From assembly GCF_032191835.1 (NCBI RefSeq), contig NC_083233.1, positions 3,162,001 through 3,226,000 on the forward strand: a stretch of DNA of 64,000 bases. Reading direction: 5' to 3'. The number at the start of each line of letters is the position of its first letter. Positions within the stretch are counted from its first letter, which is position 1. Below are positions 1 to 64,000 of this stretch, one piece after another. Below the pieces are notes generated by a model that was given only the letters and a program-made list of their open reading frames with translations, was not told the origin of the DNA and ran no database searches. Source of the stretch: Heteronotia binoei (taxonomy: Eukaryota). A program made the translations under genes and the position numbers.

Positions 1-975
1 GGAATCTTATCTGCTGGGGTGCAGTTCTCATGAGCCCTTTTGGCAGTGATGTGGGAGACAGCTTTAATTGAAAAGACCACAAGCATGCTAAGCAACATCT
101 TTAAAGGTTAACACACAACTAGGCCTGGCTGAGAAGATGGAAGAGTTAGTAACATTCTGGTCTTATATATAACATAAACATAACTTGCCCTATGTAATAC
201 TGTATCTCCACTGTGTTTCTAGGTGGCAGTAGAGAAGTGGGGGGTTCTTATAGCCCAAACTGGCCAAGGTAGATGCAGGCGTGTAGAATGCCGAGTCTAT
301 TGCAGAATCGAAAGTTAACCCACTTGGCCTCCCAGGAGCTAGAAAACATCATTGTACCAAGGTCGTTTACTCCCTTCTTTGGATGTTTAGTTGATAGCTT
401 GGTAGTGAATGTGTGTGTGTGACCTAGAGCCACTAACTTTGAACTGTCTTCACGCCCTGAGTTCAGGAGCACTTTTAACGACTATTGCAAGGGTATATAA
501 CCTGAACCTGTACCATTGTGTGTCCGTTCGACACTGCCTGGCGACAAGCCAGTGTCAGAGGATCCTGCCTTACAATAAATGCTTATCCAAATCTTTATTG
601 AAGGAATAGTGGGCACTTGACACTGAAGCCAGGCTGGCATTGGTGTCAGTAGTGTGTAGCTTCCTTTTGCGATGAATGGATATTGAATGTTGTAACCAAT
701 GAGTTTGTAGATATGCTAACATGTCCCAATGTGCCATCAAGGCGATATAAGATGGTGACAATCTTGAAAAGTTAAGCAGCTTAGTATTGCTGGCGCTGGC
801 TAGCTCTGCTCTCAGTTCATTGCAATGAACTTTATTCTTCCTCCTCCCTCAGACTCCTTTGAGTGCTTCTTTTGGTCAAGGACAGTCAGAGCACAGATCT
901 GTGCACCCGGGAGGCCTCAGCCTGATTGCAGGAAGGGACAGCTGCACTGGGAGAAACGGCAGAGGGGGACAGAAG

Positions 976-1160
976 AGGGCTGCCAGTCCCAGACAGGGAG
1001 ACTCCTGGAGCCTGAGGGGTGCAGCCTGCGGAGGCCAGGGTGTCGGGAAAAGAAGGGCCTCCCTCCAGGGGGGTATAAGGACAGCCCTCCCTCCATAGCA
1101 ACCATTTTCTCCAGGGGAAGGGATCTGTGTCATTTGGAGAGCAGTTGTAATTCTGGGAGA
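976..1160. mobile_element. Fragment of TAGGGTTGCC-ended non-autonomous hAT-like element
   Basis: Starts AGGGCTGCCAG and shares internal motifs (CCATTTTCTCCAGGGGAA, CAGTTGTAATTC) with the complete copies at 8935 and 62036. Confidence 0.55.
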
Positions 1161-1976
1161 ACTAGAATTTCATCCCAAAAGAAAAATTACTTTTGGGAAT
1201 GCATTTCCCACTGAACTCATTGTAAATGTTACATGAGTGAAAAGGACCTGCATACAAGCAAGTCCTCTGAACAGAGAGTGAAATAGTATTAAAGAAAACT
1301 CACAAAAGAAACCAAAAATCTGAATATGAATAGAATTCTGTTTGCATCAATATTAATTTGAAAGCTGTATTAATGAAGGCTGCTTCAGTTTTCCTCAGTA
1401 TCCCCCAGGTATAGCATGAGGAGACTCACAACTCTTCTTTAAAGTGGACTTCAAGACACAGGCATACCTCATACAAAAGTCTCCCCCCCCCCCACCGCAC
1501 CCCCATGGCCAGGCAATCCTAGTCCCACAGCCTGCAAGAACAAAGTCACTCATGGCACCAGCTTAGGGAGGGGGGAGACCTGCCAAACTCCAGCCCCTGC
1601 CTTGGTTTGCATCTCCCATGGAGGCCCTGCGAGGTCACCTGACATGGTCACAAGTTGCACAGGCGTCAATGGAATGGTTTGTCAAGGTCCAACACCAGAA
1701 CTTCACTGAGAAGGCAGAGAGAAGCACCCAGTTAAGACACAGCCCTCAGCACACCACAAGAGTTCATTACTGGCTGTCATCCCCACACAGAGATGAGAGG
1801 ATTTGTCTGTGTGAAAAGGCATTTCAATCTCAGTGACGTCGTTAGACAGAAACAGAATAATGGAACGTTTGAAGTCAGATAATGCTGACATTACTTGATG
1901 AGAAGCTGCAGTTCCAAGCTCTTTGAGAAGTCAGCTTGGATGTCTTAGTCTGTTTTCTGTTTTATTATTTGTGCGT

Positions 1977-2181
1977 CCGTGTGTGTGTGTGTGTGTGTAC
2001 ATCATGACTTATATCTGGTGACCCTTAATGGGGCAGGGAGGCAAGGGCATTCAGAGAGGTGGCTTGCTACCGGCCTCTGTGTCCCAGCTCTGGTATTCCT
2101 TGGAGGTCTCCCATCCAAATACTTGTCAGGGTTAGCCCTACTTAGCTTATGATCTGATGAGACTGAGGTTGCCAGGGCATG
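1977..2181 (-). mobile_element. 5S rRNA-derived SINE with (CA)n tail
   Basis: Minus strand has degenerate 5S internal promoter sequence (AGCTAAGTAGGG...GTATTTGGATGGGAGACC), then a BovB-like tail (GCAAGCCACCTCT) and a (CA)n tail. Related to the split copy at 26845-27350. Confidence 0.7.
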
Positions 2182-2242
2182 TTTTAGCATATTTCCATTC
2201 AGCAAATAAGATATGCAAAAGAATTTTGTTGTTGTTGTTTAA

Positions 2243-2545
2243 AGAGCCCCGTGGCGCAGAGTGGTAAAGCTGCAGTACTGCAGTCAAAGCCCTCTGCTCA
2301 CGATCTGAGTTTGATTCCAGCGGAAGCTGGTTCTGGTAGCCGGCTCGAGGTTGACTCAGCCTTCCATCCTTCCGAGGTCGGTCAAATGAGTCCCCAGCTT
2401 GTTGGGGGGCGGGGGGGGGGGGGAAGTGTAATGACCAGGGAAGGCAATGGCAAACCACCCCGTAAAAAGGTCTGCCGTGAAAATGTTGCAAAAGCAACAT
2501 CACCCCAGAGTCAGAAGCACCTGGTGCTTGCACAGGGGACCTTTT
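2243..2545 (+). mobile_element. Sauria SINE (Squam1-type)
   Basis: tRNA-like head GAGCCCCGTGGCGCAGAGTGG, core GGTTGACTCAGCCTTCCATCCTTCCGAGGTCGG, tail GGAAGGCAATGGCAAACCACCCC...GCACAGGGGACCTTT. Confidence 0.85.
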
Positions 2546-2826
2546 GGTGTAGTTTGGTGTAGTGGTTAAGTGTGTGGACTCTTATCTGGGAGAACCGGGT
2601 TTGATTCCCCACTCCTCCACTTGCACTTGCTGGAATGGCCTTGGGTCAGCCAGAGCTCTGGCAGAAGTTGTCCTTGAAAGGGCAGCTGCTGGGAGAGCCT
2701 TCTCCAGCCCCACCCACCTCACAGGGTGTTTGTTGTGGGGGAGGAAGGTAAAGGAGATTGTGAGCCACTCTGAGACTCTTCGGAGTGGAGGGCGGGATAT
2801 AAATCCAATATCTTCTTCTTCTTCTT
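2546..2826 (+). mobile_element. tRNA-derived SINE (Squam3-type)
   Basis: A/B boxes TGGTGTAGTGG and GGTTTGATTCCC, (TTC)n tail; three more near full-length copies in the window. Confidence 0.85.
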
Positions 2827-3900
2827 TCCTTTTCCAAACAGAGAAATGAACTACCTAATGAGTCATTTCACCATTTAAATCCAGGTTCAGTCCTCCATCT
2901 GGGACTGGCAATGTTTGCCCAAAGAGTGACAGGCAGGAGTGTCCTTCCTGACTTCCCTGGATCCGTCACTGGCCTTTGAGGCCCTCGGTCAGGGCTGCCT
3001 GTGTCCCTGAGAACACAACTGCCTCTGGTTTTTAAAAAAATTAGGGATTATTTTACCTGTGGCATAGGTCCTCAGGTGTCCCAGATTCTACATTGGCTGC
3101 ACCACTAGAATGATTAGAACTAGGGTGCCAGCACATCTTTCGAGACTCGGATGGGGTGTGGCAGATGTCCATTTAGTCAGCCCCACAGGAGATGAGGGCT
3201 TTTTTCTTGGACTGGGGCATCTCAACAGAACTGCCCTTCCAGCTGCCGCTACTTTCCCAATTGCAGACTTCTGGGTTCTGTCAGCCCCGTGAAAGAATCC
3301 CCTTCCCTGGTTCTTCATTCCTCATCACGGCATTGAAGGCGATAATCTAATTCCTTTCTTTGTCTGGACCACCACTTGAATCAGAAGCTGCCCAAAGCTG
3401 CTCATAACACTCGGTGGAATAAAATCATCAACTCTAACTTCAGCTCAAATAAAAACCAATAAAAATCCTGGAGAAATCCTGACCACCAATGTAAACAACC
3501 CAGAACAGCACAAGATAACAACAAGCAATTCAAAACCTTCAGCCACAAAGAATACAACTAACCCAGATCATAATGAAGTCCAGAAAATTATAAAAACAGT
3601 CAAATAACCAATCCCAAAGTACACATGGTTATAAAATAGCTATAGAACACAGTGGGCAAATAATGAAACACTGCAGGGCCCTGTGGCATCACGTTCTGTT
3701 AAAAGCCCGGGGAAATTATCTTAATCTGTCACCTACAAACCAAAAGGGGAGGCACCACTCCATCTGCAGGGGGTGGCATGTTGCAGAGGGGGCACCATTG
3801 CCCAACTGTCTTCACAGACAAACCCACAAAGGTCATCACAATAATTGAACCTGAATGTGATCCCACTATGGATCATGTGAGCAGGTCATGCTTTGCAAAG

Positions 3901-3903
<3 letters not shown>

Positions 3904-3931
<28 letters not shown>
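3904..3931. repeat. (CT)n microsatellite
   Basis: Directly visible. Confidence 0.95.
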
Positions 3932-3934
<3 letters not shown>

Positions 3935-4774
3935 GTCTCTGCCAAAGTTGGCCAAAGGCACTATATGCCCAAGTGGACCCCCAGCCTTCCAGCCACAGGT
4001 CCTGGGCAAGCACCTCCCAGACAAACTGGAGCTCATCTCTTGCTTTCCTTTTCTTCCTTTTAAATTTCATTTCTTGGAATTCAAAATCTAATACTTCCAG
4101 AAAGAATATGGTAAATCGAATAAAAGCTATTCAGTTTGATACTCTGGCCATGCATGTTGCTTTGTTAGGATGGAGGTGAGGAAAGCAACTGGGGAGGAGG
4201 GAATAAGCAACACACAAGTCATACGGCGACTATGTCATTGTTACCAATAGCAAGAAGTTAGAGCTGCATTTGAGATGAAATGAGTGAAGGCTGCCATTGT
4301 CACATCTACTGCATTTTCCCCAAATCTCCCCGAGCGCCCTGCTTGCTGGCAACGGGTGGAAGGAAGGCAGGAAGGCCTCCATTGGCATCCTCCTTGGCTC
4401 ATTCAGTGCTGCTGTCAGGTGGGTCAGACTCCGCTCTGGTTCTGGTGTTCCAGGGAGGCTCAGCAAGTACCCTCAAGCCGACAGTCAACATATATCACTT
4501 CCTGTCTGTCTTCTGAACTTGCTCTGTGCTCTGCTGCTGTCTGTGTTCCAGGGAACTGAACCATGGCAGGTTCTGCTTCTTGCAAAGCAAACGGAAGCAA
4601 CTAAGACTTATTTCATTGCAATTCTCTTCCAGCTGCAAACAGACCTGCAGCTGCTTTCTGTAACATGGCCAATCAAAGACGCTTCCAAGGGCCACTCTTT
4701 CTACCCTTTGGGTCTGAATATTTACTGCAGAGCATAGCTTAGGATCCTGAACACTATTCCTTTATATGCATACA

Positions 4775-5230
4775 TACACACACACACAAATACCTCCCCC
4801 CCCCCCCGCAGTGACCCCTGCTCCATGCCCAGAAGATGGCAAAAAGACCCCTCAGAATCCCTGGTCAAACTGGCCTGGAGAAAAATTGCTGATTGTGATC
4901 TCAAAATAGTAATCATCATTTCCCTGGGTATGTAAGGAAGGGCCATGAGAACTAAGCCCTGATGCAGCCCTTCCTGCCCTCCTTCTCATGATCCGCCTAA
5001 TTCACAGAATCAGCATTGCTGTCAGGTGGCCATCTAGCCTCTGCTTAGAAACCTCCAAGGAAGAAGAGCCCACCACCTCTCGAAGAAGCAGCCTGTTCCA
5101 CTGAGGAACCCCTCTGACAGACAGGAAGTTCTTCCTAATGTTGAGCTGGAAACTGTTTTGATTTAATTTCAACCTGCTGGTTCTGGTCTGACCTTCTGGA
5201 GCGACAGAAAACAATTCTGCACCATCCTCC
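4775..5230 (-). mobile_element. CR1 LINE 3' fragment
   Basis: Minus ORF 5002-5214 (RTSRLKLNQNSFQLNIRKNFLSVRGVPQWNRL) is the CR1 ORF2 C-terminus; the 3' UTR follows. Confidence 0.85.
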
Positions 5231-5289
5231 TCTCAGTTGTCTCCTCAGTCATACATGAAAAAAATAATCTCAGAATTGTGATGGATGGG

Positions 5290-5412
5290 TCAGTTCAGAT
5301 GTGTGATGCAGCTACAAAAGGCTAATGTGGCTTTTAGGCTGCACGAATAGAAGCAGCGTCCAAGCCACAAGCAGTGATAGTTCCACTTGACTCTGTGCTT
5401 GCCAGACCTTAC
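5290..5412 (+). mobile_element. Old CR1 fragment
   Basis: TGTGATGCAGCTACAAAAGGCTAATG...CTCTGTGCTTGCCAGACCT resembles the CR1 stretch at 23990-24320. Confidence 0.5.
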
Positions 5413-5605
5413 AAGGGAGCACATAATGCTATGGGTGAAGGAAAGCCTCTAACCGCCCCTCACCCCATTTGACCCTCCTCTGGGACCATCAATCAAGGCT
5501 GGGGAAACTTACACACAAAACAATAATGCAACACAAGGTAATAAAGTTACAAAGGGACACTAAAAATAAAATATCCCTCATGCATCTAACTAACATCAAT
5601 ATATA

Positions 5606-5885
5606 AGAAGAAGATATTGGTTTTATAACCTGCCCACCACTTTGAATCTCAGAGATTCAGAGTGGTCACAGTCTCCTTTACCTTCCTCCCCCACAACAGA
5701 CACCTGGTGAGGCGGGTGGGGCTGAGAGAGCTCTCCCAGAAGCTGTCCCCCTTTCAAGGACAGCTCTGCGAGAACTATGACTGACCCAAGGCCATTCCAG
5801 CAGCTGCATGTGTAGGAGTGGGGAATCAAACCCGGTTCTCCCAGATTAAGTCTGTGCACTTAACCCCTACACCAAACTGGATCTC
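5606..5885 (-). mobile_element. Squam3-type SINE
   Basis: Reverse-complement homologue of 2546-2826. Confidence 0.85.
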
Positions 5886-6477
5886 AGTATCTATTTCCAA
5901 ACCATGCCATAGACATCATTATGATGGACAGAGCCACATTTGGAGACAGGAGCAGACTGGTGGGGATCTCTGAAATCATAAAGGAAGTCCCAGAGTTGCA
6001 GAAAAATATGATTTTTTTTTAAAACCCAGATCATTAAAACTGAACAAAATGACATAAAACTCCTGTAGTTTAAAGGAAGGAATGCCTACAGAACTGGTAG
6101 TGGCTTTGAGGGGTTACTAGGCAACCAACACAATATTCCCAAGCCTTCCAAGCCTTTGTTTCCATACAGCAAGGTTGTGTGTGTAGGTTGCCAGCCTCCA
6201 GGTAGGATCTGGAGATCTCCCAATTTTACAACTAATCTCTAGCTGGCAATGATCAACACCCCTGGAGAAAATAGGACAACCCAAAAATACGTGGGAAATT
6301 AATGAAGTATCATGCACTAAAAATTACTACTATTGAACCTAATTCCAAAACTCTCTTAAAAGTGAAACAGTCCAAAGTTAGAATATATATCCCAATATTA
6401 TATATATTTCATAATTATCACAATAAATTCTAACAATCAAACATAAGTTATAACAACCAAAGTCTCAGTTCATTCAG

Positions 6478-7805
6478 AAGTCGGAAACTGACATGTTTCC
6501 GTGGTGTGAGGAAAAGCCCCCTTTTCCGAACATCGTAGTCCCCCGTATGGTTGCCAGGGCGCCTGGAGAAGTGAGCTCGCACACGTCTGGCCAGAGAGTG
6601 TGGGCAAAACTATCCAGGAATATAAGGGACTTATAGGTACAAGCCGCCACGAGTTATACAGGCACTCTAAACCGGTACAGAGTGCCTGATAACACAAACG
6701 GACATTTCCCCTGTCATCGCATGGGCCAGCCATGGAGCGGAAGAGTCTGTGCCGCCACGGAGCTATCCAGGCAATCGGTTATAAAGCGCTGGACATGGAA
6801 TCCACCGTGTAATGCTAACACCACTCGTAGCCATCTTCCCGCCAGGCTGAACTCCATCTCATTATAGTGGAAGGCTCACGTACCCACCAGATGTCACCTT
6901 TAGCCCACAAGCAGCCCGTCTGCCCCATGAATGGATTAACAACTCAACTGTCGCTCCTTTTGTCTAGCGAAAACCTGGACAAAGACTCCTACCCAGAAGA
7001 AGATAGGGAAAGAGGAAGACCATCTCCTGCCAGAGCCAAGTCTTTTGTCTAAACCGGGTGATACCTAGGTCAATATTTGATTCCCTATTATCACATTCCC
7101 AGATAAGTCCATCTAATCTTAAGTAGTTCCCACCCAGCGGCCACTTCCATCCTTCTTCCCGATTGTCACCTTGGAGCCGCCCCAGGGCCTGTTGCAACCT
7201 GGAAGTTCTTTCAGGTACACAGGACCCAGGCAAAGTTCATTGGTCAAAAGCAGGTACCCAATTAGGTGCCACCAAGGAACTTTCTATTGGCTCTGCAATA
7301 GTCCATCCCTCATGGTCACTGCAGAGCCTCCCCCTTCTCCTCCCTCATACCTCCCATTCCCTGAGGGCTCAAAGGAGTCCTTATAACCTGTGGACTAGCT
7401 ACCCACAGGTGTGCTTCTAGCAGTATCCCACCTTCCGCTGCATAGATCCATCCCCGATTCCTGATCAGTTTCGGGTCCCTTACCCACTTCCTCTCTGTCG
7501 CCATTGGAGCCTTCCTTGAAGACTACGATAGGTAATATTACCCTGTGTGTCTACCCTTTATGTTCCCCTATCGATCTATCTATATTTCTAGGACTGTATG
7601 TGTGATTGGATGTGTATTTTTATCTTGTATGGAAGACTATATTTTTCTTAATAAATTATAATTGGTTTTACTAATTTAGAGTTCCGTTATTTAAGCATCA
7701 CTCTCTGGTTGGTTAATCTTGTATACATTGGGAAAAGATCCCGAGTGAGCCAGGTGCCCACCTAACTAATTCCCCAACCTCGTTTTGAGGGCATTTCGGC
7801 TTACA
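6478..7805 (+). mobile_element. LTR-like sequence at the centre of the inverted repeat
   Basis: CpG-richer than the flanks, TTATAA ~7382, AATAAA 7650-7655, ends CGGCTTACA; no intact TG at the left end and no recognisable ORF. Confidence 0.45.
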
Positions 7806-7866
7806 GTGGGACTGAATGAACTTTGGTTGTTATAACTTATGTTTGATCATTAGAGTTTATTGTGAT

Positions 7867-8578
7867 CTCTAAAACTGGATGTATATCTTTTACACAATTG
7901 GAAAGACCAAGTACTTAACAGTACTGTTGAATTAATTAATATTTTGATTGCAGCAGTTAGAATGTCAATAGCTGAAAACTGGGTAAATTTTTCTTCACCT
8001 TTATTAGACCAATGGTTTCATAGGCTGTGGGAATTGTTTGTTCTGAATAAAATTGCATGCCATTCTTTTGATTTTTCGATTGAGCAATATGAACATCATG
8101 TGGTAGCTGTCTGGTTTCCTCTGGTAAAGTATTCAACTGAATATGACATTGTACCTAACCATTCATTCTACAAAAAGCTGATCTATTTTTGATCTGTATT
8201 TAAATTTTGTTTTGTCCTTGTTTACTGTGATTTTCATATGTCAGATTTGATGTATGCTAAATTGTTGACTAAATACTTTGGCCACCCAATAAGAAGGGAG
8301 CACTCACTGGAGAAGATCCTGATTCTGGGAAAGATAGAAGGCAAAAGAAGAAGGGGACAGCAAAAGATGAGATGGCTGGACAGTGTTACTGATGTAACAA
8401 ACACGAATTTGAGCAGACTTCAGAGGATGGTGGAAGACAGGAGGGCCTGGCGTGACTTTGTCCATGGGGTTGCAAAGAATTGGGCTTGACTGTGCGACTG
8501 AACAACAACAAAAATAGTTAACACTTTGTAATTATTTTGTGCAAAGGATAAATAAAATTTATTATTGTAAAAAAAGTA
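7867..8578 (+). mobile_element. L1/Tx1-like LINE 3' fragment
   Basis: ORF 7944-8192 (IAAVRMSIAENW...QWFHRLWE) resembles the L1 ORF2 C-terminus; AATAAA and A-rich tail; 9-bp TSD TATTGTGAT at 7858-7866 and 8579-8587. Confidence 0.75.
8270..8511 (+). mobile_element. RTE-BovB 3' fragment nested in the L1 fragment
   Basis: KYFGH...LEKILILGKIEGKRRRGQQKMRWLDSV, (CAA)n tail, imperfect TSD AAATTGTTGAC/AAATAGTTAAC. Confidence 0.9.
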
Positions 8579-8934
8579 TATTGTGATAATTATGAAATAT
8601 ATATAATACTGGGATATGTATTCTAACTTTGGACTGCTTCACTGTTAAGAGAGTTTTGGAATTAGATTCAATAGTAGTAATTTTAGTGCATTATATTTCA
8701 TTAACCCCTGAAGAAAATGGCTGCTTCGGAGGGTGGAGTCTATGGCAATGCACCATGCTGAGGCGCCTCCCCAAACCCCACCCTCTCTCGGATCCACCCC
8801 CAAAGTCCCCAGGTCTTTTCCAACTCCGACTGGCAACTCTGGGGAATAGCAGTGGACAGGAAGGCAAAACAGTCCCTCACTTATCTAGTATGATTTCTGT
8901 TGTCTTCTTCCCTTTCCTTAAAAAGGATAAGAAC

Positions 8935-9148
8935 TAGGATTGCCAGCCTCCAGGTAGGGCCTGGAGATCTCCCACTTTTACAACTGATCTCCATCTGGCA
9001 GAGATCAGCTGCCCTGATGAAAATGACTTTAAAGGGTGGACTCTGATACTGTACCATGCTGAGGCCCCTCCCCTCCCCAAACCCCACCCTCTGCCAGATC
9101 CACCCCCAAGGTCTCCATGGATTTTCCAGCTCAGAGCTGGCAACCCCA
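8935..9148 (+). mobile_element. Non-autonomous hAT element, TAGGGTTGCC family
   Basis: TIRs TAGGATTGCCAG / CTGGCAACCCCA; 8-bp TSD ATAAGAAC/GTAAGAAC. Confidence 0.8.
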
Positions 9149-9880
9149 GTAAGAACTAAAAATCAATCCTGGCTCCTCTAGGGTAGCATGGGAATGCAAT
9201 TTAAATCATTACAATGGCCACATAAAAGGATGGAGCATGATGGGTTCTTCGGATTTGTCAAGTTTACAAAGAAGCCAAACTATTTGGAGGGTCCAGTTTA
9301 ATCCCTCCCAGTTGCACAGCAAACACCATCGCCCACCAGCCCTTGTGCTTTTAGCCCATTCCAGATCTCAGAATCTGTTTTTTCTTTGACGTGTTATTTT
9401 TCTCAGTTCTGCTTTCTGTGGCAGCTGCCAGGAGACACTAGAAATAATGTTTCGATTTCATGCTCAATATTCTTGATGAAAGTCGAACATCAAAACCTCA
9501 GCAGGAAGCCTGCAGAAATCTAAGTGAGGATATCGCAGTGAGTGATTTCCAGAGAGCAAGAGGCATCGGCAGCATCTGTTTACGTGGGACCCCCCCCCCC
9601 CCCCCCGTTCTCTTGAGGTATAAATGGGAATAACAAGTCGAGTCTTGCTTTTTTTTATTGCAATCTCCATGTATGTTATCAATCTCCAACTTTTACTGTA
9701 ATGAATATTGATTTGTGCTGTTAGAAAACAACTGTTCATTCTATCTTCTGTTATGTCTTCTCCAGTGAACATGCAAGGAGATGAGATAGCAACATCGTAT
9801 TATCACTCCAAACACCTGCCCTCGCTTTTACTCTCTTCGGCAACAGGATTCTTATGGTATCATGAAGACTTGGATCCTTC

Positions 9881-10073
9881 NNNNNNNNNNNNNNNNNNNN
9901 NNNNNNNNNNNNNNNNNNNNNNNNNNNNNNNNNNNNNNNNNNNNNNNNNNNNNNNNNNNNNNNNNNNNNNNNNNNNNNNNNNNNNNNNNNNNNNNNNNNN
10001 NNNNNNNNNNNNNNNNNNNNNNNNNNNNNNNNNNNNNNNNNNNNNNNNNNNNNNNNNNNNNNNNNNNNNNNNN
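9881..10073. other. Assembly gap (193 N)
   Basis: N run; ORFs crossing it are artefacts. Confidence 1.
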
Positions 10074-10574
10074 TCACCAGTGAAAACAGCTAGCTTGAGT
10101 CTTTCTGTCTGAGCACCCGCTTTAGGACTAGGAAGATTCTTCCCCCCCCCTCCAGTTTGAGGAGATTGGTTTTTTTGGTGGGGGGGGCGTGGAGGGAGGC
10201 AGCCTTCTCCTGTCACCAGTGGCTTGGCTCTGCTGGAATACAGATTAGATGACAGTTTATTTGTACAAAGTGATGACTTTCTGCACTGGGCATAAAACCA
10301 CATGGAGAGGAGAATCTTTTACCTCACACATTCAGCTGCCTTATTTGGAGTCAGTTCCTGACACCCTCTCCTCTGCTGAGGCCTCTCTTGATTCAGTGAC
10401 CAGAGATCTCGGAGCCCCAAGAAAACCATCAAGCCAGCCCCCTCAAACACACCCCAAAGGAGAAGGGGAGATATGAGGCACTTGCTTCCTGCTTGCTCTC
10501 ACATCACAACACACTTCCCTCCCAAGCAGTACCGCAAAAATGTACAAGCACAAAAACATTAAAAGGCAATTTGT

Positions 10575-10790
10575 TTAATTTAATTCACCTCCCCCCTTCT
10601 TCCCCAATGGTGTTCCAAATTGGGTTACATCATTCTCCTGTCCTCACGACAGCCCTGGGAGCTTGATGAGGCGGAGAGCATGTGACTGGCCCAAGGTCAC
10701 CCAGCAAGTTTCCATGGCCTGAGTGGGGATTCAAACCCAGGCATCCCAGATACTAGTCTGACACTCCTAACCAATAGGTCACACTGGCTT
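10575..10790 (-). mobile_element. Older Squam3-related tRNA SINE
   Basis: GGGGATTCAAACCCAGG (reverse B box), GGCCCAAGGTCACCCAGC core. Confidence 0.6.
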
Positions 10791-10867
10791 CCTTAGAACT
10801 CTTGGAAGAAAGTGATCTTCTCATTATTTGTGGACCAAACCCATAGGGTTCTGCTAGAGTTTGCATC

Positions 10868-11173
10868 TGTTATATATGAGTCAATCTTGTTATCAATGGT
10901 GTTCCTGCTGGCTCATTGGAGCCGGAAGGACTGAGCTTGGGGACTCAGGAGGATCCAAATCCAGACTGCCCTGCTCCAATCACGGGCCCCCTGCTGGTTT
11001 GAATGACCCAATAAGGTGCTAGCCCGGAACCCCAGTGTTGTATATAGTTGGCCCAGCGGGCCCTGTTCTTCAGTCTTGGCAGTGCAGCCACCTACCATGC
11101 TGTACTCAATAAACAGCTTGTTATCACTTCCACCTCGCCTCTTCAGTGCCTAAGAACCCACTATATTATAATA
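10868..11173 (+). mobile_element. Probable solo LTR
   Basis: Begins TGTTATATAT, TATATA box ~11040, AATAAA ~11110, ends ATTATAATA; no clean TSD. Confidence 0.5.
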
Positions 11174-11244
11174 TCCTACTCATATCCTTGCTGAATTAAA
11201 CCATCTTCACACTTTAATTTCTGTTAACAACTGGTTACAGGTGA

Positions 11245-11912
11245 TTGGAGGGTCTGGGAATTGTTTTGAAATTATTTTTTTCTCTTTTTGCTTACTGGCC
11301 ACTCCACCCTTCACTAAATGACAGGAGGAAACTGAAGGAAGAAGATGACTCTATCCAGAGCAGAACAGTGGGCTTGAATCTCGTCCCTCATGCCCCTGGC
11401 CATATCAGCCATTTCATTCCTCACAGTTTGGAGGATGCCTCGTTCGCTCGGCCCTCTTCTTTCCTCCTCCTCATCTGGGACAGGTTGTGCAGGTTCCCCC
11501 CCCCTCCATCCTCATCATCGGGTCGGGGTTCTTCCCGTTCATCCTCTTCCACTGGTGGGGCATACTCTCGCTCCCCTCCTGGGCCTTCCTCCCCAGTCAT
11601 CACTCTCACCCTCCAGGAGTGTCTGGTCAGGATGGCGTCCCTCTGGGCTGGTGCTTCTTCCATCAAGGTGGTTGAAGTTTACAGCTCCCACTTATGTGGG
11701 GTGGTCAGGAGCTGTTGAATGTGCAGAGGGGACCCACGCCCTGCAACTCTCCATGCATCTAAGATGTGCCACGGGGGGGTCCGCACCTCTACTACCTCGT
11801 CCAGTCCTCTTTCCAGAGGATTAGGGAATTCTCTGTTATCTGGAGCTCTTTCCGCCATCCAGTCAGAAAGTTGCCAGTTCAGTTGAAATTCCACGCAGGA
11901 TCACTTTCAAAA
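11245..11912 (-). pseudogene. Degenerate gag-like 5' internal region of an LTR retrotransposon
   Basis: Starts ~50 nt after the LTR at 11913. MAERAPDNREFPNP...EEGPGGEREYAPPVEEDEREE runs in one frame with one stop, then a frameshift into GPSERGILQTVRNEMADMARGMRDEIQAH (coiled-coil-like). Gag identity is inferred from position. Confidence 0.45.
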
Positions 11913-12357
11913 TGTCAAGCATGGAAGTTTCAGATAACCAAGTAATTGTTTAATACAAACTCTTAGTTTATTGATAATCCATTGTTGCTTTGAAAGTGAT
12001 ACAAAGTATTGCAAAGCATAACGTTTTAAGGGTTACATCAAAGCATTCCAGCGTGATATCTCAAAGACATAACAAGAACGTGTGAATTACTACAAACTAT
12101 GCAACAGCCTATCTTTGTGGTTAAAACTTCCCTTGGTCTCAGGCATTCGTCTTACAGTTGATGGTTACAGTGTGGAAACCTTTCAGGGAGGCGCCTGCTA
12201 TCAAAGCCTAACATTCCTACATTTGCTACTCAAAGGTGGGAAAGGGAAAAGGGAGGTGAGAAGAAAGAAGAGCTACTTAGCTTTGATATGCAATTACATG
12301 GGAAAGCATTCTACAGAGAAGCACCAACCTTATCATTTAATACTGAACGTATTGACA
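11913..12357 (-). mobile_element. 5' LTR of a Ty3/Gypsy element with a self-complementary PBS
   Basis: TGTCAA...TTGACA termini, minus-strand AATAAA at 11972-11967, TATA-like TTAAAA at 12029-12024, block homology to the solo LTR at 28937. Confidence 0.75.
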
Positions 12358-12467
12358 GGCAAGAGAAAAGCCCTCAGTTTGGGTTACAGATGGAGAAGTC
12401 ACTCCATGTTTTGCTGCTCACCTTCCCAAAGTTCAGTTCCTAAAGACCACGTGATCACTGAGTGAAA

Positions 12468-12754
12468 GAGCGTTTTCGCACTGACCTTACTCGGGAGTGA
12501 CGTCCCTCTTCACCGTGCAGCATCTGTGCGGATTTCGCACTAATTGCTCAGCAGAACCCGGAAGAGCTGCAAAGACCCACAGCTTTTGCGTCGCAAATGT
12601 AAACTGGTTTTTGGCCAGTTTACATTTGCGACACAAAAGCCGCGGGACTTTGCGGCTCTTCCGGGTTCTGCTGAGCAATTAGTGCGAAATCCGTGCAGAC
12701 GCTGCGCGGTGAAGAGGGACGTCACTCCCGAGTAAGGTCAGTGCGAAAACGCTC
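12468..12754. mobile_element. Palindromic MITE, probably PIF/Harbinger
   Basis: 140-bp arms (12468-12607 and 12615-12754), 7-nt loop, flanked by AAA on both sides (3-bp TSD). Confidence 0.85.
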
Positions 12755-12845
12755 AAAGATCCACACCAAAGGAAGCTGCCCAGCCAGCCAGCCCGAGTGG
12801 AGGGAGCAGTTCTTCGGTGCAGTGGGACCTGCAAGCTCCCCACAG

Positions 12846-13018
12846 CCTGGGGCTGCCAGCCTCCAAGTGAAAGATCCCCTGAGATCAGCTCCCCTGGAGA
12901 AAGTGGCTGCTCTGGAAGGTGGGCTCTGTGGCCTTGGGCCCTGCTGAAGTCCCTCTGCTCCCCAGATTCTGCCTTCCCAACCCCCAGGGATCTCCCAATC
13001 CAGACCTGGCAACCCTAT
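12846..13018 (+). mobile_element. TAGGGTTGCC-family hAT MITE
   Basis: GGGGCTGCCAG ... CTGGCAACCCTA termini and shared core. Confidence 0.7.
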
Positions 13019-14427
13019 GGCACAACCCCCTACTTTTGCCATCCGAGCAGTTCCTCATCTATGCCAAACTGGGCTGGCAGCAAAGGAAGTCCTGTTCTAA
13101 AGGAACCATCCATCGACAGGGCCTCCTCTGAGCAGGAAGGAAAGATGATATAAGGCCCTGTTTCGGTGGGATGCAGTTTGATAAAGCCTGGTCTGTGTTG
13201 TCTGTCAAGGCCCCAACCAATGACTGAAGGAAGAGGAAGGGTTGCGAGGGACCCCACCCTGCCCAGCCTGTGCTAAGAAAGGGGGCCAGTCCCCCCCCCT
13301 CCACCACCAGGGAACGGAACTCTGCAACAGGCCCTTTCACTGGCGGATTTATTTTTGCTAGTGGGGGGAAAGAAACCCGTGTGGAGTGAGGCCCGTAAGC
13401 CCAGCACAAGAAGGGGTGGGGGGCACTGGACTCATCAAGAGACGGGAATTTCCTGGAAGGAAGGAATGACAGAGAATTGAAAGATTAATAAACATTTTCT
13501 CTCAGCCCTCTGCTTCAGTTGCCCTTTAGCTCCTTGCAAGCTCCTGGTAAGTGATCCCCCCCCCAAAAAAAAAATTCTATTGTCTTAAGAGTTCTAATTG
13601 CTGAACACTTTGTGTTTTCCAGTCCTCCATCCTTCCTCCCAAACACAGAGCAAGGCAGCCATACTGGCCTCATTGCTGAAGACCTCTTTGAGTGCCAGGA
13701 GGCTAGGCAGGGTGCTGCTCACTCAGGATGGCCAGCGGCTCACAAGGTGTCTGATGCCAGAACCTCCTGCCTGACTTCAGGAGTCTGGCGGGAGGGACTT
13801 CTGCACGCCTCTCATGCTAATCTCCCGGCCGGCCCTCTCGTGAACACACAACCCTGCTACAGAGGAGTGCTTTCCCTGGGAACAGAGCCTGAAACTCATC
13901 ACTGGAAGTCCCCAGAATGTCCTGCTGATTGCGAAGAAATGGGAAAGTCCCCAGGATGCAGTTGGACACCAAAGCGAGGCAGCAGGTCTTTGACCAACCT
14001 TGGAAGAGGATGAATCAGGCCGTGCGGAAACAGGCCGGCTCCAGCAACAACTCACCCCCCGCCCTGACCGAGGATGCTTGTGCAGGCCACTCCAGAAGCC
14101 TGGAGGCTCTGAGATCCAGTCTTTAATTCCAACCCCCCCCCCAAAAAAAATGTATTTTTTACAAGATGTATAGTCCACCTTTCTCACTGGAACTAAAGTG
14201 GGATTACACAACCAACAGGATGGAACATCCAATAGACAGAGCAGTAAACTTTGGACTGCCAGAACAGCAGCATTAACATGACAGCCTGACACATGAAATG
14301 ATGAAGAATTTACACAGTAGCAGCATAGTGCCAGCAACCAACCCTCACCACTATACACATTAGCACAGTCTGCAGACACTGGTTGCAGCAGAGCCGACTG
14401 AAGTTGAATCCATCAAAGGCTCTAGAG

Positions 14428-14770
14428 CAGGGGTCCTCAACCTTTTTAAATAGGGGGCCAGTTCACTGTCCCTCAGACTGTTGGAGGGCCGGATTCCCGT
14501 TACTGTACAAGGCCGCGGGCCATCAGTTCTCCGTCTTCTGCATCTCTCTCCCTTCCTCACACCACACACCCCGGCCTGGGAACTCACCTCACCTCGGTAT
14601 CGCCTCACACTCTGTCTCCGCCGCCTCAGCCCAGTGCCGGAAGTGTGTGTTGCTAACGCAAGTTTAGGTCGAACATCACTTCTGGTCTGATTTTGCCATA
14701 ACCCGGCGGGCCGCATAAATGTCCTCAGCGGGCCGCATCTGGCCCGCGGGCCGTAGGTTGAGGACCCCTG
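14428..14770. mobile_element. hAT-Charlie-type MITE (343 bp)
   Basis: TIRs CAGGGGTCCTCAACCT / AGGTTGAGGACCCCTG; perfect 8-bp TSD CTCTAGAG matching the NTCTAGAN Charlie target. Confidence 0.92.
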
Positions 14771-14869
14771 CTCTAGAGGTCCTGCAGGGCACAGGGGTTT
14801 GGACATGAGAATCCATCGCCCTGCCCTACGTGGGGCAACATCGCTATCGGCACCCAGAGTTCAGGGCCT

Positions 14870-15873
14870 TATCAAACTCCTGGGTCCGCTTGGAAACAGG
14901 AATGACTCAAATAGAGGCTAGAATTTGTATCCTTTCTATATATAAATGGGGCTGTTCCCTCTTATCTTGCATGAGCAATTTAAATGCAATTGGCTCCAAG
15001 CAGTCCAAATGACCATCAGGAAGTTGGGGGTTTTCCCCCAAGCCCTCCTAAACCTTGGCATAGACGAGGCAAAATCACATTAAGCAGAGAGTATGCTAGT
15101 AGATATAGCAAGATGAGCAGATATTCTCAGTTCCCCAAACCATTTCTCTTCAGCAAACAGTAGCTATATTGTTGCTCTTGCCACCTACCTATATTTCCTT
15201 GAATCTCACAACACTAGAAGGGCCTTTACCTTAGCTAGCAGTATATCCCTGCCATCTGTGGTAGCAAAGGGGAGGTGTAAAGGGACTCCTTATGCGCTTA
15301 GGCTCTGTTCCTGTTCCCAGTCTGAAATAGAGTCTCTAGAGCATCTATTCTTTAATTGTTCTTTTCATACAGTGAGCCAAAGGGAAATTATCAGCTCACT
15401 GTTGGAAAGGTTCCCTGGAAGATCAAATAAACTAAATTAGATTATCTTCTGTCAGATAGAAACCACCAGACAACAAGAGAGGTGGCTAGGTTCTGGTTCC
15501 AGGTTTATAAGGAATGCAAAAAGTGAGACAAATAGGCCAAACTGTAAATCTTTTAACAAATTTTAAAGTGACTTTTTAAATGGTTTCAAGGATTAAATCA
15601 TATTTTTTATTATTTCTTACTGACATAAACCTTGTTATCAAATCTTAACATGCAGAGTCTTTGTGGGATTTTTTATAAGGTACTTTTAAGGTTGTTCTAA
15701 ATGACTAAAATATTCTAGTCAATGACTGTAATCAAGACTTTTGGAGTAGAAAAAGCCCAGCAGGAACTCATTTGCATATTAGGTCACAGCCCCTGACATC
15801 AAGCCAGCCGGAACTGTGTCCCTGTGCATTTCTGCTCAGAAAAAGCCCTGGCTATAATAAACTGAACAGAACT
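14870..15873 (+). mobile_element. RTE-X-like LINE 3' fragment
   Basis: C-terminal Cys/His motif RLCSCSQSEIESLEHLFFNCSFH, tail AATAAACTGAACAGAACTGAA, ~13-bp TSD GAGTTCAGGGCCT/GAATTCAGAGCCT. Confidence 0.6.
15733..15850 (+). mobile_element. 119-bp hAT MITE family copy (octamer-containing)
   Basis: Homologous to 26353-26471; degenerate left TIR; ACTGTAAT/GCTATAAT flanks. Confidence 0.75.
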
Positions 15874-16159
15874 GAATTCAGAGCCTAGGTGTGATACTGG
15901 ATGCCTCACTATCGATGGAGACTCAGCTCTCAGCAGTTGCCAAATTTGCCTTTTTTCATCTCCAACAGGTTCGGCAACTATTTAATAGATTTTTAGTCCA
16001 CCCTCCCTGCAAGTGGGCTCAGGGTGGATCACAACAGAAAAAGCACCATACAATACTTAATAGTTCAGGAATTAAAACAGTTAAAGCCATCTAATATAAA
16101 AGCAGGTGACAAAATGTACTAGATTTCCACAGTCTCAAAGCTGGAACCGATTGGCCAAG

Positions 16160-16420
16160 ACGATGTAATCGGCAAGGAGGTTCAATTCAGTTAGGATGCC
16201 CACAGCCTCATTCAAAGGCCTGGTGGAACAGCTCTGTTTTGTGGAATGGTAGAAGGGCCAGCAGGTCCCTGATTTCCAGCGGGAGCAGAAAAGGCCCTGG
16301 CCCGAGTGGACGCGAAGCAGACATCTCTTGGGCTGAACATAAAGCTCTCTGGGGCACGTATGGAGAGTGGCAGTCCCTTGGAGATGTTGCTTCCAAGCCT
16401 CACAGGGCTATAAAGATTCA
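16160..16420 (-). mobile_element. L2 3' fragment
   Basis: Shares motifs with 20700-20965 and the reverse complement of 33250-33480. Confidence 0.6.
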
Positions 16421-16452
16421 AAACTCTGAAGCGAATTCAGTACCCAATTTAT

Positions 16453-16727
16453 AAGAAGAAGACCATAGATTTATACCCCACCCTTCTCTCTGAATCAGAG
16501 TCTCAGAGTGGCTTACAATCTCCTTTATCTTCTTCCCCCACAACAGACACCCTGTGAGGTGGGTGAGGCTGAGAGAGCTTTTTACAGCAGCTGCCCTTTC
16601 AAGGACAACACCTGTGAAAGCTCTGGCTGACCCAAGGCCATTCCAGCAGGTGCAGTGGAGGAGTGGGGAATCAAACCCGGTTCTCCCAGATAAGAGTCCG
16701 CACACTTAACCACTACACAAAACTGGC
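16453..16727 (-). mobile_element. Squam3-type SINE
   Basis: Reverse-complement homologue of 2546-2826. Confidence 0.85.
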
Positions 16728-16804
16728 AGTACAGTTGGCCTAGTGCCAGCCAAATACAAGCCCTTAAAGTTCCTTACCTTTCCATCCATTACCTGATCAA
16801 CACA

Positions 16805-17010
16805 ATGGCACTTTCAGATTGGACTATTGCAGTTCACTTTATGCAGGCATACCCTTGTGCCTGATCCAGAAGTTGCAGCTAATGAAAAATGCAGCAGTGC
16901 GCCTGCAGGCGCACATTCAGCCAGTGCTGTGCAAATTGCACGGGCTGCTGATAGAGTTCCAGATCCATTTCAAGGTGCTGGTTTTAACCTTTAAGGCCCT
17001 GAGCGACCAG
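16805..17010 (+). mobile_element. L2 RT C-terminal fragment
   Basis: LDYCSSLYAGIPLCLIQKLQL...LHGLLIEFQIHFKVLVLTFKAL. Confidence 0.8.
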
Positions 17011-17011
17011 G

Positions 17012-17494
17012 TAGGGCCGGTGCATCCACTAGGTGACCCTAGGCGGTCACCTATGGGCACAGCCCGGGGGGGGGGGTCACCAAATTGGATGCCCCCCTCT
17101 GGAGGTTGGGGAGAGCAAGCGAGTGAGTGAGTAAGGGAGAGTTGCTGCCCTGCCTGCTCACAGATAAAAGCCCCACTGATTGGTGGGCCCTTTCACCTGT
17201 GTCTTCCCATGCGTTTTAAATCACATGAGAGGGAAGGGGTGGTAGAAGCAAGGGTGGTGACATGAGTGTGTCCAGATGAGCATCTGGATTGCAGCAGCTG
17301 AAGCCAGGCCAGTCACACCATGTTGCAGCACTTGGCATGACTGCTGAGGTGGCAAGGAAGGGAGCTCCATCCTGCCTCTCAGAAACCCCAGGAAAGGTGG
17401 CTGAGGTGAGGTGAGGCTGGCCAGGCACCTGTGGGGGGGAATACTGGGAAGGGGGGGCCTCACCTGAGGCACTATATGGTCTGGCGCCACAGCT
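17012..17494. mobile_element. GC-rich non-autonomous DNA element (hAT-Tip100-like termini)
   Basis: TAGGGCCGGTGC ... GGCGCCACAGCTG; partial flanking duplication CCAGG. Confidence 0.4.
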
Positions 17495-18420
17495 GAAGCC
17501 AGGAACCAACATACCTACAGGATCACCTCTCCCCTTATGTCCCCCAAAAGGCCTTGCATTCAGCTGGAATTTCAGGAGGCCGAGGTTGCTTCCTTATATG
17601 TTCTTTATTCATTCCTTATTCACAACTTATTCATTAATTCAACCAAAAATACTGAGGAGAGTTTGAAAGCTCTAAAGCCCAAAATAAAGTCTGGACCCCC
17701 ATATACCACACACTCCCCCATTCTAGGAACTCTCCCCTTCCAGGGGACAGGTGTTGGTTCCTGGTCCAAAGAGTGGTTCTCATGCCAGCAGCTCCAAAGC
17801 AGGGTGCCTCCAGGACAGTCACGCAGGCAGGCACTGGGGCCAGGCTGCACCCCCAAATAATCTTTGAACCACTTCAAAGGACACATCCTCACACTCTGGA
17901 GACTGTCCCCTGCAAGAAGACATATGACGGTGCCACTCCAACCACTGGTTCTGGCGCCACAAGCTTCCATTTGGAGCACCACCAACACCTGTTTTTCAAA
18001 GGAGATTTAAACAAGGAACTTGAATGACTCCACACCCTCTGCACCCCTGGAATCTCCTGGAATTTCCCAATCTGAAGTTGGTATCCCTAGGCCACTGTGA
18101 GACAGCATAAATTAGCTTGCCACCATATCACTGGAGGTGGGGGTGCCTCACACATTCCCTGTGCCACCTTCCTGCCCTCCCCACCAAACTCACAAAAAGC
18201 TGGTGCCTTTGCCCCTGCAACTTGGGAGAGGGAAATTCACATCTGGAAAATACACTTTCCACCAGTGCGATTGTTGCAGTCTGGTTTAAGATCTACAAAC
18301 AGCTTCATGGAAGTAATCAAAACCTCAAGAGATCTCCTTTCTGGTCTCCCCTGACTTTTGTTTTGACCGTGCCTTGGCTGTACAGTCACATCCTGAAAGA
18401 TGCTTCCAGAAGTATTCAAA

Positions 18421-18703
18421 GAGAGCCAGTTTGGTGTAGTGGTGAAGTGCGCGGACTCTTATCTGGGAGGACCGAGTTTGATTCCCCACTCTTCCACTTG
18501 CAGTTGCTGGAATGGCCTTGGGTCAGCCATAGCTTTTGCAGAGCTGTCCTTGAAAGGGCAGCTGCTGTGAGAGCCCTCTCAGCCCCACCCACCTCACAGG
18601 GTGTCTGTTGCGGGGGGGGGGGGGAGAAGATATAGGAGATTGTGAGCCGCTCTGAGTCTCTGATTCAGAGAGAAGGACAGGGTATAAATCTGCCGTCTTC
18701 TTC
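18421..18703 (+). mobile_element. Squam3-type SINE
   Basis: GAGAGCCAGTTTGGTGTAGTGG head, B box, TTC tail. Confidence 0.85.
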
Positions 18704-19727
18704 AAATATGAGAACCATGAAGACTGGGGGGGAAGAATGGCCTGTCCTCCCTCCGCAGTTTTCTCCTGACTCAGGAAGTAGTTTTGTGTCTACCTCTGTC
18801 TTCTTCCCTATCACCTGCATGCAACCCCTGAGCTTGGCATCAAAGTGAGAAAGAGGCCCAGATTCATTCAGTTGTATGGCTCATTTCACTCAGACTAACT
18901 TCACACACCTTGGAAATGTTTATATGACTCATATTCCCTTAGCCCAAATTCTGAGATCAGTGTTATCGGTATAAATCTAGAGTGACTGTTTTACACCCAG
19001 TCCATCTAATACCACATTGCCAACTGACCAAAAAAAATGATCTAAGCTCTATAAGGCAAGATTGACATGATGCTAGCCCCCCTGGTGGTATGCCCCACAG
19101 AAGCAAGGGGAGGAAACTCTGCACACCAAAGAAGTGGGCCAGGGACACTGAACTGCCTTCCCCCCCATCTGACTACCTCTGAAGTTCTTTCTCCCCCAGT
19201 CTGGTTCTGGGACATGGAAGCCGAGTTGCTCAGCTATTCCGTTTTCGAACATGATTGTTTTTTTCCTCCTGCTGACAGGCTGCCAAAAGATTGGTTTTAA
19301 AGGAGGGAACAGGACAGGGGCTGTTTTTAAGTGTTTAGACCCAATTTTAACTTTTATTTTCTGCCTAAGCATTTCTAAGCTTTAAAAGTAGTTTAAGAAT
19401 ATAAGAACATAAGAAGAGACCTGCTGGATCAGACCAGTAGTCTATCTAGTCCAGCATTGTGTCATACAGCGGCCAATCAGTTCTTCTGGATGGCCAACAA
19501 CTGGGCAGAGAGGCTGTGGCCTTCCCTTGATGTTGCCTCCTGGCTCTGGGATTCAGAGGTTTGGTGATTCTGAATGTGGAGATTCCCTTCAGTCACCATG
19601 GCTACTAGCAGCCACTAATAGTCCTATCCTCCTTGAATTTATCTAATCCCCCTTTTAAGCTGTTTCATCCTGTTGCCATCATAGCATTCTCTGGCAGCAA
19701 ATTCCACATTTTAATCATTCTCTATAT

Positions 19728-19864
19728 CAGGGGTGGCCAATGGTAGCTCTCCAGATGTTTTTTGCCTACAACTCCCATCAGCCCCAGCCAGCATGGCCAA
19801 TGGCTAGGGGCTGATGGGCGTTGTAGGCAAAAAACATCTGGAGAGCTACCGTTGGCCACCTCTG
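19728..19864. mobile_element. Palindromic hAT MITE (137 bp)
   Basis: TIRs CAGGGGTGGCCAA / TTGGCCACCTCTG; perfect 8-bp TSD CTCTATAT. Confidence 0.92.
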
Positions 19865-20605
19865 CTCTATATAAGAAAGTATTTTCTTTTGTCTGTCTTG
19901 AGCCTCCTGCCCATCAGCTTCATGGATGCCCCTGAGTTCGAGTATTTTGGGAGAAGGAGAAAAGTTCTCTTTGTCAACTCTCTCCACCCTCCATGCATAA
20001 TTTTATAAACATCTATCATGCCCCCTCTCAGTCATCTCTTTTCTAAACTGAAAACTCTCAGACTCTTCAGCTTTCCTCCTAGGGAAGGGGCTCCAACCGC
20101 CCCCGCCCCCGCCCCCCCCCATCATCTTGGTCGCCCTCCTTTGTGCTTCTTCCAGCTCTGCAATGTCTTTTTTTGAGATACGGTGGCCAGACCTGTACAT
20201 AGTGCTCCAAAGGAGGCCACACCATGGATTTATATGGGGGCATTATAATATCGGCTGTTTTGTTTTCAGTCCATTTCCTAATAATCTCTGGCATAGAGTT
20301 TGCCTTTTTCCACAGCTGCAGCACCTGGGTGGACACTTTCCCTGAGCTACCCACTAAGACTACAAGATCTTTTCCCCTCTCAGTCTCAGCAAGTTCAGAC
20401 CTCATTAGCCCATACCTGACGTTGGGATTTTTTGTCCCCGTGGGCATCATCTTGCACTTACCAACACTGAACTTCATTGGCCACCTTGTCACCCACTCAC
20501 TCAGCCTGCGGAATTCCTCTTGGAGCTCTTTACAGTCAGCCTTTTTTCCACCATCCTGAATAATTTGGTGTCCTCTGCAAACTTGCCCTCCACACTACTC
20601 ACCTC

Positions 20606-21096
20606 CAATGTTCCTTCTAAATTATGGAGTCCAGTGAACAAAAATTCTGCTTCATGAGCTACTGGCTGTCATCCCCATCAATGACAACCTCTATGATGGA
20701 ATCAAATTAGGTTTATTCTTTAAATGAAGACATCTTGGTGAGTCTGGGGCCCTCAGGTTCAGGAATACAATTATACCCTTGGGTCCAGACTGTTACAAGT
20801 TTGAAGCACAAGGCATTCCACATTGCTGGTGCTGCCACTGAGAAGGCCCTAGCCCATTCAGAGAACAGTCTGGCCTCCCTTGGTCCAGGGATAGATAGTA
20901 GGTTTTGTGTCCCTGAACTCAGTGCTCTCTGGGGAACATATGGATGCACTTATGGCAAGAAACATTCTTGACACTGGCACTAAAGTTGTGAGCTACTGCA
21001 TAAATTAGTTTGCTCTGGGGCCATTTTTCCTGAGCTAAGACAGAGGCTAAAAAACTGTGAGCTAGCTCACACTAACTCAGCTTAGAGGGCACACTG
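20606..21096. mobile_element. hAT MITE (CAGTGTTCCCTCTAA-type TIR) carrying an L2 fragment at ~20700-20965
   Basis: CAATGTTCCTTCTAA / TTAGAGGGCACACTG; the host CR1 resumes on both sides. Confidence 0.65.
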
Positions 21097-21461
21097 TCAC
21101 TTCTAGTTCCAAGTCACTGATGAATATGTTTAAATAGTACCAGCCTTAATACTAATCCTTGTGGGACCCTATTGATTCCTACCCTTTCTTCCAGTAATTT
21201 AACCAGTTTTTAATCCCTAAGAGACCCTGTCCTCTTACCCCATGACTGCTAAGTTCACTCAGGAGTCTTTGGGAAGGTGCCTTGTCAGAAGCCCTTGGAA
21301 AGTCCACATTACAAGACTGTTGTCTACCTGCTTGTTCACTTTCTCAAAGATCTCCAAAAGGTTGGTGAGGCAGGGCTGATTTCCACTCAGCAGACTTTGT
21401 TCATCTGTGTGCCTAATAATTCTCTCTTTGGCACTGATTTTCCTGGGACAGACATTAGGCT

Positions 21462-21759
21462 AGGAAAGGAAAGGTCCCCTGTGCAAGCACCAGTCATTTC
21501 CAACTCTGGGGTGACGTTGCTTTTGCAACATTTTCACGGCAGACTTTTTATGGGGTGGTTTGCCATTGCCTTCCCCAGTCCTCTACGCTTTCCCCGCAGC
21601 AAGCTGGGTACTCATTCTACCAACCTCGAAAGGATGGAAGGCTGAGTCAACCTTGAGCCAGTTACCTGAAAACCCAGCTTCTGCCAGGGATCGAACTCAG
21701 GTCGTGAGCAGAGCTTATGACTGCAGTACTGCAGCTTTAACATTCTGCGCCACGGGGCT
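21462..21759 (-). mobile_element. Sauria SINE nested in CR1
   Basis: Reverse-complement homologue of 2243-2545. Confidence 0.85.
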
Positions 21760-21959
21760 TACTGGCCTGCAGTTCCCTGGTTGCCCTCTGGATCCCTTTT
21801 GAAAAAGTGACATAACATTTACTACTCTCCATCCCTCTAGCACACTGGCTGAACGTAGTGATAGATTACATATATGGGTTAGTAGATGAAATATCTCCTG
21901 TTTCAGTTCCCTAAGAACTTTGGGCATGTGCCACCAGGATTTTTTACTGGGCGTGAGGG

Positions 21960-22065
21960 GGGGGGGGGGGGAGAGAGGTATTTGTGAAGTCCCTGCATTG
22001 TGCAGGGGGGAGTGGACTAGATGACCCTAGAGGTCCCTTCCAACTCTGATTGTATGATCCTATGC
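21960..22065 (+). mobile_element. CR1 extreme 3' end
   Basis: GGACTAGATGACCCTAGAGGTCCCTTCCAACTC plus ATGAT-repeat tail. Confidence 0.75.
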
Positions 22066-22230
22066 CTGAAGGAGGCACCAAAAAAAGCGAGGGCGGGGAG
22101 AGACACAAGATGCTTCTATAACACATCAGTGGTGATATACAGAAAATCACAAGTCTTGTAAAAAAGACTCATTCTCCAGACATCCCAACATCTCCAGCAG
22201 CCAAAGACAGAAAGGCAGACAGAAACGCAA

Positions 22231-22231
<1 letters not shown>

Positions 22232-22294
<63 letters not shown>
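22232..22294. repeat. (AAAG)n microsatellite
   Basis: Directly visible. Confidence 0.95.
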
Positions 22295-22296
<2 letters not shown>

Positions 22297-23769
22297 TCCA
22301 TTACCTTCATCTCAGAGGGGAACCCTATTGGTCTGCAGTGGAAGGACTGGATTTGAGTCCAGGAGCCGCTCTGAGGCCAGCAGCTGGAGAAGGGAGCTCA
22401 GCCTCTCTGACACTCCCGCTGGTCTCTCAGGGGCTGCTGGGCTCTGACTTAGCTGTTCTGCTTCTTTCCCCCATCCAGATGTGAAGGGGATCAGGCTGGC
22501 TTCCAGGCCCCAAGGTGAGGCCAGAGTCATCACTGTTTGTGGCTGGATGGAGCTGCACTGACCCTGCTGGTATTGCATCACTCCAGGCCCGATCATCAAG
22601 AGGAAGCAAGCCCACCCTGTGCACTGATGCTATGAAGCACACTTAGAGGGGCAATCCAGCCACCAGCCCGGTTCTGCACATCTTCCCATTCCCGTGAGTT
22701 CTAGGAGGCTTTTCCTGGACAGGAGAATACAGGATTGCCATCACTGCCCACTAGTTGAGGCCCAATTTACAGAGGAGGCAAAGCACTTCCCCCTCCCAGC
22801 TTTGCAGAGGCTCAAGGTCTCATTGGAAGCGCCCTGCAAGCTGTGCCAAGCGGATCCGCGCGCTTTGTATGCAGAAAAGTGGGAGCTCTTGAGGCTGTTG
22901 TGCTGGAAGGCTCCCTAAGTGCAGAAGTGCTTTGCCCAGTCCCAATGAGACGTCTCCCCTGCACCCTGCCCCCGCTAGGCTCTGCCTTTTGCCTCCCCTG
23001 CCAGATTGCCACATCCCAATGCCCAGTGGGAAGGAAAGCACCCATTGCTCAGGGAGAAGCTGGATTTCTCACTTGGTCTGACAGCTGGGAGTGCTTGCAG
23101 AGCTGTGATGAGCTGGCTGGGGGGGGGGGGGGGGCATCCTGCCAAGCGGTCAGGAGACTGGGGGAAGCATCCCCAAGGAGGCTTGACTGGTGGGTCATTT
23201 TCACTGCTTAGCAGAACATCACCAGCCGCAGGCTGATCCAGTATCGTCTGCATTCATGCCGCGTCCTCAGATGACACCACATTCTCATCTGCTGGCAATT
23301 CAGGGCAAATGGGCTTGTTTTGGGATCTTTGTTCCTTTTTCTATTAACATATTCACATGGCAGTTCAAGTGACAGCAGGATGACACAAGGGACCACCCCG
23401 GGCTGAGCCTTCCTCTGGGCAGCCCCTCTAGAGGAATGCGGGAGTTGCCACTGCTGCTGCCACCTCCTCCTGAGAAGCCTCAGTGCTGCTGGCAAAGCAG
23501 AGATGCACCCATTTGCCCATGCACCCACTTCCCCCAGGGAGGGCAGAAGCAAAAGCCGCTCTCGGGCTCTGTGAAACACCCTGCTAAGCAGCGGGCAGGA
23601 GGGCAGCCCTCTCACCTGGCTGCTTGGAGGAAGCTGATGTCAGAACGGTCGGCAAGGCCACGCTGCCCATTTCAACTGCCACATAAAGGCCACTCGCATC
23701 TGGCTGGATCATGCAGGAGTCGTGTGGCACCACTAAGAAATGCTGCCTGGTGTCACTGCTACAGATTCC

Positions 23770-24779
23770 CCAGGCTGTGGAAGACAGAGGCAGGATACAG
23801 GATGACCCTGACAGGCTGGAGAACTGGACTGAAACCAATAAAATGAATTTTAACAGGGATAAATGTAAAGTTCTACATTTAGGTAGGGAAAATCCCATGT
23901 ATGGTTATAGGATGGGGGAGACTTGTCTTAGCAGCAGTATGTGTGAAAAGGATCTAGGGGTCTTAGTGGATCATACAGTGTGATGCGGTGGCTAAAAAGG
24001 CAAATGCAATTTTGGGCTGCATCAACAGAAGTACATATGAACATATGAAGCTGCCTTATACTGAATCAGACCCTCGGTCCATCAAAGTCAGTATTGTCTA
24101 CTCAAACTGGCAGCGGCTCTCCAGGGTCTCAAGCTGAGGTTTTTCACACCTATTTGCCTGGACCCTTTTTAGTTGGAGATGCCGGGGATTGAACCTGGGA
24201 CCTTCTGCTTACCGAGCAGATGCTCTGCCACTGAGCCACTGTCCCTCCCTAAAGTAGTGTCCAGATCATGTGAAGTGATGGTATCGCTTTACTCTGCTCT
24301 GGTTAGGCCTCACCTGGAGTATTGTGTTCAGTTTGGGACACCACATTTTAAGAAGGATATAGACAAGCTGGAACGGGTCCAGAGGAGGGCGACGAAGATG
24401 GTGAGGGGTCTGCAGGAGAAGTCCTATGAGGAAAGGTTGAAGGAACTGGGGATGTTTAGCCTGGAGAGGAGGCGGCTGAGAGGTGATATGAGCACCATCT
24501 TCAAGTACTTGAAGGGCTGTCATATAGAGGATGGTGCAGAACTGTTTTCTGTTGCCCCAGAAGGTAGGAATTAAATCAAAAGAGTTTCTGGCTAAACACT
24601 AGGAAGAACTTCCTGACAATTAGAGCAGTTCCTCAGTGGAACAGGCTTCCTCCTTGGGAGGTGGTGGGCTCTCCTTCCTTGGAGACTTTTAAACAGAGGC
24701 CAGATGGTCATCTGACAGCAAAGCTGATTCTGTGAATTAGGCAGATGATGAGAAGGAAGGCAGGAAGGGTTGCATCAGA
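23770..24779 (+). mobile_element. CR1 LINE 3' portion
   Basis: DRGRIQDDPDRLENWTETNKMNFNRDKCKVLHLG; [16 protein letters not shown]...[15 protein letters not shown]. Confidence 0.9.
24034..24249 (-). mobile_element. tRNA-derived SINE (Squam2-type) nested in CR1
   Basis: Minus strand GGGAGGGACAGTGGCTCAGTGG...GGTTCAATCCCCGG head and (ATATGTTC) tail; splits the CR1 at AAGTA. Confidence 0.8.
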
Positions 24780-25849
24780 CTGGCCCAGCGGGTCAGCCAG
24801 CTGAAATGCCCTCTAAGTGGCCAGCTGAGGCCACTGGGGATGGGGGTGAGCCTAGCGCTTCTGCCTTCGGGCATCCTGGACTGGCATAGCCCCTGTGAGC
24901 CGGTGAAGGGCACAGAATAGGAGTGGGGCTACAAAGGGGTGAGTGTGGAACTCTGCTCTGATCCACAGGGCATGCCAGTTTGGATTTAGGAAGTGATGCC
25001 ATGGCTTGACAAACTTGTGCTCCTGGTGGTGTGGAAGCCAGCACTCTCCAGTCCGTGCAACCCAGTGATGCACACCTGGCACACTAGCTCCAGGTCTGCA
25101 AGAGCTAAGAGACAGGTAAGCAGTTGCTGCAGCACAGCTGAGCTGGCCCAGAGGCCTCACAAGTCCCAGGGGCTGCCTGGCCACCAGCACATCTGAATGG
25201 AGCCTTAGAGTCAGGCCAGGGGAGTGGGGGAGGGGAAAGGGCACAGAGGGAGGAGAAGGCAAGACAGGCCAGGAAGCCAAGGCAGAAGCCTTTTGCTAAT
25301 CAGATTAGCCTGACTGGAATCCCAAACTCCGCCCCCCCCCCCCCCCCCCAGGGCAAGGGGGCTGGGGAAAAGCTCTGGTGGGGAAATGAAAATGAAACAT
25401 GTTTGTTACTTTGAGCAGAGCTCTGACCTTATCATGGAAGGATTAGAGGGGTTTGCAAGGAAAACGAGCGTGAGGTTGTTTGCCCAGGGTGTGTGTCTGT
25501 GTGCTTAACGCAAACATGAGTTCACTGCTGGGCGCCTGCGCAGGAGAGCTCTCCTGTGCCATCTGTGAGGCTCCACTGCCCCCCAGGGGGCTTCCTTGAG
25601 ACTGCGCCACAAGACAGAGAAAGCCCCTCTCCTACTCCCACCTCCCCCTTTCCTCCAGATTCCCTCCCTACAGAGGGCTGGGGGCACCGACATTACTGGT
25701 GTCTTCAGCATGGTCTGTTAGAGGAACTGGTTTAATGCATTTAAGATTATTTTAATCCACATATGCATTTGTTCAATGCTGATGTGTGCTTGTAGGGAAG
25801 GATGGCCGAGCAAATGGAAAGAAATATGGAAATATTCTTGACTAGAGAC

Positions 25850-26058
25850 TAGGGTTGCCACCTCGAGGCTTGGAAATTCCTGGAGATTTGAAGGTGGAGC
25901 CTGGAAAGGCAGTGTTTGGGGAAAGGGGAGACCTCAGCAGGGTATAATGCTAGAAGGTCCCCCCCCCACCACCACCATTTTTTCTCAGGGGAACGGATCT
26001 CTCTCACCTAGAGGTCAGTTCTTCTGGGAGGTCTCCAGGCCCCACCTGGAGGTTGAAA
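25850..26058. mobile_element. TAGGGTTGCC-family hAT MITE
   Basis: TAGGGTTGCCA terminus and shared core. Confidence 0.7.
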
Positions 26059-26352
26059 GCAAGAAAAAAACATGATACAATAATGAAAATAATAGGTCCA
26101 AAATTTTAAAAACTCTTTATGAAAACTTTTTCAAATAATGTGGTTAGTACACACTAAATTCATTTATATGACTTTAACTGGGTGAGACAATCAATTGAAT
26201 TCTATAACAAAATTGAATTCCATAACAAAATAAGTACACATACAATGCTTCACAGAGTTTGATTTCATCAAAAAAGTGCTTAGTTCAGAAAAGTGCTTGT
26301 AGAATAAAGTGCCATAATTAGTCTTATAATCCATTTAGTGACGACTCCACAG

Positions 26353-26471
26353 CAGGGCCTTTTTTGTAGAAAAAGCCCAGCAGAAGCTCATTTGCATATT
26401 AGGCCACACCCCCTGGTGCCAAGCCAGCTGGAACTGCGTTCCTGTGCATTCCTGCTCAAAAAAAAGCCCTG
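26353..26471 (+). mobile_element. 119-bp hAT MITE (octamer-containing)
   Basis: TIRs CAGGGCCTTTTTT / AAAAAAAGCCCTG; perfect 8-bp TSD CTCCACAG. Confidence 0.9.
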
Positions 26472-26844
26472 CTCCACAGTATCCACCTCTGACAGAGTCT
26501 GGAGCCGGCTTGTAGCTTGTTGCGCCATTCCCAATCTCTTTTTCAAAGAGGGGTGTCTGAAGTCTCTTCAAACTTTTGCATCATAAGAATATACAACAGC
26601 TTAAACAAGCCCTCAAAACCTTTCAAGGTATCGCCCTTGGAGGAGGAGGGGGGGGCAGGCTCCTTCAGAGCTGGGGAAAGAGGTGAAGCTGAAGGACATG
26701 ACAGCCAAGGGGAAACAGGGGAGCAAAAATGATCCAAGGGAGCCACTTCTACCAGCAACGCTTTTTGCAGGAAACTCTGGAAATTCAGGAGGGCTTGCAT
26801 TAATTTTAATTGAACACATGTCTGTCAGAAGAGCCCCTATTGGT

Positions 26845-27350
26845 ACAGCCTGATATTGCCAGATCTTGGAAGCTAAGCAGGGTTGACCCTGGGTAATACT
26901 TGGATGGAAGCCCAACTAGGAAGCATTGTCAGAGTTTGAGAAATAATCCAATTCAAGCTTAGGAGTTTGATTTACTTTTACTGCAACAGGATTTTGCACA
27001 AAGACAATAACCAACTGCAGACCATTAATGCAACAGGAAGGTCTTCAGCACTAACAGATGCTAACACACAGACAACAAGAGCTTGGCTAAGCTGCAAGAG
27101 AAATCATGCAATAAGCCCTGAACACTAGAGGATGCACCACAGCTCCCCCTCAGGTACAAGTGGACTAAACTATTTCAGCAGTATTTACATTAGCGAGACA
27201 TTCAGCAGGCTGTTGCTTCTCCAACCGGAAGTCTGGGGTCACTGTGCAGAGGCAGGCAGCAGCAAACCACCTCTGAGCCTCTCTTGCCTTGAAACCCCCA
27301 CCAGGGATTGCCATAAATCAGTTGGGACGACAGCACTTTCCACACACACC
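26845..27350 (+). mobile_element. 5S-derived SINE split by a ~300-bp insert (~26925-27235)
   Basis: 5S-like head GATCTTGGAAGCTAAGCAGGGTTGACCCTGGGTAATACTTGGATGG; tail GAGGCAGGCAGCAGCAAACCACCTCTG...CACACACAC. Confidence 0.65.
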
Positions 27351-28936
27351 CCATATTTATCCCCCATTCTTAGGGTTGCCAAGTCCAAATCAGAAAATAC
27401 CTGGAGACTTTGGGGGCGGAGCCAGGAGGCTTTCCCATTCCCTAAAATAAATAAAAACACAGCAGTGCAATCCCCCTGAATAGTCTTCATTTCCTTGTCC
27501 CCCAGGAGCTGCAATTCCAGTAAATAAAAGTGAACACACACTAACAAAGCAGCCAAAATAAACAGAGTTTGCAAGCACATACTTTTGTAATCTCACTGGG
27601 GCTTTATGCACAGGAGCAGCTGTATTTCCAACCAACTTCTACAGACTTACACAGGCACTCTCTCACACACACTTACTGGCTCTGGTTCCTTCCTATACAA
27701 AGACATCTGAAAGGAAAGCAGAGGGACTGCTCTCTCACTCTCTCACACACACGGCTCTGCTGCTGGCTCCTCCCAATACAGCTTTCACTTCCAGATCAAA
27801 TTTAAAGGTGTTTGCGCACATTTTATCATCATCATCAATTAAATTTATGAATCGCCTCATTCCAGCCAATGACGGGCTCTAGGCGATGTACAACAAAGAT
27901 ACACATAAAATCAGTAAAACTGATGAATTAAAAACAATTGCAACTCAGTGGACATTCTTTATGATGTGCTGTAATTCTGCTTTCTCGGCATTGAGATTAG
28001 TCCCTTTTTAAGTGGAGGGGGGAGGGGGTGCCAGCCCAGCAACCGTCACTGTCCTCAAGTAATTTTAAAACACGAAGTGCTTGCAGGCTTCTAAACCTGC
28101 AGAGATCTAAAAGTACATGGCGGTTGTGGCGGCAGGGCTTCCCCCACCAGCCAGCTGGCTGGGGGCTGGGGGGAGCCTGGAAAACCAGGCGTTCCTCTGC
28201 TGGGACTGGGGGATTGGGAAGCCTACCCCTTCTTTCAAGAGCTGAGAGTGGTTCTCCTCCTTCTGTTTCATCCACCTGCTACTTCGGAAGACTTCTGTCT
28301 TAACCAGTCTGCCTGCCTCTTTCTTGTTCTGTAATTATCTGCAAATAACATCCTTAACCCTTGCACTCTCCTACCTTGAAATGGTCAAGGGATGCTGAGC
28401 CGAGTGACTGACATGTAAGTAAGACAATCTGCAAAGAAAGTGATCTCTGCTCCAGAATAGTTTTGCATAGTTTTATACAAGCAGTTTGGTGTTCAGTACA
28501 CTAAAGTGATATTTCATTACTCTCCTTTAGTGAGCTTCTTGAAAGCACCAGTGTACAAGGAGTGCCTCATGCTGTGGAAAGCACAGAGAGGACATGAATG
28601 TTTGCAAATACTCAAAGTAGGACAGAACTTCCCATTTTATCAGCAATTATTGCTTACAACATTTCAGATTAATAATCCAAACTGGAATTGTGAATGTTAC
28701 ATTTATGCCTCCCTATTTAAAATATGACTGAAGTCTTGATTGTTTTGATTTAATGCCAGATAAGAAATCCCACAAGCTGTCAAAAACAAAATGCCACCAC
28801 ATGTCAGTTAGCAAATACCAACAACATTAAATGTTGAAATCAAAAATAATCAAGTGTCAAATATGCATTGTTACAGTTGTAACGTTGCAGTTTTGTGGTG
28901 TTTATGTTTTTATCGTGTTCTCAGGCAGGATCTATG

Positions 28937-29327
28937 TGTCAAGCATTAGATCTCAAAATAACCAGCCCTTGATTTTGAATTGGTTTATTGATAATCCATT
29001 GTGCTCGGATAGGCACCAGATTGGAAGTGATACATTGTAATTCAAGGATACCAGCTTTAAGGGGGCACATCAAAGATACCTTAGGAATTTCTACTCCAGC
29101 GTGTGAAATTCACATGCTTGCTACGTTATCTATTACTGCGGTTTAGCGACATCCTGGGTTCAGACCTGAGCCTGAGAAAGTGTTCCCGGAGGCCTTATCT
29201 TCAAAGAGGACATTCCTGCATTTGCTACTAGTGAGAACTAAGGAAGAGGTTACATGGCTTTGATGTGCAACACATTAGAACACATTAACAATGCAGGCAT
29301 ACCAATAAAGAAACGAGATGCTTGACA
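28937..29327 (-). mobile_element. Solo LTR (391 bp) related to 11913-12357
   Basis: 10-bp terminal inverted repeats TGTCAAGCAT/ATGCTTGACA; perfect 5-bp TSD CTATG; minus-strand AATAAA. Confidence 0.9.
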
Positions 29328-31437
29328 CTATGGAGTGGTGGCATAGAAATTGCCTAAGATAGATAGATACTTGGCGCATTTTCAGATGTCCAGGGACTAT
29401 TTCACATCAAAACTTGCAAAACAAAAATTTGGCAAACTAATTCATTTCAGCTCCAAATGAACAGCTAAGTCTGCACTTAACAAGAGGATTTTTTTGGTAT
29501 CATCCTGCCTATTGGGGAACAGAAGTCTACCAAATGTGCTTCCCATCATCTCTCAGCATGACATGTGACAAAATTCTCCTAATTGCTCACCAGAACAAAT
29601 TCTCTGAGCATGGTTGCCTTTCATCTTTGGAGTTCTTAGCAGTTGGTAAGTCTTGGAGCAGAATTGCCTCTTGCTGCTTGGTGACAGCTACCACACAGAA
29701 TGACCCCTTGCTTCCTCCAAGAGATAGTCCTAACAATATTGGTCCCAATCCTGATATTTCTACTAATACCCAGTCCCTTGCTGAAGCACTGTGAAGGGAG
29801 ATGACTGATGTTACCCAAGCAGAGGACTGATCTCCCTACAACAGTAGAGAGGAAGAGCTGCCTGGCTCCACTCATATGAACTGCAAGTGAATGGGCCTTT
29901 GGTATCCAGCAAAGTTGCACCCAATGCACAGGGTTCAACAGAATGTTGCCTGAGCTCTGCATTACAACAGTTTGGGAGCCCCGCTATCCAGAAACTTTCG
30001 TGCCACTGGACATCTGGTTTATTTTGCTACAGCAGAACTTAGCTCCACCTCTAAAAACGACATCAAATAATGTCCTTAATGCTAATTGTAAGTTTCCTCC
30101 AGCTGCTGAGGAGTGGAAGTATTATTAGCATATAATCATTTTATATCTCATGGAGGGAGGAAGAGAGAGAGAGAGAGAGCGCAAATGTGTCAGAAATGCT
30201 GCATGTGTGATGTCATAGGCTGTGAGCCAAGTCAGGCCCTGGAGACCACCCAGACAATGATTCCATTCTCCCTTGATGTTTCTAACCTTTATGGGCTTAT
30301 ACAAACTTTCCAAATATATATAAAAGAATTATTAACTCATGTGGTGTTGTAATGTGTGCATCTGAGACACTCTGTAGTAGGCTTAAAGTGAACAGTGGGA
30401 TATTCAATCTGAAGCCCTTCACAACTTGACATGAAATGCATGGATTGCCTAACTGAGGGCTGCCAGGTGGCCACAGGCTCCCAGATCCTGGAATTTCAAA
30501 TACATCTGTGTTTGTTAAATTGCAGACAGGGGTGGAAACAAAAATATTACTTGATTAATCATTTGCTTTATAATTGGTAAACTGAAATATTATGGATTTT
30601 CTTCTACCTCCCAGCTTTTCTGCCATGATCCTGCTTCTCCCTGTGGCCCCCGTATGGTGTGGATGTTTGTCCATGCACAGTCCTTGATTGGCACACCCTC
30701 TTTTGGGAATCACCATACCATAAAAGTCTTCACATAGATGCTTTTGGTCTTTCATTGCAGAATGTCACCATGTTTAGCTGTAGAACTTCTACCAATTGGT
30801 GGTCAAACATAAATTTTTCTTTTGCTAAAATGTAGTAGTAACTTAGAAATGTTCTGCATGCAAATCTTAATTGTCATAGGAAGATGTTTATGTTTCCCCC
30901 TGAAACTTCTACCAAGGTTTTGCCAGACCTCCTGTTAGCTTGAACAGACTTGAGCAGGCTGCCTTGAGATAAAGTCAGCCTGAGGCATTTTGCTTTAAGA
31001 AAGGTGGAGTCATAATGGTGGGCTGACATCTTCACAGAGAGGTGAAGAACACAGGAATAATCCTGAGGAAGACTTGGTGAAATGAGCCTACATCTGGGTA
31101 CTTATTGGAATATCATGAAAATGGGTAGCATCATGAGGATGGACTGCTCTTTCTATTATTATAAGGACGTACTTCTTGTCAGGAGGCCTTGCCATTTTTA
31201 TGTATCTCTGTACTGGCCTACTTTTTTGTTTTGGGAATCTGAGGGAGGGTGAGCTCTGCCTGCTTTGCTCTGCCTGTATAACAACCATAAGTATCCATTT
31301 CTGCCTGGTAGAGAAGATTGGAGCTGCCGTCCTAAGTCTGCCTTATTTAATTCAAGCCATCAAATCACTCTCCGTGGTGAAAAAGTAAAGCAGCTGAAAC
31401 CAATATGTATATATCCACTATATTCAATATCAAATCA

Positions 31438-31812
31438 AAGGCGGCTGAGAGGTGATATGATCACCATCTTCAAGTACTTGAAGGGCTGTCATTTAGAGAA
31501 TGGTGTGGAATTGTTTTCTGTGGCCCCGGAAGGTAGGACCAGAACCAATGGGTTGAAATTAAATCAAAAGAGTTTCCGGCTCAACATTAGGAAGAACTTC
31601 CTGACCGTTAGAGCGATTCTTCAGTGGAACAGGCTTCCTCGGGAGGTGGTGGGCTCTCCTTCCTGGGAGGTTTTTAAACAGAGGCTAGATGGCCATCTGA
31701 CAGCAATGAAGATCCTGTGAATTTAGGGGGGAGGTGTTGTGAGTTTCCTGCATTGTGCAGGGAGTTGGACTAGATGACCCTAGAGGTCCCTTCCAACTCT
31801 ATGATTTTATGA
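31438..31812 (+). mobile_element. CR1 3' fragment
   Basis: [18 protein letters not shown]...RLPREVVGSPSWEVFKQRLD; CTATGATTTTATGAT tail. Confidence 0.9.
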
Positions 31813-31960
31813 TATTCCAATTAAACATTAAAGGGAAATCTTATAAGTTGAGATGTTGGTTTTAGAAAATCCTTTATAGGGAATTGAAAGTTTAATGTTT
31901 AAATTGAAAGAATTTAGGGCACTTGAGGGTTTTAAAGTTATTAAGCAAAAGACTAAGCTG

Positions 31961-32079
31961 CAGGGCTTTTTTTTGAGCAGGAATGCACAAGAACACAGTT
32001 CCAGCTGGCTTGGTGTCAGGGGGTGTGGCCTAATATGCAAATGAGTTCCTGCTGGACTTTTTCTACCCAAAAAGCCCTG
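31961..32079 (-). mobile_element. 119-bp hAT MITE (octamer-containing)
   Basis: Reverse copy of 26353-26471; TSD CTAAGCTG/CTAAGATG. Confidence 0.88.
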
Positions 32080-32589
32080 CTAAGATGAATTTGATAAATT
32101 ATATCTTCCTGGAAATGTCAGGAAAAGAGTATTCAACCCGAAAGAGAGGGAAACAGAAAAGATAAAATCCTTTGGCATGAAGGAAGAGGAGTCCATTTTT
32201 GTGGGTCTATCTTTGCTGATCTCAACTGGGGAAAGGAGCTCTAGCACCCATCTTAATGGCCACCATTGTTATATGAAGCAGACAAATGGATGGCTGCCTA
32301 GACAAAGTCTAGCTTTTTAAGAAGCTTTTAAACACTATAATTACAAAGATAAAGAACCTGCCTTAGAATTATATCAGCTTGGGCATGTGTAAAACGAGGG
32401 ACAAGGGAACTGCATGTTTGCACTTTTCTTTTGTGTTCCTTGTTTAGTCCTTTGCTGTGCAGAAAGAACACACATGGACTTTTAAATGTTTCTTAACAGT
32501 TTTGAATCTACCATTTTTGGGCTAAGTAACAGAGAGTGGTGTCTGAACAACTCCAGAGTTTCCTAGATTACACATTGGTGCTGGATCCT

Positions 32590-33675
32590 TTCTAGTCCAG
32601 CTTCTCTCCCCAATGTTATTTAAGAGCTACATGCTTCTTCTTGCTTAACCAGTATGGAGCTTCAGGCTGAGTTATTATCATTATGCTGATGACACCCAGT
32701 TTTATCTGTTGTTGCATGGCCAGCCAGACATCATCCCAGCCACTCTGGCTGAAGGTTTGGAGGCTGTGGTGGGATGGCTAAAGCAGAGCCACTGAGACTG
32801 AACTCTGCTAAGACAGAGGTTCTGTGGCTGGGTCGGGGGGATGCTGGTGTGGAGCCCCAATTCCCAGCTCTGGACAGCATGTCATTGAGACCAGATCCTG
32901 GATGCCTCGATGACAACGGATGCCCAGGTTTCCAGCATTGCCAAGTGGGTGTTTTATCAACTATGCCAAGTCAAGCAACTGGCCCCTTACCTGCCCTGCT
33001 CTAGCCACTGTAATCCCTGCAATGGTCACCTCCAGGTTGGATTACTGTAACTTGATCTACATGGGCCTACCCTTGAGGCTGACCCAGAAACTCCAGCTGG
33101 TATGGAATGCAGAGGCCCTGGTCCTCACAGGGACCCCAAACACAGCTCAAATCTCTCCCATGCTGCAGGAGCTGCACTGGCTTCCAGTGGAGCACCAGAT
33201 CATGTTCAGGGTTTTGGTGCTAACCTTTAAGGCCCTCAAAGGCCAGGGACCATCATACCTTCAGGACTGCCTCTCCTGGTAGATCCCCAAGAGAGACGTA
33301 CTCTGGTGACCAACATCTGCTGGTGGTCCCCGGCCTGAGAGACATCTGGCTGCCCTTGACCAGGGCCAGGACATTCTCCTGGTGGAACTCTCTGCCGAAC
33401 TCCATCCAGGCCCTGCAGGACCTATCGCTGTTCTGTAAGGCAGAGATGTTCCACCAGACGTTTGGTTGAGGTTCCATCTTGGCATTCCCACTTCCGCTCC
33501 CCTGTACAAGATAGCAGCAGCACCAGGATTTTGTCGCCATCTTTTCTGGGGACTGTAAATTGTATTTATTCTGGTTTTATTGTTTGTAATTATAATCCTG
33601 TTGTTAACTGCCTTGATCCCAGCGGTCAGGAAGGGAGGTCAAAAATCCAATTAAATAAATGATAAATAAATAAAT
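32590..33675 (+). mobile_element. L2 LINE 3' portion
   Basis: HYADDTQ motif ~32680, LRLNSAKTEVLW, VTSRLDYCN, LHWLPVEHQIMFRVLVLTFKAL; (AAAT)n tail. Confidence 0.88.
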
Positions 33676-35047
33676 TTCTATTTCTCCAGGAGTACCCCTG
33701 TGCAGTAAGCCGACCCTAAGGTAACCAGTCACCAGGAAAAGAAAGACACAGGCAGGCACTAGGCAACTCTGGAAGGGAATGTGAGAGCACCAGCCCACTC
33801 ACTGGGTAATTCCTAAAATGGCCAACTGGTGGCAGCATGCTGAAAAAGTACAAAAAATAACTCCACCGAGATTCAGGTGAACTGAATGACCCAGTTTCAG
33901 GTTTCCATTGCTGGATGAAAACTTGGGGTGGTCACAGGTGGCGATTTCACACACAGTAAATAATGCACTTTCAGTCCAGGATGCTGCCTCAGAGGCATGA
34001 ACCGAGTGGTGCTTGCAGTTCAGTGGGGCTATTTTGCTTCAAGGCAATCAATGGATAACAACAGAACAGACAAGAAGATGACTGGTGTGCTTACTGCAAA
34101 GAGATGTGGCATTGTTGTTCAGTTCCAACTAAATTCACTTTTTATAGTAGAAATAAATGTTCCTCAGAACAAAATTCTCAGTAACCCTCTAGCAATTTAG
34201 ACAATTGGCCTTAAAATATGACTGCACTGAAGACCAGCCTTCTGTTTTGCTGCTTCTTTGCAGTGTACCAAGTTCTCTTAGGCTGCACTTATTGTTTGGT
34301 AGGATAATAGGAAGGATTTCAGACTAGGAATGATTTTGAATTCCTCATCCTTGATATTTTGACCTAAAAATCCCTGCTTCCATTTTGCTTCTCTTTTCTG
34401 TGAACTGAACTTGTGATTCTTTATTTCCACACCTGTATTGTACAGAGGCCAGAGACGTTCAGATGGCAACACGCTTTATTAGCGAGTACATCACAAAGAC
34501 AACATGATGGGGCCGGGTCCCCCATTATATACATTTCCTGGAACAACCTTCTTCCTGGTCAGGTCCAATCCTGGCCAGTTAAACTTCCTGTCACTGATCG
34601 CCACAGGCGGGCTGCATTCGTCCCTTCCAGGCACTGCCCACAGGTGCACTGTGCTGTACTTTCCGGGACGAATGCCAGACACAACACTCCTCCCCCCCAG
34701 TTCACGATACATAGTCTTTCAAATGAGTGGGCAACCACTGTTCTCTGAGCGACCGCCGAGGTTCGATCTGGGGAGTTGGGGCTGCTGCCAGGGGTTCTGT
34801 AGCCGCTGGTTCCTCGCTTTGGGCCACGGTTGGCAGAGCGTTGTCTCAATCCTGCGGAGGTATCTCCCCCGCCCTGTAAGGCTCTTCCGCCAGTGAACCT
34901 GGTGAGCTCGGCAGGGTTGCTTCTTGCGGTGGCCCCGTGCTCTCCCCATTCCCCACTCTCCATGGCCCTGCCAGTTCCTTCGGAAAGGTGCGGCGGCGGA
35001 GTTGGTCTGTGTGTCTACGGAGGAGCTGCCCCCCTTCCGACAAAACC

Positions 35048-37790
35048 TCATATGACCAGGACCTGGTGAGCCGCAGCACCCGAACTGGCAAAGTTCTTGG
35101 CATAGACTGGATCCCCTGGAAAGAACCCCCTAGTGGCCTCCCTGGTCTGGGGGGAACTGCGGAGGTCTGGGACCCGGTTGGGGTGTAGCCTATCAAGCTG
35201 GGTGGTTAACCTCCTGCTCATGAATAACTTGGCAGGGCTTATGCCCTTAGCTGGGTTAGGATTGATCCTGTTCCCAAACAGGAAGACAGACAGTCGGTGG
35301 TCCCAATCCCCTTGGACTATGCAACCCAGGGCCTCCTTGGTTGTGTGAACCATGCACTCCGCTTGGCCGTTAGTGGCAGGGTGAAAGGGAGCGGACCGAA
35401 TGTGGTGGATGAGGTACCTATTCAGGAATTCCTGGAACTCCCGGGAGGTAAAAGCGGTGCCGTTGTCCATCACTACTGTGTCAGGGATTCTGTGGGTGCA
35501 AAAAACCCTCCATAAGGCTCTATCTGCAGCCGCGGTGTAGGTGGAAGCAACTGGGATGACCTCCAGCCACTTCGTGTAAGCATCCACCAAGATAAAGAAT
35601 ATTTGCCCCTGGTATGGCCCCGCAAAGTCTAAGTGTAGCCGGGACCATGGCACCTGATTGGATTCCCAGGTGGATTTGGCTGGGACTCTTGGCAGGATGG
35701 GCACCTCCTAACCCATTCCTCTATCTCTTCATTCATCCCTGGCCACCATACATAGCTCTGTGCCAGAGCTTTCATATGCACTATCCCTGGGTGTGTCTTG
35801 TGCAAGGCTTTGAGCACTTGCTTCCGGAGTGGGGGAAGGACCACCACTCTGCTACCCCAAAGAATACACCCTTTGTGTAAGGAGAGTTCCTCTCGGTGGG
35901 AAACAAATGGTCTGAATTCAGCATCCAATTTGCCCATGGGCCAACCCCTCCCCACCCAGTCCAAAATGCATGCAAGTTTGCGGTCTCTACCTGTGGACCT
36001 GGCTACCTCAGCTTCGTGGAGGGGCCGCTCTGGTAGAGACTCCAGAAGCATCATGTGGTGGGCCGGGGCCGGATCGGGGTCCATCTCCAGTAGCGGAATG
36101 TGTCTGCGTGGCCCATTGCCTTTCCAGGGCAGTAGAGGAGCTTGTAGGTGTATGAGTTGAGGAACTCATTTCACCGCAGGACCGGCTGCAACAGGATCTG
36201 CGGTGCTTGGCGGTCTGGGGCAAGTGGGCCGAGCAGTGGCTTGTGGTCTGTGGCAATCGTGAAGTGCCTACCAAACAGATAGTCATTGAATTTGTATACG
36301 CCCACCACGATTGCCAATGCCTCCTTATCTATTTGGGTGTAGTTGCACTCAGCCTGGTTCAAGGTCCGAGAGTAATAAGCCATGGGGACCTGTCTCCCAT
36401 CCGGGAGTTGGTGGCCCAGGATGGTGCCCACTCCGTAAGGGGAAGCATCACAGGCTAAAATCACGGGGAGGGACTCGTCAAAATGGTGGAGTACCTCATT
36501 TGGAACCAAGGTGTCCTTGACCGCCTGGAAGGCTGTGGCCAGCTTTCTTCCCCAGACCCATGGGGCGCCCTTGTCTAGGAGTCTGTGTAGGGGTTTGGCC
36601 AGGGCTACTTTGTGGGGCAAGGATGAGTAGTAAAAGTGCAGGAGCCCCAAAAAACTTTGCAGCTCCGCCTTGCAAGAGGGGGCTGGGGCCTGGACTATTG
36701 CCCTGGTCTTGTCAGCCGTTGGGTGAATTCCCACGGCATCCACCACAGACCCCAGGAATTCCACCCTTGGCACCCCAAGCGAGCACCTTGAGACCCACAT
36801 TCTGGAAATGGCGGAGCACCTCTTGAAGGTGGCAGCAGAACTCATCAGCATCAGATGCCGCTATCAGAACGTCATTGAAAAGGGGTTGTACTCCAGGAAT
36901 CCCTTTAATGAGAGAGTCCATTAAGCTTTGGAAAATTCCTGGAGCCACGCTGACCCCAAATTGCAGTCACTGCACCTTGAAAGCACCCCAGTGCATAACT
37001 ATGGTCTGCACCTCAGCCGTTTGCTCATCAACCGGAAGTTGTTGGTATGCTTGGGCCAAATCCAGCTGCCTGAAAATCTTAGAGCCGCCCAGAGAGGCAA
37101 AGACATGGCTGAACATTGGGACGGGGTATGGGTGGTCCCGTAGTGCTTTATTTTTTGTGCATTTGTAGTCTGCACAGATGCGCACGTCCCCCATTCGGCT
37201 TGACTGGGGTGACTATGGGGGTTTCCCAAGTGGCGTGGGAGATGAGCTCTAGCACCCCCTGGGCCACGAGGTGGTCCAGTTCGGCTTCAATTTCTGTCTT
37301 AAGCGCAAACAGAACTCACCGAGTCTTCAGCCTTAAGGGCTTAACCATGGGGTCCAGCTGCAGTGCGATAGGTGGCCCCTTGTAGGTTCCCAGAGCCCCA
37401 TCAAATACTTCTGGGAACTCCCGGCACACTTGGTCAAAATTGTGGGCCTGCATGTGGTCTGCCACAATTTTGATGCCCAGGGGCTTAAACCAAGTCAATC
37501 CCAAAAGGGTGGTGAGCCAGCACTTCACCACAAGTATGTTCAAGGCCCCTTTACAATTTTTGAACTCCACCCTAACTCTGGCCCACCCCATGATCTGCAC
37601 TGTATTCTTTTGAAAGTCCTGCAATATGAACTCCGAGGCCGCAGGGCCGGCCAGTTGTGGGGGCAGAGTTTACTGAGGGTGTCCTCCGAAATTATGGAGA
37701 TAGAGGATCCCATGTCTAATTCCATCAGGCAGGGACCCCCCTCGATCAAGACCTGCACTTTGAGCTTGTCGGGGGTGTCCAGGGCAAGTT
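35048..37790 (-). pseudogene. pol: Gypsy pol (PR, RT, RNase H, IN) with stops and frameshifts
   Basis: PR MELDMGSSISII; RT VRICADYK, LDLAQAYQQ, APGIFQ, LFNDVLI; RH LACDASPYGVG, DKEALAIV, TDHKPL; IN HPGI...C..CQ, HLDFAGP, DNGTAF, HPATNGQAE. Confidence 0.92.
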
Positions 37791-37859
37791 CATAATCTGG
37801 ATGCTGTTTGATGCCATCGTGTGTGCATCTGTCAAGTTGTGGTGTGCGGACTAGGGCCT

Positions 37860-38590
37860 CTTGTTGTTTCTGGCACTGCAAGCTCAGGCGATGTGGCCCA
37901 CTTTTCCGCAGCTTCTGCAGTCTGCGTTGCGGTAGGGGCAGTCTCGGCACACTTGGTGCTTGCCCATGGTCTGTTTGGTGTTTTCAGCCCTCTGCGTAGC
38001 TGGCGGAGAAGCTGGTGTGCCCCTTCCTCGTCGAAGCCATCTGAGATGGCAGCCTAGTTCGCGGAAGGGCTGGTGTGCTTCTGTTCGAAGGCAGTTGCTT
38101 GTCAAAGCACTTTCGCGAGGTTGATGTCTTTGTCCTCGTATGCTAGCAACTTTCGGCACATTTTCTCCTCCCTGATGCCAACCGTGAAGCGGTCCAGGAG
38201 GATCTCTTCCAGGTTCCCTGTGAAATCTCATCTCAGGGCTAATCCACAGAGCTCTGCAAGATACTCGGCGGCGGACTCAGCTTGCCCCTGCTGTCTCGTG
38301 TAGAACCCATGCCTGCGTGTGAGACAGGATGGCTGGGGCTCCATGTGCTTTGTCACCGCCTTGACCAGCTGGTCGTAGGTGGCCCTTGTGAGGGTGGTTG
38401 GCGTGATGAGTCACTTCATCAGCTGGATGGTCTCCACCCCGCACAAACTCAGGAGAAGCGCCTTCTTCTCTGCTGCTGCCTCCATTTTGTGCAGCTCTAT
38501 GTAGTAGTTGATCTGGTCTACCCATGATTCCCATAAGTCGGGCCGGGTGACGTCAAATGCCGGTAGGGTTTGTCCAGGAGCAGTAGCCAT
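37860..38590 (-). pseudogene. gag: Gypsy gag with in-frame stops
   Basis: MATAPGQTLPAFDVTRPDLWESW...AESAAEYLAEL...LLDRFTVGI...CRSCGKVGHIA zinc knuckle. Confidence 0.85.
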
Positions 38591-38656
38591 GGCCTCAGCC
38601 GCGGAAGCATTAGAGCTCGGAGCGCAGGACTAGTGGGCTGCTGAAGGCTCACCGGT

Positions 38657-38674
38657 ATCCCATCCTCGTCGCCA
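38657..38674 (-). promoter_or_regulatory. Primer binding site complementary to the tRNA-Ser(GCU) 3' end
   Basis: TGGCGACGAGGATGGGAT, 1 nt after the 5' LTR, matches the recalled vertebrate tRNA-Ser(GCU) end ATCCCATCCTCGTCG-CCA. Confidence 0.85.
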
Positions 38675-41593
38675 GTGTAATGTACTGAGGTCGGAGACGT
38701 TCAGATGGCAACAGGCTTTATTAGCGAGTACATCACAAAGACAACATGGCGGGGCCGGGTCTCCCATTATATACATTTCCCGGAACAACCTTCTTCCTGG
38801 TCAGGTCCAGTTAAACTTCCCGCCACAGATCACCATAGGTGGGCTGCATTCGTCCCTTCCAGGCACCGCCCACAGGAGTGCTGTGCTGTACTTTCCGGGA
38901 TGAACGCCAGACACAACACCACCATTTCCTGATAGCCCCATCTGCACTCTGAAATGCTGGATGCTTGAACTGAGACCTACAGCAATCCCTCTATCTGTCT
39001 GGTGGAGGGTAGTTTTTTATCTGCCTTCCCCTAAAAAATGTGGGGAGTGAATCACTCCATTTCCTAGCAGTTGATCCTGGTAAATTTTTGCTAGCAAGTA
39101 TTAGTCAAATGGATGTTTGTCATGAAGGAGAGAACAGTGAGGACGTCAAGAGGTTAATTGTGTCTCCATCACGAAGGGAAAAACAGCTTTCTGGAGAGGG
39201 CAAAAAGCAGACCGCTTATGAAAGTGCTTCAGTCCTTGCACAACAGACAGAGCCATCCCATGCCCTCCTGCGCTTCTGGAGAGCCTGCTTTGCTTTCAAA
39301 AGGGTTTATTACACAGGAATAAAGCTTTGCCTCGGGCTGAATAAGCAAATGAGGCCTTGGCCTGGAAGTCATTATTTTTAATTATTTTTAATCTGTCCCC
39401 ATTTTTAATAACATCTCATGGACATCCATTTGGCTCTGTTACTTGGACTGCGGAGGAAACCAAAGCAGCTCCAATTGTCAGCCTCTCACTCCCCAGTAGG
39501 CTCCCTTGTCTTCTAAGGCCTCTTGGCTCGTGTGCTCACTGGGCACTAGTTTGCATGCCATGAAGCACAGCCAGATCAAATGCTTGTAGAATGGGAACCC
39601 TGGAAAATCCAAGAGGAGACTGTTGCCAGGCTAAGCCCCACAGCTACTTCTGCCCAAACAATATTAGAAAGGGCATGGGAGAAATTAAACTGCTAAATCC
39701 CACTGCCTGGAGGAAGCTTTGTGAGTGATTCTTCCCCCCCTCCCTTGTGATTATGAATCCCACATCTGTGACCTGACTGGAAAGAGTCCCTAATCAAATC
39801 TCGGCAAAGCTTGCTGGGCTCCGTTGTGCAGTGCATGATCAGCCTGTGGATAATTTACTTTCCTTAACACGGAGGACTGCAAAGATAGCAACCAGTCCCA
39901 GTTCCAGTGCAAAAAGAGCACCTGTATGCAAATAAGGATTTAGGCATAAATTAATTATACCTTTGGACTGGATTTTCAAGGCAGCAGTTAAGTAATGAGG
40001 TACGGATAGGGTAATAGCCTTTTTGCCAGATAGCAAATATAATAAAAGGTGATCATGTGAACACACTGGAAAGTGTGAAATCAAAGGAGAAATAGAAGAC
40101 GTCATGGAAGAATATAGCTCACAATTTTTTTTTTATTTTTTTTTTTTTAAATGGGTGTTTCTGTCTCTGCATTTTCACATGGGCAGACTCCCTGATAAAT
40201 CGGTCTATCTGAGAATCTGTCAAATAGTTCATTAAGAGGTAAGGCATTAAGTCTGGCCAAGAAGAAAAGTCTTTGAAGGGTTGGAAAAGTGAAGACTCAA
40301 GTAATCTGGAAGCAGGGGAAAGAGGAGGTGCTCAGGCCCCACAAAGAGGGGGCACATTTCCTTTTGACATCACTCATAAGTGATGCAAACATGCTCAGCA
40401 TTCCGGCAGAATATTGTCATGAATGTGGAACTCCTGGGGCATTGTGCAGGAAGGCACACCCCTCTCCTTTGATGCATGTTCACATACACATGGACATGCA
40501 CATATCAACATTCTGTAGAAATATAGATTATAAACACAACAACAGTTCAGGCTAGGATACACCATAATGTCATTTCTATCTCATCTGACACCAAAGCAGA
40601 AATGCTGGGATTCTCTCATTAAATTGCTGATTGGGACCTGAAAATTCCATGTGTGAATCCATTTCTGGTGGGGGTTTATGCATAATTCTGAAGATACATT
40701 TCTAAATGAGCTGAGTTCAGTTCCAGCAATTTTGCTTGGGATTTTATAGTGCTGACAAATTATTAGAGGCTGAGGACAGTGCAATGTGTGCAAGGAGCTC
40801 CCCTGTCCCCAGAGATTGTCCTGTTACTTTGGATGGAGGAAGACAATCTGTGTGTGGTTGTTAAGGAGCACCTCATGCACCCAGCAGCTCTCTGTGTGCT
40901 TCCGTCCCATAGCCAGAGATGTTCTGGTGAGGCTGCCTCACACTGCACTGGGAGTAGGCTTGCCAGAGCCTCAGACAGTCCAATATTTTCACTTAGTGTC
41001 CAGGGGAAAAACTGGGGTGAAACATGTTAGCCTCTTAAATGTCCAATGTTCTTTCCAGTTGTTTTCCTGAATACTTGGAGAGTCCAGGAACCAAGTAGCA
41101 GCCACTGTATCTGCTTTTAAAAAAGCAAATAGCTGTCCAGCAACTTTATCCTCAACATCCCAAACCCCAGGATTGATTGGATGGCACCTAGTGATCGGAT
41201 GCTGCACCTTCATGCAGGACAGGCCTAGGGGGCTCTGTGTGCAGTCCCCAGTACAGTTCTGAAAAAATGGACTATTCATCATTAAAAACATCAATACAAA
41301 CGAAGAAATTATTGATGTGCCTATTGTAAAATATAGTTTAACTAGGAATAAGGCCCATTGTGAAGAAAAAGACAACAGGCTCTAGAAAGGGGCTCTGGGT
41401 GAGTGTCCCCCAACCCTTAGAGTCTTCCCACTGGCCAACTTCCCACCCCCACCCACCTCTTCCTCTCAACTACCCCTGCGCCCTTGGCATGCCACTACCC
41501 CCCCCCCCATGATATTCACTCACCCACACCCTTGCTGTCTTCCCACTCATCCAACAGCTGAAACAGATGCTGGCTTCCCTCCCTGCATATGCC

Positions 41594-41595
<2 letters not shown>

Positions 41596-41624
<29 letters not shown>
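41596..41624. repeat. (TG)n microsatellite
   Basis: Directly visible. Confidence 0.95.
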
Positions 41625-41628
<4 letters not shown>

Positions 41629-41998
41629 GCGTCTGTGGTGGCTTAAAGCCCCAAAAGAGGCCCAGAATGGAGATAAGGAAGAATAATTATGGGGAATGGG
41701 GGGCATGACAACACTCACACAGACGCCGAAGCTCAGCATTCCTTTTGTTTGTGGTGCATTTTTGCCACCTTTTCCTGTTATGTTTAGTCTTGTGGCATTT
41801 AGCATCAGTGAGTTTGCAGCATGATCTAGGGTGTTTTGCCTGGCTTGGTTGTGTAATGTTATACCACAGAGTATGCACTTCGAGGTGGCTGTTTTCTGTA
41901 GTAGAATTGATCTGACTTCAGCTTTACATCTCCTCCTCCTTCCCTGCAGCCTCTACCTAGGAAAACTACAGTCTTTCTCCACAATGTGGACCAGTGCA

Positions 41999-44900
41999 CA
42001 CTGCGCTTCACCTAAAAAATTCCTCTGCGCAGGCCTGAAGGGCATATCCACATACACAACCCACAACGCATCAAGTCCTGCAGCGATGGGCAAGGGGCGA
42101 AACGGCAGGTGGAAGGTGCCACTGGAAGCCGCAGTCCCGATCCTGCATGTAGGCGGTTCAGGGTATTGGTCGCCTGATGCTAACCCGGAGACGAAAGCAT
42201 TTTTCGGCAGCACCCTGAACGACCAAGCAGCCTTATATAGGGACAGCACTGCTTGCTCCACACGGAGAAGGGCCTAGAAAAGGTGGCCTAAACAAAGCTC
42301 GTCTCCTCCCCCCCAGTTGGCTAGCCGCAGTCAACGGGCATCCTTACTTACGGTCAAAAAATAACAACAAAGAAAAGGCATGCACCTGCCTCACAAAGTG
42401 TGCAAAGACTAAAGCTTGCGTGTTGGAACATCAGAACCATGCTTGACACAGTAGACAGTGGTCGCCCTGAACGACGCTCTGCTCTAGTTGCCCACGAACT
42501 TCTCAGGTTGAATATCGACATAGCAGCTCTCAGTGAGGTCCGTTTCCCTGAGGAAGGTAGTCTTCAAGAACACAGTGCTGGCTATACCCTCTACTGGTCA
42601 GGTAAGTCAAAGGCTGAGAGCCGCCTTTCTGGCGTTGGCTTCATGGTCAGGAACTCCATTGCCTCCAAACTTGAAAACCTGCCAACAGGTCACTCAGATC
42701 GCATCATGTCCATGCGCCTCCCACTTCAAAACAAGCAGCATGCAACACTCTTCAGTGTGTATGCCCCAACCCTTCAAGCAGATCCTGCGGAAAAGAACAA
42801 GTTCTATGCTGATCTACACAACCTCGTACGGAAGACCCCTACAGAGGACAAGGTGATCATCCTTGGCGACTTCAATGCCAGAGTAGGTAAAGACTCGGAA
42901 GCCTGGAAAGGAGTACTTGGCAAACACGGCATTGGCAACTGCAATGACAACGGGCGCCTCCTGCTAGAATTCTGCATGGAGCACCAGCTCACCATCACCA
43001 ACACTATCTTCCAGCAGAAGAACAGTCTGAAGACAACCTGGATGCACCCACGGTCCAAGCACTGGCACCTTATCGACTACATTCTGGTGCGCCAGAGAGA
43101 CCTTCGAGATGTCTTACACACCCGAGTAATGCCCAGTGCAGAATGTCATACGGATCATCATCTTGTACGCTGCAATCTCCGTCTTCACTTTAAACCCACA
43201 CCCAGGAGAGGAGGTATCCCTCGGAGGAAGTTTCAGGTTGGCAGTCTCCAGTCAGCCGAAGTTAAAGCTGCCTCCCAGGCAAAACTCCAGTCAAGAATTG
43301 AGGACCCCAGTTGCCCCACAGACCCTTCTCCAGAAGCACTCTGGGAACACCTAAAAACTACTGTCTTGCAGATCTCTGAAGAAGTCCTCGGGTTCTCCAC
43401 AAGGAAGAACAAGGACTGGTTTGATGAGAACAATCAAGAGATCCAAGATTTACTGGCGAAAACGAGATCTGCCTACCAAGCACATCTTGCTCAGCCCTCC
43501 TGTCCTGGGAAAAAAGCAACCTTTCGCGCTGCATGTAGCAACCTCCAGCTCAAGCTTTGAGACATTCAGAATGAGTGGTGGACCAAGCTTGCAGAGAGAA
43601 CCCAGCTGTGTGCAGACACTGGTGATTTAAGAGGGTTCTACGAAGCCCTGAAGGCAGTATATGGTCCATCATATCAGGCTCAGAGTCCCTTGTGTAGTGC
43701 AGACGGCCAAGTGCTCCTCACAGACAAGGCATCCATACTGAACCGGTGGTCGGAGTTTTTTCAGGTTCTCTTCAGTGCCAACCGCGTAGTTCAAGATTCA
43801 GCAATCCACCTCACCCCACTTCAACCAGTGAAAACAGAGTTGGATGAGATCCCCACCCTAGAAGAGACTGTTAAAGCCATCAAGCAACTGAAAAGTGGCA
43901 AGGCAGCAGGAGTTGATGGAATTCCACCAGAGATCTGGAAGCATGGGGGCACATAGCTCACTTCACAAAGTACTTGTCACCTGCTGGGAACAAGGCAAAT
44001 TACCACAGGACTTTCGCGATGCAATCATCATCACCCTATACAAGAACAAAGGGGAAAAGTCAGACTGCTCCAACTACCGGGGGATAACCCTGCTCTCCAT
44101 CGCAGGCAAAATCCTTGCCAGAATACTCCTGAACAGACTGGTGCCCACCATTGCAGAAGAACTCCTCCCAGAGAGCCAGTGCGGCTTCAGAGCTAACAGG
44201 AGTACCATCGACATGGTATTTGTTCTCAGGCAGCTCCAAGAGAAATGCAGGGAACAGAACAAGGCTCTGTATGTGACTTTTGTCGACCTTACCAAAGCTT
44301 TCGATACCGTTAACAGGAAAGGCCTGTGGCAAATCTTGGAACATTTAGGATGTCCCCCAAGGGTCCTCAGCATGATCATCCAGCTACACGAAGACCAGCG
44401 AGGCCAAGTCAGACACTGCAACGACCTCTCAGAGCCCTTCCCAATAGGCACAGGTGTAAAGCAAGGCTGCGTTCTCGCGCCAACTCTCTTTACGATCTTC
44501 TTTAGCATGATGCTTCAAAGAGCCGCAGTAGATCTAGATGATGACGATGGTGTCTACATCCGCTATCGCACCGATGGCAGCCTGTTCAACCTGAGGCGAC
44601 TAAAGGCCCACTCCAAGACAATGGAAAAACTCATCCGAGAGCTACTGTTTGCTGATGATGCTGCACTCGTCTCCCACTCGGTATCAGCTCTGCAGCATAT
44701 GACATCCTGCTTTGCAGAGGTTGCCAAGCTATTCGGCCTAGAAGTTAGTCTGAAGAAGACAGAAGTTCTCCACCAGCCTGCACCCCAGGAAGATTATCAC
44801 CCTCCCTGCATCACTGTGGGTGAATCAGTTCTGAAGACAGTCCAGCAGTTCAGCTACCTGGGGTGCATCATCTCCTCAGATGCCAAGATCGACAAGGAGA

Positions 44901-45655
44901 TTGACAACAGGCTGGCAAAAGCAAACCGTGCATTTGGCCGACTGCACAAAAGAGTGTGGAGCAACAAGCATCTGAAAAAAGGCACAAAGATTAATGTTTA
45001 CAAAGCGGTTGTGATGACAACCCTCATCTACGGCTCCAAATCGTGGGTTTTATACCGTCATCACCTGCGACTCCTCGAGCGCTTTCATCAGCGCTGCCTT
45101 CGCACCATCCTCAACATCCACTGGAGTGACTTTGTGACCAACACTGAAGTCCTCAAGCGGGCGGAGGTTACCAGCATCGAGGCACTGCTGCTGAAGACGC
45201 AGCTGCGCTGGGCAGGGCATATTTGTAGGATGGAAAACCACCGCCTTCCCAAGATTGCCCTGTATGGCGAACTCTCCACCGGCCATCGAATTAGAGGGGC
45301 ACCAAAGAAGAGGTACAAGGACTCCTTGAAGAAATCCCTTGGCACCTGTCGCATCAACCATCACCAGTGGTCTGACCTAGCCTCAGATCGCAATGCATGG
45401 AGGCACACCATCCACCAGGCTGTCTCTTCCTTTGAGAACGCACGCATAGCTGGTCTTGAGGACAAAAGGAGATTGAGGAAGAATCGCACTGCTACAGCAC
45501 CAACCCTAAATCAGACTTTTCCCTGCAGCCACTGTGGCCGGACCTGCCTGTCCCGCATTGGTCTTGTCAGCCACCAGCGAGCCTGCAGCAGACGTGGACT
45601 ATTGCACCCTTCTTAAATCTTCATTCGCGAAGCCAAGCCAAGAGAGAGAGAGAGA
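41999..45655 (+). mobile_element. Near full-length RTE-clade LINE (non-BovB)
   Basis: 11-bp TSD GGACCAGTGCA (41988-41998 and 45656-45666), (AG)n tail, single APE-RT-zinc-finger ORF. Confidence 0.92.
42400..45616 (+). pseudogene. RTE ORF (AP endonuclease, RT, C2H2 finger) with two lesions
   Basis: LACWNIRT, LSEVR, LGDFNARVG, IDYI; VDLTKAFD, GVKQGCVLAP, LFADD; CSHCGRTCLSRIGLVSHQRAC. In-frame TGA at 43558-43560 and a frameshift near 43950. Confidence 0.92.
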
Positions 45656-45689
45656 GGACCAGTGCAGGAGGGAAGCATCCTCAGCAAGG

Positions 45690-47420
45690 TAAATTGACAG
45701 AATCCACCCTGCAAAGCAGCCATTTTTTTTCCAGGGGAAGTGATTTCTGCCATCTGGAGCAGTTGTAATTCTGAGTGATCTCCAGCTCTCACCTGGAGAT
45801 TGGCAGCAATGGTTCTCCAGGAGGAAATAGCTTGTTTGGAGGATGAACAATATGGCATTGTACCTGTCTGAGGCCTCACCCTCCTCAAACCCCACCCTCT
45901 CCAGGCTCCACCTCTCAAATCTCCAGGAATTTCCCAACCTGGAGTTGGCAACCCTATCTCCTTCTCAGCCAGCCAGCCAGCCATCTACCTTGATCTGCCC
46001 TTCTGATCTTTCCATCTCCTCCCCCCTCCCTGGAGGCTTTACCATGGAAAAGGACAGTCTTTCTCCCCAATGGGGGAGGACCAAAGCAGCTGACGTCAGT
46101 CTCCTCTCCCCCTTTTGAGCTGTACAACAACCCTGTGAGGTAGCTAAGGCTGAAAATCTGTGAATGGTCCAAAATCAGCCAGTTAGCTTCCACAGCAAGA
46201 AGCTGGGTCACTGCTCTGAAGCACTAATTCCTATGCAACACTGTCTGTCATTCAGGGGCTGCTGCTGAGCAGTAGCAAGCAGCCAGGTCTAGGGTAGCCA
46301 ACCTCCAGATGGACTCTGAAGATTTCCTGGGATCACAACTGAACTCCAGACAATTCTCATCTGTCCTGGGATGAGGCTGAGGGAAGGAGGGAGAGAAAGG
46401 AAAGAGGCAGCAGCCATGGCTTCTGAGGAAATGCTCCCGGTGGGGTCAGGCCTTGCTGGCTTGTCACATTACAATGGCGGAGGCAGCTCTTTAGCTATTT
46501 TGGAAGCCAACTCCAAACTGGGAAATCCATGGGGGTTTGGGTGGGAAAGGGTTTTTGTGAGGGAAGGTGCAGTGACATAGACCCCATCCTCCAGAGCAGC
46601 CATACTCAAGAGAACTGATCTATGTAGTCTGGAGGTCAGTTGTAATTTCAGATCCGCAGACCTCACCTTGAGGTTGGTAGCTCTAAAGCCATTGCACCCC
46701 TTCCCCCTCCCTCTGCAGCTCCCAGACCACATGATCGTCAGTCACGTCATGCAAATCCCACAAGCCAAGCGACAGAAGGTGGTGGGCATCTGGCTTTCAG
46801 CAGTCAGGCATTCTATTTACAAAAAATCGGCAGTTTTCTACACAAAAGAAAAGAGGCCATTTCCTCAAATGTAGGTAGGGTTTAGGGTTGCCAGCCCACA
46901 GGTCCCAGTGGGAGATCCCATAGTTTGGGGGGCTTCTCCCTACAGCAGACCTCTTGGCCAATGGGGGAAACATCTCCCTTAAACAGGGATGTTGCTGTGT
47001 GATGCCCCAATGCAATGATGTCACCTGGAAGTGATGTCATCATGTTGGGCATGTCACACAGGGGATCCTCTGATTGTACCAATTTAACCATAGAGTTTGC
47101 CCCCAACACAGAACATTCCCCATGCAATGTCCCCGCTGACCACGGAACGCCACCCAGATCAGCAACCCTAGGAGGTCTGCCACTATGCCCAGTCTGGCCA
47201 CCAGTCAAGGATGGGGTGGTAGGGGTGCCAGATCCAGGCTGGGGGCTGGGGAGCACAGCAACCTCAGTGGAGCACAAAGCCATGCAGTCCAGCCTCCAAA
47301 GCAGCCATTTTCTCCAAGGGAGCTGGTCTCTGTAGTCTGGACCGGCATCCCTCAAGGTGAGGTCTGTGGCTTGGTAGCTGAGCCAGCACCATTCTGCCCT
47401 GACAGTCATGGATTGGGATG
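45690..47420. mobile_element. Cluster of TAGGGTTGCC-family hAT MITE copies and fragments, plus a partial SINE (~46095-46215)
   Basis: Repeated TAGGGT(T/A)GCC and GGCAACCCTA termini (e.g. 45956, 46290, 46883, 47169) and shared cores. Confidence 0.65.
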
Positions 47421-47609
47421 ATTCGGGCCTGCGGGAGTGCAGAAGGGCTGTGGCGGGGCTCCCTCCAGGGAATGGTTCTGGCATTGCGGAGTTAAGATTC
47501 CTCCTGGCAAAAATAAACATGCAGTTTTGTCTTCACAACTTATATCATTGCTGCACATAAACGTTTTGTTATTATTATTAACCACAGCTGTCAGCCATCG
47601 CTCCCATTC

Positions 47610-47935
47610 AAAGATAAGAACATAAGAGAAGCCATGTTGGATTAGGCCAATGGCCCATCCAGTCCAACACTCTGTGTCACACAGTGGCCAAAAAATTTAT
47701 ATATATATACACACTGTGGCTAATAGCCACTGATGGATCTCTGCTCCATATTTTTATCTAACCCTCTCCTGAAGCTGGCTATGCTTGTGGCCGCCACCAC
47801 CTCCTGTGGCAGCGAATTCCACATGTTAATCACCCTTTGGGTGAAGAAGTAACTCCTTTTATCCGTTTTAACCCGACTGCTCAGCAATTTCATTGAATGC
47901 TCACAAGTTCTTGTATTGTGAGAAAGGGAGAGAAG
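47610..47935 (-). mobile_element. CR1 3' fragment
   Basis: Minus ORF VKTDKRSYFFTQRVINMWNSLPQEVVAA; AAGAACATAAG tail. Confidence 0.88.
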
Positions 47936-48587
47936 TACTTCATTGTGTGGCACCTTGTGGTCTTGGCCATGAAACAGCTCAGGCAGTTTTGACACTCTGA
48001 CTTGTTTTGGGGTAGTCTCACATTTGCTCACTGTTGGGATTGCTGGTCTGCTAGAGCCAAGTTGCAGGCTTGCTCAGGTGTGAGAAATTACAGATATTTG
48101 TGGCATCTCCTGCAGCTCATTGAGCAGATGTCCCAGGACAAAGCCCTTGTATGTGGAATGGGAGTAACAGCTTGAAAACTGTACAGGCTTTTGATGTTCC
48201 CAAGGATAATGTTAAGCTTTGAACAGGAACAGGCTATAAAATGAATGACCTGCATTCTGGAGCAGGAAGGTCAAAGAAGAAACGGCAGGGATGGATGGTT
48301 GGATCAGCTGCCGGTTTATGTGCCGTGGCTGTTGCTGTTGTGTCTTCCTGGGTACCAGAAAGCCAGGGTGACCCTTCATGTCAGGCAAACAGAACTCTTC
48401 AGGGAGGATTTTACTACTTAGCCCAGTTGCATCAGCATTCAGAGCTTTCTGCCTCACCAGGCAGGAAAGCAAACATTCACAGAGGGGGGCAAGGGCAGTG
48501 GAGGGCAAACCGAATAGACGTAGCACACAAAAGGCCATCTGCACTGCGGCTACTGATGATGCAAACAGATCAGCTGCAAGGAACTCT

Positions 48588-48784
48588 GACCAATTTCCCA
48601 CTCACCCTTCGCTGCTCTGGCGTTCCTCTTTTCAGCGCGGCATCCTTTCAGTTTCCCACTATCTGCTCCAGGGCTTCATCTTGCATTGCGGTTTTTGCAC
48701 GATGGACAGAACCACTAAAAAACCAGTTTCTTGTTGCCGCGCAAAAATGGCGACGCAAGATAAAGTGTGAGTGGGAAATCGGCC
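48588..48784. mobile_element. Degenerate TIR-bounded MITE (Harbinger-like)
   Basis: GACCAATTTCCCACTCAC vs GTGAGTGGGAAATCGGCC; no TSD seen. Confidence 0.45.
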
Positions 48785-50574
48785 ACAATTTCTGTGTGAG
48801 GATATGAGGGCTACAGACACAGGAGTCAGCACTTTGCTCTCTGAATTGCCAGCACAGCGCTGCCTAGCGTGAACAGGGGAACCGCAGGTCACCTGACTAG
48901 GGGCAGACTTACTAACCACCTATTAAGATCTGTGGCGTGAACTTTAACTGTCTAGGATTGGACTGGCCTTGGGAGGGGGTTGTGCTGGCTGCATCCAGAT
49001 AAACAGGGGCCCGGCCCCGGCATGTTGTCTTGTTGTTGTGTGTTTGTTAAAGAAGGATGTTAGTGGCTGAACATCTCTGAACCCAGCACAAGTGCCTTCA
49101 CGTTTGTTTTTGCTGGCCTCTGTGAAGCACACAAACCCTGACCCAACTGAGCATCCTCCTTAGGGCTTCCAGGGATCCAGCTATGGTGGGAGATGTCCAG
49201 CCGACAGCCCTCTCAGAGGGGCAGCAGGAGACAAAATGACTGCTGGGCAGAAGGCCCAGAAAAACCCAGAAGTGGTGACAGGATTCACCAGAAACTCTGT
49301 GGTTTTGCCCCAGAGTTCCCAGTGACTCCTAGAAGGGCAGACACCACTTCTGGGCTTGCTCTGAAAGTGACATCACGCCACCTGTCCCCTCCACATCCTG
49401 CCTCCCTAGCTCCGTCTCACTGGCCCTTTGCAATCTGGAAACAGTTTTGCTTTTTAAAAAAGTTTGTGAATTTATTTTGGTAAGGTGAAGATTGACCATA
49501 TAGGGGCATAAACATTTATGAGCCTCTCTAAATGTTTTTAAAGGCCAATAGCCATCTGAGAGATGAAAGGAAGACATCGCTGCTTGCCAAAATAGGCAGG
49601 TCATGAACTCTGCTGGGGACCTGTTTGAATGCTCTTCCCGGGTAAGATCTCCTTGCCTGCTGAATGGCAATGTAGTATTCAGAAGCCTCCTACAGGTCTT
49701 TATATAGTTCTAGGTTATAAGAATGTGGAGGTGTCCGAGGACACCCTTTAGTTATGGCTGCAGAGCGACTGGATCTGGGCAACTTGCTGCTCCTGCTAAA
49801 TAAAGATACACTCTCTTTACTTTGGCAAATCCCCAGTAAATTGATGAGTGGCTGCATTTGACAGGTGCCACCCTGGGGAGGTCATGTGGTCAAGTCAGCC
49901 CACTTGAAGATCCTTGACTGGGTAGACCTGCTTAGGATCTCTCAGTGCAGGAGGGTGGCATGCACTGGGTGAGACAGGGTGCATTTGGCATCCATTGGCT
50001 GAGCTTCTAGGAATCATCTCTGGGCATATTTTGACACGTGAGTCAGCAGCATCTTTCCTGCTTCAGCTGCTTAGAGGGGGGGCAGGAGAGCCCCCCAGGG
50101 GTCTGAGCAGGAAGCAGTGGCAGGGGCCTCCAGGCTAGTCTAAGGGCGGCAGGAGCACACCAAGCAGCCAGCCGAGGGAGGGAGAGATCTGGGGATAAAT
50201 CAGTCAGCACTGGACAGAAAAGGTCAACATGGGGAAGGAACATTCATTTTGAGCTTTGAAGACAGATTGCACAAACAGAAGAAACTGAAATATAAACAAT
50301 GGAGTCCATCTGTGAGATTTCCAGCGAAAATGTCCAGCCCCCATCTGTAGCTTCTTCTGCACAGAATGGAGGGCCATTATCATGTCCTCCCTTCAGAATG
50401 AACCTTTTTGTGTTGGGCGGGGGCATGATTCTCTAGTGCTGTTCTCACTGTGGTACTCCTGGATATCATTCCTTGCTGGTACCATTAGTGATCAATAGTT
50501 TAAAGGACAAGTGAAAGCATTTTTATTTCCCTTGTGCTTTTTATTTATTTTCTGATTCCTCACTCCACTCAGTG

Positions 50575-51370
50575 TTGTTTTTTTTATAAATATTTTATGT
50601 TTTATTAATTCTTATAAAATTGACCATTACAACATATGTTTGTTACATTTACAAAGAACCCTTCCTCCCCCCCCCCAACCCTCCCCATCTGCTCTTAGTC
50701 TTTCCCCCTCAGCCAAGGGCACAAAGTCTTGATCTTCCACTGAATGGCCTTCCTTGTTTCTTCCGACATCCATTCTAGATAGGGCTTCCATCTGGTCTCG
50801 ATTTCCTTGACTTTATCTTCCCACGTGGAATCCTTGTTAATTGATGCCACGATGTCAGACTGTATGTAATCAAACCAATAGTTGTGCCAGATTTCTATTG
50901 ACCATTTACTTTTATCTTTCCAACCCCAAGCAATGACCGCCTTCCCTGCTAATATCATCGCCTTGGCAAGGTTTTGAGTGGATTTGTTTAGTGCCGGACT
51001 TCCTGTTGTACTTAACAGCATCAGGTTAAAGCCAATGGTTAATGATGCATTGCAGACTTTTCTAATAATTTCAATAATTTCCCCCCAGAAGGGCTTAACC
51101 TCTTCACACTCCCACCACATATGTGCAAACCAACCCTTAGATTGTTTGCAATGCCAACACTTGGAACTCATTCCTGGGAATATATTGGCTATCAGTGTTT
51201 TTAGAATAATTTTACTAATTAAATTTTCGGTGAAACAAAATCCACAAGCTGGGAAGAGAGAACAATTTGAAAATCATATTTTCACCCTACAAAATCTCCC
51301 CTCTAGGAATATCTACTCTGTTGGTTGTTGTTGCCTTCAACAACATAATATCTACTCTCTTAGGGAATTG
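50575..51370 (-). mobile_element. L1/Tx1-like LINE 3' fragment
   Basis: Minus ORF 50695-51171 SKCWHCKQSKGWFAHMWWECEEVKPFW (L1 CCHC domain); T-rich tail on the + strand. Confidence 0.88.
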
Positions 51371-51399
51371 AGAGGGCAGATTTCTCCCCACTACCACCC

Positions 51400-52156
51400 A
51401 CTAGGAATAGGTGCGGAATGTAAAAATGGTGATTTGGTTTGGTTCATGGTTCATTGGGTTGCCCAAATTGGTGGTTCGTTTCATTTCATGTTTCTTTCAA
51501 TTTCCTGAACAACTCATGGTTTGCTGCTTCATTCAGTTTTGGAAGGCATAGAGTGTCCCCTGAGTGGGCTAGAGATGCCAAATTTGTGGCAAACTTTTCA
51601 GCAGACTCTCCTCTACCAGTTCTCCAAATTTGGTGTGAATTGGATTTTGGAGGTTGAGCAAAAGCCCCCCAAAGCAGTTGCCCCAGTAAACTGCTCTCCT
51701 AGGAGCTGGGGAAAGAAAGGGAAGTAGCCCTGCAGCTTTTGGCCAGTTTCACCCTCAGGAAGCTTGGAAACTGACTAGACAACACAGCTCCACTCTCCAG
51801 GACTCTGCATTTCTGTTCAGTTTCCTAGAAGCTGCAGGGGGGCAGGGAGAGCAGAGCTGCGGCATCTAGTCAGTTTCACTAGAAACTGACCAGAAGTGCA
51901 GGCCCCTGGGGAGGGTGGAGATGCCGCTTCTAGTCAGTTTCACTGGAAACTGACCAGAAGTGCAGAGGCTGGGGAATCATGCCAGTGCCAGGCTGTCTGA
52001 AAAAATGAAGCAAACACAAACCAAACAACATGCCAAGAAAAAAGGCCAATTTGTTTCATGTTTGGGTGCAGCAGGATCAGATTAGCCCATTTGAAGTGAA
52101 CCACAAATCAGCCATTTTTAGCACAAATCATTATTAATGGTTTGGTTCATGCCCAT
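51400..52156. mobile_element. Non-autonomous DNA element with internal hairpin repeats
   Basis: Ends GTTCATGCCCATCCC; internal copies of TCAGTTTCACT(A/G)GAAACTGA. Confidence 0.45.
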
Positions 52157-52744
52157 CCCACCCGCCCACCCAAAGCCTTTCCTCTTCTCCAGTCTGTCAA
52201 CTGTTTCAATATTCTGTTCCCTCAGGAGCCCTTTCAGTCCTGGTCGGAGATGTCAATAACTTTCAAAAGAATAAGATCTCCATTCATTCGTAACTGTGAT
52301 GAGACACAAGGCAAGCCACTCACGAGACCTCTTTGATGTTTTTGTCTGAAGTTTGACTCAACTGCCAGGGCAAGCAGTTTTGCACCTGCCGAGATTATCC
52401 ACTCATGTGAGGTAAAAAAGGCAGTGACCCCTACTGCAACACAACTGCACAGCTGCAATAGACCAACCACGCCACACACACATCAACAAATAAACAATTA
52501 TGGAAATTTCAGCACCACCATAAAATGTTAGGGTTTTTTCATTGGTATGCAGAATATATAGTCTGGGATGCCTAGGAGAAAAACTGGAGAAAAAAGAAAG
52601 ATGCCGATTGAAGGCCCAGCATTTGAAGTCAATCCTTACAATTTCTGGCCCCAGAGTGGTGGAACAGCCTCCCATCTGAGATCAGGGAGAGAGAGAGAGA
52701 GGGGGGGGGGGAGTACTTTCCGTTTCTTACAGAGGCCTGCATTC

Positions 52745-52905
52745 TTTATTAGTGGAAGGAAACAAGAGTCCAGCAGCACCTTAATGACTAACACCGTTTG
52801 TGGCTGCAGGGCATGAGGTTTCTTGAGTCACTGCTCACTTCTTCAGACACAGCTAGAATGTGAGCCCATCTGTCCTTATACCTTGCAGATTGAAGTGATT
52901 TTAGA
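52745..52905. mobile_element. Penelope-like (Poseidon-type) terminal fragment
   Basis: CAAGAGTCCAGCAGCACCTT...GAGTCACTGCTCACTTCTTCAG resembles recalled reptile Penelope termini. Confidence 0.5.
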
Positions 52906-53607
52906 TGTTGCATAACAATAACAGGCATTGGGAATGAGAGAAGAAACCTAGGTCTCCATTCAGTCCAGGAGGATGCATTGCCTCGAGCTTCATTATCAGT
53001 TGCAATTCAGCAGTCTCTCTTTCTCCTCTCCCTTTGAAATTCCTTTGTAAGAGAACTGCTACTCTTAGGTCAGCAACTGGATGTCCTGGAAGGTTAAAAT
53101 GCCCCCCCCCCCACTGGTTTTCAGTGTTTCTAATAGCCGTAGAAAAGAACTACCAGTGTGTTTTTGGTGCGCAGAATATTGCAGTGGAGGTTTCAGACTC
53201 AAGTGGGAAGAGAAGTGTGTGTGGCTGGAAGAGATCCTGGCTTTAAATGTGACTCAGAAAACAGACTTCCAGCTAGAAGCAGAATGCCCTCCTGAACAAT
53301 TTTGTTTTGCACATTTTCTAAACTGACAGAGGTGTGGGGGCCTTTCCAAGAGGCTCAGGCCAGTCATTCTATGATGTGAGATCCAGCACAGAGAATGTGT
53401 GTGGGCAGCTGCCAGTGTTACCTGTTTGGATTAGCTCACATGAGTGCATCTGTCACAGCAGAGCAGAGCAGAGCAGGAGAGGCAGCCCTGCAGGTATGCG
53501 GTTCCAGTGCCATTAAGGGCTTGGTAGGTGACAGAACCTTGAATGGGGCCTGGTAACTAGTGGGTCTGCAGAGTGAGAGTGATATGCAAATTCTGCTTAG
53601 TACTTAG

Positions 53608-54086
53608 GAGAGAGGCCATGGTTCATGGTATAACACCTGCATTTGGCATGCAGAAGGTCCCAGGTTCGATCCCTGGTGTCTCCCGTTAGAGAACCAGGCA
53701 GTAGGTGAACTGCTGCCAATCTGAGTAGACAATGCTGACCTTCTTCTATTTGTTCATTTGTTTGTTTAATTTGATTTGTAGCCCCCCCCCTCCTTTCTGC
53801 AAAGCAAGTTCAGGGTGGGTTCTATCATAAAAATTATACAGTAAAACCATTTAAATAGTAATACACCAGTTAAAATTTACAGCCTAAACTTAAGGCAAGA
53901 TTAACGGGCTCTGCCTCAGCTGGTCAACCCATCAGTCCGAAGTCCATCAGGGGAGGCCTAATAGGAGGAGGTCTTAATAGCAGGTGATGCCTGTTGCCTC
54001 AACTGAAGGCCTGGTGGAAGAGCTCTGTTTAGCAGGCTCTGTTTTGCCCGGATGGACCAATGGTCTCATTCGACATAGGGCAGCAC
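53608..54086 (+). mobile_element. Squam2-type SINE split by an L2 tail (~53745-54040)
   Basis: Head GCAGAAGGTCCCAGGTTCGATCCCTGG; CTGAGTAGACAATGCTGAC resumes as GATGGACCAATGGTC...GGCAGC. Confidence 0.6.
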
Positions 54087-54514
54087 TGTCAGGCGATGGA
54101 GACTCAAGGCCGTATTCATTTGAGACAATGTAATACTTTATTGGAAACTCATAGCTTGAAACAGAAATTGAGACTAATCCCTTGGCAGGGGTGTTTCTGG
54201 GTCTTATGGAATCTACATCAAAGAACTATCTGAACAAAGACAATATTCTCAAAACAACAGGGAGTGAAGGTGCAAACTTTCACACGAGAGCCTCTGCTTA
54301 TCTCCTAGCCTCTGGGAAGATGCTGGCCAGCGGCAGTATCTATTAATGGTCACATTCCTTTGCTCTCTTTACAACCTAAACAAAGTTAACACTTCAAACG
54401 TCCCCTTTGATATGCATGGTGACTACAATATCACAAAGGCCAGGGGTTAGTATAGAAAAGTCCATTTGGTTAGTATTTTATAATTTCAGTATGATAGAGT
54501 TACAGAGCCTGACA
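54087..54514 (-). mobile_element. Solo LTR (428 bp)
   Basis: TGTCAGGC/GCCTGACA termini; perfect 5-bp TSD AGCAC; minus-strand AATAAA near the left end. Confidence 0.88.
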
Positions 54515-57134
54515 AGCACCACCAACCACTCGATGAAGCAGTGTTGAATCATGTGTGTGAAGTCACACAGTCTCTTGGATGTGTGTCCTCACCCGTCACA
54601 CCACAGGTGGGCAAGCCAATCCAGAGGCTCTCTGTTTGAGAATGGCCCCCGTAACTGACCTATGAAATGCCCTTGTAAGGCAGTTTCACGTGTACCCATT
54701 CGGGAGATGGGCCAGGGGCAGCAGCGGGGAGGGGGGTGCCTGAAGGGGGTCACATCAGCATGCCTGGAGGTTCAGGTGAGGGCAGCCTTCTCTGCAGTCC
54801 ACGAGGGCTGATCTTTGAGGTCTCTGCTTCCACCTCCAGGGGGGAGAGCTTTGGAGGCTGTTTGGGATATCGGGGAGGGAAGCCTGAGTTGCCAGTCACT
54901 GTGGAGCTTGCCCAGAGCCTCTTTCAAGAGCCCATTGTATTTATCCCCACAAGAGGCCTTAGGCCGAGTAAACTAAAATAAATAAATCATTCAATCAGAG
55001 AAAACTGGAAATAAGCTGTGTGTGCATAATAGGCCACTATCTTTACATGCGCACGTGAAGGCAGCAGTTCATCATGAAGCAGGGCCATAGGTGTTGCCTG
55101 TTGCCCAGGGAATGATAGCTCTTTATTTGAAGACATAACTACATCTCCCATGAGGCACTGTAAGAGGGTGTGCACATGGAGATAATTCCTGATTGGAACG
55201 GCTCACCTGCCTTTCCTGCTCACAGGGTGGAGCTCTATGCTATGTTGGGAAACACTTGCTCTCCACCCTGCATTGGCTGGAATAATGGAAATGCCGGGTG
55301 AGGGGTGGGGCCAGTGGCTCTTGCTGATGCCTCTCTCCATATTCCCTCCCCCATCAGGCTGACCTTGATTCCAGAGCCCATCTGAGACAAACATTATTAT
55401 CAATGGCAGAGAGAACGGATAGGCTATAGGGGAAGGGCTAGTCTTTCTCTCGTGCACTGGGAATCCCAGCATTATCTGTGTGGTTCGTTGCTTTGCCCTG
55501 AACTGGTTTGAGAACAAGCCCACTGCAGCCCTTCCACAAGCATGCCTGCTTTCAAAAATGTGTTTTGCAGTAAAGGGTTAAAAGAATGCAGCTGCTTTGG
55601 TGACAAGAACACGACGAACTCCTCTTCCCCCTCTCTCCTGTTTGCCAAGTACAGTTCTGTGTTCTCCACACAGGCCACCCAGTGCAGGCTGCAAGACCTC
55701 GGCTGGGTCCAGACCAGCAGTTTAAGCCCTTCCCTGTTCTGGTGGTGGGCCGTGTGCTGCCTGACTGCCCCAGGGCACTTTGTGGGCTGGGTCACTGCTG
55801 CCCCTGCCTGCCCGTCTGTGCCCAGCCCTTGAGGTTCTGATTCCCACTCTGCTTGCTGTTCAAAATGGTTGGCTGCCCCAACTTCCTCCACAGTGAATTC
55901 AACCATTTGTCCGTGGGCCCAGTTCAGAGAGGAAAGGGACCGTTTCATCTAGGATATGGGGAGACCCATTTGTGTGATGGGCTATAACACAGAGGACCAG
56001 TGTACTGTAAGCACACAAACCCCATTGGCTGGAAAGTCTCCACAGCCTCCTCCTGTAGCCCAGTGAGCCATAACAATGCAGATGTCATGTAGAAACCACA
56101 TGAGATGGGTGGCTGAAACATGGGGGGGTGAAAAGCAGCCTCTGTGTGAAACTCCCTCTGGAGTTTCTTGGCTGTTTTGCCTAAACAGGAACCACCACCA
56201 CACACCCCCACCCCCGTTTCACTTCAGGCAAGATTCTGTGGCAACTCTGGTCTTGACTGCTAAATAGCAGATGAAATTCCCTGTTGATGTCAAACAGGCT
56301 TCAAGGATGCATGGCCATGACCAATGAACACAGAGAGATGTGTGTTGAGAGCTTGTCAAATAAGTGCTTCACACCATGCATCAGCACAATTATGGATGAT
56401 TTGGTGCTTGCTGGTCTGCTTATTCAGCCTCCATTTGGCTGGCCTGCGTGGCTCTTTGGAGCGGGGCGCATGTTGAAGCAACAGGCCTGTGAGGGAATGC
56501 ATTCCTTCCAGAGGGGCAGCTGGCCACAGAAGGGCCACGAGGTTGCCTGTTGTTTGGCAGAGCTGATTCAGGGCGCGCCAACTGGTGCTTGGCTCCACTT
56601 GACCCCTTTTCACAACATGCCAGATGCATGTTGGCCTTTTCTTTGGCCTGTGCCTTTCTTCCCTGTTTCCTTCCAGAAAAGATTTCCTCCTATATAATTT
56701 TTAGGAAGCTTTCTTTCTGCTTCTGTTTCATTTTGTTTACAGAAACTTGTTTTCACATGCAAAGCTTTGCTCCGAAGCTTGGCAGAAAACACACGGCAGA
56801 TCCTTAAAAACAACAATCAGTGAAGTTATTGTGCATGAAAAGCACCCAAAGGCACACCGGATGAATTCAAACATGAGGAGGCCTTTGTCCCAGGGCCTCT
56901 TGCAGAGAAGCAGAAAAGATTCTTTACAAGATTTGCAAAATTGATGGGAGCCTTGCCCTTGAGCCATTCAGTGGGAGTCCACCGAAAAAAAGATTTTGAG
57001 AGGGAGTAGCTCAGCTTCAGAAAAGTGTTTTATTATGTATTGCATGGAATCCCTCTTCCCTTTAAGGAGGCATCCAGACCTGAGCATCTTCCACAAATAT
57101 AGCTGTACAGCTGCATAGAGGTGTTGGGGGGGGG

Positions 57135-57591
57135 GGGGTTGAGCAGGAACGCACAGGGGATGCAGTTCCAGCTGGCTTGGCCAGGGCTGCGGCTCAAAGA
57201 AAGGTCTCTGGCAGAGGGAAGGCACTAGGCAGCCACTTGCACCCAGACCACACGCTCCATCCTCTCTGCTGCCTCCAGCCTCCAGTGGGCTTGCAAAGAG
57301 AGCGAGAGATGCAAAGCCACCCACGAGTGCCCCCTCCTGGGAGAAGCTGGGCCTGCCGCTGCCTGCTCCACCATGTGTGGCTCTCTCTCTCCAGCCGCGT
57401 GGGGGGGAGGGGGGTGAAACAAGGTCTCCCATTGGGCTGTGGGAGAACACACATCCATCTGATGGCACTGAACTCTTCTGTGTCAATATGCGGGAAGTAA
57501 CCTACTGAACGGGTGACGTGACATCAGGGGGTATGCCTGGTATGCAAATCAGTTCCTGCTGGGCTTTTTCTACCAAAAAAAAAAAGCCCTG
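57135..57591 (-). mobile_element. Expanded member of the 119-bp MITE family
   Basis: Left half TTGAGCAGGAACGCACAGG..CAGTTCCAGCTGGCTTGG at ~57139-57181; right half ATGCAAATCAGTTCCTGCTGGGCTTTTTCTAC...AAAGCCCTG at ~57525-57591. Confidence 0.6.
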
Positions 57592-58609
57592 GAGGTGTTT
57601 GAACCTATACAGCACTTGTCAGTCTGTGGCATGTTAAGCAATCATGTATCTATCTGGAAATAGTTTTGCAATTCAAGCACTTTGGTGGAAATCCACAGAC
57701 CCTGTTCTTTCCCCTACATGCTGCAGGGGGGTTCACTTTTCATCCAGACCCCCATCAAAAGGCAGCTGCTGTAGGTAGGTCGGCCAACTTACAAACAGTG
57801 GGAGTTTCCATGGGATTATGACATGTCCGATATCACTTCAAATATCTGGAAGTGACATCCCACAGCTACCCCATTCCCGTGGCTGCAATAACAGATCAGA
57901 TGCTCCACAAGAGAAGACAAGGGTGGAGCCTGGGGAAGCGGAGCCATGGAGCCACAAAGGTGGCCTAAGCACTCCGCTGCATGTTCAGCTGGGGAGAACC
58001 AGGAAGGAGCAATAGTGACTAGACAAGAGCCACTCATAACATTTGTATCCTGTTCCCTGTAGGGAGAAAAGGTTAGGAGCTAGGACACCTTGAGGCATTG
58101 GACTGGGGATGAGAGGTTTGCTAGACCAATGAAAGCAGTTCACACAGAACTGGGGCCACTGGGGCAGGAAGGGCTGGTGGTGTTGGCCATTGTTCTAAGT
58201 GTTGGAAGGAAAGGCCAAATGTAGCACAAGGCCTGAGCTCAGGTGGAGGTTGCCCATTGAAAGGGGAGGGCATGAATGAAATCAACCCACACTGGGGCAC
58301 AAATGTTGCAATTTGCAGATCCAGCAAGCCTCCCCTGACCAAGCGAAGCAGGGCTGGCCCTGGGGAGTACTTGGAGGGAGGCCACTGACACACACTGCAT
58401 TCTGGAGTACACTCCTACCCCAAGCCAAATTCAAATGTAACTGGGGTAGAAAATTACCCATAAAAGCAAGAATGTGTCAAGCATGGTAAAAAGCAATGGC
58501 GATCTATGGTTTTAGGGCCCTCCATAAAGCTGGTCTGTAAAACATCATGGAGGCCCGAAGTAACATGGCTCTGTTATTCTCCCTCCCCCCTTTCCCGCTT
58601 TATGGCTTT

Positions 58610-58923
58610 TGTAGTGAATTAGGAAAGGAAACTAGTAGAGAAGAGAAGGAGTGACACCTTCCCATACATTCCTGCATGGGAGTGTAGACCATCTGGGAAA
58701 ACAAGGACGAGATACTGATAACGTTGTGAGAATGTAGACTTATATGATAGGAATGCGCTGGCATTCCTCACCCCTTCCCTTGAGAATCCTTTGATGTATG
58801 TCTTAAAAGAAGTGTATCAATGTATTGTTGGCATCACTCTCAAGGTCCTGTACCAGGAGAGCAGACTGATTTAGCAATAAACATAGTTTTGTATCCACTT
58901 GACTCGTTCTTTTGGAAATCACA
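58610..58923 (+). mobile_element. LTR-like segment
   Basis: TGTAGTG...AATCACA, AATAAA ~58877; no clean TSD. Confidence 0.4.
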
Positions 58924-59022
58924 TGCTTGACAGAATGTTTGTGGCAGCCAAACACCCAGAGCCAGAAAACACACTTTGGCATAAGACGAAATGTCCACTT
59001 CAAGAACCGGCAGACTGTGACT

Positions 59023-59204
59023 CAGGAACCAGTAGACACTTGTGCATGTTGCACAGGAACCAGTAGACACTGGTGCAAGTCTCAGGAACCAGTAGACACT
59101 TGTGCATGTTGCACAGGAACCAGTAGACACTGGTGCAAATCTCAGGAACCAGTAGACACTTGTGCATGTTGCACAGGAACCAGTAGACACTTGTGCATGT
59201 TGCA
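59023..59204. repeat. Minisatellite of alternating 31- and 29-bp units (60-bp higher-order repeat)
   Basis: Units CAGGAACCAGTAGACACTTGTGCATGTTGCA and CAGGAACCAGTAGACACTGGTGCAA(G/A)TCT in the order A-B-A-B-A-A. Confidence 0.95.
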
Positions 59205-60060
59205 GAGCATCCCGGTGCTAGATATAGTTGACTGTCTGCCTGTCAACATCTTCTGTTGGGACTGTGTCCATTATTTGTGAGGCAACAATAAGCCTGAATT
59301 ATTCACTTAAGCAAGCAAGTTCCAGCGAATCCCACAGCTGCAAAGCGGTCGCCTTCCTTGGGACAGCCCTGAATCCACCTTTTGCCTGGGCAGGGACTTG
59401 CAGAAACTGGTGGCTTGGGTGTCCCATGGACTCCGGGGGTCTATTAGAACTCCTGCCTGCCTCTTTCCCATCACACTGTGTGCTTCTGGAGACTCATGCC
59501 TTCAACGTGATGTCCCTTGACTGCGACTCTTGAGAAAACGGAGTTATGTGCCTGACAGCATTTCCATTACAAAGTCTGATTAATTGGGGTGGGGAATTGG
59601 GGGTCAGGCTTAAAAGTGTTCCTTCCAGATGTGAATTTTTGTTCTAATTCCCTGCCTCTGCCCTTCCCAAGATTTAAAGCCTCTAACTTTTTGATTCCCT
59701 TTTCAAAGTAGAGAAAATATGTGCTGCCAGGCTCTGTTGGGAATTATTCTTTTTGCTCCACAAAGTCATTTGGGAGACATATGACTAGAAACAAGTCTGT
59801 TGGAACCACCCTGACATGTCACAAAGATGTCCGGAAGTGCTCCAAACAGCCCTGTTTATGAGTAGACAGGAGTGTTCTGCTTGGAAATCACAGGGAAAAT
59901 TAACCTCCTCATTTATATCGTCCTCAAGTTCACAATTGCCTACAGTGGTGCCATTCCATAGCCATGTCTGACTAATTAGGCATTGTAAATTTTAGAGTTA
60001 TTTAAGACTTTTAAGACTGTTTATTTGTTAAAGGTGTTTAGTCTAATTTATCATTGTTAC

Positions 60061-60568
60061 TAGGGTTGCCAAGTCCAATTTAAGAAATATCTGGGGACTT
60101 TGGGGGTGGAGCCAGGAGACTTCGAGGGTGGAGCCAAGATCAAGGCTGTGAGAAGCATAATTGAACTCCGAAGGGAGTTCTAGCCATCACATTTAAAGGG
60201 ACAGCACACCTTTTCAATGCCTTCCTTCCATAGGAAATAACGAAGGATAGGGGCACCTTCTTTTGGGGCTCAAAAAATTGGACCCCCTGGTCCAATCATT
60301 TTGAAACTTGGGGGATATCTTGGGGAGAGGCACTAGACACTGTACTGAAAATTTGGTGTCTCTACCCCAAAAAACAGCCCCGCCAGAGCCCCAGATACCT
60401 GCGGATCAATTCTCCATGATTTTCTATGGGAATAAATCTCCATAGGGAATAACAGAGTTCCCAGCAGACATTTCCCTCCCCTCCCCCCGCTTTCTGACGA
60501 CCCTGAAGCGGGGGGAGGGTCTCCAAACCGGGGGATCCCCTGCCCCCACCTGGGGATTGGCCACCCTA
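60061..60568. mobile_element. Non-autonomous hAT element (508 bp)
   Basis: TAGGGTTGCCAA / TTGGCCACCCTA termini; perfect 8-bp TSD ATTGTTAC. Confidence 0.9.
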
Positions 60569-60576
60569 ATTGTTAC

Positions 60577-61370
60577 CAGACCCGTAGCCATGGTGGGGAC
60601 CGGGGGGAGCACAGCCCCTCCATTGAAACCTCCCTTTTACCAGTATGGACCCTCCTGGCAGCCCCGCTCTGTGGCTCTTGCAGCCATCGATCTCCCTGCC
60701 GCGCTGGTGCCCCCGCTCCCCTCTGCGCAGCACCTCCCCTCCCTCCCTCCCACCCCATGAAGCACCGGCTCCTCCTAGGGCTCTTTCAAGGCCCCCCCAC
60801 CACCAATCATGTGAGCGGCCGGAAAAGCCGCGGGAAGGCCGGTGCTCCTCTGCCGGCCTTCCAGTGCTGTCTGGAGCTTTAGCACTGGGGCGGCAGCGAA
60901 AGGAAGACCAGCAAGCCCTGCAAAAGCACCCATCACCTCTGCCACTTCCTCCCTACTTCCCTCTCTGGATCGCGTGAGAGGGAAGTAGGGAGGAAGCAGC
61001 GGAGGCAGTGGGCATTTTTGCAGGGCTTGCTGGTCTTCCTTTCACCGCCGGCCCAGTGCTAAAGCTCCAGACAGCGCTGGAGGGCCGGCAGAGGAGCACT
61101 GGCCTTCCCGCGGCTTTTCCAGCCGCTCACATGATCGTGGGGGGGGGCGCCTTGAAAGAGCCCCAGGAGGAGCCGGTGCTTCATGGGGTGGGAGGGAGGG
61201 AGGGGGAGGTGTCGTAGAGGGGGGTGGGGGCCGCCAGAGCAGCAGGGAGATTGGTGGCCACGAGAAAGCGCCGGTGGAGAGAGTGGGGGCCGCGAGAGCA
61301 GGGGGGTCCTCCATCCAAAATTTTATTCCATGGGCCTCCCCCACCACCAAACATTTTCTGGCTACGGGAT
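60577..61370. mobile_element. GC-rich foldback DNA element with a ~660-bp internal palindrome
   Basis: Termini CCCGTAGCCA / TGGCTACGGG; arms ~60647-60965 and 60976-61309. Confidence 0.75.
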
Positions 61371-62035
61371 CACTCCTTCTCTTTGACGAATGCGTAACAC
61401 TGGGGCCCAACGTGGCTTTTGTCAGGTCTCAGGAAAGTGTGGGATGTTTGCTTCCCCAAGATATAATCTGTGGCAGGAGTAGGCCACAATGCTCCTGAAC
61501 TCACAGGGTCCTCCTGCTCTCCACAGAGGGGTCTGCCCAGTCCTGTGGCTGAACGAGACCTAGGAGTCACGTATGGGGAACTGAACTCCCAGGTGCCTGA
61601 TCTGAGCTGGAGGCAGAGCACGCGGGGAGAGGGGTCATCTGCTTTCCTCTCCTGCCATTTTTCTGACCTGAATAGAACATCAAACGAGCCCTGCCGGATC
61701 AGACTCCCTCCACAGGTATGGCTGCCAAGTCTGAATTAGGAAATCCCTCGAGATTTTTGTGGGGGGCGGGCTTCAGCACAGTACAAAGCCAGAGTCCACC
61801 CTCCAAAGTAGCTCCAAAGTAGTGGGAAGAAACGCAGTTTTTCTTTGGAGGTTGGAAATGAGCAAAACCTTCACTCTAAGTTTTAAACGTTTCTTCCCCG
61901 CTCTGGGCTGAGAACAGGCAGGAAAGAGAGAAGTCAGCTCAGTTGCTTTCCAGACTTACCTCAGCCCACCTTCGTACAGACGTCATTAGGCCCAGACAAT
62001 GGGACTGTCAAGCTCCCCACCCCCAAGCTGAGAAC

Positions 62036-62263
62036 TATGGTTGCCAGCTCCAGGTTAGGAAATATTTGGATTTTTTTGGGGGGGGGGGGAGGGGGAGCCT
62101 GAGACAGGCAGGGTTGGGGGAGAGGAGGGACTTCAGTGGGGAATCACACCACAGTCCACCCTCCAAAGCAGCCATTTTCTCTAGGGGAGCTGACCTCTGT
62201 CACCTGGAGATCAGTTATAATCCCAGGAGACCTCCAGTCACCACCTGGAGGCTGGCAACCCTA
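62036..62263. mobile_element. TAGGGTTGCC-family hAT MITE
   Basis: TATGGTTGCCAG / CTGGCAACCCTA; flanks CTGAGAAC/CAGGGAAC. Confidence 0.75.
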
Positions 62264-62321
62264 CAGGGAACGGAGATTTGCAGGTGTTAAATACTGGAGA
62301 GACTCCAGATAGGAATGTTCT

Positions 62322-62460
62322 GGAGAATCATAGAGCTGGAAGGGACCCCCAGGGCCATCTAGTCCAACCCCCTGCACAGTATAGGAAATCCACAAACACC
62401 TCCCCCTAAATGCACAGGATCTGCATTGCTGTCCAGCCTCTGTTTAAAAACCTCCAGGGA
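62322..62460 (-). mobile_element. CR1 extreme 3' end
   Basis: AATCATAGAGCTGGAAGGGACC...TCTAGTCCAACCCC. Confidence 0.75.
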
Positions 62461-62699
62461 AGGAAGGAAAAGCATCTCTGACCTGGCCTGATCTGCTCAG
62501 GGGGCAGGGGAAAGAGAGGGGATAAAACCTGGAGAAGGGAGGAGGAATCTCTTCCTTTAAGTGCTGTGGAGTCCATCAGAGCAGGCAGAACTCTGGACTG
62601 AGGTCTGGGGAGGCAGCCATGAACCCTATGCTGACCTGAGGGGCTGGAGGAAGCTTTGAGGTAATTGAAGCTCTTTAGAGATCTGTAACTGCCTTTAAC

Positions 62700-63961
62700 A
62701 TGCCAGCAAAGTCATGTTAAAGATCCTACAAGCTAGGCTTCAGCAGTATGTAGATTGGGAACTACCAGAAGTTCAAGCTGGGTTTTGGCGAGGTAGAGGA
62801 AATAGAGATCAAATTGCCAACATTTGCTGGATTATGGAGAAAGCACGGGAGTATCAGAAAAACGTCTATTTCTGCTTCATTGACTATGCTAAAGCCTTTG
62901 ATTGTGTGGATCACAACAAACTGTGGCAAGTCCTTAAAGAGATGGGAGTACCAGACCACCTCACATGTCTCCTGAGAAACCTGTATAAGGGTCAAGAAGC
63001 AACTGTCAGAACGGGATATGGAACAACTGATTGGTTTAGAATAGAAAACGGAGTTCGACAAGGATGTATATTGTCACCCTGCTTATTTAATTTATATGCA
63101 GAGTACATCATGCGGAATGCTGGCCTGGATGAAGAACAAGCTGGAATTAACATTGCTAGGAAAAACATCAACAACGTCGGATATGCAGATGACACTACTC
63201 TAATGGCAGAAAGTGAGGAGGACCTAAAGAAGCTCTTGTTGAGAGTGAAAGAGGAGAGCACAAAAGCAGGCTTGAAACTCAACATCAAAAAAACTAAGAT
63301 CATGGCATCAGCCCCATCACACCTTGGCAAATAGAAGGGGAAGACATGGAAGTAGTGACAGACTTCACGTTTCTGGGATCCAAGATCACTGCAGATGGTG
63401 ACTGTAGCCATGAAATTAAAAGACGTTTGCTCCTTGGGAGAACAGCTATGGTGAACCTGGGCGGTAAAATAGAAAGTAGAGACATCACCCTGCCAACAAA
63501 AGTCCGTATAGTCAAAGCGATGGTATTCCCAGTAGTAATGTATGGCTGTGAGAGCTGGACCATAAGGAAGGCCAAGCGCAGAAGAATAGATGATTTTGAG
63601 ATGTAGTGCTGAAGAAGACTCTTGAGAGTCCCTTGGACTGCAAGAAGATCAGATCAGTCAGCCCCAAGGGAAATCAACCCAGACTGTTCCCTGGAAGGTC
63701 AGATGCTGAAGCTGAAGCTCAAACACTTTGGCCACCCAATGAGAAGGGAGCACTCCCTGGAGAAGATCCTGATGCTAGGAAAGACAGAAGGCAAAAGAAG
63801 AAGGGGACACCAAAAGAGGAGATGGCTGGACAGTGTTACTGATGTAACAAACAAGAATTTTAGCAGATTTTGGAGGAGGATGGAAGACAGGAGGGCCTGG
63901 TGTGACTTTGTTTATGGGGTTGCAAAGAATCGGACTCGACTGCGACTGAACAGCAACAACA
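62700..63961 (+). mobile_element. 5'-truncated RTE-BovB LINE
   Basis: FIDYAKAFDCVDHNKLW, GVRQGCILSPCLF, YADDTTLMAESEEDL; (CAA)n tail; AACTGCCT repeated at 62687 and 63962. Confidence 0.92.
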
Positions 63962-64000
63962 AACTGCCTAAACTAATAAGCCTGTGCTGTATTTTACCAT

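What the first reader, a model, noticed from the sequence alone, without database searches (positions are those of the whole stretch)
6273..8704. 2.4-kb insertion with ~180-bp inverted arms and a LINE-sized target duplication
Seen: a hAT MITE is split with a 14-15-bp direct duplication (ACCCCTGGAGAAAAT / ACCCCTGAAGAAAAT). Removing the later L1+BovB insert (7867-8578, TSD TATTGTGAT) leaves AT-rich inverted arms (6299-6477 vs 7812-7866 + 8588-8704, ~93% identical over the 123 bp counted by hand) around a 1.33-kb core. Established: TSDs of this length suit target-primed retrotransposition, while long TIRs suit DNA transposons, DIRS (no TSD) or Penelope-like elements. Inference: the combination fits no single class cleanly. 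It may be a Penelope-type or fold-back retroposition product, or an undescribed non-autonomous composite. Standard masking would break it into pieces and hide the architecture.
Basis: partly seen in the sequence, partly recalled or inferred. Interest (0 to 1): 0.7.

Follow-up and report, generated by a model that had tools for sequence, protein, structure and literature searches.

The report
Four jumping genes nested, no composite
The 2.4-kb structure is real but is not one element: it is a short head-to-head insertion, likely of a Penelope-like jumping gene, into which an unrelated 1.3-kb solo LTR and two LINE fragments later jumped; it is ordinary apart from the short element's marked preference for landing near the end of one small transposon.

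Summary
The arms, the 14-bp duplication and the LINE insert are there as described. The composite reading fails. The 'core' is a dispersed solo LTR (6505-7805, TGT...ACA) with its own 4-bp duplication GTGG. It sits inside the right arm, not between the arms. None of 19 other LTR loci has an arm nearby, and none of 54 arm loci holds the LTR inside the element. The arms are two head-to-head partial copies of a separate, roughly 590-bp non-coding family. Fourteen examined sites, this one included, have this layout, each joined differently; 11 have one short and one long (tailed) end, and 9 have a clear 10-19-bp duplication. This is the published insertion layout of Penelope-like elements, and this scan has noted it before in other genomes. 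No enzyme remnant or hammerhead was found, so membership rests on layout. Side result: the family's ends sit next to a MITE-terminal motif at 14 of 51 loci (about 1% of random places), as do 7 of 10 ends of an endonuclease-coding Penelope-like family, its likely helper. Low interest.

The parts
6184..6272 (+). Left part of the host MITE (about 200-220 bp family, ends TAGGGTTGCC...GGCAACCCTA; hAT-type likely)
   Evidence: 84% to the intact neighbour copy 8935-9024; profile match; 8-bp flanking duplications with 0-2 mismatches in 3 of 9 surveyed rows, 2 of the 9 being arm-family ends picked up in error
6259..6272 (+). Left copy of the 14-bp target duplication of the head-to-head insertion
6273..6477 (-). 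Left partial copy of the ~590-bp non-coding family; its 3' end points left and stops at the family's usual short end (reference position ~575)
   Evidence: 95% to L022, 91-94% to four others; end position
6478..6504 (+). 5' start of the right partial copy, cut off from the rest by the solo LTR; 6501-6504 is the left GTGG duplication
   Evidence: with the inserts skipped, the right copy aligns in one piece to L022, L027 and L032 (184, 180, 174 identities in 205 nt)
6505..7805 (+). Solo LTR, 1301 bp, TGT...ACA, of an LTR retroelement with lokiretrovirus-like organisation
   Evidence: 6082 first-look candidates, 40 scored, 37 other near-full-length places at 89-96% sharing these ends; exact 4-5-bp duplications at 15 of 19 other loci; one copy is followed by a primer-binding-site-like stretch and protease, RT, RNase H and integrase frames
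7806..7809 (+). Right copy of the LTR's 4-bp duplication GTGG
7810..7866 (+). Middle part of the right partial copy; 7858-7866 is the left 9-bp duplication of the LINE insert
7867..8269 (+). 3' fragment of a dispersed L1-like LINE (name from recalled C-terminal motif)
   Evidence: 156 candidates, 39 other places at 85-94%; one relative has a 408-aa open frame that runs into this stretch; 0 of 11 relatives' loci hold arm or LTR; no Pfam hit
8270..8511 (+). 3' fragment of an RTE/BovB-like LINE inserted in the L1-like piece, with a probable 11-bp duplication (8259-8269 / 8512-8522, 2 mismatches); name recalled
   Evidence: 89.8% to window 63721-63962; all 11 L1 relatives lack it and overlap by 9-11 bp across it; reads join 8267 to 8521
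8512..8587 (+). End of the L1-like fragment with AATAAA and A-rich tail; 8579-8587 is the right 9-bp duplication
8588..8704 (+). 3' part of the right partial copy; stops at reference ~548, 27 nt short of the left copy's end
8705..8842 (+). Right copy of the 14-bp duplication (8705-8718) and right part of the host MITE
   Evidence: resumes at MITE profile position 67; 77% to the neighbour copy 9012-9144

Best explanation
This is a stack of four insertions inside a MITE: first a 0.4-kb head-to-head insertion of a non-coding repeat family, likely copied in by a Penelope-like enzyme, then a solo LTR and two LINE fragments that landed in its right arm. Shown: the nesting, each layer with its own target duplication (14, 4, 9 and about 11 bp) and its own dispersed family. 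Inferred: a GIY-YIG endonuclease nicked both strands 14 bp apart; reverse transcription ran inward from both nicks on the family's RNA, starting at two sites about 27 nt apart; the two short cDNAs were joined in the middle. This gives two partial copies with 3' ends pointing outward and a one-sided extension. The family has no reading frame, so it would borrow the enzyme; the likely lender is a Neptune/Nematis-type family in the same genome that shares its target motif and two-site end. The LTR element then integrated at GTGG and would have recombined to a solo LTR. Nothing suggests the 2.4 kb moves as a unit or has a function.
For: Core is a separate family with sharp ends at 6505/7805, 4-5-bp duplications at 15 of 19 other loci and no arm at 19 of 19; reads from other copies leave the LTR at 6505 and 7805 into unrelated flanks. 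Skipping the inserts restores one continuous right copy. Arm family: ~590 bp, shared 5' start with no shared sequence upstream in 20 loci; 65 3' ends in 51 loci fall into two groups, 35 at 548-583 and 30 at 594-611. 14 head-to-head sites among 55 examined (54 loci plus the window), all with 3' ends outward and all with different inner joints; 11 of 14 pair a short with a long end, offsets 17-36 nt. Duplication score >=10 at 9 of 14 (10-19 bp) against 3 of 150 mismatched pairs. Published layout: inverted 5'-truncated pLTR, one-sided 30-40-bp tail, variable duplication (PMC3846280, PMC8557442, passages); cleavage and extension on both strands and two RT start sites that bound the tail, in vitro (PMC11167929, main text). 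The genome holds many GIY-YIG frames (150 scored of 645 candidates). One such family, N1, has a CxxCxxC motif before GIY-YIG, short and long ends about 40 nt apart, and 7 of 10 ends at the same MITE-terminal motif.
Against: No coding remnant: a profile of 70 natural endonuclease peptides from this genome found nothing in six frames of 57 arm-locus entries (some the same site fetched twice) and 3 window pieces (best E 1.2). No hammerhead: Rfam scan of 8 loci and a core-motif search were negative for the arm family. No long copy joined to a reading frame among the loci seen. Tail likeness to N1 is weak: 10 to 157 of 1000 shuffles reach the score for six N1 copies, and the whole-length alignment is at shuffle level. 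This site is atypical: its right end (548) lies 27 nt inside the usual short end, so it is not among the 11 short-plus-long pairs. Only 3 of 30 single-copy sites gave a duplication score >=10. 3 of 14 head-to-head sites have no detectable duplication and 2 score only 7-8.
Confidence: 0.85

Rival explanations
1. An undescribed composite element, arm-core-inverted arm, that moves as one 1.7-kb unit.
For: Arms flank the core symmetrically at first sight and one long duplication brackets everything. Penelope pLTRs can carry unrelated DNA between them (PMC3846280, passage).
Against: The core has LTR ends and its own GTGG duplication and splits the right arm 27 nt from its start. 0 of 19 LTR loci have an arm; 0 of 54 arm loci have the LTR inside.
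Confidence: 0.01
2. The arm family is a short retroposon of another class (SINE-like or L1-driven) and the inversion came from twin priming or later fold-back repair.
For: 10-19-bp duplications also fit LINE-type priming; no Penelope enzyme remnant or hammerhead was found; the fixed 5' start fits a short transcript.
Against: Both arms carry the element's 3' end, whereas L1 twin priming inverts upstream sequence (own knowledge). No poly(A) or simple-repeat tail; two end sites 17-36 nt apart, used one per side at 11 of 14 sites. The target motif is shared with a GIY-YIG family.
Confidence: 0.1
3. The arms are terminal inverted repeats of a DNA transposon, fold-back element or DIRS-type element.
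For: About 180-bp inverted arms at 94% identity.
Against: Arms are offset by 27 nt at the outer ends; most family copies are single and in one orientation; every head-to-head site has different arm lengths and joints; duplication length varies. No transposase or recombinase frame.
Confidence: 0.02
4. Misassembly of repeats.
For: All parts are repeats; the public reads were too thin to bridge the joints.
Against: Four independent duplications close in register, the arms differ at 11 of 174 bases, and both halves of the MITE rejoin at the duplication.
Confidence: 0.02

Closest known systems
Insertion unit of endonuclease-bearing Penelope-like elements: inverted 5'-truncated pLTR, one-sided tail, target duplication (PMC3846280, PMC8557442; passages seen)
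   Same: Two partial copies head to head with 3' ends outward, one-sided extension, variable-length duplication, no poly(A).
   Different: No reading frame and no hammerhead found; extensions here are 17-36 nt against 30-40 published; at this site both ends lie ~27-30 nt inside the family's usual pair.
Poseidon element of Anolis carolinensis studied in vitro (PMC11167929; abstract and main text read)
   Same: Two reverse-transcription start sites and extension on both strands predict the two end classes seen here.
   Different: That enzyme prefers AT-rich cuts and primes without homology to the target; this family prefers a GC-rich MITE-terminal motif that its short end resembles.
Non-autonomous Penelope-like families such as MRC1 (PMC8557442, passage) and animal retrozymes (bioRxiv 10.64898/2026.07.22.740005, passages)
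   Same: Short non-coding units thought to borrow a Penelope-like enzyme.
   Different: About 590 bp, dispersed rather than in tandem, and without a detected hammerhead, so not a retrozyme.
Solo LTR of a lokiretrovirus-like element (PMC7947760; passages seen)
   Same: LTR followed, at L005/L041, by a coiled-coil frame, a gag-position frame, protease, RT, RNase H, integrase and a downstream env-position frame.
   Different: The env-position frame had no Pfam or PDB match and no tree was built, so the lineage is a lead; that paper calls reptile copies highly degraded, while these LTRs are 89-96% alike.

Membership tests
Penelope-like element insertion | Inverted 5'-truncated copy next to a direct copy, 3' ends outward | tested here: met
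   This site and 13 others of 55 examined
Penelope-like element insertion | One-sided tail of about 30-40 nt from two end sites | tested here: met
   Family: two end classes, 11 of 14 sites pair short with long. This site: 27-nt offset, but shifted inward
Penelope-like element insertion | Variable-length target duplication | tested here: met
   14 bp here; 10-19 bp at 9 of 14 head-to-head sites; control 3 of 150
Penelope-like element (autonomous) | RT plus GIY-YIG reading frame | tested here: not met
   No frame or remnant in the arm family; it can only be a non-autonomous member
Penelope-like element (non-autonomous) | Sequence homology of the 3' end to an autonomous partner | tested here: inconclusive
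   Weak end-anchored likeness to family N1, 10-157 of 1000 shuffles; shared target motif; only 94 of thousands of endonuclease loci were fetched
Canonical Penelope-like element / retrozyme | Hammerhead ribozyme in the pLTR | tested here: not met
   Rfam E-value scan of 8 loci and core-motif search negative; the same motif search also missed five Neptune-type loci and found one Poseidon-type locus
Solo LTR | TG...CA ends, 4-6-bp duplication, dispersed copies, some attached to gag-pol | tested here: met
Lokiretrovirus | Env related to paramyxovirus fusion proteins; RT sister to retroviruses | tested here: inconclusive
   No Pfam or PDB match for the env-position frame; RT tree not built
DNA transposon / fold-back element | Terminal inverted repeats flush with a fixed-length duplication | tested here: not met
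   27-nt offset, variable arms and duplications
DIRS | No target duplication; tyrosine recombinase; internal complementary region | tested here: not met
   14-bp duplication present; no such frame
hAT MITE (host) | Short terminal inverted repeats with 8-bp duplication | tested here: inconclusive
   Terminal repeats present; 8-bp duplication with 0-2 mismatches in 3 of 9 rows; none visible at this copy; transposase partner not sought

The most novel reading that the evidence does not exclude
Neptune-type Penelope-like elements in this genome, and the non-coding family they drive, home in on the end of a MITE, and the RNA's short end mimics the DNA just before the cut, so pairing between RNA and target helps choose the site. 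That would be a Penelope-like element specialised on another transposon and a counter-example to homology-free priming seen in vitro.
Probability: 0.25. Interest if true: 0.55.

Novelty: new member of a known kind. Interest (0 to 1): 0.2.

Why it matters
The structure as flagged matters little: it is a clean case of nested repeats in which a solo LTR poses as the core of an inverted-repeat element. The by-product has some value. How Penelope-like elements pick and prime their targets is still open, and a family with many dated insertions at one motif, two end sites and a candidate helper enzyme gives a ready substrate set for cleavage and priming assays.

Tried and rejected
Endonuclease remnant in the arms: a 21-nt match to the end of one GIY-YIG frame (L080) suggested it; the profile test was negative (best E 1.2), so it is treated as chance. 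Hammerhead: not found. Autonomous parent: 25 loci from a GIY-YIG family search and 70 from a protein search (30 returned, 40 picked by hand from the 150 listed) gave no significant DNA match to the arm family. Tail homology to N1: no signal in an unanchored search (top z 1-2), weak when end-anchored. Read support: one search found no run holding half the words; three raw-read runs of one sample gave about 1x or less on the unique flank and no joint specific to this site, so neither misassembly nor an empty allele could be tested. Env-position frame of the LTR element: no Pfam or PDB hit. The reading that the left duplication is really the element's tail: the 14 bp match the MITE profile, so they are target; only the three bases before them (seen in 1 of 26 contexts) resemble the tail, left unexplained. 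Literature on MITE targeting by Penelope-like elements: three searches listed nothing on it by title or abstract start; passages of two listed papers did not describe it; Repbase and subscription papers were not searchable, and no supplements were read.

Full report
Observation. The window is G000:C11:3162001-3226000. The duplication, the inverted arms and the LINE insert are at the stated places. The duplication is 14 bp with one mismatch (6259-6272, 8705-8718). The arms share 163 of 174 aligned bases once the LINE insert is skipped. Both halves of the host MITE rejoin at the duplication.

The core is a solo LTR. Searched alone, 6478-7810 gave 6082 first-look candidates, of which 40 were scored; 37 other places match nearly full length at 89-96%, starting near query base 28 and ending near 1328, that is window 6505-7805. 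This stretch starts TGT, ends ACA and is flanked here by GTGG on both sides. Of 19 other loci fetched, 13 have an exact 4-bp and 2 an exact 5-bp duplication, 1 has one mismatch, 2 have none, and 1 (L005) is followed by a primer-binding-site-like stretch. Downstream of L005 lie natural frames for protease, RT, RNase H and integrase. The order of frames resembles lokiretroviruses (PMC7947760, passages), but the env-position frame had no Pfam or PDB match. None of the 19 loci has an arm within 1.5 kb.

The LTR sits inside the right arm. Family copies read straight through the GTGG site. With the LTR and the LINE insert skipped, 6474-8704 aligns as one piece to three relatives (174-184 identities in 205 nt). 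So the original insert was about 0.4 kb: a left copy (6273-6477, minus strand) and a right copy starting at about 6478.

The LINE insert is independent too. 7867-8270 has 39 other scored places at 85-94%. All 11 fetched relatives lack the BovB-like piece and overlap by 9-11 bp across it, which points to an 11-bp duplication with two mismatches; none holds arm or LTR. The names L1 and BovB rest on recalled C-terminal motifs; Pfam gave nothing.

The arm family. Three searches (124-176 candidates each, 40 scored each) gave 54 distinct loci after I dropped repeats of the same site by hand. The unit is about 590 bp, has no long frame, and has a shared 5' start with no shared sequence upstream in 20 loci. 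Its 65 3' ends in 51 loci fall in two groups, 35 at reference 548-583 (mostly 573-581) and 30 at 594-611. Fourteen of 55 sites, this one included, have two copies head to head with 3' ends outward; all inner joints differ, and 11 pair a short with a long end, 17-36 nt apart. Nine of the 14 have a duplication scoring 10 or more, 10-19 bp long; 3 of 150 mismatched pairs did; only 3 of 30 single-copy sites did (44 sites with bounds set by hand, 11 left out). No arm locus holds the LTR inside the element; two have LTR pieces outside it.

Mechanism. Published Penelope-like insertions have an inverted truncated pLTR, a one-sided 30-40-bp tail and a variable duplication (PMC3846280 and PMC8557442, passages). 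The Anolis Poseidon enzyme cuts and extends both strands and starts at two RNA sites that bound the tail (PMC11167929, abstract and main text). I infer the same here: two nicks 14 bp apart, two short cDNAs running inward, joined at 6477/6478. The nesting is shown; the enzyme and the priming steps are inferred.

Against this. No endonuclease remnant (best E 1.2), no hammerhead and no copy joined to a reading frame were found. This site is atypical: the left end is at the usual short site and the right end 27 nt further in, so the offset is kept but shifted. The three bases before the left duplication occur in 1 of 26 MITE contexts and match the family's tail; I cannot explain them.

Target preference, a side result. 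With a 13-bp MITE-terminal core taken from the window, 19 of 65 ends (14 of 51 loci) have a 10-of-13 match within 22 nt, against 0.94% of 4809 random places and 0 of 38 LTR flanks. Adding a second core chosen after seeing the data gives 30 of 65 ends (21 of 51 loci), 67 of 4809 and 1 of 38. Two ends of one site are not independent. This site itself lies inside the MITE and matches only 9 of 13. The genome has many GIY-YIG frames. One family, N1, with a CxxCxxC motif before GIY-YIG (Neptune/Nematis type by PMC8557442), has two end sites about 40 nt apart and 7 of 10 ends at the same motif (L154 left out as the source of the second core). Its tail is only weakly like the arm family's (10-157 of 1000 shuffles for six copies; 122-987 for twelve other loci). 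N1 or a relative is the likely helper, not a proven one. The arm family's short end reads like the MITE bases just before the usual cut, which raises pairing-assisted priming; this is untested. Three paper searches listed nothing on such targeting, but Repbase and closed papers were out of reach.

Assembly. Public reads were too thin to bridge any joint. Four duplications closing in register make a misassembly unlikely.

Earlier notes of this scan describe head-to-head Penelope stubs in other genomes; none matched this sequence or this genome. They agree with my reading, which was recorded before I saw them, and are not counted as support.

Verdict. Observation confirmed, composite reading rejected. 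A new non-coding family with Penelope-type insertion habits, buried under three later insertions. Interest 0.2.

Noticed in passing
L024, L033, L045, L046, L054, L055, L057-L060, L095, L097 and others; N1 loci L153, L156, L158, L159, L161, L163, L167: The arm family and an endonuclease-coding Penelope-like family both insert next to the terminal motif of the same MITE type far more often than chance.
   Followed up: partly
L005 and L041 (G000:C21:7904000-7914915, minus strand): A provirus-like copy of the LTR family with a coiled-coil frame, gag-position frame, protease, RT, RNase H, integrase and an env-position frame, broken into several frames; organisation resembles lokiretroviruses. The LTR family is abundant and 89-96% alike. 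A further LTR copy lies about 9 kb past the env-position frame (L210).
   Followed up: partly
window 6256-6258: Three bases before the left duplication differ from the MITE norm (1 of 26 contexts) and match the arm family's tail end; possibly an aborted start at the long site.
   Followed up: partly
L003/L004 (C21) and L048/L049 (C5): Pairs of near-identical loci 13 kb and 42 kb apart, flanks included: local duplications or assembly duplicates.
   Followed up: no
L077, L078, L087, L092: Poseidon-type GIY-YIG loci with 150-325-bp inverted copies nearby at 94-96%, the same head-to-head habit; L082 carries a hammerhead core motif in its 3' region.
   Followed up: partly
window 8935-9150: A second, intact copy of the host MITE 90 bp to the right, with an 8-bp duplication (1 mismatch).
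   Followed up: yes

What the first reader, a model, noticed from the sequence alone, without database searches (positions are those of the whole stretch)
11245..12357. LTR retrotransposon with a tRNA-independent, self-priming (Tf1/sushi-type) signature
Seen: on the minus strand the LTR ends ...GCTTGACA at 11913. One base later comes TTTGAAAGTGAT (11911-11900), with no TGG start as in tRNA PBSs. Its exact complement ATCACTTTCAAA lies inside the same LTR (12000-11989), 24-29 nt downstream of a TATA-like TTAAAA (12029-12024) and 28 nt upstream of AATAAA, so it sits where the transcript should begin. A gag-like frame starts ~50 nt after the LTR. Established: S. pombe Tf1 primes reverse transcription with its own first 11 nt annealed to the PBS and released by RNase H, and related Tf1/sushi elements occur in vertebrates (the PEG10/RTL genes derive from sushi-like elements). 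Inference: this is a squamate lineage of self-priming Gypsy elements with a 12-nt primer, coexisting with the tRNA-Ser-primed Gypsy at 34-39 kb. Only the 5' ~1.1 kb survives here, so clade assignment by RT is not possible.
Basis: partly seen in the sequence, partly recalled or inferred. Interest (0 to 1): 0.8.

Follow-up and report, generated by a model that had tools for sequence, protein, structure and literature searches.

The report
Self-priming LTR retrotransposon fragment, reptile genome
This is the broken front end of a multi-copy jumping gene whose primer site matches its own repeat instead of a tRNA, a real but expected new example of the self-priming known from yeast Tf1 and vertebrate sushi elements.

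Summary
On the minus strand a 445-bp LTR (12357-11913, TGTCAA...TTGACA) is followed, after one T, by TTTGAAAGTGAT (11911-11900). Its exact complement lies in the same LTR at 12000-11989, 29 nt after a TATA-like motif and 28 nt before AATAAA.

Two independent results confirm the LTR borders. A 74%-identical solo LTR at 29327-28937 carries a 5-bp target duplication. Whole-genome reads (about 65-270 copies) break off exactly at 11913.

A 12-nt match at that place is rare: 3 of 20,000 shuffles, and 0.5% of random window positions. The predicted RNA 5' end folds onto the primer site (-30.8 kcal/mol, z = -4.4). Because the LTR ends at 11913, the primer's 3' end must read ...UUCAAA, so it is not a tRNA CCA end.

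Three things remain unshown. The transcription start is unmapped. Compensatory change was not tested. The clade is unknown: there is no pol, the "gag-like" frame has no homologue, and no full-length relative could be fetched. Read depth puts the end of the element near 11330-11375, not 11245.

Self-priming is already described for vertebrate Tf1/sushi elements. This scan had also found and followed up the same layout on other DNA of this genome. Verdict: a new member of a known kind, of low interest.

The parts
11913..12357 (-). 5' LTR, 445 bp, termini TGTCAA...TTGACA; U3 is T-rich (34% T)
   Evidence: Sequence. Homology to the solo LTR over its full length. Multi-copy read depth starts near 12357, and loose ends fall exactly at 11913. 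Composition.
12024..12029 (-). TATA-like TTAAAA (TTAAAG in most copies and in the solo LTR), 29 nt upstream of the 12-mer
   Evidence: variant 12024. Function is inferred only.
11989..12000 (-). Proposed self-primer ATCACTTTCAAA, the predicted 5' end of the transcript (start of R)
   Evidence: Exact complement of the PBS. The block TGTATCACTT-CAA is kept in the 74%-identical solo LTR. The transcription start is not mapped.
11967..11972 (-). Polyadenylation signal AATAAA inside a 20-nt block identical in both window LTRs
11900..11911 (-). Primer-binding site TTTGAAAGTGAT, one nt (T, 11912) after the LTR; no TGG
   Evidence: Its position is fixed by the verified LTR end.
11873..11897 (-). Leader segment just downstream of the PBS that can pair with U5 11942-11918 (a possible third 'pretzel' duplex)
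   Evidence: RNAduplex gives -17.9 kcal/mol against -10.7 +/- 2.6 for shuffles, p = 0.015. It overlaps the 3' arm of the second duplex, so the result is inconclusive.
11376..11899 (-). Leader and internal region. One long frame from the ATG at 11856, with a stop at 11681-11679 and a frame change near the G-run 11494-11508. Acidic, with no homologue.
   Evidence: Multi-copy depth declines from about 320 to about 25, and reaches single-copy level below about 11375.
28937..29327 (-). Solo LTR of a sister subfamily (74% identical), with the 5-bp target-site duplication CATAG at 29332-29328 and 28936-28932. It has ATCACTTCCAAT at the primer position.

Best explanation
The stretch is the 5' end (LTR, PBS, leader and start of the internal region; about 1.0 kb) of a truncated, decayed copy of a multi-copy LTR retrotransposon family. 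The family most likely starts minus-strand DNA synthesis by Tf1-type self-priming.

Proposed mechanism, each step inferred by analogy with Tf1. The transcript starts at or near 12000. Its first 12 nt fold back onto the PBS at 11911-11900, with a possible G-U pair between 11988 and 11912. The element's RNase H cuts the RNA after the paired stretch. The released 3'-OH is then extended through U5 and R.

Shown: the LTR, its exact ends, the family's copy number, the perfect 12-nt pairing, the lack of a tRNA-3'-end PBS, and the stable predicted fold.

Inferred: the transcription start, the cleavage, and membership of the Tf1/sushi chromovirus clade of Ty3/Gypsy.
For: (1) LTR identity and borders. 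The termini are TGTCAA...TTGACA. A sister solo LTR carries a 5-bp TSD. Reads from a same-species whole-genome sample pile up over the LTR. Summed depth is about 130 over U3, about 550 at 11928-11973 and about 320 at 11836-11927, against about 2 on unique flanks. In the three runs, 53, 31 and 31 reads turn into heterogeneous sequence exactly at 11913.

(2) The minus-strand primer defines the U5 end (established retroelement biology). The PBS must therefore start at 11912-11910, and the primer 3' end must read ...UUCAAA rather than CCA.

(3) That PBS has a perfect 12-nt complement in the same LTR. Chance is 1.5e-4 by shuffling and 5e-3 against the genomic background.

(4) The complement lies 29 nt after a TATA-like motif and 28 nt before AATAAA. 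It sits in one of the blocks conserved between two LTRs that are only 74% identical.

(5) The RNA 12000-11880 folds with its 5' end on the PBS, extended by CAA:UUG and AUGGA:UCCAU. Energy is -30.8 kcal/mol, z = -4.39, and 0 of 200 shuffles fold as well.

(6) R-U5-PBS-leader is the most abundant, hence best conserved, part of the family.

(7) Control: the neighbouring Gypsy (34434-38918) has a TGG-initiated PBS one nt after its LTR. It has no self-complement of 10 nt or more (it is absent from the scan).

(8) Literature: self-priming is a common feature of Tf1/sushi elements, including vertebrate ones.
Against: The transcription start is unmapped, and no RNA run was listed.

No compensatory change could be counted. 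The sister LTR is solo and has no PBS, and 335 variant rows of the read table were hidden. The absence of top-ranked variants in the two 12-mers is not significant (P about 0.28 by my estimate).

The internal frame has no homologue, so neither gag nor the clade is shown.

The third 'pretzel' duplex is only marginal and overlaps the second.

The PBS was not screened against host tRNAs or tRNA halves. Only one tRNA gene lies in the window, and there is no Rfam tRNA match in 11000-12800.
Confidence: 0.68

Rival explanations
1. The element is primed by a host RNA fragment, not by itself. One candidate is a 5' tRNA half or another small RNA ending ...UUCAAA-3', in the way copia uses an internal part of tRNA-iMet. 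The complement inside the LTR would then be coincidental or would serve another purpose.
For: The PBS was not screened against a host tRNA set (not available). From my own knowledge, and untested here, the 12-mer contains a UCA-anticodon-loop-like motif UUCAAA. Half-tRNA PBSs are known in Ty1/copia.
Against: This leaves unexplained a perfect 12-nt complement at a transcription-start-compatible place in the same LTR (p about 1e-4 to 5e-3), and its conservation in the sister LTR. No tRNA or Rfam match lies in the region. Half-tRNA priming is reported for copia lineages, not Gypsy.
Confidence: 0.12
2. The 12-bp pairing is a structural stem of the 5' UTR, used for packaging, dimerisation or translation control, or a chance hairpin. 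The true primer is unknown.
For: Hairpin arms of 10 nt or more after any CA dinucleotide are common in this window: 37 hits, mostly true inverted repeats. Retroviral leaders do carry U5-leader stems (established knowledge). The transcription start is unmapped.
Against: The 3' arm occupies the only place where a PBS can be: it starts one nt after a verified LTR end. No other PBS candidate lies within 20 nt. The nearest TGG is 21 nt downstream, which does not fit the LTR end.
Confidence: 0.12
3. The family self-primes but is not a Tf1/sushi chromovirus. It could belong to another Gypsy clade, or be a non-autonomous LTR family that borrows a self-priming partner's enzymes.
For: There is no pol, chromodomain or gag homology here. 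Depth of the internal part falls to about 12 copies while the LTR and leader stand at 65-270. That pattern could reflect many non-autonomous or solo copies. Reptiles carry several Metaviridae clades.
Against: Among vertebrate LTR elements, self-priming is so far described for the Tf1/sushi group. The LTR ends fit the Sushi motif CNTNACA, and nearly fit TGTYANR. A follow-up in this scan found the same layout in a sushi-type element of this genome (not tested by me).
Confidence: 0.15

Closest known systems
Tf1 / Tf2 of Schizosaccharomyces pombe (self-primed Ty3/Gypsy chromoviruses)
   Same: The PBS lies directly after the 5' LTR and is complementary to the start of the element's own RNA rather than to a tRNA. 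The duplex is of similar length (11 nt in Tf1, 12 here). Further pairing occurs between the sequence after the primer and the sequence just before the PBS. The LTR ends in CA. The sister solo LTR has a 5-bp TSD.
   Different: In Tf1 the start site, the RNase H cut between nt 11 and 12 and the three-duplex 'pretzel' are shown by experiment. Here all three are inferred. There is no sequence similarity, and pol and chromodomain are absent from this copy.
Vertebrate Tf1/sushi elements (sushi-ichi of Takifugu and relatives; Butler et al. 2001, as cited in PMC4600332 and PMC10085805)
   Same: The host is a vertebrate and the self-priming layout is predicted. The LTR end motif CNTNACA is met and TGTYANR is met or nearly met. 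AATAAA lies close to the LTR 3' end and U3 is T-rich.
   Different: The clade is not shown for this family. The internal frame has no detectable similarity to any protein in 1.8 billion representatives.
Sushi-type self-priming element found elsewhere in this genome by this scan (s1-322584)
   Same: Same genome, and the same kind of layout. That follow-up reported a 10-nt self match, also present in eight of nine relatives in geckos and snakes.
   Different: It lies on other DNA and belongs to another family. I did not see its sequence or test its claim.
tRNA-primed Gypsy in the same window (34434-38918, minus strand)
   Same: An LTR retrotransposon with TG...CA LTRs, AATAAA near the LTR end and a PBS one nt after the LTR.
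   Different: Its PBS starts with TGG, as a tRNA 3' end requires, and has no complement in its own LTR. It carries RNase H and integrase domains.

Membership tests
LTR retrotransposon | Long terminal repeat with TG...CA ends and short inverted termini | tested here: met
   TGTCAA...TTGACA, 445 bp. The sister LTR has the same ends.
LTR retrotransposon | Target-site duplication of 4-6 bp | tested here: met
   CATAG on both sides of the sister solo LTR at 29327-28937. This cannot be tested for the truncated copy itself.
LTR retrotransposon | Dispersed multi-copy family with sharp LTR borders | tested here: met
   Depth is 65-270 times the unique level. Loose ends with heterogeneous continuation fall exactly at 11913.
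LTR retrotransposon | gag and pol coding capacity | tested here: not met
   No Pfam match and no homologue for the internal frame. No further Gypsy pol fragment lies in the window. The copy is truncated, so this says nothing about the family.
Tf1-type self-priming (mechanistic class) | PBS next to the 5' LTR is complementary to a sequence of the element's own LTR downstream of the promoter | tested here: met
   12 of 12 nt, 11911-11900 against 12000-11989. Chance is 1.5e-4 to 5e-3.
Tf1-type self-priming (mechanistic class) | PBS not complementary to a tRNA 3' end (no TGG) | tested here: met
   The sequence after the LTR is T TTTGAAAGTGAT. Internal tRNA fragments were not screened.
Tf1-type self-priming (mechanistic class) | The complementary stretch is the very 5' end of the transcript | not testable with these tools
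   No RNA run was listed. Only its position between the TATA-like motif and AATAAA supports it.
Tf1-type self-priming (mechanistic class) | Three-duplex 'pretzel' RNA structure around the primer-PBS duplex | tested here: inconclusive
   Duplexes 1 and 2 appear in the minimum-energy fold. A candidate duplex 3 gives -17.9 kcal/mol, p = 0.015, but overlaps duplex 2.
Tf1-type self-priming (mechanistic class) | Primer and PBS change together between copies or subfamilies | tested here: inconclusive
   The sister LTR has two changes in the primer block but is solo, so it has no PBS. The read table hid 335 variant rows, and no top-ranked variant lies in either 12-mer.
Tf1-type self-priming (mechanistic class) | RNase H cleavage that releases the primer | not testable with these tools
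   This needs biochemistry.
Tf1/sushi clade of chromoviruses (Ty3/Gypsy) | RT/RNase H/integrase groups with Tf1 and sushi-ichi | not testable with these tools
   This copy has no pol. No full-length relative could be fetched.
Tf1/sushi clade of chromoviruses (Ty3/Gypsy) | Chromodomain at the integrase C-terminus | not testable with these tools
   Same reason as for the RT/IN phylogeny.
Tf1/sushi clade of chromoviruses (Ty3/Gypsy) | Sushi-type LTR ends TGTYANR ... CNTNACA, with AATAAA near the 3' end (PMC3601003) | tested here: met
   Both LTRs end CTTGACA. The solo LTR starts TGTCAAG, a full match. This copy starts TGTCAAT, 6 of 7. AATAAA lies 54 nt before the LTR end. This feature discriminates weakly.

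The most novel reading that the evidence does not exclude
The family self-primes but lies outside the Tf1/sushi chromovirus clade, or is a non-autonomous lineage. In either case its R-U5-PBS-leader module is kept (about 160-270 copies) while the coding part is rare or replaced. That would show self-priming spreading as a transferable RNA module among reptile LTR elements, rather than as a clade trait.
Probability: 0.12. Interest if true: 0.45.

Novelty: new member of a known kind. Interest (0 to 1): 0.2.

Why it matters
The finding adds a further, well-delimited reptile family to the elements that appear to start reverse transcription from their own RNA. It also gives exact coordinates for primer, PBS and LTR ends that annotation pipelines could use, since those pipelines usually look only for tRNA-type PBSs. 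It opens no new question. Self-priming is already regarded as a common trait of Tf1/sushi elements in vertebrates, and the scan has already documented it elsewhere in this genome.

Tried and rejected
Searches for relatives, all without result:
- Word-index protein search with the 71-aa internal piece: no candidate.
- Exhaustive search of 1.8 billion representatives: only two unrelated repeat proteins.
- The 144-aa antisense ORF used as a handle for other copies: nothing.
- A 19-nt conserved R motif against metagenome contigs: seven hits with no similarity beyond the motif, so chance.
- tblastn with the window's own Gypsy pol: no further pol remnant, so the rest of the element is not in the window.

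Other negatives:
- The first run search on the element listed nothing.
- Pfam on the internal pieces found nothing.
- Rfam on 11000-12800 found no tRNA or other family over the element.

Readings rejected:
- TGGAATTTCAACTGAAC (from 11892) as a tRNA-type PBS. It lies 21 nt after a verified LTR end, which does not fit the rule that the primer sets the LTR end.
- The 29-kb LTR as a 5' LTR with a deleted PBS, suggested by a shared 8-mer GATCCTGC after both LTRs. It has a clean 5-bp TSD and no further similarity downstream.
- Codon-position bias of the read variants as a coding test: 9 of 19 at third positions, not significant.

Full report
**1. What is in the sequence**

Read on the minus strand, a 445-bp repeat runs from TGTCAATACG at 12357 to ATGCTTGACA at 11913. 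After a single T (11912) comes TTTGAAAGTGAT (11911-11900). Its exact reverse complement, ATCACTTTCAAA, lies inside the repeat at 12000-11989 (pair I21).

TTAAAA is at 12029-12024, with its first T 29 nt upstream of the 12-mer. AATAAA is at 11972-11967, 28 nt after the start of the 12-mer.

**2. Is it really an LTR, and are the borders right?**

Two independent results say yes.

(a) BLAST of the element against the window found a diverged second copy of the repeat on the same strand at 29327-28937. It is 74% identical, with the same termini TGTCAAG...CTTGACA. It is flanked on both sides by CATAG, a 5-bp target-site duplication. This is a solo LTR of a sister subfamily.

(b) I laid raw whole-genome reads of one sample on 11100-12460 at 80% likeness. 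The sample carries the species label of the best holders of a neighbouring 10-kb stretch.
- Unique flanks have a summed depth of about 0-3.
- The repeat stands at about 130 over U3, about 550 at 11928-11973 and about 320 at 11836-11927.
- That means tens to a few hundred copies.
- In the three runs, 53, 31 and 31 reads match up to 11913 and then continue into heterogeneous sequence (consensus agreement 0.36-0.38). This is what 3' LTRs and solo LTRs at many loci would give.
- Depth also collapses at the other border, in bin 12342-12387.

**3. Extent of the fragment**

Depth falls steadily through the internal part: about 100 at 11790-11835 and about 25 at 11376-11560. It reaches single-copy level between 11375 and 11330. 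About 1.0 kb of the element is therefore demonstrable. 11245-11330 is not shown to belong to it.

An unrelated very-high-copy repeat ends at 11170. No other Gypsy pol remnant lies in the window, so the rest of the element is absent.

**4. More than chance?**

An exact complement of 12 nt or more, starting within 6 nt of the LTR end, occurred in 3 of 20,000 dinucleotide shuffles of the LTR. It occurred at 96 of 17,938 (0.5%) arbitrary window positions, nearly all belonging to genuine inverted repeats.

The complement also falls in the short zone between promoter-like and polyadenylation signals. It sits inside one of the few blocks that stay conserved between the two LTRs:
- TGTATCACTT-CAA;
- the 20-nt block around AATAAA;
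- the att end.

**5. Why the 12-mer after the LTR must be the PBS**

In all LTR retroelements the 3' end of the minus-strand primer sets the outer end of U5 (established knowledge). With the LTR end fixed at 11913 by two independent lines, the primer must anneal from 11912-11910 onward. Its 3' end therefore reads ...UUCAAA. That excludes a mature tRNA CCA end.

The nearest TGG is 21 nt downstream, which does not fit this LTR end.

The Gypsy element at 34434-38918 in the same window is a useful control. It has no self-complement of 10 nt or more (no entry).

**6. Fold**

The RNA from 12000 to 11880 folds with its first 12-13 nt on the PBS, including a G-U pair between 11988 and 11912.
- The helix is extended by CAA:UUG (11987-11985 with 11918-11916) and AUGGA:UCCAU (11982-11978 with 11925-11921).
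- A small stem-loop sits in between.
- Energy is -30.8 kcal/mol against -17.5 +/- 3.0 for shuffles, z = -4.39, and no shuffle folds as well.

This gives the central duplex and the PBS-upstream duplex of the Tf1 'pretzel' described in PMC10085805.

A candidate for the third duplex pairs U5 11942-11918 with leader 11897-11873. It scores -17.9 kcal/mol, p = 0.015. It overlaps the second duplex, so I call it inconclusive.

That R-U5-PBS-leader is the most abundant part of the family fits a constrained RNA module.

**7. What could not be shown**

- *Transcription start.* No RNA run was listed.
- *Covariation.* The sister LTR has ATCACTTCCAAT, which differs at two positions, but it is solo and has no PBS. 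The read table hid 335 of its variant rows. None of the 40 best-supported differences lies in either 12-mer, while neighbours at 11890, 11894, 12015, 12022 and 12024 vary at 27-65%. With nine listed variant positions in the 184-nt high-depth zone this is not significant (P about 0.28).
- *Clade.* The internal frame starts at the ATG at 11856. It has a stop at 11681-11679 and a frame change near the G-run 11494-11508, and it is acidic. It has no Pfam match, no word-index homologue and only two spurious hits among 1.8 billion representatives. An antisense ORF used as a handle and a conserved R motif searched in metagenome contigs also fetched no relatives.
- *tRNA fragments.* No host tRNA set was at hand. 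The window has one tRNA-Pro gene and Rfam finds nothing over the element.

**8. Comparison with what is known**

In Tf1 the first 11 nt of the RNA pair with the PBS, and RNase H cuts between nt 11 and 12. Self-priming is described as a common feature of Tf1/sushi elements, has been implicated from fungi to vertebrates, and is predicted for related plant lineages.

Sushi LTRs are reported to end TGTYANR...CNTNACA, to carry AATAAA close to the 3' end and to have a T-rich U3.
- Both window LTRs end CTTGACA.
- The solo LTR starts TGTCAAG. This copy starts TGTCAAT (6 of 7).
- AATAAA lies 54 nt from the end.
- U3 is 34% T against 26% for the window.

Chromoviruses with full-length copies are reported in squamates.

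So the element works like Tf1 as far as sequence can tell. Its membership of the Tf1/sushi clade is plausible but untested.

**9. Earlier notes of this scan**

First-stage readers flagged the same signature in many other windows of this genome. One was followed up. It was a sushi-type element with a 10-nt self match, seen also in eight of nine relatives in geckos and snakes, and it was judged an expected new example. I did not test those claims. They agree with my reading and lower the novelty.

**10. Verdict**

I put Tf1-type self-priming at about 0.68 as the best explanation. The clade is unassigned. This is a new member of a known kind, of low interest.

Noticed in passing
window 12468-12754: A 140-nt inverted repeat, 94% complementary with a 7-nt loop, lies about 110 bp from the LTR's outer end. 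It gives only sub-threshold matches to miRNA precursor families (mir-3688, 46.5 bits against a gathering score of 84). It looks like a MITE-type palindrome.
   Followed up: partly
window 11100-11170: A separate very-high-copy repeat (summed read depth about 1,270 against about 2 on unique DNA) ends sharply at 11170/11171. It lies just beyond the truncated end of the element.
   Followed up: no
window 11913 (read loose ends): Reads that leave the LTR at 11913 have heterogeneous continuations, but the first 7 letters agree in all three runs of the one sample. In element sense they read TTGACA then CTTAGTT or CTAAGTT. The complement AACTAAG occurs in the LTR right after AATAAA (11967-11961). This could be a sister subfamily with another post-LTR sequence, a target-site preference, or a consensus artefact.
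   Followed up: no
window 34434-38918, minus strand: A Gypsy element of only about 4.5 kb, with LTRs 89-93% identical and a purine tract before the 3' LTR (34700-34687). Its PBS starts with TGG at 38674, and it carries RNase H and integrase domains in separate broken frames. It served as a tRNA-type control. The tRNA-Ser assignment was not tested.
   Followed up: partly
window 42400-45616, plus strand: A non-LTR retrotransposon with endonuclease (Exo_endo_phos) and reverse transcriptase ORFs of 386 and 573 aa. A further RT fragment lies at 62714-63334.
   Followed up: no
window 28921-28928 and 11894-11901: The 8-mer GATCCTGC follows both the solo LTR (after its TSD) and the PBS of the 12-kb copy. 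There is no further similarity downstream, so I judged it chance.
   Followed up: yes
window 53612-53684: The only tRNA-like gene in the window is tRNA-Pro (TGG) by ARAGORN. Whether it is a true gene or SINE-derived was not examined.
   Followed up: no
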